From IMG/VR virus record IMGVR_UViG_3300025174_000006: DNA of 20,000 nucleotides. One strand, 5' to 3'. The translations under genes were made by a program, and so were the position numbers. The notes beneath the pieces were generated by a model. It was not told the origin of the DNA, ran no database searches, and saw only the letters and a program-made list of their open reading frames with translations. Numbering within the stretch: position 1 is the first letter of the stretch; every line of letters begins with the position of its first letter. Shown here one piece after another: positions 1-20,000 of the stretch. Source of the DNA: an uncultured virus (IMG/VR IMGVR_UViG_3300025174_000006) (Duplodnaviria > Heunggongvirae > Uroviricota > Caudoviricetes).

Positions 1-1827
1 AAGCATAAATTTTTCAGGTTCCCCTCCCTCTCTTTTTTCGTCAATATCTTCTACTATGCATAACACATATTGAGAATTAGAAACTCTATTTACATATGAG
101 CCGGCACAATTTTTCATGTCCTGCGAAGCCTTAAGGAGTAATTCTGGTGTTCTTATCAATCTTACTTTTAAGTTTTTTTCATATTCTTCAAGAATTTTAT
201 ATTGTGAAACAAAACTTACAAATTCTTTATTTTTAGCATCATTAGAAAGTAAATTAAAATGGTCAATTAATTTATTATGATATTCTTCTAATTCCTCTAT
301 TTTTTTTATTTTGTGGAATTCTTTATTTGAATCCCAGTTGAGCGCTCTAATCATTCTAAGACTATCGTCGTAACTCGTCAAATCAAAACTCTTCAATAAA
401 GTATAATCTAAAGGTATTTTTGACAATTCTTCCTCATTTACTTCTTGAATTTGTTCTGTGTCTTTAATTAAAAATCTTTCTCTGGCATATTTCAATTCAG
501 TATTAGTTTTATTAAAAGAAAATAGTTTTTTTCTTTCTAAAGAACTTAAGGCCAACGAAATTATTTGATTAATTTTAAGCATATTCATATCTGCTCTAAA
601 TTCTAAGCTATACCATAAATTAACTAATAAATTAACATTATTTTTTTTAACAAGTTCTATAAGTTCATTAAATGAAATGAATTTAGTATATTTTATTAAA
701 ATTTTATAATCAGAAAATCTTTCTATTATATTAAAAACATATGGGGAAACACTTTTTTCTTTTATGTCTTCACGCAAAAATCTTTCACCATCTTTATTTT
801 TTCCTGTTTGATTTTCATTGTTGTTAAATCTGGAAGCATCAAACTTAAACGTTACCTCTCTTCCGCTTTCAGCCTTAAATACATAACCCATTTTTTCAGA
901 ATCATAAGCATCTAATTCTTTGCTTATTTCTTCGTTTTTATAATTTACAAGATAATTGAAAATTTTAAGAGGAGATGTTGCTCCATTATCTGATAACTCT
1001 TGTGGATTAGGAAGTTTGCAATCATTCATCATATCAAAAAGAAATATAGTTCCTTTTGTTAATGCTATTGTAGATAAGTTTGAATAGCAAATTATTCCAA
1101 AAAATATTGAGGCTACTTTTATAATAATGTCCAGTCCTGATTTACCGACCATTTGACTCATTAATTCATCTATTATATTTATGTTCTGTGAATCGGATAC
1201 AAAATTAGCCATTCTATTTATAAATAAATGAACATCAAATAATCGTTCAGTTGTCTTTACTTCTCCATAAAGAAAAAACTCTAAAACAATTGACATCACC
1301 CTATCAAGATTAAATTCAATTTCTTCCTTGCTGAAATCTTTAAAATAAAGTTTTTTGGCAGTTTTATCAAATTTTATCCAAGATAAACTTTCATTTAATT
1401 CTAAAGAAGGTTCATCTTTTGAAATGACGAAAGGCATTGACCTTTTTTTATCAAAATTTATTTTTGCTATAAATCTTTGTTTTATTAATTTAACATCATT
1501 TTCATCTTCATAAAAACAATATGACTCAAAAAATTGTTTTTCACATTCTTGAATAATTCCAGCCGTTTCCTTAGTTGAATAATCTGTATCGCATTTTTCG
1601 CATTTAAGAGAAAATCTGGCCATACTATTCTCATCGAATAAACCTGTAATATCACCTATATCAGCTCCTTCTTTTATACTTACTTTCATTTCTGAGGCTA
1701 CGACCTTTCTATCTTGTTTGATTAAATGGCCACATTTACAAAAAAATAAATCTGTATCATTTTTTGCGTCATCATAATGAAAAGTAAACTTATTTAATAT
1801 TTCTTCTTCTTTGATTAATTCTCTCAT
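1..1827 (-). CDS. PcfJ-like domain protein (partial, runs off window start, >=609 aa)
   Basis: Manually translated ORF from ATG at 1827 (MRELIKEEEILNKF...). C-terminal LLKASQDMKNCAGSYVNRV...YVLCIV resembles the PcfJ motif. Missing from the ORF track because it is truncated. Confidence 0.65.
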   Translation of the reverse strand, partial: MRELIKEEEILNKFTFHYDDAKNDTDLFFCKCGHLIKQDRKVVASEMKVSIKEGADIGDITGLFDENSMARFSLKCEKCDTDYSTKETAGIIQECEKQFFESYCFYEDENDVKLIKQRFIAKINFDKKRSMPFVISKDEPSLELNESLSWIKFDKTAKKLYFKDFSKEEIEFNLDRVMSIVLEFFLYGEVKTTERLFDVHLFINRMANFVSDSQNINIIDELMSQMVGKSGLDIIIKVASIFFGIICYSNLSTIALTKGTIFLFDMMNDCKLPNPQELSDNGATSPLKIFNYLVNYKNEEISKELDAYDSEKMGYVFKAESGREVTFKFDASRFNNNENQTGKNKDGERFLREDIKEKSVSPYVFNIIERFSDYKILIKYTKFISFNELIELVKKNNVNLLVNLWYSLEFRADMNMLKINQIISLALSSLERKKLFSFNKTNTELKYARERFLIKDTEQIQEVNEEELSKIPLDYTLLKSFDLTSYDDSLRMIRALNWDSNKEFHKIKKIEELEEYHNKLIDHFNLLSNDAKNKEFVSFVSQYKILEEYEKNLKVRLIRTPELLLKASQDMKNCAGSYVNRVSNSQYVLCIVEDIDEKREGGEPEKFML

Positions 1828-1853
1828 TTTTTGGATTGTTATTGTTCGCTTTT

Positions 1854-1861
1854 CAAATTTA
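1854..1861 (-). promoter_or_regulatory. Bacteroidota-type -7 promoter element (TAAATTTG)
   Basis: Matches TAnnTTTG, 27 nt upstream of ATG 1827. Confidence 0.4.
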
Positions 1862-1875
1862 AATCAAATAAAGTT

Positions 1876-1913
1876 AAAAAACAAAAATCCGGACAGTAAT
1901 ACCATCCGGATTT
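1876..1913 (-). terminator. Intrinsic terminator after the 265-aa gene
   Basis: AAATCCGGA...TCCGGATTT stem followed by a T-rich tract on the minus strand. Confidence 0.75.
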
Positions 1914-1932
1914 CTAAATAAAAATTATTTTT

Positions 1933-2730
1933 TTATAAATTTTTCAACTCTTCGTTTATTTTTTTAAGCTCTTCTTCTAACATAGATTTTTTTGCCATTT
2001 TACGAGCTTCTCTTCTGACTGTTTCGATTAATTCTTTTCTGGTATAGCTTTCTTTAAGTTCTACCTGAAGAGCTTCTTTAGGAGCATCTTTTGGCTCCCC
2101 ATCTTGATTGCTGTTACCTTGATCGGTTTCTATACCTTTCATAATAGGTGCTTCATCTTTTACAACAGGAGCCTTTTCTTTCACAACGGCTTTAGCTTGA
2201 CCAGCAGTAACACCTTTTCCACCTTTTGCAGCACCTGCCTCAACATATGTTTTTGTTTCTTTATCCGTAAGACCATCCATTGTATTCATTTCTTCTTTGT
2301 TTTTTTCAACAAATGGTGCAGAAACTTCTTTTTTTGGATTTTCTTTTTTGGATTCAAAAGTTGCGTTGTGTTGACCAGCAGTAACACCTTTTCCGCCTTT
2401 TTCTGTGCCGGCTTTTACACTGACAGCGGTAGCAGCTTTTTGGTCACTACCTAAATTTTTAGCAGTTGAATTTAGTTTCACATCTGCCGGAGCAACTGAT
2501 GGAGCTTTCCCTGTTTTAGATTCTGAATTTTTTGTGCTTTTAAAAACAAGAGCCTTATTAGAGTCTCCAAGACCATCATTTTTATTCATTTTTTGATCGA
2601 TTGGACTCCCGAGAGATTTAATCTTTGCAGGTTGTTCTTTTTCTTCTGATAATTGTTTTTGGATATTTTTTGCTTCTGCAAGAACCATTTTTTTAAAATC
2701 TTCTGCAGTGATTTTTTTTATATTTGCCAT
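1933..2730 (-). CDS. Low-complexity Lys/Ala/Gly-rich protein, possible prohead core or internal virion protein
   Basis: 265 aa, internal repeat KGGKGVTAGQ, helical termini with LxE motifs (QLSEE, ELKES), TATTTAT upstream. Confidence 0.55.
   Translation of the reverse strand: MANIKKITAEDFKKMVLAEAKNIQKQLSEEKEQPAKIKSLGSPIDQKMNKNDGLGDSNKALVFKSTKNSESKTGKAPSVAPADVKLNSTAKNLGSDQKAATAVSVKAGTEKGGKGVTAGQHNATFESKKENPKKEVSAPFVEKNKEEMNTMDGLTDKETKTYVEAGAAKGGKGVTAGQAKAVVKEKAPVVKDEAPIMKGIETDQGNSNQDGEPKDAPKEALQVELKESYTRKELIETVRREARKMAKKSMLEEELKKINEELKNL
2197..2394. repeat. 24-bp exact direct repeat inside the CDS (2197-2220, 2371-2394)
   Basis: ttgaccagcagtaacaccttttcc occurs twice and encodes GKGVTAGQ. Confidence 0.9.
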
Positions 2731-2790
2731 TTTTTCTATTGTTTTTTAGAATAAATAGCGTGAAAAAAGGAAAATCAAGAATTTAAAGTG

Positions 2791-3282
2791 TTATTTAATC
2801 CATGGAAAATCTTTTCTGAACAATACTTTTGTTTTTTCATTTCTGTTTAAATCACTTTCTGTTATTTCTTTAAAATATTCTTCGGCAGTTTTTTTAAGAA
2901 GGACTATTTTATGCGTATCTAAATCCTCTTTAATAAAAGCAGTACTTCTATTTCTTCTAAGTAATTCATATTGTTGATATATTGAATTAACTAAAACAGC
3001 CCAATTATTTTTAACTACTAAATCGAAATGCTTTAAAGCATGGCACGCTTCACACAAAAGAATAAACTCTGCAGTATCATGTTCAGTTCCATTCCACCAT
3101 TGTAAATGTGCTTGTAATGACTCTTTATCGCCATTAGTGTATCCACAACCAAGACATGTATCTGAGCCGTTTTCAAAAACATCTTTTATAATTTCATTAT
3201 ATTTTTCTCTGCCTCCAGGTAGTGATTTTAAAAATTCCTTTTCAGAAGGAGAAATTGACGGTATTAACTTAAAATGTTTCAT
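2791..3282 (-). CDS. HNH-like zinc-binding protein
   Basis: CLGC...AHL...LLCEACHALKH pattern; TATCTTTG element at 3301-3308. Confidence 0.55.
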   Translation of the reverse strand: MKHFKLIPSISPSEKEFLKSLPGGREKYNEIIKDVFENGSDTCLGCGYTNGDKESLQAHLQWWNGTEHDTAEFILLCEACHALKHFDLVVKNNWAVLVNSIYQQYELLRRNRSTAFIKEDLDTHKIVLLKKTAEEYFKEITESDLNRNEKTKVLFRKDFPWIK

Positions 3283-3316
3283 ATTTGGATATTAACCAAA
3301 CAAAGATAGTAAAATA

Positions 3317-3898
3317 TTAGCTTTTAACAAAACCAACCTTAATATTATTATTAACAAACATAAAATAACAATTTTTTCCAGAATGTTTTAAACCGGTTGC
3401 TCTATAATTGAAAAACTTAGCATCTTTTCCTGAATAATTTTCAACATAAGAATTAGCTATTTCTTCGTTTTTCATATTAAATTCAAACTCTTGTCTTGAT
3501 ATCGCTTTAATATTATCTTTGTTTTTAAGGCACATAAAATATGCGTAATTTTTATCGTCATATGAAGAATATGACCTTACCATAAGAAGCTTTCCTGATA
3601 TATCTAATTCTTCCGGCCTGAAATAAAATTGCTCAAGATGTTTTTCACATTTTTCTAAAATACCTACCATCATAGTAAATACCTCTGGAAGCTCTATTTT
3701 TCTCTCTTTCCATAAATTTTCAATATTTATAACCATATTATACGCTTCGTCGTTCTGACTAATCCCATAAGCAAAATGAGGGTCAAATTTTAGAGATTTT
3801 TCAAAAGCATGTATTCTGAAAACGTCAATTCTTTTTTCGTTTGATACTATAATAGTTCGTATAAGATTTTCTTTCATTTCATTTAAATATGCATCCAT
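3317..3898 (-). CDS. Hypothetical protein
   Basis: 193-aa ORF with TAATTTTG element immediately upstream (3903-3910). Confidence 0.7.
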   Translation of the reverse strand: MDAYLNEMKENLIRTIIVSNEKRIDVFRIHAFEKSLKFDPHFAYGISQNDEAYNMVINIENLWKERKIELPEVFTMMVGILEKCEKHLEQFYFRPEELDISGKLLMVRSYSSYDDKNYAYFMCLKNKDNIKAISRQEFEFNMKNEEIANSYVENYSGKDAKFFNYRATGLKHSGKNCYFMFVNNNIKVGFVKS

Positions 3899-3991
3899 AG
3901 TTCAAAATTAACATCAATTTTAAAATAGTGAACGGAAATTTGTTTTTTCTTAGTATTTATAAGAAAATATCTAAGATAAAATACATAAACA

Positions 3992-4513
3992 ATGGAAAAG
4001 AAAATCATAAAAATATCAGCAAAGCAACTTCAAACAATAATTTCCGAAGAAGCGTCAAGATATAAAAAAGTTTTAGAACTTAAAAGAAAACAAAAATCAA
4101 TTATATCCCAACTAAATGAAATGTATGAGGCTCAAGAACTTCAAGAGTTGATGGGTGGAGAAATTAATGTTGATGAGGGATTTAAAGAGATACTTCAAAA
4201 AGCTAAAAAAGCTATAGGAATGCAAACTCCAGAGGAAAAAAGAGAAGCAGCGTTAGCAAAAATAAATTCAAACAAAAATTTAAAGGCTAAATATGCAGAA
4301 GCATTATCGATAAGCTCAGAAAGAGGAGAAGCTTATATTAAGTATTGGGAAAAATGGCCAAATAGCAACGAAGGTGCAGAATGGGATGAAGCTCAAAAAA
4401 ATTATGTACCATTATCTGATGTTGGACTTTCTAATAGACCTTTAGCTCAAAGACTTGGAGCAGGAACAAGCTCTATGACTACTGGTGGCGGAGCTGGTGC
4501 TGTTAAAAAATAA
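3992..4513 (+). CDS. Hypothetical protein, putative virion internal protein
   Basis: 173 aa, N-terminal LQTIISEE helix, QLNE and VDEG motifs, TATTTAT at 3954-3960. Confidence 0.65.
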   Translation: MEKKIIKISAKQLQTIISEEASRYKKVLELKRKQKSIISQLNEMYEAQELQELMGGEINVDEGFKEILQKAKKAIGMQTPEEKREAALAKINSNKNLKAKYAEALSISSERGEAYIKYWEKWPNSNEGAEWDEAQKNYVPLSDVGLSNRPLAQRLGAGTSSMTTGGGAGAVKK

Positions 4514-4534
4514 ACATATAAATATTTAAACATT

Positions 4535-4560
4535 AGAAAAGACTCCTCGGAGTCTTTTCT
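4535..4560. terminator. Bidirectional intrinsic terminator
   Basis: AGAAAAGACTCC-TC-GGAGTCTTTTCT inverted repeat between convergent genes. Confidence 0.85.
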
Positions 4561-4563
4561 GTT

Positions 4564-4992
4564 TTAAGTAAGTGCTAATATTTTTTTATCTATTTCTGTT
4601 AATGAAGAAATTCCTTTTTCACTTATTTTATCCAATACAGCATCTGAATTGAGATTTTCTCTAATAAATGAAGTTGTCAAGTAATTTAAATAATCTTTTT
4701 TCGATTCTCCAGATATTTCTAATGAATTACCAAATAAAACAAACTTTGTGATGTCTTCATAGGAAAAATTAATTTCACATCTCAAATATTCGGTAAATAA
4801 TTTTTCAATTGTCGAATCATCAACAACTGCATACATTGCTTCAAATCCTTCTTTTGTAGTAAATTCAATACATTCAAAAGAATTATATAACTCACATAAT
4901 TCCACTACATAAGAATCTTCAAGTTTTCCAACAATTGTTTCCATTTGTTTAACTGTGTGTTTTGTTATTACTTTAATGAATTTCATAATCAT
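4564..4992 (-). CDS. Hypothetical protein
   Basis: 142 aa with a C-terminal DAVLDKISEKGISSLTEIDKKIL helical motif. Confidence 0.7.
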   Translation of the reverse strand: MIMKFIKVITKHTVKQMETIVGKLEDSYVVELCELYNSFECIEFTTKEGFEAMYAVVDDSTIEKLFTEYLRCEINFSYEDITKFVLFGNSLEISGESKKDYLNYLTTSFIRENLNSDAVLDKISEKGISSLTEIDKKILALT

Positions 4993-5063
4993 TAGTTTTT
5001 AATAAATACTAATCCTTTCCTATTAAAACGAATTTTAGCACAATTTGTTGCAAAATTTTAAAT

Positions 5064-5330
5064 TTAAGAGAATATCATTCTCGTATTTGATTGGAAAATA
5101 CAATAATAATCTCCATCTTCGTATTTTGTATTCCAAATACCATTTTTTGTTTTTTCATCCCACTCAGCAACAGCTTCTTGTTTTGATACATTTTTTGTTA
5201 TATCAATCCATAAATTATCAAATCTGTCATATAGCCTTACAATATATTCTTCTTTTTCTTCTAAAGAATCAATAATTCGATGACGTTCTAATATTCTTTG
5301 ATTCTTTTCATACTTTGTTCTTTTGCTCAT
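5064..5330 (-). CDS. Hypothetical protein
   Basis: 88-aa ORF directly downstream of the adenine methyltransferase. Confidence 0.65.
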   Translation of the reverse strand: MSKRTKYEKNQRILERHRIIDSLEEKEEYIVRLYDRFDNLWIDITKNVSKQEAVAEWDEKTKNGIWNTKYEDGDYYCIFQSNTRMIFS

Positions 5331-5331
5331 A

Positions 5332-5988
5332 TTATTTACAGTTTTTTAAATAAACACATTCCATATGTTTTTTATTAGTTCCCATCATCTCTTTTAATGA
5401 TTTAAAATTTAACCATTTATCATTTTGATTACCACAAACTATAACCTGTGTATCTAAAGAATTTATTATATTTTTAAGCTTATCATAATCAACTTTCCAA
5501 TATGTGTATTTGTGAGATTGAACGGAATAAGGTGGGTCTATAAAATATGTGAAATTTTCATTTACTGGCATGGTCATAGCATCCTTTTGATAAATTTTCC
5601 AATGTTTTATTTTATATACTTCGCCTGCAATCCTTTTTCTATCTTTTTCCCACGTACTCCTTACGCTCATTATGTTATTTGGTCGCGCCGCTCCCCTATT
5701 TCCTTGATAACCTATTAACCACCTTTCTTCATTACTTAAACTTTTTATGGTTCGTAAATCAAAACCAGGAGGAGCATCTGGTAAATTTAAAATATCATTT
5801 GCAGTTGCACCTTGCAAATATTTCCAGATTTTAAAAACTTTATCATATGTTTCATAAAGAATTACATTTTTTTCAAAATATTCTAATGAATATCTTGCAA
5901 ATCCAGCAAATGGCTCTATAATAGTGTCTTTTTCTGGAGCTGGATAACATCCTTTGACTTTCGATTTGGTACCGTAATAGCTAATCAT
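5332..5988 (-). CDS. DNA N6-adenine methyltransferase (D12/Dam-like)
   Basis: YYGTK, EPFAG (SAM-binding) and DPPY (catalytic) motifs; TATTTTTG element at 6014-6021. Confidence 0.85.
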   Translation of the reverse strand: MISYYGTKSKVKGCYPAPEKDTIIEPFAGFARYSLEYFEKNVILYETYDKVFKIWKYLQGATANDILNLPDAPPGFDLRTIKSLSNEERWLIGYQGNRGAARPNNIMSVRSTWEKDRKRIAGEVYKIKHWKIYQKDAMTMPVNENFTYFIDPPYSVQSHKYTYWKVDYDKLKNIINSLDTQVIVCGNQNDKWLNFKSLKEMMGTNKKHMECVYLKNCK

Positions 5989-6076
5989 GTTTTTATGTTT
6001 TTAATTGTTTATGCAAAAATACTATTTTTTTATTAACATTGTTGTTTGCTGGATATTTTTTAATTAAAATTGCACT

Positions 6077-6862
6077 ATGGAAAATAATGTTACAAAAATA
6101 GAAAAAGAAGGCGTTTCATATATATGTGCCCCTGATTTAAAAAAACAACATATTAACAAATTCATAAGCTTCACTCCGTTTGAGATAGAAAGATGCGCTC
6201 AATTTTCTATTGATATGATGAACAATAAGAACAAACCCAGAGGAAAACACGCAAAAGAAAACAGGCAAAGAGATGATGAAGAATATCTTTTCAACTGGTT
6301 TATTGGCTCATTGGGAGAAGTTGCAACCTATAACAAAGCATTAAAATCAACAATAGATTGTTCTCCAGTTGATTTAACAATGATTGAAGGTTTTGATAAT
6401 CAAGATTTTATATTTTTTGATAAATTTCCGATAAGCGTAAAATCGACTAAGCATTATGGAGGAAACATGTTATTAGAAGACGATAAATATGATTTAGACG
6501 CACTTTATTTGCATAGTGAAGGTGGTAAAACTACTCCTTTGGAAGTAACTGCATTTATAGGCGTTGCAGTTGGATTAGATAAATATAGATTTGATGAAGG
6601 TCTTAAAAAAGAAGATTACAAAAAATTTCTAATGTCATTAAACCCAAAATATCACATTTATGGTTTTTTAGGAAAAAATGATTTAAAAAAAGAAAAGGAA
6701 AAAGGGAATCTTTTTTTAAAACACACAATAATAAGCGGAAAAACAAAAATGGAAGAAAATAATGTTGTTATACGTTTAGATGCATTAAGACCATTTGAAG
6801 GGCTCATAAAATTAAAAGAAAAAATTTTAAAAGAAAAAAATGAAGAAATTGAAATTAGGTAG
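6077..6862 (+). CDS. Putative PD-(D/E)XK nuclease, restriction-endonuclease-like
   Basis: GSLGEVA...GFDNQDF...ISVKST motif order; overlaps the start of the C5 methyltransferase. Confidence 0.55.
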   Translation: MENNVTKIEKEGVSYICAPDLKKQHINKFISFTPFEIERCAQFSIDMMNNKNKPRGKHAKENRQRDDEEYLFNWFIGSLGEVATYNKALKSTIDCSPVDLTMIEGFDNQDFIFFDKFPISVKSTKHYGGNMLLEDDKYDLDALYLHSEGGKTTPLEVTAFIGVAVGLDKYRFDEGLKKEDYKKFLMSLNPKYHIYGFLGKNDLKKEKEKGNLFLKHTIISGKTKMEENNVVIRLDALRPFEGLIKLKEKILKEKNEEIEIR

Positions 6863-7781
6863 TCTATACTCTGGAGTAGAAGGGATAGGGTTAGGATTTG
6901 AACAGGCTGGTTCAGAAACTTTATGGGCAAATGAAATGGATGCGAACGCATGCAAAACAATAATGGCTAATTTCAACAACAAAGTATATGAATGTAAAGT
7001 TGAAGAATTAAAACCAGATTCTTTGGTGCCAGTTGATATTTTAACTGCAGGTTTTCCATGCCAGAGCTTCAGTATTGCTGGATATCAAAAAGGGTTTGAA
7101 GATGAAAGGGGACATCATTTTTTTGAAGTTATTCGATTAGCAAAAATAATTAAACCAAAAGTAATATTTCTTGAAAATGTTAAAAACCTTAAATCACACG
7201 ACAAAGGTAAAACATTTCAAATAATGTGCGATACACTTACTAATATTGGTTATAATTTTAAATACGATATTTTAAATACATACGAATATGGAAATATTCC
7301 ACAAAACAGAGAGCGAATTTATATAGTCTGTTTTAGAAATGATTTAGATATAACAAAATTTGAATTTCCAAATAAAATACCTTTAACCTTATCTTTTGAA
7401 GAGTTATTAGAAAATAATGTAGATGAAAAATTTTATTATAGAGAAGATAAATACAACTACACACAATTAGCAGAAACAATGACCAAAACAGATACTGTTT
7501 ATCAATGGAGAAGAGTCTATGCTAGGGAGAACAAAAAAGGATTATGTCCAACGTTAACCGCAAACATGGGAACTGGAGGTCACAATGTTCCGCTTATTTT
7601 AACAAAAGAAGGAATAAGAAAATTAACTCCAAGAGAATGTTTTAATTTACAAGGTTTTCCGTTGAATTTTATTTTACCAGATAAAATGTCTAATGCTCAA
7701 TTGTACAAGCAGGCAGGAAATAGCGTAAGTGTTCCAGTAATCAAAAGAATAGCTGAAAACATATTAAATGCATTGAATTAA
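6840..7781 (+). CDS. DNA cytosine-5 methyltransferase
   Basis: GFPCQ, ENV, QNRERIY and YKQAGNSV motifs. TRD YQWRR..RENK..CPTLTANMGTGGHNVP resembles M.Bsp6I (GCNGC), from memory. Confidence 0.93.
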   Translation: MKKLKLGSLYSGVEGIGLGFEQAGSETLWANEMDANACKTIMANFNNKVYECKVEELKPDSLVPVDILTAGFPCQSFSIAGYQKGFEDERGHHFFEVIRLAKIIKPKVIFLENVKNLKSHDKGKTFQIMCDTLTNIGYNFKYDILNTYEYGNIPQNRERIYIVCFRNDLDITKFEFPNKIPLTLSFEELLENNVDEKFYYREDKYNYTQLAETMTKTDTVYQWRRVYARENKKGLCPTLTANMGTGGHNVPLILTKEGIRKLTPRECFNLQGFPLNFILPDKMSNAQLYKQAGNSVSVPVIKRIAENILNALN

Positions 7782-8023
7782 TATTCAATTTCTCCTGATT
7801 TATAAACCGTGAATGTTGTTGAAATATACTGTATCGGTTTTGTGACTTTAACATTAATATACATTACGCCTTTATTTTTTTCTGGATATTTTTCAAATAT
7901 TACAAATCTGGTGTTTTCATCATGATTAGCGAAATGCATTTCATCAATTTTGTAATCACCCGTAGCTAATAGTTCAACAATTTTGCCAACAGAATTTAAT
8001 GATTCATCATTATTTTTTTTCAT
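7778..8023 (-). CDS. Small protein with a tail-sheath C-terminus-like segment
   Basis: TRFVIFEKY motif, then MYINVKVTKPIQYISTTFTVYKSG, resembling the C-terminus of T4 gp18-type sheath proteins. Confidence 0.55.
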   Translation of the reverse strand: MKKNNDESLNSVGKIVELLATGDYKIDEMHFANHDENTRFVIFEKYPEKNKGVMYINVKVTKPIQYISTTFTVYKSGEIEY

Positions 8024-8271
8024 GATTTCATATTTTTAAACATTAAGCTTTCCATTGAGACTTGAAATTCTGTTTCAAATACAGGACTAGCCACTAAATC
8101 ATAAGAAAATAATGAAATATCTATTTCACTTGTATAAATTCCAGGATTTACAAACATTTTAGGACTAGCCCACCAAATAGGAACGTTTCCATAACAATCA
8201 AATTTGGGAGTATAATAACGTCTACCAAAGTATTTTTCAATTATAACAAATCTTGTAAATATGTTTTCCAT
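8020..8271 (-). CDS. Small protein with a tail-sheath N-terminus-like segment
   Basis: TRFVIIEKY motif; FVNPGIYTSEIDIS resembles the sheath N-terminal PGVYxxEiDxS motif. Confidence 0.55.
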   Translation of the reverse strand: MENIFTRFVIIEKYFGRRYYTPKFDCYGNVPIWWASPKMFVNPGIYTSEIDISLFSYDLVASPVFETEFQVSMESLMFKNMKS

Positions 8272-8277
8272 TATTTA

Positions 8278-9096
8278 TTACAAATTTCTATTTCTACCAT
8301 CAAATATCATCATCATCTCTGTAGAACCGCTTCTTACTGGGATAAAATAATCATTTTCAAATACTATGCTATTTAAACTAGTTGAGCCTGATACATTATT
8401 GTTCCACCGATTAACTTTTGGTTTATATTTTTCAAAAAGAACAATTCTTGAATAAACATCTTCTCTTTCAAATGTGTAATCAAAATAATTTAACATTCCA
8501 GTAGATGCTGATAATGGTTGAACCGGGACGAGATCAAGAGCTATAGTTTGTGCAAAAACTTGCCTTATCATAGGAAATACTATTCCGTCAAAATTTGTTT
8601 CTTCCTTTTTTTTCTTGAATATTTTATTCCAGATAGAAACAAAAAATGATTTTATTTTTAAGAATATCTTTTTCCATTTAGAATCAAAACTTCTACTACT
8701 AACACCAATAATAGAAGATGAAAATTTACGTATTAAATCATTAGTTTCTTTTGTAGTTAATTTTCCAACCGGAACTGTATATGTTCTTTGTATCGGACTA
8801 TTAACATCATTTATAAAACAAGATGCTTGATTTTCATATAATTGAACAATATTACTTTTTTGATAACCGTGTAAACCATCAAGGAATCCTGAGTTTTTCC
8901 AATTTTTATAAATAATCTTTCTTTGATTTTCTAAATCTATGGATTTGTTGTGTTTTTCAAAGAGAACTTCTCTGGTTTCAGAACTGCTTTCTTCTTCTAC
9001 TTTTTTGGTTTCATTTACGAGATTTGTCCAATTACTAATAACATTGAACACAGAATTATCTCTTTCGGTTATTTTTATATCTAAAGGCATGTGCAA
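8278..9096 (-). CDS. Mosaic protein with major-capsid (gp23, Gol-like) and portal (gp20)-like fragments
   Basis: WKNSGFLDGL..LYENQA and FPMIRQVFAQTIALDLVPVQPLSASTG are capsid-like; RTYTVPVGKL and ENDYFIPVRSGSTE are portal-like; also carries SRIVLFEKY. Confidence 0.6.
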   Translation of the reverse strand: MHMPLDIKITERDNSVFNVISNWTNLVNETKKVEEESSSETREVLFEKHNKSIDLENQRKIIYKNWKNSGFLDGLHGYQKSNIVQLYENQASCFINDVNSPIQRTYTVPVGKLTTKETNDLIRKFSSSIIGVSSRSFDSKWKKIFLKIKSFFVSIWNKIFKKKKEETNFDGIVFPMIRQVFAQTIALDLVPVQPLSASTGMLNYFDYTFEREDVYSRIVLFEKYKPKVNRWNNNVSGSTSLNSIVFENDYFIPVRSGSTEMMMIFDGRNRNL

Positions 9097-9143
9097 TTTT
9101 AACTTATATTTTTGTTAAAATCAATTTTTTAGTTGCCTATTTT

Positions 9144-9623
9144 TTAGTCACCTTTTGTAGAAATGTTTTTTTCTTGGTTTCTGGTAAGTTCGTTTTCTAC
9201 ACCTATAGATATGCTTCTAAAAGATTCTGGCGATTTTTCAATAATTTTTAAAATACTTTCAAAATCAAATCTTTGAGCCGAAAATTGTTTTGGCTTATTT
9301 AAACTTCCACCAACGTCAACTTTCCATACATACCATTTTGTATCTGGCTCTGTGTATATTACTTTGGATTTTTCCCAATTCTGAATAGCTTCTTCTCCTG
9401 TGTTTGAAACTGAACTTGATGGCCAGGAACTTGGGATATTAATACTTTTTTTAATTTCGTAAACTTCTGGCTTATTGCTATAATGAACCAAATCAATTAA
9501 TTTCAACAAAAAATAGTTCATTTCTTCAGTAGAATATTCTCCTGGTTTTGATACAGTTTTAAATGAATTACTGTCGTATAATTCAAAAAGATGCTTTCTA
9601 ATTAATTTTCTTAATTGTTCCAT
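9144..9623 (-). CDS. Hypothetical protein, putative virion internal protein
   Basis: N-terminal LRKLIRKHLFE helix; TATTTAT at 9629-9635 (minus). Confidence 0.65.
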   Translation of the reverse strand: MEQLRKLIRKHLFELYDSNSFKTVSKPGEYSTEEMNYFLLKLIDLVHYSNKPEVYEIKKSINIPSSWPSSSVSNTGEEAIQNWEKSKVIYTEPDTKWYVWKVDVGGSLNKPKQFSAQRFDFESILKIIEKSPESFRSISIGVENELTRNQEKNISTKGD

Positions 9624-9660
9624 TAATGATAAATAGATTTAAAATTCTATTTATCTTTGT

Positions 9661-10116
9661 ATGAGAAACATCAGAAAAATGATAAGGAAAATTTTAACAG
9701 AAGAATTAAAACCCACTGTTGTGTACTCAGCTGTTGTTATTGAGAGATTTGAAGATATTGGGAAGTTGGATTTGATTTTTAGTAAGTACATCGAAAACGG
9801 TTGGAAAAAACCAACTCATTATCACATGACTATTGGACCGGGAAAATTTCCTGAGAGCTTGTATTTAAAAGGAGATTTAGACAAAGAAGTGACATTAGAA
9901 ATAACGTCTATTGGAATTTCAGAAAAAGCTATTGCACTTGGAGTTTCTGGATATTATTCAAGAAATGATAATCCACACATTACTATTGCTTTCAATAAAG
10001 AAAATGGAGGCAATCCGGAAGATAGCAAAGTGATTGAAAATTGGGGACATATTGATAATTTTTATGTAACCGGAATAATAAGAGAAGTTGGAGAAAATAA
10101 TTTAGTTATTAAATAA
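9661..10116 (+). CDS. 2H phosphoesterase-family protein
   Basis: Two HxT motifs (YHMTI, PHITI); N-terminal IRKMIRKILTEE helix. Confidence 0.75.
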   Translation: MRNIRKMIRKILTEELKPTVVYSAVVIERFEDIGKLDLIFSKYIENGWKKPTHYHMTIGPGKFPESLYLKGDLDKEVTLEITSIGISEKAIALGVSGYYSRNDNPHITIAFNKENGGNPEDSKVIENWGHIDNFYVTGIIREVGENNLVIK

Positions 10117-10120
10117 TTAG

Positions 10121-10199
10121 TACCTTCAATAGGATTCGAACCTACATTTTCAGCTCCGTTACACTTATTGAGTCCGTAGCTCAATGTGGCTATAAAGGC
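10121..10199 (-). tRNA. Atypical tRNA-Arg(ACG)-like RNA lacking a normal D-arm
   Basis: Acceptor GCCTTTA/TGAAGGT, anticodon arm ATTGAG-CTACGGA-CTCAAT, canonical T-arm GTAGG-TTCGAAT-CCTAT. Only 7 nt separate the acceptor and anticodon stems. Confidence 0.7.
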
Positions 10200-10200
10200 A

Positions 10201-10887
10201 TTATATTAATTCATATCGTTTTGCCCACTTTCTCACCGCAACATCACTAACTCCAAATTTTCTACCAAGTGCACAATATGAATTATTTTCTATCATTTCT
10301 TTTAATTCTTCTTTAGAGGGTCTGTTTTTTACTTTTCTAAAATTTAATCTAGGTACATATTTTCTCGTTGTTTTTTTATTTGTTTTATTTTTTTTTGCAT
10401 TTTTTCTGTCTACGCCAATTTTACCACGGCAATGAGTTTCTAATGTGAAATTGCAGTTTGGACATAAAAATCTTAAGTTTTCTAATCTATTATCATTATT
10501 TATTCCGTTTTCGTGGTCAATAATTAAACTAATTTTTTTACCTCTCCATATTTCTCCTTGTCCACATTCTTTACATTCATATTCTATCATGTTATTATCT
10601 CGTATTCTTTTTTTTAAACAAGCCCTTGCAACAGAACTGTTTTCACAAAAAATTTCTTCATCACTTTTCCTTAATAATCTGTCTTCATTAAACATTTTTT
10701 TAGCAAAATCACTACGGTTTAAAAAATGAGAAGTATCTATTGACCATTTATTTAAATTTGTTTTAAGTATTTTATAAGATGAAGAAGAATCGCTTCTTCC
10801 AGATTTTACTATAACATCTCTAAATGTGATGCTTTCAGATACTAATTTTTGTAATTCTTCTTTTGTATATTCTTTATGTTCTTTCAT
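10201..10887 (-). CDS. HNH homing-type endonuclease with C-terminal HTH
   Basis: CKEC...IDHENGINNDNRLENLRFLCPNC and LGRKFGVSDVAVRKW; lies inside the tRNA array. Confidence 0.85.
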   Translation of the reverse strand: MKEHKEYTKEELQKLVSESITFRDVIVKSGRSDSSSSYKILKTNLNKWSIDTSHFLNRSDFAKKMFNEDRLLRKSDEEIFCENSSVARACLKKRIRDNNMIEYECKECGQGEIWRGKKISLIIDHENGINNDNRLENLRFLCPNCNFTLETHCRGKIGVDRKNAKKNKTNKKTTRKYVPRLNFRKVKNRPSKEELKEMIENNSYCALGRKFGVSDVAVRKWAKRYELI

Positions 10888-10944
10888 AATTCTAACTTAT
10901 TTTAATGTAAATAGGTTAGAATTTTTTAATAAAGTAAATAGTTG

Positions 10945-11020
10945 AGGATAAGAAGAGAATTAAACTCCTGTTAAATATGTTTTGCAGACATATCCCGATT
11001 TCAACATTGGGTACTTATCC
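10945..11020 (-). tRNA. tRNA-Cys(GCA), copy 2
   Basis: GGATAAG/CTTATCC acceptor, U73, ATATGT-CTGCAAA-ACATAT, T-loop TTTAATT. Confidence 0.85.
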
Positions 11021-11048
11021 TTGTAAAAATTAAAAAAGTAAATAGTTG

Positions 11049-11124
11049 AGGATAAGAAGAGAATTAAACTCCTGTTAAATATGTTTTGCAGACATATCCC
11101 GATTTCAACATTGGGTACTTATCC
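11049..11124 (-). tRNA. tRNA-Cys(GCA), copy 1
   Basis: Identical to copy 2. Confidence 0.85.
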
Positions 11125-11137
11125 TTGTAAAAATTAA

Positions 11138-11409
11138 AAAAGTAAAATCCTAAGTATAGCCGCGATTTTGTTCTATCTCATCATTTATCTGAAGGTATTG
11201 CTACCAACTGGAGACTTTAAACGTCTACCACGCACCTACCCGACTATCAACAACGTAAAGGTTCCCCGTCTACAGTCTGTTTGGCTTGCATCCTATGTTG
11301 CGGAAGTACATACGCTATTTGTTATAGCTTCTTCCTCCTTTTAAAAGATGTCGCGAACTTCCTCTCGATTTTAAGAATCGAGCGATGAGTCCTTCAGGAT
11401 TTTACTTTT
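11138..11409 (-). ncRNA. rnpB: Minimal RNase P RNA (~270 nt)
   Basis: Long P1 (GTAAAATCCTGA/TTAGGATTTTAC) and P2 (CTCATC/GATGAG). Conserved blocks GAGGAAGTTCGCG, GCAAGCCAAACAG, GGGTAGGTGC, AGATAAATGA and AACAAAATCGCGGCTATA occur in bacterial RNase P order. Confidence 0.9.
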
Positions 11410-11413
11410 CTTG

Positions 11414-11485
11414 AGGCTCCACTGACAATCGATGTCAGGACTCAAATTTACAAGATTCGTGTTTTGCCACTTAAACTACGGAGCC
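11414..11485 (-). tRNA. tRNA-Thr(TGT)
   Basis: Cloverleaf GGCTCCG/TGGAGCC, anticodon loop CTTGTAA, T-loop ATCGATT. Confidence 0.9.
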
Positions 11486-11501
11486 ATTATTTGTTCTTAT
11501 G

Positions 11502-11575
11502 TGGAATCTACCGGCATTGAACCGGTCTCTCAGGCGTGCAAGGCAAGTGTTCTAAGCCAAATGAACTAAGACCCC
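11502..11575 (-). tRNA. tRNA-Ala(TGC)
   Basis: G3:U70, anticodon loop CTTGCAC; anticodon stem has two mismatches. Confidence 0.85.
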
Positions 11576-11613
11576 AATTTAATTTGTTCAAAGTACAAAT
11601 TATTAAAAACTTT

Positions 11614-11689
11614 TGGCGAGTATGACCGGTCCTGACCCGGCGACCTCCTCATAGACAGTGAGGCATTCTTCCAACTGAACTACACACTC
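11614..11689 (-). tRNA. tRNA-Asp(GTC)
   Basis: CCTCA-CTGTCTA-TGAGG, G73, encoded CCA, T-loop GTCAGGA. Confidence 0.9.
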
Positions 11690-11701
11690 ATTATTTTTTA
11701 A

Positions 11702-12010
11702 AAAAGTAAGACGCCATTTCGCTGATAGCGTTTTTTGTGTTCTGTTTAATGCGCCAAAGAACATCTGATTATGTTCAGCATTTAGCGTTCATGCTTGGTT
11801 ATTATAACATACTAACATTCCTAATATTGTCTGATTACCTATTTTGAGTTTGCATAGTAGGTTGATTTTTATTTCCAGGGTAAAAATCAACAAACAAACC
11901 TAACGTCTGATAAACTTTATTTTTCATCCGGTAAACGTTTTGTACATTGTTTAGTTCATTAGGCTAAAACAACACGTCTTTTTCACGGACAACATTAGTA
12001 ACTTACTTTT
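11702..12010 (-). ncRNA. Unidentified ~310-nt structured RNA
   Basis: Ends pair (AAAAGTAAG/CTTACTTTT), multiple nested helices, no long ORF; sits between tRNA-Ile and tRNA-Asp. Confidence 0.7.
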
Positions 12011-12014
12011 CTTG

Positions 12015-12088
12015 TAGTGCATCTGAGAATTGAACTCAGTACTTCCACGTTATCGGCGTGGCACTCTGGACCGATGAGTTAATGCACT
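12015..12088 (-). tRNA. tRNA-Ile(GAT)
   Basis: AGTGCAT/ATGCACT, CCACG-CCGATAA-CGTGG (C33). Confidence 0.9.
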
Positions 12089-12102
12089 GTTTTTATTTAA
12101 AG

Positions 12103-12175
12103 TCTAGGTGGCCTGCTCCGACCAGGCGGTCTCCAGTTCCCAAAACTGGCGGATTTCCAACTTTCCCACACCTAG
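12103..12175 (-). tRNA. tRNA-Pro(TGG)
   Basis: CTAGGTG/CACCTAG, CCAGT-TTTGGGA-ACTGG, T-loop GTCGGAG. Confidence 0.9.
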
Positions 12176-12213
12176 AAATTTTGTTTATCTTTCCAAACTG
12201 TCTTTTAATAAGA

Positions 12214-12276
12214 GTTCAAGCTCGGTTATCCACCGATTCGAAGGACTGCATTAGCCTTCTCTGCAGACACTTGAAC
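12214..12276 (-). ncRNA. Small 63-nt three-way-junction RNA with pseudoknot
   Basis: GTTCAAG/CTTGAAC, CTGCA/TGCAG and TCGGT/ACCGA stems; loop GAAGG pairs with downstream CCTTC. Confidence 0.6.
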
Positions 12277-12278
12277 AT

Positions 12279-12354
12279 TGGAGCGAAAAACCAGGTTCAA
12301 ACTGGCGACCCCCAGAGTGGAAATCTGGCGCTCTATCAACTGAGCTATTTTCGC
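12279..12354 (-). tRNA. tRNA-Gly(TCC)
   Basis: GCGAAAA/TTTTCGC, U73, encoded CCA, anticodon loop TTTCCAC, T-loop TTTGAAC. Confidence 0.92.
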
Positions 12355-12443
12355 TTATGTATATAATTCTCTCAGACCATATTACCAAGATTTACTTTGG
12401 ACTCACCGTATTTTAAAAGTGAGCAGAATTGTATTTAATTAAA

Positions 12444-13391
12444 TTATTCTAATAATAATTCATCAATTGTTAAAATTGAATTTAAATTATCTATTGTTTT
12501 TTTAAATATCATTTTAACATTAATGTTGTTTTGTTCTAATACTAAACTCATTTTTGTTTTATCTATTATTGAATAATATCCTTTAGTTTCTATGTATAAG
12601 TTAAAATTTGGCAAATAAAAATCTGGCACATACGTTTTTTCAACACCTTCTTTAATATATTGAATATATATTTTTCTAATCCACAATATTTTATTGTCAT
12701 TTAACCATTGCGACATTTTTAATTCATATTTTCCTCTTAAAGAATATTCTTCACCAATAATATTTTTTTGTTTATAAAATTTCACATGTTTAAAATTGTT
12801 ACTTATTTCATTTTCTTCTAACATCTTGGAGTGAGATTTGCTAATTTTCGATTTTTGTTCAGAAGAAAGTGGCTTTCCTAATTGGTGATGTATTCTCTTA
12901 CCAGTAGCATACATTTCTTTTTGTTGCTCAGATGCTTTATTTACCCTATTATCAGTTTCCTTTGTAAGTCCTCTTGACCATCCCATTTTTGATTTAGTCT
13001 CTGCATTACTGTATTTTTTATTTTTATATTCAACTCCATCCGGTGTATGCATTTGAAATATATGACCACATATACCAAGTTTGTGAAATATTAATTCGCA
13101 ATGAGGACATTTATATTTATCTACATCAACTTTCCAAGATTCATCTACTGTTATTTGTTTTTTATTAACTGTATTACATTTATTATAATGCCTTTCAAAA
13201 TTAGAAACAGAAATATTTTTATTACATTTATCACAACATTTTGTGTTTTTAGGTTTTCCAAGTAAAGAAATACTTAAATTTTTTAATCTTTCTTTTAACT
13301 TTGGATTAGATTCACAATTTACTATATGAGCACCAAATTGTTGTGGGATCTCAAACTCAAAAGACTCTTTGCAATGCGGACAAGTTTTCAT
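12444..13391 (-). CDS. Homing-type endonuclease (Zn fingers, NUMOD3-like segment, PD-(D/E)XK domain)
   Basis: Several CxxC...H motifs, GKPLSSEQKSKISKS and YVPDFYLPNFNLYIETKG. Confidence 0.8.
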   Translation of the reverse strand: MKTCPHCKESFEFEIPQQFGAHIVNCESNPKLKERLKNLSISLLGKPKNTKCCDKCNKNISVSNFERHYNKCNTVNKKQITVDESWKVDVDKYKCPHCELIFHKLGICGHIFQMHTPDGVEYKNKKYSNAETKSKMGWSRGLTKETDNRVNKASEQQKEMYATGKRIHHQLGKPLSSEQKSKISKSHSKMLEENEISNNFKHVKFYKQKNIIGEEYSLRGKYELKMSQWLNDNKILWIRKIYIQYIKEGVEKTYVPDFYLPNFNLYIETKGYYSIIDKTKMSLVLEQNNINVKMIFKKTIDNLNSILTIDELLLE

Positions 13392-13460
13392 ACTTTTTTA
13401 TTATAAATAGTATAAAAAATTGCAGGTTAGAAAATTGTTAGCACGTTATTGTTTTTTGAG

Positions 13461-13543
13461 TGGGAGTTGATGGAGACGAGCCACCCGAGTTTTAAAACAA
13501 CCGATTTACAGTCGGTCCCGCTACCCCTACGGAATAAACTCCC
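13461..13543 (-). tRNA. tRNA-Tyr(GTA)
   Basis: GGGAGTT/AACTCCC, ACCGA-CTGTAAA-TCGGT, long variable arm, T-loop CTCGTCT. Confidence 0.9.
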
Positions 13544-13555
13544 ATTTTAATGTTG

Positions 13556-13627
13556 CACAGACGGTTATAATCGAAATAACTACGTGTAGTTTTTGGAGAA
13601 CTCACCGACACCAAGCCTGTCGTCTGT
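13556..13627 (-). tRNA. tRNA-Trp(CCA) with atypical D-region
   Basis: ACAGACG/CGTCTGT, G73, anticodon loop CTCCAAA, T-arm GTTAT-TTCGATT-ATAAC; A8 instead of U8. Confidence 0.78.
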
Positions 13628-13666
13628 ATTTTATCTATTTTTTAAGCTGTAAGATAATTAGCTAAG

Positions 13667-13738
13667 TAGCGAAAACTGGAATCGAACCAATGTAGACACA
13701 GCTTATGAGACTGGTGGGAAACCAACATCCTTTTCGCA
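13667..13738 (-). tRNA. tRNA(CAT), Met; 1:72 mismatch, possibly initiator-like
   Basis: TGCGAAA/TTTCGCT, anticodon loop CTCATAA, T-arm ATTGG-TTCGATT-CCAGT. Lacks the three GC anticodon-stem pairs of typical initiators. Confidence 0.75.
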
Positions 13739-13751
13739 ATATATTTTTTTG

Positions 13752-13824
13752 TAGCCCCTGCCGGTCCTGACCCGACGACTTCATTCATGTAAAAAATGCA
13801 CTCTACCAACTGAGTTAAGGGGCT
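13752..13824 (-). tRNA. tRNA-Val(TAC)
   Basis: AGCCCCT/AGGGGCT, CATTT-TTTACAT-GAATG, T-loop GTCAGGA. Confidence 0.9.
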
Positions 13825-13829
13825 ATTAG

Positions 13830-13903
13830 TAGCATATATCAGAATCAAACTGATGACCTTCCTCATATGAAAAGGACGCTCTAATCAACTGAGCTAATAT
13901 GCT
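13830..13903 (-). tRNA. tRNA(CAT), elongator Met or Ile2
   Basis: AGCATAT/ATATGCT, TCCTT-TTCATAT-GAGGA, T-loop TTTGATT. Confidence 0.85.
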
Positions 13904-13913
13904 ATTTAAAAAG

Positions 13914-13985
13914 AGCGGGTGATGAGGATTAAACTCACGGCCTCATCCTTGGCAAGGATGCGCTCTATCGCTGAGCTACACCCGC
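13914..13985 (-). tRNA. tRNA-Gly(GCC)
   Basis: GCGGGTG/CACCCGC, U73, CATCC-TTGCCAA-GGATG, T-loop TTTAATC. Confidence 0.92.
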
Positions 13986-14061
13986 TTTTTTGATTATCAA
14001 TATGTCAAATAACTCTGCAAACTTTTAAGTCATTGCTCGACTTGTAAACTTTTTAAGCAAC

Positions 14062-14091
14062 AAAAAACCCGAACCTTTTTTAAGTCCGGGT
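14062..14091 (-). terminator. Attenuator terminator upstream of the tRNA array
   Basis: CCCGGAC-N9-GTTCGGG followed by TTTTTT; the 5' arm overlaps an alternative helix. Confidence 0.85.
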
Positions 14092-14130
14092 GTGTTATGT
14101 TGTTTCCCTTTTAAGTTTTTATATCTTACT

Positions 14131-14259
14131 TCATGAAACAAAATGTTTTAACACACCCATATTATCGCGGCTATAATCGCCAGGGGTAATACACGCATAC
14201 CCGACTGTCGGCATGACTGCCCAAATCGTTGTAATTGTTGTATGTGTTAAATTTTTCAT
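14131..14259 (-). CDS. Putative 42-aa attenuator leader peptide MKNLTHTTITTIWAVMPTVGYACITPGDYSRDNMGVLKHFVS
   Basis: Manual translation from ATG 14259 to TGA 14131. Lies between promoter and terminator and contains the antiterminator 5' strand. Confidence 0.8.
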   Translation of the reverse strand: MKNLTHTTITTIWAVMPTVGYACITPGDYSRDNMGVLKHFVS

Positions 14260-14339
14260 TGAAGATGTTTTCTTTTTAATTAAACTTAAATAGTATAAAA
14301 AATTATTTTCTCAAATATTTCTTTCGACCAATTATAACG

Positions 14340-14372
14340 CAAAGATATAATTAAAGTTTAATAAAAAGCAAA
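14340..14372 (-). promoter_or_regulatory. Bacteroidota sigma-A-type promoter for the leader and tRNA operon
   Basis: TTTG (14369-14372), 21-nt spacer, TATCTTTG (14340-14347), matching TTTG-N19-21-TAnnTTTG. Confidence 0.7.
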
Positions 14373-14401
14373 TTTATTTTCATTTATTTTTTATTTAACT
14401 T

Positions 14402-14464
14402 GTAAAATCCTGATATTCAGCTAAATAATTTTTTGTAAAATCCTAAACATAATCGTAAAATCCT
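14402..14464. repeat. Three copies of GTAAAATCCT (14402, 14435, 14455)
   Basis: Exact 10-mer direct repeats just upstream of the operon promoter. Confidence 0.75.
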
Positions 14465-14514
14465 GTCATTGATAATATTAAACAAAAAATCCACAATTTT
14501 TTTAAGCAAGGGAG

Positions 14515-14543
14515 CCAACGAATTTATTCGTTGGAGTATGTCA
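14515..14543 (+). mobile_element. Possible IS200/IS605-family end-hairpin remnant
   Basis: CCAACGAAT-TT-ATTCGTTGG followed by AGTATGTCA; no transposase or TnpB gene nearby. Confidence 0.35.
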
Positions 14544-14571
14544 GTCAATAATATTTCCTTGCAATTTGTTT

Positions 14572-14775
14572 TTACCAACCTTCTTTAGCAACTCCGGATG
14601 CAACTGCAGCTTCTGCGTTAGCAGAGCTCATTATAGCACACATTTTATGTCCTTCTTTAGTTTCTCCTTTACATACGTATCCACCTTTTGCGTTTTTAGA
14701 TATGATAGGATTAACGAAAGTTTGTTTGCTTTTTAATTTCATACAATATCCTTCTAATACGATTAATGTGCTCAT
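14572..14775 (-). CDS. Small DUF5679-like protein, paralog 1
   Basis: EGYCMKLKSK...KGGY..KGE...GHKM; clearly similar to 16170-16370. Confidence 0.7.
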   Translation of the reverse strand: MSTLIVLEGYCMKLKSKQTFVNPIISKNAKGGYVCKGETKEGHKMCAIMSSANAEAAVASGVAKEGW

Positions 14776-14879
14776 GATTTTTAGTTTTAAGTTTTTTATA
14801 AATATGAAATATTTTATAAAACAAGTTTTAATATATGTTTATGTTCTAAATTAGCTTATATTTATATAAAAACAAGCTC

Positions 14880-15633
14880 ATGAAAAATTTAAAAAAAATA
14901 ATAGAAGAAACAGTAAGTAAAGTTCTGGGTGAAGGCGATTTTTTAACACATCAAATAAAAAATTCAATAAGCGTGTTAAATAATGTTTTCAAAGACAACT
15001 TAGTTGCAAAGATAAACGAAACAAATGATAAAGATAAACGAAACAAATGATAGTGTTATTGATGTTTATATTAAGAAATACAATATAAATGCATTAACAA
15101 AAATAGATAAAACGATAGAAAATTTAGGATATTTTATTTCTATTTTTAGTATAAATGGATTTCAAAAGAAATTTAACAAAGATTCATTTTTTAAAAAAAT
15201 AAAAGACTTAAAAGAATTAACTCCAATATACCTAAAGCTGGAGAAAAAAATGGACTCAAATGAAGATATAGATACAATTATCCCATCTATGTTATATCAC
15301 ATTACACATGAAAGACATCTCGCAAAAATCAAGAAAATAGGTTTAGTTCCAAAATCTAAATCTAAAAAATCAGCTCATCCTGAAAGAATATATTTAGCGT
15401 GGAATGAAGAATCTGCTATAAAATTAGTAAAAGAATTTTCAGATTTAGAATACGAATTTGAACATAATTATGTTTTATTAAAAATTGACACAAGTAAAAT
15501 TTCTGAGTTTAGACGTGATAAAAATTTCAAATTACATAATGACCCAAACTTTACAGATGGTTATTTTACATATGATAATATACCTCCTGCTGCAATAAAT
15601 TTTGAAAATATGAAATTAATAAACCTTGAATAA
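14880..15633 (+). pseudogene. ADP-ribosyltransferase/Tpt1-like gene split by a 22-bp duplication (ORFs 14880-15050 and 15025-15633)
   Basis: LYHITH...IKKIGLVP...RIYLA...LLKID...NIPP. Removing one copy of aaagataaacgaaacaaatgat (15008-15029, 15030-15051) gives a single 243-aa ORF. Confidence 0.7.
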
Positions 15634-16165
15634 TATGAGTTTGTTAGAAAAAATTAAAATAGAAAGATTTATTTCGGAAGATATTGACGAAGTTAAACAG
15701 TTAATTAAAAACATACATTCAAAAATCTGTTTTAATGAAACAAATATTCACATTTATAATAATTTAATGTATAAACTTTTTTTTAACGGTTATAGTTTTC
15801 TTTTGGATTTTTCATTAAAAGTAACATATAGAAAAAAAATAATAGGAGTTATGTTATTATCTGACTTTTCGTTTTATTGGCTATTAGAAACATATAAAGA
15901 AGATGACAAAAACATAAGCAAAAAAATAAAAAAATATAAGAACAAAGAAGGTTTAAGGAGTGTTTTTTTTGGAATTGATAGGAAATATCAAAAAAAAGGA
16001 TTAGGCTCTAAAATGATTGAATATATACAAAAAAACTATAAGCAGTTTGATTATTTGTGGGGAATTCAACATAAAGAGATTTCAAATATGGAATTTTTCT
16101 TAAAAAGAAGAAAAGTTGTTGCAGAAATAGGAAATTCCGTATATACTGTGCAGGATTTGAAATAA
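15626..16165 (+). CDS. GNAT-family acetyltransferase (start may be ATG 15635)
   Basis: Motif A: FGIDRKYQKKGLGSKMI. Confidence 0.75.
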   Translation: MNNMSLLEKIKIERFISEDIDEVKQLIKNIHSKICFNETNIHIYNNLMYKLFFNGYSFLLDFSLKVTYRKKIIGVMLLSDFSFYWLLETYKEDDKNISKKIKKYKNKEGLRSVFFGIDRKYQKKGLGSKMIEYIQKNYKQFDYLWGIQHKEISNMEFFLKRRKVVAEIGNSVYTVQDLK

Positions 16166-16169
16166 AAGC

Positions 16170-16370
16170 TTAAAACCCTTCTTTAGTAACTCCAGATGCT
16201 ACGGCAGCTTCTGCGTTGGCTTTACTCATTAATAGACTCATCTTATGTCCATCTTTACTTTCGCCCTTTGCAATGTACCCACCCTTTTTAGTTAAGCTAA
16301 TAACAGCATTAACCATTACTCCCTTTGATTTTGTCTTAAGACAATAAGCCTCTAATACTACTTTTTCCAT
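16170..16370 (-). CDS. Small DUF5679-like protein, paralog 2
   Basis: EAYCLKTKSK...KGGY..KGE...GHKM...ANAEAAVASGV. Confidence 0.7.
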   Translation of the reverse strand: MEKVVLEAYCLKTKSKGVMVNAVISLTKKGGYIAKGESKDGHKMSLLMSKANAEAAVASGVTKEGF

Positions 16371-16408
16371 TTTTTTTGGTTTTATAGTAAATATTAAAAA
16401 TTTTTATT

Positions 16409-16756
16409 TTAAGTCGGTGATGTTATTAATTGAAATTTAGTAGGATGCGACAATCTATAATCAACTTGTCTTTCATCAACATATTCTCGATAATTAACAT
16501 AACCTTTAACATATGGAGTTACGCGAGCATCGAAAAAAATAACATCTCCGTTATTTAACGCTCCTAATTTCTCAAATCCTTTTGTTTTGTTAAACCACAA
16601 ATGGTCAGTAACAATTTTATCAGACTTATCCTTAATATCTTTTAAGAGTATTGTTTCTACAGGATATCCATGATAATTCTTCTTTGTTCCAAATTTCTCA
16701 AATATTCCACTAAATCTGTCCCGTATATTTTCTATTTTTTCTAAATCTTTTCTCAT
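16409..16756 (-). CDS. Hypothetical protein
   Basis: 115-aa ORF whose start overlaps the nadD stop (ATGA). Confidence 0.75.
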   Translation of the reverse strand: MRKDLEKIENIRDRFSGIFEKFGTKKNYHGYPVETILLKDIKDKSDKIVTDHLWFNKTKGFEKLGALNNGDVIFFDARVTPYVKGYVNYREYVDERQVDYRLSHPTKFQLITSPT

Positions 16757-17325
16757 TGATAAAACCCTTTTCTTTTTATATAATTAGCAACTTGCGGTGC
16801 TAAAAAATCTTTCACATCTCTATTTTCCTTTATCTCGTTTCGGATAAATGTGGAAGACATTTCAATTAAATTAACATCAAACATTTTTACTTTTGGATGT
16901 AAAATTAGATTACCGCCATCGCTGGAGCTACGTGAATATACATAAATTTGATATTCTTCAAGTATTTTTTGATAATCTTTCCACTTGTGTAAGTTTTCTA
17001 AATTATCAGTTCCCATTATTATAACAAATTCATTTTCTTTAAATGTTTCTTTTAATAAATTGAGCGTATCTATAGTATACGAAGGTTTTGATAAATTAAA
17101 TTCAATATCACTGGCTCTCATATGTTCATTATCAATTAATGCCATATTAACCATTTTTAACCTTTCTTTTTCTGATAGTAGAGAATTTTTATCCTTGAGA
17201 GGATTGTGAGGAGATATTATAAACCACACACATTCCAATTCGGTATGTTCAAGCATGTAAGACGCCAATATTGTGTGACCGTTGTGGATTGGATTAAAAC
17301 TACCGAAGAATAAACCTATTTTCAT
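16753..17325 (-). CDS. nadD: Nicotinate/nicotinamide mononucleotide adenylyltransferase
   Basis: MKIGLFFGSFNPIHNGH (HxGH), SYTIDTL, IMGTDN..L.KWK and SSTFIR. Start reassigned to ATG 17325. Confidence 0.92.
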   Translation of the reverse strand: MKIGLFFGSFNPIHNGHTILASYMLEHTELECVWFIISPHNPLKDKNSLLSEKERLKMVNMALIDNEHMRASDIEFNLSKPSYTIDTLNLLKETFKENEFVIIMGTDNLENLHKWKDYQKILEEYQIYVYSRSSSDGGNLILHPKVKMFDVNLIEMSSTFIRNEIKENRDVKDFLAPQVANYIKRKGFYQ

Positions 17326-17407
17326 ATGTGATATTATTAAACGAAGATAATCATTATAATGTTGCAACTAACTTTTTTAAACTATTTATTGAAAAAAGAA
17401 ATATAAA

Positions 17408-18781
17408 ATGAATAATAAAGAACTAAGAAAATCGATAAGAAGGATTTTAAAGGAAAATCTTGAAAATTCTGATTGGGTGAATGCCAGTGATGCTCAAAAA
17501 GCTGCAATGCAAGATATAGACTCAGAAGATGAATTTGAACACTTAGGAACTAATAGGTTTGAAAAAGATTTTGATGTTGAAGATTTTCTATATGATTTAG
17601 AAGCTCAAAAAAATATGTCTGAGCCATCTGTAAAAAGATTAGAAAAACAAATTGGGCAATTAAAAAGATTTGGAAAGGGTTCTTTGAATGAATTATCGCC
17701 AGAAATAAGACAATCCGCACTTAAAAAAGCTGTTGATTATATTGAACAACCTGGAGATACCTATCATAAAGACCCGCTCCAATATATTAAGAAAAAAAAC
17801 CAAGCAAATTCATTTATTTCTCATGTTAATCCTGAGTTAAAAAAAGAAGCTATGGAAATAGCAAAAATGATAGATGTAAATTGTGAAAGTCGTATAGAAA
17901 AAGAAGCGGTAGGAAGTACACTTGAACCAAATGTTGTATTATATTTTGGTCAAAACATTGCAGATTTAAGTAATCAAATACTTAAAATTGCCATTAAAAA
18001 AGATAATCATACATGGGAAACCAAAAAATTTATTCCTGAAAATATTCAAAGAAGATTGGCTAATTTTATAAAAAAGATTCAAACAAAAGAAATATCTAGT
18101 CCAGTTAAACAATTGAATGAGAGATTTCTTGGTGGATGGCATTATTTCGCAACTCCAGAAGGTAAAGAAGAATATATTAAAGACCTCGAGTCTAAAAAGA
18201 TTAATGCAAAAGGAGAAGAATTAGAGCAAATTGAAAAAGAACTTAAAAAGTTAAAATCAATAAAACCAAAATCCTTAAAAGAAGAAACATCAAAACTTGA
18301 CAAGCCAAAAGATTCTGCAGGAAATTCAATATCATCCGGAGTGAGAGTTGAAGATTTAGAGTCGGGTAGTGCTGGACGAGTTGAGAGATTTGGTATTGAC
18401 GACAAAGGACAATTAACAGTTCATGTTGCTTGGATAACAAAATATGGACAGATAGCTCCAAAGTCCATTGTTTATCCCAAAAATATAATTGTTAAAGATT
18501 CTGCAAAAAAGATAACAGACGAAGGAATTAAAGATACTTTAAAAAATATTTATAAAGAATTGAATCCTATTGAAAAATGGAAACAAATGAAAGAAAATCG
18601 TAAAAAGCTCGAAAAAGAAGTTAGTGATTTACGAAGAGAAGTTTCTGAAAAGGAAAAAGAATTAGAAAAAATAGTGAATAGTAATCATATTAAAGCTGAT
18701 GTAAGTAATGATGTTGACGAAGGAATTGGAGCTGGATTATCACTTCCAATAAAAAAAGGAGCCGGAAGCAGATTTAAATAA
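17408..18781 (+). CDS. Multi-segment putative virion internal protein
   Basis: N-terminal LRKSIRRILKEN; segments bounded by SLNE, QLNE, SLKEE, ITDEG and VDEG; TATTTAT at 17383-17389. Confidence 0.65.
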   Translation: MNNKELRKSIRRILKENLENSDWVNASDAQKAAMQDIDSEDEFEHLGTNRFEKDFDVEDFLYDLEAQKNMSEPSVKRLEKQIGQLKRFGKGSLNELSPEIRQSALKKAVDYIEQPGDTYHKDPLQYIKKKNQANSFISHVNPELKKEAMEIAKMIDVNCESRIEKEAVGSTLEPNVVLYFGQNIADLSNQILKIAIKKDNHTWETKKFIPENIQRRLANFIKKIQTKEISSPVKQLNERFLGGWHYFATPEGKEEYIKDLESKKINAKGEELEQIEKELKKLKSIKPKSLKEETSKLDKPKDSAGNSISSGVRVEDLESGSAGRVERFGIDDKGQLTVHVAWITKYGQIAPKSIVYPKNIIVKDSAKKITDEGIKDTLKNIYKELNPIEKWKQMKENRKKLEKEVSDLRREVSEKEKELEKIVNSNHIKADVSNDVDEGIGAGLSLPIKKGAGSRFK

Positions 18782-18788
18782 AACTATT

Positions 18789-19802
18789 TTGGAAAATAAG
18801 TTAAGAAAATATATTCAAAAAATCCTTCAAGAATCTTTAAATACAGAAGACATTCCTGAAGACATCCCCATTAAAAAAGATTTAAAATTCACTGAGACCT
18901 CAAGAGGTTCGCATCATGGCCAGCAGGATTTAACAGCTTATGCCACAATAGAGGGAATAGTAGTTGGCTATGTTGAATATTCTATATTTCAGAACGAAAT
19001 CCACATAGAAATGATTGAAGTTGTTGAAGAACAAAAAAGACAAGGAATAGCAACAAAATTATTTCATTTTATAAGACTTAAAAATTCTGGTATGAAAATT
19101 ATTCCAGGATATTCAACCGAAGAAGGAAGTAAATTTTATAATGCTTATAAAAGCAAAAAACTAAAAGAAGATATAAATGTTCCTATAAATGTTGGAGATA
19201 CCGTTCTTGGTGGCCGTTTTAAAAATAAAAAAATTATTATTAAAGATATAGGAAAGTCAGATAAGGGCGACATTACAATTAATGACAAGCCTCTTTTAAA
19301 AGTTAGGATTCCAAAGAAAATAAATGAAGAAAAATTGACATGTTTATATATTCATGGTTTAGGAGCTGAAATATCTGATGATATTAAAAATTCTCTTTCC
19401 AAATACAATCTCATATATCCCAAAATAAACTACGACAAAACAACAAAACCATATTATCAATGTTTAGAAATATTAAATAAAGATAAGGTGGATTTTATAA
19501 TAGGTCATTCTATAGGTGGAGTTATGGGTTATTATTTAGCTAAAGAAACAAATATTCCAGCTTTATTATTATGTCCGGCATTTGGAGATGAATATAAAGT
19601 TCTCACAAGTAAGTTAGTTAAAGATAATAACCCAAAAATAGTTGTTATCATAGGAAAAAAAGATGATGAAGTTGATAATAAAAAAGTTAAATCCACTTTA
19701 GAAAATCAACCCAATTGTGTTATTAAAGAATTAAATATCGGACATGATATTACAGAAAAAAATCTGATTTTATTTGCTGATGGTTTTGTTGAAAATTTAT
19801 AA
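18789..19802 (+). CDS. Fusion protein: GNAT domain, small beta domain and alpha/beta hydrolase
   Basis: KRQGIATKL (GNAT); HGLG, GHSIGG, D..V and GH (hydrolase triad pattern); TTG start; N-terminal LRKYIQKILQES. Confidence 0.75.
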   Translation: MENKLRKYIQKILQESLNTEDIPEDIPIKKDLKFTETSRGSHHGQQDLTAYATIEGIVVGYVEYSIFQNEIHIEMIEVVEEQKRQGIATKLFHFIRLKNSGMKIIPGYSTEEGSKFYNAYKSKKLKEDINVPINVGDTVLGGRFKNKKIIIKDIGKSDKGDITINDKPLLKVRIPKKINEEKLTCLYIHGLGAEISDDIKNSLSKYNLIYPKINYDKTTKPYYQCLEILNKDKVDFIIGHSIGGVMGYYLAKETNIPALLLCPAFGDEYKVLTSKLVKDNNPKIVVIIGKKDDEVDNKKVKSTLENQPNCVIKELNIGHDITEKNLILFADGFVENL

Positions 19803-19829
19803 TTGAAATTATTATTTTTTAATATAAAG

Positions 19830-19902
19830 TGCTTCCAGTTGGACTTGAACCAACGACCCGAAAATTAAGAATTTCCTACTCTACCATCTGAGCTATGAAA
19901 GC
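19830..19902 (-). tRNA. tRNA-Lys(CTT)
   Basis: GCTTTCA/TGGAAGC, GGAAA-TTCTTAA-TTTTC, canonical D- and T-loops; outside the main array. Confidence 0.93.
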
Positions 19903-20000
19903 AATAATTTATAATGTATTATAGATATATGTTGAGTAAAATCCACAGAATGTTCTATTTTATGGATTGTGCTCAACAAATATGTAATTGTGTGTCCGAC

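What the first reader, a model, noticed from the sequence alone, without database searches (positions are those of the whole stretch)
10121..10199. tRNA-Arg(ACG)-like RNA with the D-loop apparently moved 3' of the anticodon arm
Seen: GCCTTTA-TA-GC-CAC-ATTGAG-CTACGGA-CTCAAT-AA-GTG-TAACGGA-GCTG-AAAAT-T arm-TGAAGGT-A. There is no D-hairpin. CAC/GTG and (TA)GC/GC(TG) extend the anticodon helix, and a D-loop-like TAACGGA sits in the variable region. Established: G18-G19-A20 is typical of tRNA-Arg, and A20 is an ArgRS identity element. Inference: a topologically rewired tRNA or a tRNA decoy. The leader peptide has one CGC codon that this RNA could read.
Basis: partly seen in the sequence, partly recalled or inferred. 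Interest (0 to 1): 0.75.

Follow-up and report, generated by a model that had tools for sequence, protein, structure and literature searches.

The report
Rewired phage tRNA-Arg, new fold class
This 79-base gene in a large phage is a tRNA-Arg whose D-loop sits after the anticodon arm instead of before it, and it belongs to a widespread, phage-specific and so far unannotated class of arginine and isoleucine tRNAs with this altered fold.

Summary
Window 10121-10199 (- strand) has a perfect acceptor stem, T arm and anticodon arm (loop CTACGGA, anticodon ACG). It has no D hairpin, and a D-loop-like TAACGGA lies in the variable region.

It is not a one-off decay product. Motif scans of viral contigs and my structure filter gave 68 distinct sequences with the same plan. 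Features that were not used for selection co-vary:
- The R15'/Y48' pair is A..T in 56 and G..C in 12, with no exception.

Other support:
- Anticodons are Arg in 50, Ile in 17 and Trp in 1.
- Arg members carry A20' in 49 of 50; Ile members carry A73 in 17 of 17.
- CCA is encoded in 35 of 68.
- 68 of 79 members lie in same-strand tRNA clusters.
- All six cultured-phage records examined (hosts Pseudomonas, Vibrio, Xanthomonas, Mesorhizobium, Microbacterium) carry a member with no tRNA annotation.
- Only 1 of 120 motif matches in prokaryote genomes is a member, against 67 of 118 in viral contigs.

Best reading: a functional, structurally rewired tRNA-Arg, and the only Arg tRNA detected in the near-identical 81%-complete record G001. 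Expression and charging are untested. Nine literature searches found no description.

The parts
10121..10199 (-). Whole rewired tRNA-Arg(ACG) gene, 79 nt including the discriminator. No CCA is encoded.
   Evidence: Family model R2 scores it 78.9 bits, but it is in the training set.
10193..10199 (-). Acceptor stem, 5' strand (RNA positions 1-7).
   Evidence: Pairs 7 of 7 with 10122-10128, including two G.U. The family columns co-vary, but acceptor pairing was a selection criterion.
10191..10192 (-). U8 A9 connector.
   Evidence: TA in 66 of 68 family members. It was not a selection criterion in that scan.
10189..10190 (-). P1 5' strand (GC). Pairs with 10153-10154.
   Evidence: Type-A columns 10/51 are GC16 AU10 CG1 other4; columns 11/50 are CG20 UA5 AU2 UG1 other3.
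10186..10188 (-). H helix 5' strand (CAC). It takes the place of D-stem positions 22-25 and pairs with 10162-10164.
   Evidence: Columns 12/40 CG 31/31; 13/39 GC20 AU6 CG5; 14/38 21/31 paired. RNAalifold predicts this helix on its own.
10167..10185 (-). Anticodon arm: 6-bp stem (10180-10185 with 10167-10172) and 7-nt loop 10173-10179. Anticodon ACG lies at 10175-10177.
   Evidence: The loop has U33, C35, G36 and G37.
10165..10166 (-). AA bulge on the 3' strand between the anticodon stem and H.
   Evidence: The first A is nearly invariant (90% or more) in the type-A alignment.
10162..10164 (-). H helix 3' strand (GTG), equivalent to D-stem positions 10-12.
10155..10161 (-). D-loop-like bulge TAACGGA, read as U13' A14' A15' C16' G18' G19' A20'.
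   Evidence: R15' co-varies with Y48' in 68 of 68. A20' is present in 49 of 50 Arg members.
10153..10154 (-). P1 3' strand (GC).
10146..10152 (-). A-rich linker TGAAAAT. Its last T (10146) is the Y48' partner of A15'.
   Evidence: TGAAAAY is present in 7 of the 12 members found without requiring it. The 15'/48' columns are AU27 GC4 in type A.
10129..10145 (-). T arm: 5-bp stem and loop TTCGAAT.
10121..10128 (-). Acceptor stem 3' strand (10122-10128) and discriminator A (10121).
   Evidence: A or G at position 73 is the bacterial Arg identity state (PMC9976931).
10201..10887 (-). HNH endonuclease ORF directly upstream. Its stop codon lies 1 nt before the tRNA 5' end. It is context only, not part of the RNA.
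   Evidence: phrog_10822 at 6.7e-43. Pfam HNH is below its cut-off.
9661..10116 (+). Convergent LigT-like (2H phosphoesterase-like) ORF that ends 4 nt from the tRNA 3' end. Context only.
   Evidence: Pfam LigT_PEase E 4.8e-4, below its cut-off. Relatives lie beside phage tRNA genes in 16 of 17 loci fetched.

Best explanation
The element is a genuine phage tRNA gene, tRNA-Arg with anticodon ACG, of a non-canonical but conserved fold class.

What is rewired. In this class the segment that normally forms the 5' strand of the D stem plus the D loop (positions 10-21) lies 3' of the anticodon arm, in place of the variable loop. The nucleotides that follow U8-A9 act as the opposite D-stem strand and run straight into the anticodon stem.

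Resulting plan:
- a normal acceptor/T-arm domain;
- one long helix made of P1 (2 bp), H (3 bp) and a 6-bp anticodon stem, with an A-rich 2-nt bulge;
- a D-loop-like U-A-R-Y-G-G-A bulge emerging from the 3' strand of that helix.

Inferred tertiary contacts. The bulge is inferred to dock on the T loop through G18'/G19' and to form the R15'-Y48' Levitt pair with the base before the T stem. The A-rich UGAAAA linker leads back to the T stem. Together these would restore an L shape.

Inferred life cycle. The RNA would be cut out of the minus-strand tRNA-cluster transcript and given CCA by the host enzyme. ArgRS would charge it, reading A20', C35, G36 and A73. TadA would probably deaminate A34 to inosine, and the tRNA would then read CGU, CGC and CGA.

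Shown versus inferred. Shown here: the sequence anatomy; a large family with compensatory changes in P1, H and the 15'-48' pair; amino-acid-specific identity nucleotides; encoded CCA; tRNA-cluster context; and restriction to viral DNA. Inferred: the L shape, processing, charging, editing and decoding, and any selective reason for the rewiring.
For: 1. Family.
- 68 distinct sequences share the plan, after I dropped 10 of 78 rows that were canonical or other tRNAs.
- 4 of 17 loci of related jumbo phages carry an Ile(TAT) version with an unrelated sequence.
- 67 of 118 motif matches in viral contigs are members: 63 by my scanner and 4 more by model R2.

2. Features not used for selection.
- The 15'/48' pair is A..T 56 and G..C 12, with 0 exceptions out of 68.
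- Type A, n=31: P1 is 88.7% paired with 3-4 pair types per column. H columns 12/40 and 13/39 are paired in 31 of 31, the latter as GC20 AU6 CG5.
- Type B, n=41: H columns are CG32 UA7 GC2 and CG19 GC17 AU4 other1.
- Sliding the 3' partners by 1-3 columns drops pairing from 94.6% to 35-44%.
- RNAalifold independently returns acceptor, H plus anticodon helix, and T arm.

3. tRNA-ness.
- Anticodons are Arg 50, Ile 17, Trp 1.
- The base after GG is A in 49 of 50 Arg members and U in 14 of 17 Ile members. The discriminator is A in 17 of 17 Ile members. U8-A9 is present in 66 of 68.
- These match the bacterial identity sets in PMC9976931.
- CCA follows the discriminator in 35 of 68 members.
- 68 of 79 members have a canonical tRNA within 1.5 kb, always on the same strand.

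4. Role in tRNA sets.
- In G001 it is the only Arg tRNA detected.
- In Pseudomonas phage ventosus, a rewired TCT member sits beside a canonical ACG tRNA.

5. The window copy meets every family feature and is invariant in four independent assemblies while the neighbouring gene varies.
Against: - No expression, processing or charging data exist. No RNA run holds the stretch (see Tried and rejected).
- Codon demand is low. In 19 window ORFs (4859 codons), CGT+CGC+CGA are 23 of 169 Arg codons and AGA is 121. Simple codon supplementation does not explain an ACG tRNA here.
- The window copy has G37. The other 14 ACG members seen have A37. Whether that affects A34 editing is unknown.
- The single-sequence fold is not better than shuffles.
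- This phage's tRNA region also holds three degraded tRNA-like remnants, so decay does occur locally.
- Microbacterium phage Zooman has a canonical ACG tRNA 72 nt upstream of a rewired ACG one. That redundancy would also fit a non-decoding role.
- Acceptor, anticodon and T-stem pairing were my selection criteria, so their covariation is circular.
Confidence: 0.7

Rival explanations
1. A conserved tRNA mimic that is not used for decoding. It could be a decoy or sponge that binds and titrates a host tRNA-directed nuclease, modification enzyme or sensor, or it could be charged but excluded from the ribosome.
For: - The core is deliberately non-canonical yet conserved.
- Microbacterium phage Zooman carries a canonical and a rewired ACG tRNA side by side.
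- In 7 of 79 cases, ARAGORN calls a separate tRNA of the same anticodon (overlapping the member by less than 20 nt) in the same 3-kb locus.
- Codon demand for ACG in this phage is low.
- A LigT-like, possibly RNA-repair-related gene lies next door.
Against: - A decoy for an anticodon-loop nuclease would not need A20' to track Arg anticodons (49 of 50), U20' and A73 to track Ile anticodons, or an encoded CCA (35 of 68).
- In G001 it is the only Arg tRNA detected, and in ventosus it supplies an anticodon (TCT) not seen among the canonical tRNAs of the 3-kb stretch examined.
- Five different Arg anticodons and two Ile anticodons are represented. This looks like a decoding repertoire.
Confidence: 0.2
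2. A tRNA-shaped processing signal: a punctuation element that recruits RNase P or RNase Z to cut the transcript after the HNH gene, with no role of its own.
For: - The 5' end abuts the stop codon of the HNH ORF.
- In phage PA11, the member overlaps the annotated 3' end of an HNH gene.
Against: - Only 25 of 79 members have a same-strand ORF of 60 aa or more ending within -45 to +80 nt of the 5' end, while 68 of 79 lie among tRNAs.
- Processing needs only the acceptor/T domain. It does not explain conserved anticodon loops, A20', the 15'-48' covariation or the Arg/Ile restriction.
Confidence: 0.05
3. A decayed tRNA pseudogene or an assembly or rearrangement artefact peculiar to this contig.
For: - ARAGORN does not call it.
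- The Rfam score is low.
- The MFE is not significant.
- Other degraded tRNA-like pieces lie 3.3 kb away.
Against: - The same architecture recurs in 68 distinct sequences with compensatory changes.
- All stems of the window copy are perfect.
- The sequence is identical in G001 and in four independent assemblies.
- Six cultured phages of five host genera carry members.
Confidence: 0.03

Closest known systems
Canonical bacterial or phage elongator tRNA-Arg(ACG/ICG), class I cloverleaf (Rfam RF00005)
   Same: - 7-bp acceptor stem, 5-bp T stem with a TTCGAAT loop, and an anticodon loop with U33.
- The nucleotides U8, A14, R15-Y48, G18-G19 and A20 are all present.
- It passes the Rfam gathering score.
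- It lies in a tRNA cluster.
   Different: - There is no D hairpin between positions 9 and 26.
- The D-stem 5' strand and the D loop lie after the anticodon arm.
- The variable loop is replaced by that segment plus an A-rich linker.
- The D-like loop is a bulge on a continuous helix, not a hairpin loop.
- ARAGORN, and the annotators of the six cultured-phage records examined, miss it.
D-arm-lacking mitochondrial tRNAs, such as mammalian mt-tRNA-Ser(AGY) and nematode mt-tRNAs (review PMC7609411, passages read)
   Same: No D hairpin, and an extended anticodon helix reaching towards the acceptor stem.
   Different: - As I recall, those replace the D arm by a short connector, lose the G18G19/T-loop contact and are flexible. 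The passages read state the missing D arm, the connector region and the flexibility, but not the lost contact.
- This class keeps a full D-loop sequence, a consensus T loop and the 15-48 pair, placed at a new point in the chain.
- The hosts here are phages of bacteria, not organelles.
Class II tRNAs (Leu, Ser, Tyr) with a long variable arm
   Same: Extra nucleotides (about 20) lie between the anticodon stem and the T stem. Rfam treats both as a variable-region insertion.
   Different: - Class II tRNAs keep a normal D arm, and their variable arm is a self-contained hairpin.
- Here the insert pairs back to the 5' strand after A9 and carries the D-loop motif.
- Identities here are Arg and Ile.
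Other natural non-canonical tRNAs: tRNA-Sec, tRNA-Pyl and allo-tRNAs with 8/4 or 9/3 acceptor/T branches (PMC5389517, abstract seen; PMC7609411)
   Same: Functional tRNAs can depart from the 7/5 cloverleaf, and they are found by mining metagenomes.
   Different: Those change helix lengths but keep the order D arm, anticodon arm, variable region, T arm. Here the order of the elements along the chain is changed.
Circularly permuted or split tRNA genes of some algae and archaea
   Same: The gene order of tRNA parts differs from the cloverleaf order.
   Different: Those are processed into a canonical mature tRNA. Here both acceptor strands are at the ends of the gene, and no processing could restore the canonical order, so the mature RNA itself must be rewired.

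Membership tests
tRNA (Rfam RF00005, canonical cloverleaf) | 7-bp acceptor stem with a discriminator base | tested here: met
   7 of 7 pairs (two G.U), discriminator A.
tRNA (Rfam RF00005, canonical cloverleaf) | T arm: 5-bp stem and a 7-nt TTCRANN loop | tested here: met
   5 of 5 pairs, loop TTCGAAT.
tRNA (Rfam RF00005, canonical cloverleaf) | Anticodon arm: stem of at least 5 bp, 7-nt loop, U33 and purine 37 | tested here: met
   6-bp stem, loop CTACGGA.
tRNA (Rfam RF00005, canonical cloverleaf) | D-arm hairpin between positions 9 and 26 | tested here: not met
   cmscan replaces 13 D-arm model positions by 3 nt. ARAGORN is silent. No hairpin can be drawn there.
tRNA (Rfam RF00005, canonical cloverleaf) | Variable region of 4-5 nt, or a self-paired long arm | tested here: not met
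   21 nt lie between the anticodon stem and the T stem. They pair back to positions 10-14 and not with themselves.
tRNA (Rfam RF00005, canonical cloverleaf) | Score at or above the Rfam gathering threshold | tested here: met
   34.6 bits against 29.
tRNA (Rfam RF00005, canonical cloverleaf) | Aminoacylation and decoding on the ribosome | not testable with these tools
   Only indirect evidence: identity nucleotides, CCA and cluster context.
Phage 'D-segment-transposed' tRNA class (defined here) | U8-A9 followed directly by a strand that pairs with the 2-3 nt preceding a U-A-R-Y(Y)-G-G loop located 3' of the anticodon arm (helix H) | tested here: met
   Window CAC/GTG. Family columns are paired in 31 of 31 and 31 of 31 (type A), and 41 of 41 and 40 of 41 (type B).
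Phage 'D-segment-transposed' tRNA class (defined here) | Type A only: a 2-bp P1 between positions 10-11 and the two bases after G-G-A | tested here: met
   Window GC/GC. 88.7% of cells are paired, with GC, AU, CG and UA variants.
Phage 'D-segment-transposed' tRNA class (defined here) | R15' co-varies with the pyrimidine immediately before the T stem | tested here: met
   Window A..T. Family A..T 56 and G..C 12, with 0 exceptions.
Phage 'D-segment-transposed' tRNA class (defined here) | Arg or Ile anticodon with the matching identity nucleotides (A20' for Arg; U20' and A73 for Ile) | tested here: met
   The window has ACG, A20', C35, G36 and A73. Family counts are; reference identity sets are.
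Phage 'D-segment-transposed' tRNA class (defined here) | High score with the family covariance model, clearly above canonical tRNAs | tested here: inconclusive
   78.9 bits, but the window copy is in the training alignment. Untrained TAT-type members score 39.5-40.8 bits, against at most 31.6 for canonical tRNAs.
D-armless mitochondrial-type tRNA | D arm replaced by a short connector without the G18G19 motif, and a relaxed T loop | tested here: not met
   A full D-loop motif and a consensus T loop are present. The defining features are from recall; the passages read in PMC7609411 state the missing D arm and the connector region only.
tRNA pseudogene | Unconstrained decay: broken stems and no conserved relatives | tested here: not met
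   All stems are intact. There are 68 relatives with compensatory changes.

The most novel reading that the evidence does not exclude
Phages have evolved and widely exchanged a second viable topology for tRNA, one that the ribosome, EF-Tu, ArgRS and IleRS still accept. In it, nucleotides 10-21 are threaded behind the anticodon arm.

On this reading the fold is kept because the rewired core is invisible or resistant to host enzymes that attack or control canonical tRNAs, such as tRNA-directed defence nucleases, or modification or quality-control enzymes that read the D arm and variable pocket. The phage would then keep translating Arg and Ile codons when host tRNAs are disabled.
Probability: 0.25. 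Interest if true: 0.95.

Novelty: new variant of a known kind. Interest (0 to 1): 0.88.

Why it matters
The cloverleaf order (acceptor, D, anticodon, variable, T) is treated as universal outside organelles. The abstract of PMC11551756 (seen) states that all known bacterial tRNAs are canonical.

A conserved, phage-specific class that keeps the tertiary-contact nucleotides but changes the chain topology would matter in several ways:
- It would show that the L shape can be reached by a different threading.
- It would reveal tRNA genes missed in routine phage annotation. All six cultured-phage records examined lack a tRNA annotation at the site, and ARAGORN called 5 of 65 members.
- It would change tRNA counts and codon-supply analyses for phages.
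- It would offer natural scaffolds for orthogonal tRNA engineering.
- It would open a testable link to the current work on tRNA-targeting anti-phage defence.

Carriers include culturable Pseudomonas, Vibrio, Xanthomonas, Mesorhizobium and Microbacterium phages, so experiments are immediately possible.

Tried and rejected
- **Near-identity search of GenBank phages with 2.5 kb around the element:** no match. A distant search with the element itself found only T-arm-sized matches.
- **First viral scan, requiring the exact anticodon loop, D-like loop and T loop:** 0 hits. That pattern was too specific.
- **Single-sequence covariance model R1:** it ranked canonical tRNAs above true relatives and was abandoned.
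- **Single-sequence MFE fold:** not significant.
- **A naive definition of helix H, using one register for all members:** only 31 of 68 gave a full 3 bp, against 14.5 in swapped controls. Splitting the family into types A and B resolved this.
- **Homing-endonuclease linkage.** This was suggested by the HNH gene upstream here and in PA11.
  - Only 3 of the 25 immediately upstream ORFs, out of 79 members, are HNH or GIY-YIG.
  - The two HNH proteins share only the motif.
  - I rejected this as a general feature.
- **Promoter and terminator scan:** no better than shuffles, 11 against 9.0 +/- 2.9.
- **Expression:** no RNA holder was listed for the stretch.
- **LigT-like neighbour against PDB sequences:** nothing.
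- **Literature:** nine full-text searches and passages of the review PMC7609411 gave no description of such tRNAs. A tenth search was rejected for a term format. The library lacks most subscription journals, so prior description cannot be excluded.
- **Other readings considered and dropped:**
  - An intron: removing the inserted hairpin leaves no anticodon arm.
  - A class II tRNA: there is no D arm and no self-paired variable arm.
  - A permuted gene: both acceptor strands are terminal.
Full report
**Setting**

The window is AT-rich DNA, 22-37% G+C in 1-kb steps. It comes from a large phage. The nearest record held, G001, is a 212.6-kb viral contig estimated to be 81% complete, and it shares 94% of sampled words with the window.

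The minus strand carries a tRNA cluster. ARAGORN tRNAs, interspersed with endonuclease genes: an HNH ORF at 10201-10887 and an endonuclease-I-like ORF at 12444-13391.

The finding lies at the downstream end of this cluster. It sits 1 nt after the stop codon of the HNH ORF and 4 nt from the end of a convergent LigT-like ORF.

**The observation**

The coordinates of every segment are in the parts list.

- Acceptor stem: 7 of 7 paired.
- T arm: 5 of 5 paired, loop TTCGAAT.
- Anticodon arm: 6 bp, loop CTACGGA.
- Between A9 and the anticodon stem there are only five bases (GC, CAC), so no D hairpin is possible.
- After the anticodon stem come AA, GTG, TAACGGA, GC and TGAAAAT.

Rfam's tRNA model accepts the sequence at 34.6 bits, against a gathering score of 29. 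It does so by deleting the D arm and inserting 19 nt in the variable region. ARAGORN does not call it.

Folding energy alone says nothing: z is -1.67, and the MFE structure is not even tRNA-like.

The sequence is identical in G001 and in contigs of four runs from four different samples and studies. In those runs the neighbouring gene shows differences. It is therefore neither a misassembly nor a private mutation.

**A family with the same architecture**

*First relatives.* Loci fetched through the LigT-like neighbour come from related jumbo phages with their own tRNA clusters. Four of the 17 loci hold a 77-nt element that ARAGORN misses and Rfam scores at 31.6-31.7 bits for the three copies listed at gathering threshold (the L002 copy was not listed). 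Its sequence is unrelated and its anticodon is TAT, but its plan is the same. The plan is U8-A9, a short strand, the anticodon arm, an A-rich bulge, three G's pairing back to three C's, a TAGTYGGT loop, a short linker and the T arm.

*Two motif scans of viral contigs.* Neither scan specified the stems or the anticodon.
- The first required a consensus T loop close to a TAR..GG motif.
- The second required TAR..GG, TGAAAAY and GGTTC.

*Filtering.* My structural filter required the following: at least 6 of 7 acceptor pairs, at least 4 of 5 T-stem pairs, at least 4 of 5 anticodon-stem pairs starting 3-9 nt after the acceptor stem, U33, R37, 12-26 nt before the T stem, and at most two mismatches in all.
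- It returned 78 distinct sequences.
- I dropped 10 of them as canonical tRNAs misread by the filter or as other oddities. They are listed.
- 68 remained.

*Yield per scan.* Members occur in 9 of 121 loci of the first scan and 63 of 118 of the second. The family covariance model R2 found four more among the 55 remaining loci of the second scan, giving 67 of 118.

*Controls.*
- Shuffled copies of the sequence then held gave 0.1 filter hits per set.
- Only 1 of those 120 is a member. It lies in a 9-kb contig of a metagenome bin and scores 82.7 bits; all others score 19 bits or less.
- The class is therefore strongly enriched in viral DNA. Because the scans are truncated samples, absence from cells is not shown.

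**What co-varies**

Acceptor, anticodon-stem and T-stem pairing were selection criteria, so their covariation is circular. Three features were not selected for.

1. *The 15'/48' pair.* The purine two bases into the D-like loop (R15') and the base immediately 5' of the T stem (Y48') are A..T in 56 members and G..C in 12, with no mixed case. G..C occurs in Arg and Ile members and in both structural subtypes. This is the signature of the Levitt pair of canonical tRNAs, as I recall it.

2. *Helix H.*
   - In the 31 type-A members, which include the window and phages PA11 and D419, the three bases before U13' pair with positions 12-14. The counts are CG 31/31; GC20 AU6 CG5; and 21/31 paired.
   - In the 41 type-B members, the last two bases before U13' pair with positions 11-12. 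The counts are CG32 UA7 GC2, and CG19 GC17 AU4 with one unpaired.

3. *Helix P1, type A only.* Positions 10-11 pair with the two bases after G-G-A. The counts are GC16 AU10 CG1 other4, and CG20 UA5 AU2 UG1 other3.

Further checks:
- Sliding the partners by one to three columns drops pairing from 94.6% to 35-44%.
- RNAalifold, given only the alignment, returns the acceptor stem, H continuous with the anticodon stem, and the T arm.
- It does not draw P1, which rests on covariation only.

The window copy satisfies every one of these features: GC/GC, CAC/GTG, A-T as a sixth anticodon-stem pair, the AA bulge, A15'..T48' and TGAAAAT.

**Interpretation of the fold**

In cloverleaf numbering, the strand after U8-A9 behaves as positions 22-25, running directly into the anticodon stem as in any tRNA. 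The strand after the anticodon arm behaves as positions 10-13, followed by A14, R15, Y16/17, G18, G19 and N20.

The segment 10-21 has, in effect, been transposed from between positions 9 and 22 to between 43 and 48. An A-rich linker replaces the rest of the variable loop.

The nucleotides that make the tertiary core of a tRNA are all retained: U8, A14, R15-Y48, G18, G19 and the T-loop consensus. That they make the same contacts and rebuild an L shape is an inference from the 15'-48' covariation and from geometry. It has not been shown.

**Evidence that these are working tRNA genes**

*Anticodons.*

| Amino acid | Anticodons | Total |
|---|---|---|
| Arg | TCT 25, ACG 11, TCG 9, CCT 4, GCG 1 | 50 |
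| Ile | GAT 9, TAT 8 | 17 |
| Trp | CCA 1 | 1 |

*Identity nucleotides.*
- The base after G18'G19' is A in 49 of 50 Arg members and U in 14 of 17 Ile members.
- The discriminator is A in 17 of 17 Ile members. In Arg members it is G in 19, A in 16, U in 14 and C in 1.
- The identity review PMC9976931 (Table 1 and the arginine section, read) lists A20, C35, U/G36 and A/G73 (also U73) for bacterial Arg. It lists A73 and U20, among others, for bacterial Ile.
- The transposed loop thus carries the identity nucleotide appropriate to the anticodon. A pseudogene, or a decoy for an anticodon nuclease, would not need this.

*CCA and context.*
- CCA follows the discriminator in 35 of 68 members; about 1 would be expected by chance.
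- With 1.5-kb flanks, 68 of 79 members have at least one ARAGORN tRNA in the locus, always on the same strand.

*Cultured phages.* BLAST against GenBank phage records found members in the following, all confirmed by the filter and all with an encoded CCA.

| Phage | Anticodon | Context |
|---|---|---|
| Pseudomonas phage PA11 (TC6, PSA11, FBPa8 and PP21 matched by BLAST only, not examined) | TCT | overlaps the annotated 3' end of an HNH gene |
| Pseudomonas phage ventosus (UAVern and Bitten matched by BLAST only, not examined) | TCT | inside a tRNA cluster |
| Vibrio phage D419 (285 further Vibrio phage records matched by BLAST only) | ACG | inside a tRNA cluster |
| Mesorhizobium phage Cp1R7A-A1 | ACG | inside a tRNA cluster |
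| Xanthomonas phage XacN1 | ACG | between predicted ORFs |
| Microbacterium phage Zooman | ACG | between annotated tRNA-Arg genes |

In none of the six records examined is the site annotated as a tRNA. ARAGORN overlapped 5 of 65 members, with wrong boundaries or the wrong anticodon.

**Role in this phage**

G001 has one member only, this element: 78.9 bits with R2, and the next hit scores 21.3 bits.

The canonical tRNAs seen in G001 are Cys x2, Thr, Ala, Asp, Ile, Pro, Gly x2, Val, Met, Lys x3, His, Asn and Phe x3. None is for Arg. Within the 81% of the genome held, the rewired gene is therefore the phage's only Arg tRNA.

Codon use argues against simple supplementation. In 19 ORFs, CGT is 12, CGC 0, CGA 11, CGG 1, AGA 121 and AGG 24. 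The window copy is also the only one of the 15 ACG members seen with G37 instead of A37. What that means for A34-to-I editing is unknown.

**Why rewired?**

This is unresolved.

A link to homing endonucleases was tested and dropped. Only 3 of 25 immediately upstream ORFs, among 79 members, are HNH or GIY-YIG, and the two HNH proteins compared share only the motif.

Three ideas remain:
- Resistance or invisibility to host factors that read the canonical core, such as tRNA-directed defence nucleases or modification and quality-control enzymes.
- A decoy role.
- A viable alternative fold that arose once and spread among phages, switching between Arg and Ile anticodons.

Weak hints exist for the first. 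One is the LigT-like gene next door, whose relatives lie beside phage tRNA genes in 16 of 17 loci fetched. The other is the co-occurrence of canonical and rewired ACG tRNAs in Zooman.

**Novelty**

Nine full-text searches and two reviews gave no description of such tRNAs. Details are in Tried and rejected. The library lacks most subscription journals, and supplements were not consulted.

I therefore rate this a new structural variant of a known kind of molecule. It is very probably undescribed, and its biological function is still to be demonstrated.

Noticed in passing
window 13486-13541 (-): A 56-nt tRNA-like sequence with an acceptor stem, a D arm and an anticodon arm (anticodon GTA). The T arm is reduced to 4 nt. 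Rfam tRNA scores it 23.3 bits, below the cut-off. It is either a T-armless tRNA-like gene or a deletion remnant.
   Followed up: partly
window 13556-13627 (-) and 13667-13738 (-): Two more unannotated tRNA-like pieces lie between tRNA-Val and the endonuclease gene. The first has a perfect acceptor stem and T arm but no recognisable D or anticodon arm. The second is a weak tRNA with anticodon CAT at 25.4 bits.
   Followed up: partly
window 9661-10116 (+); L001-L017: The 151-aa ORF beside the element has a sub-threshold LigT/2H-phosphoesterase match. Relatives (39-46% identity) were found in 17 other viral loci, mostly from large contigs (94-282 kb); 16 of these loci hold tRNA genes. This may be an RNA-repair or cyclic-phosphodiesterase function linked to tRNAs. 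A PDB sequence search found nothing.
   Followed up: partly
L002 6844-6923, L003 6687-6766, L016 8121-8200: An 80-nt tRNA with anticodon CAT. In L002 and L003 a C opposite A at the first acceptor pair (initiator-like, by recall); L016 has A opposite A there. It has a normal D arm, but extra bases and a poorly paired stem before the T loop. Rfam scores it 36.7-38.5 bits.
   Followed up: no
L005, L006, L007, L009, L011, L012 at 3617-3685; L015, L016 at 3618-3686: A 69-nt tRNA-like element lies 5 nt after a tRNA-Met gene. It has an acceptor stem, a T arm and a 5-bp hairpin with a TTGG-containing loop next to the T arm, but no clear anticodon arm.
   Followed up: no
L062, L071, L093, L107, L122, L127 (viral contigs): A minimal tRNA-like element of about 55-60 nt. 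It has a 7-bp acceptor stem, a 3-bp hairpin carrying a TAACGGA or TAGCGGA loop, a TTGAA-type linker and a T arm. It has no anticodon arm at all, so it resembles the rewired class with the anticodon arm removed.
   Followed up: no
L097, L118, L133 (viral contigs): Other tRNA-like genes without a D arm, whose variable region forms its own hairpin. Anticodons are TGA, TAG and GTA. This is a different architecture from the class described here.
   Followed up: no
L387 450-747 (Microbacterium phage Zooman): A canonical tRNA-Arg(ACG), a rewired tRNA-Arg(ACG) that is unannotated, and a canonical tRNA-Arg(CCG) lie in tandem within 300 nt.
   Followed up: partly
L181 84-161 (-): The single family member with a non-Arg, non-Ile anticodon: CCA (Trp), with discriminator C.
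   Followed up: no
L260 (Vibrio phage D419): In the 3-kb stretch shown, the record's tRNA locus tags run from 0009 to 0011. No 0010 is listed, and the rewired ACG gene sits between those two features without a feature of its own.
   Followed up: no
window 10944-11020 and 11048-11124 (-): Two tandem tRNA-Cys(GCA) genes, both called by ARAGORN. Neither reaches the Rfam gathering score in the whole-window scan.
   Followed up: no

Follow-up and report, generated by a model that had tools for sequence, protein, structure and literature searches.

The elbow contacts of many tRNAs encoded in this phage array depart from the canonical pattern, and the rewiring pattern is real and recurs in the tRNA arrays of other phages. 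Its most likely reading, with about an even chance of being correct, is compensated rewiring of the elbow under relaxed constraint. In that case, the contacts in the lineage of the window (the whole 20,000-nucleotide stretch of DNA that was analysed) would have been rewired and not lost: G19-C56 would have become A19-U56 in four tRNA species and T54-A58 would have become G54/G58 in three, with other 54/58 combinations in the Thr, Tyr, and His tRNAs. Because the partners of a contact have usually changed together, the L-shape would have been kept by selection. Compensated evolution would have taken place with constraint relaxed, as is usual for accessory phage tRNAs. Its starting point could have been variants tolerated in cells, such as A19-U56 in tRNA-Gly, and the variants may have spread partly by duplication or presumed gene conversion among array members. 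The products of the variant array are probably working tRNAs.

The window derives from an uncultured AT-rich phage (~210 kb, 29% G+C) found in soil, sediment, and groundwater. The genes of the tRNA array are co-directional and, like all genes described here, lie on the minus strand. Their positions as determined by ARAGORN and Infernal are the same as those in a preliminary description of this DNA. That description had proposed Infernal alignment to settle the numbering; the alignments to RF00005, on which our numbering is based, left the elbow positions as they were. A near-identical 212-kb record (G001) contains 22 tRNA genes, counting one Cys copy and a His tRNA that lies outside the window. 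tRNAs identical to those of the window were found in three further assemblies (L745, L748, and L752), and the stretch is present in 20 DNA runs from 17 studies, with no RNA run among those listed; an assembly artefact is therefore excluded. Ten of the window's 15 called tRNA genes and 10 of the 22 in G001 do not have the canonical elbow (G18-G19, T54, U55, C56, and A58). All 22 tRNAs retain U55 and a purine at position 57, and none of the variants has lost G18.

The preliminary description had reported the D-loop bases GA together with U56 in tRNA-Gly(GCC), tRNA-Gly(TCC), the CAT tRNA at 13830, and tRNA-Cys, and ARAGORN and Infernal reproduced this in all five genes. tRNA-Gly(GCC) (13914..13985; RF00005 alignment, 64 bits; ARAGORN) has G18-A19 and U56, with the D-loop AGCGATA and the T-loop TTTAATC. 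tRNA-Gly(UCC) occupies 12279..12354 including an encoded CCA (12282-12354 without it) and has A19 and U56 in the D-loop AGTTGATA and the T-loop TTTGAAC (Rfam, 63.6 bits). The CAU-anticodon tRNA (13830..13903; Rfam, 58 bits; ARAGORN), which is of the Met or Ile2 type and not initiator-like, has A19 and U56 in AGTTGATTA and TTTGATT. Two identical tRNA-Cys(GCA) genes (Rfam, 40.3 bits each) are located at 11049..11124, where ARAGORN also called the gene, and at 10945..11020; they have A19 and U56, with GA in the D-loop and the T-loop TTTAATT. The second copy is part of a 104-bp tandem duplication that is not found in G001, L745, L748, or L752. Among the 15 genes called in the window, GA occurred with U56 in 5/5 and GG with C56 in 10/10 (Fisher p = 3.3e-4, or 1e-3 for the 14 distinct sequences). 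The proposed compensated A19-U56 pair thus has no exception in the window, and the changes at positions 19 and 56 are coupled, not random. The 522 viral tRNAs among the matches listed included 91 with GA/U56, 20 with GA/C56, 385 with GG/C56, and none with GG/U56. The description of G19-C56 as near-universal was too strong, since A19-U56 also occurs in viral and cellular tRNAs.

The lack of T54 that had been noted in five further tRNAs agrees with the sequences. tRNA-Val(UAC) (13752..13824; Rfam, 47.2 bits; ARAGORN) and tRNA-Asp(GUC) (11614..11689 with an encoded CCA, 11617-11689 without it; Rfam, 47.4 bits) share the T-loop GTCAGGA, and tRNA-Pro(UGG) (12103..12175; Rfam alignment, 45.5 bits; ARAGORN) has GTCGGAG; all three have G54 and G58. 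tRNA-Thr(UGU) (11414..11485; Rfam alignment, 49.4 bits; ARAGORN) has the T-loop ATCGATT with a closing pair C53-G61, and it retains A58, which makes it an A54/A58 type. tRNA-Tyr(GUA) (13460..13543), with a long variable arm, has C54 and U58 in CTCGTCT; its ARAGORN score of 99.9 is just under the default threshold. In the His tRNA, too, the 54/58 combination is neither T54-A58 nor G54/G58. A canonical elbow was found in tRNA-Ile(GAU) (12015..12088; Rfam, 57.9 bits; ARAGORN), tRNA-Ala(UGC) (11502..11575; Rfam, 43.6 bits; ARAGORN), and, as had been pointed out before, tRNA-Lys(CUU) (19830..19902; Rfam, 62 bits).

We judged membership of the tRNA family by the RF00005 gathering score of 29 bits and a full-length cloverleaf alignment. 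By this standard, Gly-GCC, Gly-UCC, CAU, Ile, Thr, Asp, Val, Pro, Ala, both Cys genes, and an odd tRNA with the anticodon ACG belong to the family. Three genes, which ARAGORN called only at a lowered threshold, fell below this score. tRNA-Tyr gave a partial Infernal match of 23.3 bits; its minimum-energy fold forms the acceptor, D, anticodon, and T arms and leaves the long variable region unpaired, with a z-score of only −1.15. A CAU-like gene with an aberrant D-arm and a canonical T-loop (13667..13738) scored 25.4 bits. A tRNA-Trp(CCA)-like gene, also with a canonical T-loop (13555..13627; ARAGORN, 91.5), had no Infernal match at E values up to 10, and its minimum-energy fold is a cloverleaf. 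These three genes may be decaying.

Sister phage loci (L750 and L751) have the gene order and a small RNase P RNA in common with the window phage. The L750/L751 orthologs of the Val, Tyr, Asp, Pro, and Cys tRNAs have a canonical elbow, as does the sister tRNA that best matches the CAU tRNA, and in these six cases the window and sister tRNAs differ at both partner positions. The T-loop is TTCGAAC in the Val ortholog of L750 and TTCGAGT in its Asp ortholog, the T-stem of which is identical to that of the window while four of the seven loop bases differ. The Cys ortholog in L751 has GG and the T-loop TTCAATT, the best L750 match to the CAU tRNA has GG/C56, and Tyr tRNAs of related phages have the T-loop TTCGACT or TTCGATT. 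Because the sister phage is canonical at most counterparts, most of the elbow changes arose in the lineage of the window. The Gly-GCC ortholog in L750 also has A19-U56. At positions 54/58, none of the 18 tRNAs of L750 is a variant. One CAU tRNA of this phage, with the D-loop AGGAGTA and the T-loop TGCAAAT, was flagged by our rule for positions 18-19 and appears by eye to have A18/G55, and two D-loops lack GG. The window and sister orthologs are 61-80% identical, and their stems are maintained despite many substitutions. As both partners have changed in the CAU, Cys, Val, Asp, Pro, and Tyr tRNAs, selection for keeping the elbow contact is likely on this comparison. The preliminary description had deduced selection from changes that were both compensated and recurrent. 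The coupling stands, both partners having changed relative to the sister phage. However, the recurrences are less independent than this suggests, because variants of the same type are the nearest relatives within the array: Gly-UCC groups with CAU and Gly-GCC (identities of 0.74 for Gly-UCC/CAU and 0.68 for CAU/Gly-GCC), and Asp groups with Val and Pro (0.68 and 0.65), compared with a median of 0.54.

Variants cluster in certain phage arrays. They account for 10/22 genes in G001 and, among the matches listed, for 18/337 distinct neighbours in other phage arrays (Fisher p = 5e-7); in arrays already holding an A19 tRNA, the listed matches gave 54/404 variant neighbours vs 18/337 (p = 2.6e-4). 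These baseline loci were chosen by a D-arm motif, and positions 18-19 were assigned by our own rule on the ARAGORN loop parsing, which carries some noise. Like the window phage, the IMG/VR arrays L200, L194, L181, L184, and L140 hold several tRNAs per array with compensated changes of tertiary pairs, which comprise A19-U56, A18 with G55, U19-A56, C19-G56, and A54-U58. The preferred types differ: A54-U58 is the commonest 54/58 variant in other phage arrays (19 of 33 variants in 973 tRNAs, among the matches listed), whereas the window phage favours G54/G58. Their loci, unlike that of the window phage, gave no match to an RNase P-like RNA in the bases searched.

In bacterial and archaeal genomes, 102 of 105 A19 tRNAs have U56, mainly tRNA-Gly(UCC) of Bacteroidia, which has the same G18-A19 D-loop and U56 as the phage tRNA. 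Other native cases are Gly-GCC in Clostridia and Bdellovibrionota and Ala-CGC in Opitutae, CPR, and alphaproteobacteria. The phage Gly-UCC conforms to the native Bacteroidia type (D-loop AGTYGATA, T-loop TTTGANN, and a Gly-UCC body). However, cells have A19-U56 in one isoacceptor per genome, whereas four tRNA species of the phage carry it, Cys and the CAU tRNA among them. The anticodon loop of the phage Gly-UCC is TTTCCAC, compared with CTTCCAA in the Bacteroidia genes. Host-lineage tRNAs with the same variants had been named as a finding that would refute the earlier proposal, and this applies in part: A19-U56 is native in cellular lineages, but 54/58 variants are almost absent from them (1/318 distinct cellular tRNAs, compared with 33/973 phage tRNAs among the matches listed). 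Eukaryotic initiator tRNA and animal mitochondrial tRNAs are functional despite non-standard 54/58 or 19/56 contacts; they belong to other domains of life and have changes other than those of the phage.

The RNase P RNA-like gene (11141..11402, 262 nt; RF00010, 39.2 bits, E = 6.4e-10) is located within the array, and the greater part of its specificity domain is absent. In its full-length alignment to RF00010, 110 model positions of this domain are replaced by 20 nt. With 39.2 bits, it falls short of class A RNase P RNA as defined by the RF00010 gathering score of 100 and the presence of both catalytic and specificity domains; compared with type A, it aligns end to end and keeps the blocks aligned to the conserved core. 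Relatives of this small RNA were found in other viral and metagenome contigs. According to one report, the catalytic domain of RNase P alone cleaves, at lower efficiency (PMC5839562).

Several other explanations have to be weighed against compensated rewiring. Decay, in which variant genes dispensable to the phage would be drifting as pseudogenes, would fit the poor Infernal results for the Tyr, Trp-like, and CAU-like genes. Non-consensus bases are also raised elsewhere in the tRNAs, at position 33 (3/22 in the window phage vs 12/437 among the matches listed) and at the 53-61 pair (3/22 vs 2/437 among the matches listed), an excess that fits general relaxation. However, whereas a pseudogene would have lost pairs or invariant bases without compensation, most variants are compensated: their changes are paired, U55 and R57 are invariant, and stems survive between diverged orthologs. 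Moreover, the cut-off is exceeded by Val, Asp, and Pro at 45-47 bits, by Cys at 40, and by the other A19-U56 tRNAs at 58-64. Of the genes that are weak by Infernal, Tyr has all four arms in its fold, and Trp forms a cloverleaf. Decay is improbable. Copying of the variants from tRNAs of the host lineage is suggested by the phage Gly-UCC, which is 80% identical to Bacteroidia genes (Prevotella and Paludibacteraceae) and has D- and T-loops identical to those of Gly-UCC in one Marinilabiliaceae genome (G006). A Shine-Dalgarno-like motif was found in 0/19 ORFs of the window phage, which would fit a host of the Bacteroidota type. Such mimicry is nevertheless highly unlikely, because variants make up only 1/74 distinct tRNAs in the Marinilabiliaceae genome and 2/45 in a Peregrinibacteria genome (one A19-U56 and one A18/G55), the A19 D-arm motif occurs in only 7/201 sampled Bacteroidota genomes, cells have almost no 54/58 variants, and the orthologs in the sister phage are canonical.

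The preliminary description had also suggested that the S-domain-less RNase P RNA may have enabled the elbow changes. Without the elbow-docking domain, 5' processing would cease to constrain the elbow, and variants could accumulate. The location and truncation of the gene would agree with this, as would elbow oddities on both branches, the window phage and L750. However, two other lineages with a related small RNA had neither U56 nor a 54/58 variant in 15 and 14 tRNA calls, none of the 18 tRNAs of L750, which shares this RNase P, varies at 54/58, the loci of seven variant-rich arrays gave no RNase P match in 63,331 bases searched, and cells with ordinary RNase P have A19-U56 tRNAs. The proposed placement in the same operon is weakened by a terminator-like hairpin (11731-11711) that separates the RNase P gene from the tRNAs upstream of it. 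The small RNase P is not required for elbow variants, and an enabling role is very doubtful. Evasion of elbow-recognising host nucleases or toxins had been the main inference of the preliminary description. Adaptive escape in this sense assumes that the changes, chiefly G54/G58, were selected to block a factor of the host, a prophage, or a competitor that reads T54, pseudouridine 55, or C56, for example a modification enzyme or a nuclease or toxin acting on the T-loop, while the tRNAs stay translation-competent. G54 occurs in 4/22 tRNAs of the window phage and, among the matches listed, in 3/973 other phage tRNAs (p = 6e-6), and the substitutions at 54 (T-to-G) and 58 (A-to-G) are opposite in direction to the AT bias of the genome; this enrichment looks directional rather than neutral. 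tRNAs with G54 would be unable to carry m5U54. The rarity of 54/58 variants in cells makes a phage-specific pressure possible, the changes are confined mostly to the loop, as in Asp with its unchanged stem, and the G54/G58 class may be adaptive. As reported by van den Berg et al. 2023 (PMC10264068), changes in the anticodon loop let phage tRNAs evade tRNA-targeting defences; those tRNAs and the ones described here both depart from the host consensus at positions read by proteins, but that paper concerns the anticodon loop and mentions neither the T-loop, the D-loop, nor the elbow. Furthermore, no elbow-reading defence nuclease was found in this analysis, only 10/22 tRNAs are changed and by several types of change, A19-U56 agrees with the AT pressure and occurs naturally in cells, and shared ancestry within the array leaves fewer independent events. 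We consider adaptive escape unlikely. The narrower proposal that, after the split from the sister phage, the elbow was rebuilt in nearly half of the tRNAs with G54/G58 against the AT bias, and hides them from a host or rival factor reading the T54/pseudouridine 55/C56 face (a nuclease acting on the T-loop, for instance, or a sensor that depends on modification), is decidedly unlikely; if true, tRNA counter-defence would have a structural axis in addition to the escape already known for the anticodon loop.

Two endonuclease genes accompany the array and, with the duplicated Cys unit, would also be consistent with escape. An Endonuclease I-like ORF of 315 aa (12444..13391; Pfam PF05367, E = 9.7e-9; PHROGs endonuclease families) is inserted in the array, and an HNH homing-endonuclease ORF of 228 aa lies at 10201..10887 (PHROGs phrog_10822, E = 6.7e-43). 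In a 2026 report (PMC13096335), a phage homing endonuclease is linked to amplified anti-defence loci against a Septu system that cuts tRNA-Tyr. Next to the HNH gene is the odd ACG tRNA-like gene (10121..10199; Rfam, 34.6 bits), the anticodon of which was taken from the Rfam alignment; it has a canonical T-loop, and its D-arm is nearly absent. At the other end of the window, tRNA-Lys(CUU) opens a second tRNA cluster, which runs past the window end and was seen in G001.

The tRNA genes of the window form a co-directional array on the minus strand, from position 13985 down to 10121. ARAGORN with default settings predicted 11 tRNA genes in the array and a tRNA-Lys(CUU) outside it (19830–19902), and lowering the threshold added Tyr, Trp, and a second CAU-like gene. 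Most of these calls were confirmed by the Rfam tRNA model, which also set the numbering, and the elbow details listed in the preliminary description are all present in the sequence. Gly(GCC), Gly(UCC), the CAU tRNA at 13830–13903, and two identical Cys genes combine G18-A19 with U56, and the remaining ten tRNA genes of the window have GG with C56. Positions 19 and 56 are clearly coupled (Fisher p = 3.3e-4 for 15 genes, 1e-3 for 14 distinct sequences). The T-loop GTCAGGA is common to Val and Asp, and the loops of Pro, Tyr, and Thr are GTCGGAG, CTCGTCT, and ATCGATT. A near-identical viral record that includes the window (G001; linear, 212,632 bp, estimated to be ~81% complete) encodes, outside the window, a His tRNA with the T-loop GTCGTAG. 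An elbow contact is changed in 10 of the 22 tRNA genes called by ARAGORN in the retrieved parts of G001, and U55 and a purine at position 57 are kept in all 22.

The frequency of such variants was compared with a baseline of 119 public viral loci picked by a D-arm motif, which were mostly canonical on inspection. The first D-arm pattern also caught canonical GG followed by AT, and its loci were kept as this baseline. Among the matches listed, GG with C56 occurred in 447 of 454 tRNAs and T54/A58 in 439 of 453. After removal of the motif-bearing tRNAs, an elbow variant of any kind was found in 18 of 337 distinct neighbours among the matches listed, a frequency far exceeded by the 10 of 22 in the phage (p = 5e-7), in a comparison that rests on motif-picked loci and on an analysis-specific rule assigning positions 18 and 19 in ARAGORN D-loops. 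A19-U56 is present in 4 of 22 tRNAs of the phage versus 1 of 337, and G54 in 4 of 22 versus 3 of 973 other phage tRNAs, again among the matches listed. The elbow observation is real and statistically clear. A 14-base T-arm pattern was uninformative on frequency (120 chance matches, none within a tRNA).

As a case of compensated rewiring of phage tRNA elbows, the array is strong but not unique. Among the matches listed, elbow variants are concentrated in some phage arrays (54/404 versus 18/337), of which L200 (7/23) and L194 (5/12) are rich in variants. In the 522 tRNAs of the listed viral contigs with an A19-specific motif, A19 was paired with U56 in 91 and with C56 in 20, and U56 was found in none of the 385 with GG. 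The window as the sole holder of A19 tRNAs was rejected, as the motif is present in at least 118 viral contigs and many cellular ones. The phage arrays L200, L194, L140, and L184 contain other matched swaps, namely A18 with G55, U19 with A56, C19 with G56, and A54 with U58. A 634-kb uncultured phage (L120, LR745206.1) has one Gly(UCC) with A19-U56 and another Gly(UCC) with A19 but C56, as well as an Ile(UAU) with A54/U58. A GOLLD RNA, a tmRNA, and a group I intron adjoin variant-rich arrays (L158:8435–8929; L194:8518–8901; L140:8068–8254).

A19-U56 is also used by cells. At least 120 genome contigs of bacteria and archaea contain the A19 motif, and 102 of 105 A19 tRNAs in the listed cellular contigs have U56. 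Most of them, among the matches listed, are tRNA-Gly(UCC) of Bacteroidia; the others include Gly(GCC) of Clostridia and Bdellovibrionota, Ala(CGC) of Opitutae, CPR bacteria, and alphaproteobacteria, and Thr, Met, and Ala tRNAs of small archaea. In a Marinilabiliaceae genome, A19-U56 occurs in one of 74 distinct tRNAs, a Gly(UCC) whose D- and T-loop sequences are identical to those of the phage Gly(UCC). A Peregrinibacteria genome has two variants among 45 tRNAs, Ala(CGC) and a Cys with A18 and G55. In an even sample of 201 Bacteroidota genomes, only 7 contained the motif. Because it is found in cellular tRNAs, A19-U56 is a viable, naturally used alternative, normally confined to one isoacceptor per genome. 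The near-universality given to G19-C56 in the preliminary description is overstated; A19-U56, far from being exotic, is what the tRNA-Gly(UCC) of some Bacteroidia normally has. The 54/58 class is distributed differently, with 1 of 318 distinct cellular tRNAs versus 33 of 973 other phage tRNAs among the matches listed.

Ten loci came out of a metagenome scan for two RNase P core motifs, and the relatives among them fix the direction of the changes. Three of the loci (L745, L748, and L752) represent the window phage itself; their tRNAs are identical to it and Cys is single-copy. L750, L751, and L753 encode a related small RNase P RNA, and the tRNA gene order of the sister-phage loci L750 and L751 is the same as in the window. 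The DNA upstream in L750 is 81% identical to the window, and the best-matching tRNA pairs share 61–80% identity. Both phages have A19-U56 in Gly(GCC). In the L750 tRNA most similar to the CAU tRNA (0.73) and in the L751 ortholog of Cys, GG is combined with C56, and therefore both positions 19 and 56 changed in the window lineage. The Val, Asp, Pro, and Tyr tRNAs of the sister have T54/A58 and differ from those of the window at both partner positions; for Asp, all ten bases of the T-stem match between the phages, with four differences among the seven loop bases. No 54/58 variant was found among the 18 tRNAs of L750 or the 8 of L751. Given these canonical orthologs, most of the elbow rewiring is recent and specific to the window lineage. 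L750 has oddities of its own besides the A19-U56 Gly(GCC), namely two D-loops without GG. A CAU tRNA of L750 (D-loop AGGAGTA, T-loop TGCAAAT) was labelled GA by the rule and reads by eye as A18/G55.

The tRNAs that share a variant are nearest relatives within the array. The similarities are 0.74 for Gly(UCC)/CAU, 0.68 for CAU/Gly(GCC), 0.68 for Asp/Val, and 0.65 for Asp/Pro, compared with a median of 0.54 and a 90th percentile of 0.62 over the array, and the 14-base T-arm core is identical in Val and Asp. L750 has no counterpart similar to the window Gly(UCC), whose similarity to Bacteroidia Gly(UCC) genes (0.80) exceeds that to every gene of the sister. A19-U56 would already have been present in Gly(GCC) and may have entered a second time with a cell-like Gly(UCC); the CAU tRNA would have gained it via duplication or gene conversion, and the Cys change would be a separate event. 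Given this kinship and probable history, the independent events are fewer than the variant genes.

An RNase P RNA-like gene of 262 nt lies within the array, at 11141–11402 on the minus strand (RF00010, 39.2 bits, E = 6.4e-10, below the gathering score). Judged by its sequence, the RNA is genuinely related to bacterial RNase P RNA and lacks most of the elbow-docking specificity domain. The proposal that this RNA enabled the elbow variants fails as a rule across the lineages compared. Neither U56 nor a 54/58 variant occurs in the 15 and 14 tRNA calls of two other viral lineages with related small RNase P RNAs (G002/G005 and G003), although three low-scoring calls of G002 have D-loops unreadable as GG by the rule. 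The sister phage has the same small RNA and is canonical at 54/58 throughout, no RNase P match was found in the 63,331 bases searched of seven variant-rich arrays, and A19-U56 is used by cells with ordinary RNase P. The tRNAs and the RNase P gene had also been placed in the same operon; however, the upstream tRNAs are separated from the gene by a terminator-like hairpin (11731–11711), and a single operon is therefore not established. Small RNase P RNA-like genes without most of the specificity domain form a family in several unrelated viral and metagenome contigs (L750:5001–5185, L751:1219–1403, L753:212–386, L371:5971–6211, and L450:280–515), usually within ~10 kb of tRNA arrays. No published description of a phage RNase P RNA was found.

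The preliminary description had read the compensated changes as a sign of selection, and this stands for the fold: the changes are paired and U55 and R57 are invariant, so the fold is under selection. For the elbow excess itself, we rank first a relaxed, compensated rewiring, to which we give about an even chance. Departures from the consensus are also raised at position 33 and the 53-61 pair, Infernal supports three genes poorly, the changes from G to A at 19 and from C to T at 56 run with the AT bias of the genome, and elbow variants generally cluster in certain phage arrays; all of these were counted for relaxed constraint. Adaptive escape, which ranks second, is an improbable cause of the changes, though positions 54 and 58 gained G in a directional way, against the AT bias, and this class is nearly confined to phages. 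The more specific suggestion of nuclease evasion is not supported by the tests run here.

Phage tRNAs are now regarded as counter-defence tools, and the focus so far has been the anticodon loop. No literature on A19-U56 or elbow changes in phage tRNAs was found. The T-loop, D-loop, and elbow are absent from the main paper on phage tRNA escape (PMC10264068), elbows are not discussed in PMC8421152, and passages of PMC7583486 and PMC4574755 contain nothing relevant on A19/U56 or the elbow. The array, the sister phage, and the survey together reveal compensated variation in phage tRNAs at the 18-55, 19-56, and 54-58 contacts, clustered in particular phages and, for the 54/58 class, almost confined to them. 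The natural, ortholog-matched canonical and rewired pairs are material for studying what modification, RNase P, the ribosome, and nucleases need of the T-loop, and they bear on whether elbow changes protect tRNAs.

None of the 19 window ORFs has a Shine-Dalgarno-like motif upstream, and the G+C content is 29%, which hints at, and does not prove, a Bacteroidota-like host. The stretch is present in 20 DNA runs from 17 studies, labelled as soil, sediment, or groundwater metagenomes, with no RNA run listed among them. DNA similarity to 514 phage records was restricted to the Tyr tRNA, comparison of three window proteins with cultured phages by tblastn yielded either nothing or a single weak hit to an uncultured phage, and no relatives of a 202-aa ORF adjoining the array were found. 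Another adjoining ORF (9661–10116, plus strand) shows a weak resemblance, under the cut-off, to LigT-like 2H phosphoesterases (E = 4.8e-4), a family whose substrates are RNA ends.

Within the array are ORFs for an endonuclease I-like protein (12444–13391) and an HNH endonuclease (10201–10887). Adjoining the latter gene, a 104-bp segment with the Cys tRNA and its flank is duplicated in tandem (10944–11124), and this segment is single-copy in G001, L745, L748, and L752. Between Gly(UCC) and Pro, the segment 12196–12280 (minus strand) has an 8-bp acceptor-like stem and a T-arm-like hairpin with no tRNA match; it may be a tRNA remnant, since the sister phage has two Pro genes at this place. A tRNA-like gene at 10121–10199 (minus strand) has an ACG anticodon by the Rfam alignment, a nearly absent D-arm, and a long extra region, and a normal Arg(ACG) occupies the matching place in L750 and L751. 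Also conserved in both sister loci is a predicted tRNA of 95 nt whose anticodon has four bases, aggg (L750:5409–5503, L751:1612–1706).

Follow-up and report, generated by a model that had tools for sequence, protein, structure and literature searches.

The locus lies in a 20,000-nt stretch of DNA from an uncultured virus (IMG/VR record IMGVR_UViG_3300025174_000006; hereafter, the window), in which ARAGORN finds 12 tRNA genes, all on the minus strand, 8 of which also reach the Rfam tRNA threshold. A spacer at 11135-11412, running from the 3' end of tRNA-Thr(UGU) (11413..11485, directly upstream and without an encoded CCA) to 10 nt before tRNA-Cys(GCA) (11048..11124, directly downstream, with a tandem second copy at 10944-11020), is filled by a structured RNA on the same strand, a position among same-strand tRNA genes that a preliminary description of this DNA had recognized. 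The genes around the RNA are phage-like and include HNH endonucleases, a C5 methylase, an endonuclease I domain, and a Gp23-like fragment. The virus record G001 (IMG/VR; 212,632 bp, 81% complete) contains 94% of the window's sampled 31-letter words, and its alignment to a 701-base query from the locus covers 671 bases, all identical. The locus occurs in 20 sequencing runs, every one of them a DNA metagenome; four of these DNA metagenome runs gave short, identical contig pieces only and no variants at the locus, and an exact 20-mer from the window had no match in viral contigs. In addition to the RNA studied here, the array contains a 324-nt insert at 11690-12013; a second non-tRNA insert in the window has the same terminal bracket sequence as that RNA.

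RNase P RNA is the ribozyme that trims the 5' end of new tRNAs. Using cmscan in E-value mode, we found that 11141..11402 on the minus strand matches the Rfam model of bacterial type A RNase P RNA (RF00010, RNaseP_bact_a) with a score of 39.2 bits across positions 1-367 of the model (E = 1.2e-10, referring to the 801 nt scanned, 10900-11700), and RF00010 was the best member of its Rfam clan for this RNA. The score is far below the RF00010 gathering score of 100 bits, and a scan of the window at gathering scores returned tRNAs only, with no RNase P match. The alignment thus runs end to end, beneath the gathering score, with P8-P14 missing, and together with the phage-like gene context it bears out the earlier proposal of an RNase P RNA homologue in phage DNA. 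The RNA measures 262 nt by the Rfam match and 278 nt with its extended P1 (11135..11412), in agreement with the roughly 270 nt first proposed; RF00010 has 367 model positions, and three cellular rnpB genes are 335-389 nt long. Its single-sequence minimum free energy (MFE) is -81 kcal/mol (z = -4.63), and none of 200 shuffles was as stable. The motifs named in the preliminary description (P1-P5, the P6 pairing AAAGG/CCTTT, P15-P17, P7, one hairpin, and GGTA-GCAA-TACC) are all present, but on the minus strand.

All elements that follow are therefore on the minus strand. The RNA is enclosed by an extended P1, an 18-bp helix between a 5' strand at 11394..11411 and a 3' strand at 11136..11153 (flank duplex -21 kcal/mol). 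P2 pairs ACTCATC (11384..11390) with GATGAG(A)T (11175..11182), as indicated by the RF00010 alignment, which pairs P1, P2, and P3, and by covariation in the family described below; P3 is the hairpin CTCGATT-CTTAA-AATCGAG (11364..11382), found both in that alignment and in the MFE fold. CR-I (GAGGAAG) and the 5' strand of P4, AG-U-[U]-CGCGA with its bulged U, occupy 11351..11364, where the RF00010 alignment sets window GAGGAAGUUCGCG opposite consensus GAGGAAAGUCCGG. The P4 5' strand proper, AGTTCGCGA (11351-11359), pairs with TCGCGGCT at 11158-11165; the latter, CR-V (ACAAAA), and one further A make up 11157..11171, which both the RF00010 alignment and the family P4 identify. P5 joins CATCTT (11345..11350) to AGGATG (11289-11294). 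The P6 pseudoknot joins AAAGG (11337..11341), which sits 4 nt 3' of the family register, to CCTTT (11257..11261) in the P17 loop, a strand supported by covariation of P6 across the family.

The remainder of the catalytic half is equally recognizable. J5/15 GCAA and the P15 5' strand lie at 11279..11289, the P16/P17 arm (by family P16 and P17 pairing) at 11242..11277, and the 3' side of L15, GGGTAGG, with its GGU motif (consensus CGGGUagg) and the P15 3' strand, at 11232..11241; motif reading on the minus strand gives 11232-11289 for the whole P15-P17 region. Both L15 GGU and J5/15 GCAA align to the consensus and are invariant in the seed alignments from which the family model was built. P17 is weak in the window, with three G-U pairs in the MFE structure. 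Two peripheral hairpins between P15 and J18/2 appear in the MFE fold (11194..11226), namely AGAC-GTTTAAA-GTCT and, second, the P18-like GGTA-GCAA-TACC with a GNRA loop (11194-11205). CR-IV / J18/2, AGATAAATGA (11181..11190), is aligned to the consensus AGAugAAUG, opposite which the RF00010 alignment places window AGAUAAAUGA; the same alignment sets GCAAGCC-AAACA opposite GCAAggccAAAUA, CGGGUA-GGUGC opposite CGGGUaggccGC, and ACAAAAUCGCGGCUA opposite ACAGAACCCGGCUUA. The C-domain is therefore complete (P1-P5, the P4 bulged U, the P6 pseudoknot, P15-P17, L15 GGU, CR-I, CR-IV, and CR-V), and the earlier claim of an intact catalytic domain stands for every one of its elements.

The specificity (S) domain is a different matter. 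Three blocks of RF00010 comprising 15, 15, and 110 positions (P8, P9, and P10-P14; about 140 in total) are represented in the window by 17, 14, and 20 nt (51 nt). P8-P14 with CR-II and CR-III, the part that reads the tRNA elbow, are absent, and what is left is a 34-nt stub at 11302..11335, GGAAG-AA-[GCUAU AACAA AUAGC]-GUAUGUA-CUUCC. It consists of P7 (GGAAG/CTTCC, 11331-11335 with 11302-11306), a linker AA, a hairpin (GCTAT-AACAA-ATAGC, 11314-11328), and a 7-nt strand (GTATGTA, 11307-11313) between the hairpin and P7'. This layout is common in the family, in which P6 is followed by a recurring module of a 5-bp P7, 2 nt, one hairpin that often has a GNRA loop, a 7-nt strand of the GUUAnnA type, and P7'; the closing helix of the stub is present in 29 of the 35 members tested. 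The stub is thus conserved and not a random remnant. The S-domain had been described as nearly deleted, and this holds insofar as only P7, a hairpin, and a 7-nt strand remain, but the loss is not full and the architecture of what remains is conserved (29/35). Across the family the P5 strands are 2-181 nt apart (median 50 nt; the window has 52 nt), and an insert of more than 20 nt between P15 and J18/2 occurs in 8 of 20 scan-1 members among the matches listed, the rest lacking one.

A blastn search of phage sequences with the window RNA returned a single 34-nt match, in Stenotrophomonas phage DLP_6 (KU682439.2), where a clear homologue, at 105772-106022, occupies an unannotated spacer of that phage's own tRNA cluster. 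The DLP_6 copy scores 54.7 bits on RF00010, although one cmscan run, of a 501-nt DLP_6 slice, missed it. Scan 1 searched viral contigs for a 14-mer shared in the P4 5' strand and gave at least 117 loci, and 18 among the matches listed have the 3' motif at the right distance and are strong matches to R1. R1 is a covariance model built from 13 seeds, with 180 positions and 22 base pairs in P2, outer P3, P5, P15, and P16; P1, P4, and P6 were deliberately kept outside it, and P1 was examined separately. Applied to the scan-1 loci together with the window and DLP_6, R1 gave 20 matches at 42-174 bits over the full model and at most 16 bits for the other listed loci. The window RNA itself scores 134.4 bits over positions 1-180 of 180 (11157..11391, from P2 to the P4 3' strand).

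Because scan 1 fixes P4 by construction, we ran a second scan anchored on L15 and J18/2 only, leaving P4 free, which gave 44 loci, 37 of them full R1 matches. The combined alignment holds 54 matches representing 43 distinct sequences; 51 columns are conserved at 90% or more among the 42 other than the window RNA, which agrees with them at 50 of these. Beyond these 43 the family extends to two huge phages, LR756501 (735 kb; R1 146.3 bits) and LR745206 (635 kb; R1 104.8 bits), and to one metagenome-assembled genome (MAG). In about 186,000 species genomes the scan-2 pattern occurred at 35 loci, about the number estimated by chance, and 5 of these match R1. Three of the five are full-size rnpB genes of WOR-3 bacteria that score 208-243 bits on RF00010 and 39-57 bits on R1, a useful reciprocal control for R1; the other two are short, tRNA-flanked contigs of the single MAG. 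Each of the six virus records searched whole contains one copy. The window RNA is accordingly best described as a member of a conserved, mostly viral family.

Among the scan-1 family loci listed, 7 of 20 have any RNase P-clan match at E <= 0.01 and only one, L035 (178.2 bits), exceeds the Rfam gathering threshold, so standard annotation misses the family. A blastn search of phages with L035 as the query found nothing. Two low-scoring members, L157 and L144, look badly truncated.

We asked whether the proposed helices are maintained by selection using a model-guided alignment of the 43 distinct sequences, to which P4, P6, and P17 were added by hand. Standard pairs fill 91.4% of cells, compared with 69.0% in shuffles, none of 500 of which reached the observed value, and 27.7-44.6% when partners are slid by 1-3 columns; both sides change in 36 of 39 pairs, and the covariation score is 0.557 versus 0.169 in shuffles. 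Among helices inside the model, P2 is paired in 94.7% of cells with compensatory changes in 7 of 7 pairs, P15 in 98.4% (3/3), P16 in 95.9% (3/4), and P5 in 87.8%; P17 is paired in 75-82%. Since the alignment was fitted to the model for P2, P3, P5, P15, and P16, the two helices outside it, P4 and P6, are independent tests, and these are paired in 99.7% and 80.5% of cells with compensatory changes in 7 of 8 and 5 of 5 pairs, respectively. P4 consists of 8 bp and a bulged U, whose position matches that in cellular rnpB, and its variants in the family (UUCACGA/UCGUGG, UUCGGGA/UCCCGG, and GUCAGGA/UCCUGCC) identify the bulge as the second U. For P1, native flanks at 45 loci fold at -13.06 kcal/mol; swapping the partners gives -5.71 (sd 2.9), and at 26 of the 45 the native energy lies under the 5th percentile of the swapped ones. 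Covariation therefore supports P2, P3, P5, P15-P17, and both pseudoknots, P4 and P6, and we are all but certain that the RNA is homologous to RNase P RNA and that selection acts on its structure.

A possible link to full-size RNase P RNA is provided by L035, a 303-nt RNA on a 176,837-bp viral contig rated 100% complete. It scores 178.2 bits on RF00010, above the gathering threshold, and contains P8, P9, P10/11, a short P12, P15-P18, and CR-II/III sequences. L035 and the family share a derived P4, GAGGAAGUUCGCGAC / ACAGAAUCGCGGCUA, whereas the rnpB genes of WOR-3 bacteria have the canonical GAGGAAAGUCCGGAC / ACAGAAUCCGGCUUA. Four pairs differ between the derived and canonical forms; three of these are fully compensated, and the fourth changes from G-C in the canonical form to a U-G wobble. 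One history consistent with this is a viral rnpB lineage whose S-domain shrank at a later stage, an order of events that we infer.

Taken as a whole, the locus appears to encode a phage-borne, miniaturised RNase P RNA of the bacterial type (type A). Like the cellular type A RNAs (RF00010; rnpB, or M1 RNA), it has a full C-domain, the P4 bulged U, and a 7-bp P2; it differs from them in being phage-encoded, in the absence of P8-P14 and CR-II/III, in its P4 as compared with that of WOR-3 bacteria, and in score (39 bits for the window versus 208-243 for cellular rnpB, with gathering at 100). The closest parallel in architecture is the archaeal type T RNA of Thermoproteaceae (Chan, Brown and Lowe 2012, PMC3579882), which, in passages of that report, keeps the catalytic domain, has lost most of the S-domain, and is missed by the standard Rfam model; its P10 either is missing or ends in a small loop, so that the S-domain is mostly absent in both and the truncation is capped in a similar way. 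According to the same passages, type T has an archaeal type A-like C-domain with a 3-bp P2 and a shortened P15 and P5/P15 linker (PMC3579882). The phage RNA, by contrast, has a 7-bp P2, a bacterial P15 with L15 GGU, a J5/15 linker of bacterial consensus, and RF00010 as its best model in the clan. Given the 7-bp P2, the linker, and the clan ranking, we read the resemblance as a probable convergent reduction on a bacterial scaffold, parallel to that of type T, and not as membership in type T.

Two further systems are informative. The engineered C-domain of the E. coli RNA (Eco CP RPR; Mao et al. 2018, PMC5839562) is described in parts of that study as active whether or not the C5 protein is present, with an efficiency that is reduced by S-domain removal and depends on a P6-like pairing, P18 being dispensable. 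In the phage family, too, P6 is conserved and P18 is frequently missing. That construct is a laboratory deletion, whereas the phage RNAs are natural, evolved, and carry a conserved P7-hairpin stub. In portions of the report on CPR bacteria (Lui et al. 2021, PMC8172020), RNase P RNAs without P12, P13, P14, and P18 fall below Rfam thresholds and needed manual refolding. Those RNAs are cellular, constitute the sole essential copy, and keep much of the S-domain, and some are described as lacking the L15 UGG that the phage RNA keeps (PMC8172020). Phage T4 rnaC and rnaD (AF158101.6) are also small stable non-tRNA RNAs ending a phage tRNA array; kinship with these was rejected, as R1 with filters off scored no higher than 2.3 bits anywhere in the T4 tRNA region.

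The relation of the RNA to tRNA genes can be followed across the family. At least one tRNA gene is present in the fetched flanks of 18 of 45 distinct loci, and within 100 nt of the RNA at 15 of 45, ARAGORN counts that are lower bounds, since cmscan saw tRNAs in one locus (L095) that ARAGORN did not. All 78 of the 78 tRNA genes in family flanks are on the strand of the RNA. With 27 of 45 loci showing no tRNA in the fetched flanks by ARAGORN, linkage to tRNA arrays is common and not obligatory; neither huge-phage copy has a tRNA within 1.2 kb. In the window, terminator prediction gave no candidate site between tRNA-Thr and the RNA, and promoter-like sites were no commoner than in shuffles (15 found versus 16.6 expected). 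Co-transcription of the RNA with the neighbouring tRNAs is plausible.

Some of the window tRNAs are themselves unusual. Gly(UCC), Met, and Gly(GCC) have 'GA' in the D-loop together with a T-loop UUUGA or UUUAA, which we read by eye as A19:U56 and not G19:C56, and, by the same reading, the Asp, Val, and Pro tRNAs have T-loops of the GUCRGGA type, so that 6 or more of the 11 distinct tRNAs in the window appear by eye to have non-canonical elbow positions. These elbows are compatible with the unusual-substrate idea of the preliminary description and argue weakly for its suggestion that the host might process the window tRNAs poorly. CCA is encoded by 2 of the 12 window tRNAs, tRNA-Asp and tRNA-Gly(UCC), and contact with L15 through CCA would consequently need prior CCA addition.

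We also searched for a protein partner. No RnpA-like frame was found in G001 (81% complete), and four of five further records likewise lacked one (DLP_6, LR756501, and the contigs of L035 and L011). The fifth, LR745206, encodes an intact RnpA of 115 aa (PF00825, 49.2 bits against a cut-off of 22.3; TIGR00188, 43.8 bits against a cut-off of 38.35). That genome has no RF00010 match, and the mini RNA is its sole R1 match, so a single phage carries genes for the two subunits, and no RNA but the mini RNA is a candidate partner for its RnpA. Use of host RnpA by the window phage is assumed because none was found in the near-identical G001.

The substrate contacts of type A RNase P are made through the acceptor stem and leader, J5/15, L15-CCA, and the protein. 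We consider the RNA most likely to be the catalytic RNA of a predicted phage RNase P that borrows the host protein, and we give activity in tRNA 5' maturation a probability of roughly two in three. The RNA would be transcribed together with the adjacent tRNAs, and its ends could be made by the cuts that free tRNA-Thr on its 3' side and tRNA-Cys, 10 nt downstream, on its 5' side; the 18-bp P1 might aid release, add stability, or serve as a double-strand processing site. The released RNA would bind host RnpA and cleave the 5' leaders of phage, and perhaps host, pre-tRNAs, recognizing them mainly through the acceptor stem, leader, and 3' end and not through the tRNA elbow. Several considerations count against this explanation: the RF00010 score of 39.2 against a gathering score of 100 bits, the lowered efficiency that accompanies S-domain loss in E. 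coli (PMC5839562), the failure to find an RnpA frame in G001 or in four of five other records, the need for CCA addition to most window tRNAs, the 27 of 45 loci with no tRNA in the fetched flanks, and the weak P17 of the window. A bolder version is speculative and, in our estimate, somewhat doubtful: a phage-evolved RNase P lineage, repeatedly shrunk to near the catalytic minimum and the smallest natural bacterial type, may act free of the elbow as a hybrid whose protein is host RnpA or, in some huge phages, the phage's own, tuned to phage tRNA arrays including A19:U56 tRNAs, which would free phage tRNA maturation from host control of RNase P or make it resist that control.

Other roles can be imagined for such an RNA. 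It might be a non-catalytic decoy or regulator that retains the surfaces for binding RnpA and substrate, titrates host RnpA or pre-tRNAs, and so re-routes or throttles host RNase P during infection; most carrier phages have no rnpA, which obliges the RNA to compete for the protein of the host, and the reduced activity of E. coli constructs on S-domain loss (in the relevant passages of PMC5839562) points the same way. Yet the near-invariant sites are those of the catalytic core (the P4 bulged U, CR-I, CR-IV, CR-V, J5/15 GCAA, and L15 GGU) and extend beyond the protein-binding face, and one phage brings its own RnpA, which a sponge for host protein would not need, making this role rather unlikely. 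Alternatively, an active ribozyme might act mainly on non-tRNA substrates, such as phage mRNAs, RNAs of the array (for example the insert at 11690-12013), or its own precursor. Such a preference would accommodate the 27 of 45 loci, both huge-phage copies included, without a tRNA in the fetched flanks, as well as the second window insert with the shared bracket sequence; it sits poorly with tRNAs that, where present, abut the RNA (15/45 within 100 nt, all on the same strand) and with the retention of L15 GGU and J5/15, which in type A RNAs contact the tRNA 3' end and the cleavage site (PMC10465520, in part, and general knowledge of the enzyme). We therefore hold it to be improbable.

The comparative data bear on two more explanations. 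The coexistence of the full-size L035 with progressively shorter forms, the 2-181-nt range of the insert between the P5 strands, and the truncated appearance of L157 and L144 would all be expected of a decaying, functionless relic of a full-size phage rnpB. Decay is disfavoured, and indeed very unlikely, given compensatory changes in 36 of 39 pairs over 43 distinct sequences, the 50 of 51 conserved positions kept in the window, the conserved layout of the S-stub, and the single copy in each of the six records searched. As for a chance likeness in an inter-tRNA spacer, or some other structured RNA unrelated to RNase P, the sub-gathering score and the one cmscan run that missed the DLP_6 homologue are what could be said for it. 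An E-value of 1.2e-10 over the full model, 54.7 bits for DLP_6, 178 bits for L035, and P4 and P6 pseudoknots that covary exactly at RNase P positions leave it with hardly any probability; the full-model match, L035, and the P4/P6 covariation refute it computationally. Catalysis in tRNA 5' maturation thus stays our preferred reading.

To our knowledge, only two ribozymes are universal; RNase P RNA, one of them, is regarded as a cellular or organellar gene. The ribozyme itself is known; what appears to be new here is the viral setting and the natural reduced architecture on a bacterial scaffold. We found no description of a phage-encoded RNase P RNA in our searches of an open-access collection of papers. 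Term look-ups in gene-finder papers, a metagenome rnpB survey, and reviews returned none in the passages covered, phages appearing there only as a source of tRNA substrates (PMC2996960, PMC7191817, PMC1874661, PMC6582537, PMC4919922, PMC11143913, PMC10941002, PMC8172020, PMC12636597). If our interpretation is correct, a viral RNase P RNA lineage would bring a catalytic RNA from the translation apparatus into the known phage gene repertoire. Such a lineage would also offer a natural answer to the question of how much of a bacterial RNase P RNA function requires; that the family keeps P6 and drops P18 and P8-P14 is in line with the predictions of deletion studies, and its members might serve as compact scaffolds for structural work and ribozyme engineering. 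There is also an annotation gap, as one of 20 family loci among the matches listed exceeds the Rfam threshold and the copy in the cultured phage DLP_6 is unannotated, and DLP_6 itself provides a culturable system for testing the function of the family.

The mini RNA, an RNase P-like RNA that lies between tRNA-Thr and tRNA-Cys (window 11135-11412, minus strand), shares the bracket sequence of its outer P1 stem with a second non-coding insert of the tRNA array. This insert, 324 nt long, occupies window 11690-12013 (minus strand) between tRNA-Ile and tRNA-Asp; it has no match in Rfam, its fold z-score is -2.4, and it contains a terminator-like hairpin at window 11731-11711. Its first bases are AAGAAAAGTAAG and its last CTTACTTTTTT, a bracket that also makes up the outer P1 in the RNase P-like RNA. 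Within the window the bracket's 11-mer, matched exactly, is found at only two sites, one in the insert and one in the RNase P-like RNA, each directly 3' of a tRNA. The common bracket could represent a processing stem used by both, a terminator or the scar of an insertion.

Just 2 nt from the P1 3' strand of the RNase P-like RNA ends a 104-nt tandem duplication (window 10926-11133; copies 99% identical) that carries two tRNA-Cys(GCA) genes. Because the corresponding locus of G001, a near-identical virus record, holds a single tRNA-Cys against two in the window, tRNA-Cys copy number appears, from these sequences, to vary among close relatives. Interspersed in the array are an HNH endonuclease ORF (window 10201-10887, minus strand) and an endonuclease-I-domain ORF (window 12444-13391, minus strand), an arrangement reminiscent of T4, whose tRNA cluster houses the homing endonuclease segB. 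The window also encodes a 272-aa ORF (8278-9096, minus strand) whose sole match, at 25.1 bits to the Pfam Gp23 major capsid family, is weak and limited to the N-terminal 60 residues of that family; it may be a fragment of a capsid gene or a decoy-like domain.

L035, a bridging member of the family (350-652, minus strand), is a type A RNase P RNA that is nearly complete (303 nt, 178 bits): only P13/P14 are missing, and P12 is short. Its source is an IMG/VR viral contig of 176,837 bp with a completeness rating of 100%, and tRNA genes lie on both sides of the RNA, ~290-440 nt away. The 635-kb uncultured huge phage LR745206 encodes both an intact RnpA, the RNase P protein, and a mini RNase P RNA, ~425 kb apart (L168 1465-1812, plus strand, equivalent to the LR745206.1 76444-76752 region; L165/L173); the LR745206.1 record carries no annotation.

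The window tRNA genes (10944-13985 and 19829-19902, minus strand) have non-canonical elbow positions in at least 6 of 11 distinct tRNAs. In Gly(UCC), Met and Gly(GCC), GA in the D-loop goes together with UUUGA or UUUAA in the T-loop, a combination that looks like A19:U56 replacing G19:C56, and the T-loops of Asp, Val and Pro read GUCAGGA or GUCGGAG. Asp and Gly(UCC) alone encode CCA. In the whole-window scan, four of the tRNAs called by ARAGORN (Ile, Pro and the two copies of Cys) fell below the Rfam tRNA threshold; tRNA-Asp was missed there as well, yet scored 47.4 bits in an 801-nt search.

Follow-up and report, generated by a model that had tools for sequence, protein, structure and literature searches.

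A candidate leader-peptide attenuator ahead of a phage tRNA operon carries codons for the tRNAs that it would control

The systems closest to the locus analysed here are the enterobacterial leader-peptide attenuators. These include the multivalent leaders of ilvGMEDA, ilvBN and thr, and the single-amino-acid leaders trp, his, leu and pheA. Attenuation also senses the supply of charged tRNA at the pheM leader of the pheST operon, which encodes phenylalanyl-tRNA synthetase. The T-box riboswitch binds one uncharged tRNA via a specifier codon and does so without translation. Phage tRNA arrays are seen as compensating for a mismatch in codon usage, for the degradation of host tRNAs or for defences that cleave tRNAs. 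They are usually discussed as passive cargo. A leader-peptide switch before phage tRNA arrays was not found described in the literature searched, and this agrees with an earlier sequence-only reading of the locus, to which no phage tRNA array described as controlled in this way was known.

The DNA analysed is a stretch of 20,000 nt from an uncultured virus of the Caudoviricetes (IMG/VR record IMGVR_UViG_3300025174_000006), and this whole stretch is referred to as the window. On its minus strand, a promoter-like site is followed by a 42-codon open reading frame (ORF), three overlapping helices, a terminator and 15 tRNAs (Table 1). The sequence-only reading had described the same layout, all of which lies on the minus strand and for which its plus-strand coordinates were correct, and had taken it for a multi-amino-acid leader-peptide attenuator. 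That interpretation is supported by the tailored leaders found in relatives, by frame specificity, by the position of the antiterminator arm and by short spacers. With a probability of roughly 0.8, we consider the locus to be a leader-peptide transcription attenuator that couples transcription of the phage tRNA operon to the speed at which the codons of those tRNAs are decoded. In other words, the phage probably makes these tRNAs only when ribosomes read the matching codons slowly. The anatomy is conserved, and each leader matches its own array in a frame-specific manner, across several cassette types.

Table 1. Features of the cassette, given as positions in the window
Feature	Position	Strand	Detail
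Promoter-like site TTTG-N21-TATCTTTG	14340..14372	-	motif at -113..-81 from the ATG
5' untranslated region	14260..14339	-	A/T-rich, without Shine-Dalgarno-like motif
Leader ORF, 42 codons + stop	14131..14259 (14259..14131)	-	translation MKNLTHTTITTIWAVMPTVGYACITPGDYSRDNMGVLKHFVS
Segment 1	14238..14259	-	from the start codon to codon 8; complement of segment 2 and of the last sense codons
Putative sensing core TTITTIWAVMPTVGYACITPGDYSRD	14164..14241	-	codons 7-32; 25 of 26 residues in the array's amino-acid set
Segment 2, antiterminator 5' arm GGGTGTGTTA...TTGTTTC	14134..14160	-	codons 34-42
Segment 3, antiterminator 3' arm GAAACAA..TAACACACCCGG	14086..14107	-	overlaps terminator 5' arm by 5 nt
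Helix arms	14251..14242; 14156..14147; 14158..14149; 14097..14088	-	TTTAACACAT; GTGTGTTAAA; GGGTGTGTTA; TAACACACCC, in this order
Intrinsic terminator, 10-bp hairpin + T-run	14062..14091 (hairpin 14091..14067)	-	ACCCGGACTT-AAAAA-AAGGTTCGGGT
Spacer, T-run to first tRNA	13986..14061	-	76 nt; ~50-nt block nearly invariant in Gly-type cassettes (5 aligned)
Putatively gated array	10121..13985	-	15 tRNAs, 12 amino acids, two endonuclease ORFs, RNase P-like RNA
Endonuclease ORFs inside array	12444-13391 and 10201-10887 (HNH)	-	Pfam/PHROGs family search

The promoter-like site, which may be a promoter of the Bacteroidota type, starts a block of ~120 nt. Aligned with the second cassette of G001, the nearest record, this block is ~90% identical along 111 bases. 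One 31-mer of the block is present at just two places in the 212,632 bp of G001, each time ahead of a leader. The same promoter architecture heads 4/4 Gly-type cassettes, the second G001 cassette and the third cassette of a complete relative, G002 (518,809 bp). Shine-Dalgarno-like 4-mers were found upstream of 0/18 long ORFs in the window. The motif TACTATTTA of the 5' untranslated region was dropped from consideration: it occurs twice in the window and is equalled by 20/200 shuffles.

A short same-strand ORF with a start codon, 18-46 codons in length, is found in 11/11 cassettes analysed and in four further variants. In six distinct variants of the Gly-type ORF, 42-46 codons long, the ATG and the stop are both conserved and the frame between them is open, and the C-terminal half, AGDYSRDN[MK]GVLKHFVS, is well conserved across them. 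A recount of the window core confirmed the earlier statement that 25 of its 26 residues belong to the set of amino acids served by the array. All 12 of these amino acids occur in it, and Ser is the sole residue from outside the set. The best in-set run in the window (23/23) is matched by 0/3124 coding windows of the same length, taken at every third position from the long ORFs of the same DNA stretch. Between codon 2 and segment 2, 26/32 codons are in set when read in frame vs 18/32 and 19/32 out of frame. At the level of codons the fit is imperfect, being 22/32 under strict wobble (e.g., the Val codon GTC against tRNA-Val(UAC)). The cores are also impure and contain N, Q, K, S, E and R in relatives in addition to the Ser of the window. 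In the Gly-type alignment, 6/12 variable core columns mix in-set and out-of-set residues, and by a hand count, made on an alignment limited to maximal in-set segments, 15/23 variable core columns stay within the array's set.

The earlier count of 15 tRNAs for 12 amino acids is borne out by a combination of tools. With default settings ARAGORN reports 11 tRNAs in the array. Three more, Met (13738..13666), Trp (13627..13555) and Tyr (13543..13460), appear once the threshold is relaxed, and Rfam contributes an atypical tRNA (10199..10121) with ACG, for Arg, in its anticodon loop. The array runs in the order Gly(GCC), Met, Val, Met, Trp, Tyr, an endonuclease ORF, Gly(UCC), Pro, Ile, Asp, Ala, Thr, the RNase P-like RNA, Cys, Cys, the HNH ORF and Arg(ACG). 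The RNA at 11402..11141 had been called RNase P RNA, and its similarity to RF00010 (bacterial class A) stands: 262 nt are aligned to model positions 1-367 with 39.2 bits and an E-value of ~1e-10 (6.6e-10 to 8.8e-11). This score is far under the curated gathering cut-off of 100 bits, another of the RNA scans did not report the element, and the RNA is best treated as RNase P-like, a lead rather than a member of the family.

Between the terminator and the first tRNA, the spacer of the window contains no clear promoter consensus and a weak sigma-70-like match; this conserved stretch could hide a second promoter. The corresponding spacers of four cassette types measure 26, 12, 14 and 34 nt. Spacers of 12-34 nt have no room for a promoter of the form TTTG-N19-21-TAnnTTTG (~31-33 nt), and those tRNAs therefore depend on read-through.

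The terminator hairpin of the window has 10 pairs, 5 of them G-C, and an energy of -13.8 kcal/mol. The three mutually exclusive helices proposed earlier were found, and both the 2:3 and the 1:2 duplex beat most shuffles in the window. The segment 2:3 duplex, which takes 5 nt of the terminator arm, has an energy of -21.0 kcal/mol (equalled by 2/300 shuffles), and the segment 1 duplex has -12.6 kcal/mol (equalled by 12/500). Both the 1:2 helix and the terminator are part of the minimum-energy fold of 14259..14062 (-49.3 kcal/mol; z = -2.96; 3/200 shuffles as good). Similar pairings recur in the other cassettes. The 1:2 helix is reached by at most 18/500 shuffles in 8/11 cassettes. The best partner of the terminator 5' arm lies in the last 5-10 ORF codons in 11/11, and at most 7/300 shuffles provide as good a partner in 9/11. 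The motif GGGTGTG is invariant in nine cassettes, and cassettes without it have different terminators and a correspondingly different segment 2. The duplexes of the types with other terminators are weak when compared with shuffles (23/300 and 50/300). Covariation of the helices in relatives, a check that had been named with the original proposal, is seen in the terminator and not in the antiterminator. Over nine cassettes the terminator stem has three pairs changed on both sides, a score that is reached by 1/500 shuffles. The antiterminator, over the nine alignable cassettes, has one such pair and a score of 0.033 vs 0.035 for shuffles, with 7/10 pairs that never vary. It lacks covariation support because its 7-bp core is invariant in these cassettes.

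This anatomy suggests how the switch might work. A dedicated promoter would drive the 42-codon leader, which is presumably translated. The last nine sense codons would supply the antiterminator 5' arm, and the partner segment would overlap the terminator 5' arm. Ribosomes that run through the leader and cover its 3' end during synthesis of the terminator would prevent the antiterminator from forming, and transcription would stop before the tRNAs. A ribosome held in codons 7-32 would leave segment 2 free to capture the terminator arm and would permit read-through into the 15 tRNAs, with stalling as the signal. The helix between the start region and segment 2 would act as a protector when the leader is untranslated.

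The effect of ribosome position was followed in thermodynamic masking models only. In a single-ribosome equilibrium model of the full transcript, the terminator drops only when the A site is in the first ~10-13 codons. This model reproduced no switch for the central codons, and a queued-ribosome variant reproduced one only partly. At full-transcript equilibrium the terminator is at least ~50% populated for the majority of ribosome positions; four cassettes show dips to 0.1-0.4. The equilibrium models gave no switch at all in three cassette types (the third type and two minor types of G003). In a model of the nascent transcript with queued ribosomes, a lead ribosome in the core leaves the terminator arm sequestered in 11/11 cassettes, and one in about the last third of the ORF leaves it largely free, also in 11/11. 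With a single ribosome on the nascent transcript, the arm is re-sequestered near the stop codon in several cassettes. Without a ribosome it is also sequestered (0.40-0.98), and the protector helix is not dominant. Such ribosome-free sequestration, as modelled, may differ from trp-type superattenuation.

Related cassettes are found in several other phages. In G001, the second cassette keeps the promoter block and the terminator but has another leader (MTTNNTHKHFNKSSFSNKS...). The core of this leader contains T, N, H, K, F and S, and the array behind it encodes Phe, Ser, Asn, His and three Lys tRNAs. The relative G002 has three large arrays with one leader cassette each. Its leader TTWPVMPTTVGAICIIMAGDY precedes a Gly/Met/Val/Trp/Tyr/Pro/Ile/Asp/Ala/Thr/Arg array, and its leader TNTSHNHFNKSTFSNKS, with 17/17 residues in set, precedes a Phe/Ser/Asn/His/Thr/Lys array. 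The third leader, LRQLVLEQLIE, precedes a Leu/Arg/Met/Glu/Ile/Gln array, and 10/11 of its codons are cognate to array anticodons. The second member of this third type, L162, has 10/11 cognate codons as read by eye from the sequence and the tRNA list. A more distant lineage, represented by G003 and L083, has the same switch. Its leader core (TYRNIEPTITGTCPAYGW in G003, TYRNIKPTATGICPAYGW in L083) covers all nine amino acids of an Ala/Tyr/Gly/Trp/Pro/Ile/Arg/Thr/Cys array and is without Val, Met and Asp, and in this lineage Val, Met and Asp are in another array, the leader of which starts with MSHDDNKSGFKRV. The leaders of G002, G004 and G005 retain a Cys codon, and tRNA-Cys was not detected in the array sequences retrieved for them.

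Pattern searches led to the same kind of locus. In the viral collection, 7/7 matches to the terminator pattern lie directly ahead of tRNA arrays and behind a small ORF. The same holds for 14/16 matches in metagenomes, one of the 14 being a cut contig with a partial leader and one having no tRNA within the contig; the matches L092 and L096 were rejected as GC-rich chance matches. The bacterial genome collection gave 0 matches to the terminator pattern. A search for cultured relatives, made at distant DNA similarity over 50,697 phage records with positions 13600-15100, returned tRNA matches only, and one with the distant-lineage cassette returned no match. A looser antiterminator pattern, GGGTGTGT-N25-55-ACACACCCGG, was discarded, as its 19 loci are the same 7 contigs and 12 GC-rich chance matches without tRNAs. 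A pattern for the third cassette type was too generic (one relevant among 120 loci), and one for the MSHDDNK-type terminator returned three already known records only.

The correspondence between leaders and arrays was quantified with a maximal-segment scan that located the core signal and was applied identically to the controls. None of the sampled coding windows is as good as the best in-set segment in 7/11 cassettes at the amino-acid level and in 8/11 at the codon level, and a leader's own array is its best fit in 10/11 cases. For six class representatives, the true pairing of leaders and arrays ranks first of 720 permutations at both levels. Across relatives, leaders are composed of the amino acids, and for the most part of the codons, that their own arrays serve; covariation of this kind had been named earlier as a check on the proposal. 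A weak case is the Ile(UAU)-type cassette of G003 (177/1203), for which an array other than its own is the best match. Enrichment over whole ORFs is modest, with p from 1e-3 to 0.47 (4874/10443 for the third leader of G002). Such moderate enrichment would fit a plain small phage protein gene that has a promoter and a terminator to itself. The likeness of peptide and array would then be incidental, and the tRNAs would arise by leaky read-through or be transcribed from a promoter within the spacer. The conserved C-terminal half of the Gly-type peptides also speaks for a gene of this kind, and the conserved 76-nt spacer with its weak sigma-70-like match could house the promoter. We nevertheless regard this explanation as very unlikely. 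Peptide similarity is absent between leaders of different types, and still each of them mirrors the array behind it, with the first-ranked pairing and the unmatched segments described above, and the leader has no Pfam or PHROGs family match. The conserved C-terminal codons are at the same time RNA segments that pair with the terminator arm, and in the MSHDDNK... leader GGGTGTG is read in another frame. In four cassette types, moreover, only 12-34 nt precede the first tRNA.

Conservation at the nucleotide level extends over the promoter block, segments 2 and 3 and the terminator. Together with a fold that is more stable than shuffles (z = -2.96), this would suit a switch made of RNA alone or a leader bound by a protein (for example a riboswitch, a T-box-like sensor of tRNA, or a signal for processing or pausing), with an untranslated ORF. 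Translation of the ORF is something that we infer, which leaves such a switch some room. It is very unlikely in view of the reading frame. Over the 11 cassettes, the codons in set number 193/262 in the ATG frame vs 110 and 107 in the shifted frames, which carry stop codons. The ORF is open in all variants, their lengths differ by whole codons, and the core sequence is free to vary while the residues stay in set. An Rfam scan of 9900-14400 at E <=1 found no T-box match, and on the leader no family appeared at this threshold except MicC (E = 0.96), which was taken as noise. A translation-coupled attenuator could alternatively report general translation capacity or amino-acid starvation, for instance the ribosomes available after host shut-off or the timing of infection, rather than specific tRNAs, with its codon choice reflecting phage codon usage. 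Stalling at any codon would give equal output, and decoding is limited by charging and not by tRNA abundance alone. The preference for array-readable synonymous codons is modest as well (67/78 codons of in-set residues vs 74% in long ORFs; Fisher p = 0.011). This alternative is improbable, since codon usage alone does not explain three leaders in one genome with nearly disjoint amino-acid sets, each of them the set of its own array, and runs like those observed are hardly ever reached by coding windows sampled in the same genomes.

For the attenuator tuned to its own tRNAs, the physiological trigger could be a shortage of usable host tRNA, caused for example by a tRNA-cleaving defence or by host shut-off. 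Feedback from the tRNAs that the phage itself makes is just as possible a trigger, and amino-acid starvation might act in place of host tRNA depletion. The chances seem about evenly balanced for a broader proposal, in which these cassettes are demand-driven circuits with a bespoke leader for each tRNA operon. Any shortfall of usable tRNA, whether from a host tRNA-cleaving defence, from host shut-off or from phage codon demand, would induce only the matching set, and the new tRNAs would shut the operon off, the tRNA being both what is sensed and what is produced. Such circuits would form a general and undescribed class of phage regulation in unrelated lineages and could serve as a counter-defence trigger. 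If true, a leader that mirrors the tRNA set of its operon codon by codon would be a direct and self-correcting gauge of decoding capacity. It would carry leader-peptide attenuation over from genes of amino-acid biosynthesis to those of tRNAs, and would raise the number of amino acids sampled from between one and three to as many as twelve. It also opens the questions of whether phages sense tRNA-targeting defences and how transcription and translation are coupled in hosts without Shine-Dalgarno signals. The leaders might predict which tRNAs become limiting in infection, and the compact cassettes could be natural sensors of tRNA availability for synthetic biology.

The mechanism of the pheL leader is set out in PMC3082878. 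Like the attenuators of amino-acid operons, the phage cassette has a short leader ORF that lies behind the promoter and ahead of the structural genes, putative regulatory codons of several amino acids scattered over many positions, predicted alternative 1:2, 2:3 and 3:4 helices that end in an intrinsic terminator, and a stop codon in or adjoining the antiterminator. Unlike them, it would regulate tRNAs and not biosynthetic enzymes, and its product would be the molecule that is sensed. The phage leader samples as many as 12 amino acids, each at one or a few positions and without runs of a single codon, and its segment 1 covers the start codon instead of the regulatory codons. It is phage-encoded, with one tailored leader per array, and lies in a genome that has Bacteroidota-like signals and no Shine-Dalgarno motifs. 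With pheM and pheST the cassette would share leader-peptide attenuation of a translation-apparatus gene in response to charged tRNA, whereas that system concerns one amino acid, has a synthetase as its product and is chromosomal. As in a T-box, read-through would be set by the state of tRNA through the choice between terminator and antiterminator; unlike a T-box, the phage signal is frame-specific and spread over many codons, and it has no Rfam T-box match. The cargo, a large tRNA set, is the same as in known phage tRNA arrays, and it provides a rationale for expression driven by demand.

Comparative and statistical evidence lends good support to the claim that a leader-peptide attenuator gates the window's phage tRNA operon, and we give this reading a probability of roughly 0.78. 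On the minus strand, a promoter-like site is followed by an A/T-rich untranslated stretch, a leader ORF and an intrinsic terminator, and the first array gene, tRNA-Gly(GCC), lies 76 nt past the terminator T-run. Reading of the minus strand from 14480 to 13950 placed the ORF and helices where the sequence-only reading had put them. The leader core mirrors the array as that reading described. Between codons 7 and 32, 25 of 26 codons specify amino acids from the array's set of 12, and all 12 are represented, which confirms the original observation on this cassette. The minimum-energy fold of 14259..14062 includes both the protector helix (1:2) and the terminator (-49.3 kcal/mol, z = -2.96, equalled by 3/200 shuffles).

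Features of the window (plain coordinates) and of related sequences (contig or genome named)
Feature	Location	Strand	Basis or remark
Promoter-like site TTTG-N21-TATCTTTG	14372..14340	-	motif search
Leader ORF, 42 codons, ATG start: MKNLTHTTITTIWAVMPTVGYACITPGDYSRDNMGVLKHFVS	14259..14131	-	
Hairpin of 10 pairs, then T-run	14091..14062	-	terminator scan
Endonuclease I-like ORF (PF05367)	12444-13391	-	interrupts tRNA array
RNase P class A-like RNA, 262 nt	11141-11402	-	39.2 bits, E ~1e-10; between tRNA-Thr and tRNA-Cys
HNH nuclease ORF (phrog_10822)	10201-10887	-	interrupts tRNA array
Atypical tRNA, anticodon ACG (Arg)	10121-10199	-	Rfam, 34.6 bits; missed by ARAGORN
tRNA-Lys(CUU), final member of upstream Phe-type array	19829-19902	-	own leader outside window, at ~185.1-185.4 kb of G001 (nearest record)
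Spacer block of ~50 nt, Gly-type relatives	L070:2411-2525, L072:18800-18928, L075:2554-2672, L087:5036-5153		alignment
Three tRNA-like genes, small cluster of G002 (519-kb relative)	L077:3800-4130 (~458.8-459.1 kb)		directly behind TTTG...TATCTTTG promoter-like site

The match between leader and array was compared with chance in 11 cassettes. Over whole ORFs, enrichment for amino acids served by the downstream array (in set) is moderate, with p from ~1e-3 to 0.47. A maximal-segment scan treated leaders and controls by the same procedure, the controls being same-length coding windows taken at every third position from long ORFs on the same stretch of DNA. At the amino-acid level, the best segment of the window's leader is equalled by 0/3124 control windows, and those of the other ten cassettes by 0/3305, 0/1818, 3/659, 0/3303, 0/3557, 0/1933, 25/3495, 0/1139, 42/1235 and 177/1203; at the codon level, the third cassette type (Leu/Arg/Gln/Glu/Ile) gave 0/3495. 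From the start to segment 2, the 5' arm of the antiterminator, 193 of 262 codons are in set in the ATG frame, and shifting the frame lowers the count to 110 and 107 (from 165 to 81 and 83 when codons are scored). When arrays were compared within genomes, a leader's own array fitted best in 10 of 11 cases, and for six class representatives the true pairing was the best of 720 permutations at both amino-acid and codon levels. In-set residues show a mild preference for array-readable codons (67/78, against 74% in long ORFs; Fisher p = 0.011). A hand count over the best segments of the alignment found that core substitutions between orthologues remain in set in 15 of 23 variable columns, and in the Gly-type family 6 of 12 variable core columns mix in-set and out-of-set residues.

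The same device stands ahead of other arrays. G001 (212,632 bp) is identical to the window over the entire cassette and carries a second cassette ~8.7 kb upstream of the Gly-type one. The promoter and untranslated block of this second copy are ~90% identical over 111 aligned bases, a 31-mer of the promoter block occurs only twice in G001, both times at cassettes, and the switch GGGTGTGT...ACACACCCGGAC...GTTCGGGTTTTTT is common to both. Its ORF, MTTNNTHKHFNKSSFSNKSRAGVYCPFES, is unrelated to the window leader, and its array begins with Phe 26 nt past the T-run, followed by Ser, Asn, His and three Lys tRNAs. A terminator-pattern scan of a viral collection returned seven loci, all directly ahead of a tRNA array and behind a small ORF. 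In a metagenome collection, 14 of 16 loci belong to the cassette family; the other two are chance matches outside it. G002 is complete at 518,809 bp, and each of its three large tRNA arrays has its own cassette. Its Gly-type leader has the best segment TTWPVMPTTVGAICIIMAGDY, and its Phe-type leader reads TNTSHNHFNKSTFSNKS, with 17/17 residues within Phe/Ser/Asn/His/Thr/Lys. The third core (CTA AGA CAA TTA GTG TTA GAA CAA CTT ATA GAA) has 10 of 11 codons cognate to the downstream Leu(UAG, UAA, AAG), Arg(UCU), Gln(UUG), Glu(UUC) and Ile(UAU) tRNAs, and a second member of this type (L162) has a differing core in which, read by eye from sequence and tRNA list, 10 of 11 codons are again cognate. 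The switch is also retained in a more distant lineage (G003, L083), whose leader core, TYRNIEPTITGTCPAYGW in G003 and TYRNIKPTATGICPAYGW in L083, holds 9/9 amino acids of an Ala/Tyr/Gly/Trp/Pro/Ile/Arg/Thr/Cys array and is without Val, Met and Asp; the tRNAs for these three lie in a separate array of the phage, where the leader starts MSHDDNKSGFKRV. The small G002 cluster has neither leader ORF nor terminator; the device is thus not required at all tRNA genes. The cluster shares its promoter type with the large arrays, to which the leader is specific.

The terminator 5' arm finds its best pairing partner within the final 5-10 codons of the ORF in every one of the 11 cassettes. In the window, the antiterminator duplex has an energy of -21.0 kcal/mol, takes in 5 nt of the terminator arm and is equalled by 2/300 shuffles, and in nine of the 11 cassettes no more than 7/300 shuffles do as well. 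Two cassette types with other terminators have a correspondingly different segment 2, and their duplexes are weak relative to shuffles (23/300 and 50/300). The terminator stem covaries, three pairs being altered on both sides among nine cassettes (1/500 shuffles as good); the 7-bp antiterminator core is invariant in these cassettes and therefore uninformative. The first 22 nt of the ORF, start codon included, can form a helix with segment 2 and the final sense codons, beating shuffles in 8 of 11 cassettes.

Ribosome-masking models gave a mixed picture overall. In a full-transcript equilibrium model, the terminator is at least ~50% populated at most ribosome positions; a single ribosome lowers this only with its A site among the first ~10-13 codons, and with queued ribosomes the fall continues in the window to ~codon 30, where the core ends. 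In a nascent-transcript model with queued ribosomes, where the RNA ends ahead of the terminator 3' arm, all 11 cassettes have the 5' arm sequestered with the lead ribosome in the core and largely free with it in about the final third of the ORF; the arm is likewise sequestered without a ribosome. The feature common to these results is that a ribosome at the leader 3' end would permit termination and one delayed upstream would permit read-through. The protector helix has an uncertain role in these models.

As to dependence of the tRNAs on read-through, the 12-34 nt between T-run and first tRNA in four cassette types are too short for a TTTG-N19-21-TAnnTTTG promoter. The window's Gly-type spacer (76 nt, 13986-14061, minus strand) contains a nearly invariant ~50-nt block, AAGTCGAGCAATGACTTAAAAGTTTGC...TTTGACATATTG, and may hold a second promoter. 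A hairpin with compensatory changes follows the block in four relatives and is absent from the window. The element is not a T-box, the Rfam scan of 9900-14400 at E <= 1 giving no such match. Such an attenuator may be triggered by depletion of host tRNAs, by feedback from the output of phage tRNAs, or by starvation.

The count of 15 tRNAs for 12 amino acids was reproduced by combining default ARAGORN (11), a relaxed threshold (adding Met, Trp and Tyr) and Rfam, which supplied the atypical Arg tRNA. The latter has a D-arm region shrunk to 3 nt (13 in the model) and a long insertion ahead of the T arm. The supposed RNase P RNA keeps its similarity but falls under the curated Rfam cut-off of 100 bits and is only RNase P-like; the corresponding 20 kb of G002 has no counterpart at E <= 0.001. 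The motif GTAAAATCCT has five exact copies in the window. Three are direct repeats, possibly a binding site, immediately upstream of the leader promoter (14402-14411, 14435-14444, 14455-14464, plus strand), and two form an inverted pair, one at each end of the RNase P-like RNA (11142-11151, plus; 11396-11405, minus), possibly its P1 helix. Allowing one mismatch gives eight matches, a count attained by 2/200 shuffles. The two nuclease ORFs look like mobile insertions, and relatives have gaps of differing size at the matching places. A tRNA-like sequence lies directly upstream of the Phe-type leader promoter (L069:14546-14662 in G002; L072 ~9907-9995 in a further relative, G004). Its acceptor and T arms are normal, and it contains a long internal insertion; the G002 copy scores 28.8 bits against Rfam tRNA, slightly under the cut-off. 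In contigs of relatives, ARAGORN also reported tRNA-like genes whose anticodons have four bases (aggg, agaa; L075:6676-6770, also L086 and L087; L078:1818-1892; L079:1799-1873), one of them lying between the two Arg tRNAs of the Gly-type array. They may be artefacts or tRNAs that read frameshifts.

The window has a G+C content of 29%, and a Shine-Dalgarno-like 4-mer is absent from all of 18 long ORFs. The promoter-like motif has the TTTG/TAnnTTTG form of the Bacteroidota consensus. The assumption of a Bacteroidota host, made at the outset, is reasonable, though unproven. Genes nearby include those for DNA methyltransferases, a Gp23-like capsid fragment and a cytidylyltransferase, besides the HNH and endonuclease I-type nucleases of the array. 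Full-text literature searches, judged by titles and abstracts, gave no paper on tRNA genes controlled by a leader peptide, whether in phages or elsewhere, which agrees with the earlier statement that no phage tRNA array under such control was known to have been described; PMC3082878 concerns pheL. On this reading, the cassette shares its working principle with the multivalent leader-peptide attenuators of the ilv and thr operons. Unlike these, the phage device has a regulated product that would itself be the sensed molecule, its leader samples up to 12 amino acids, its segment 1 covers the start codon, and one tailored copy stands ahead of each array of a phage.
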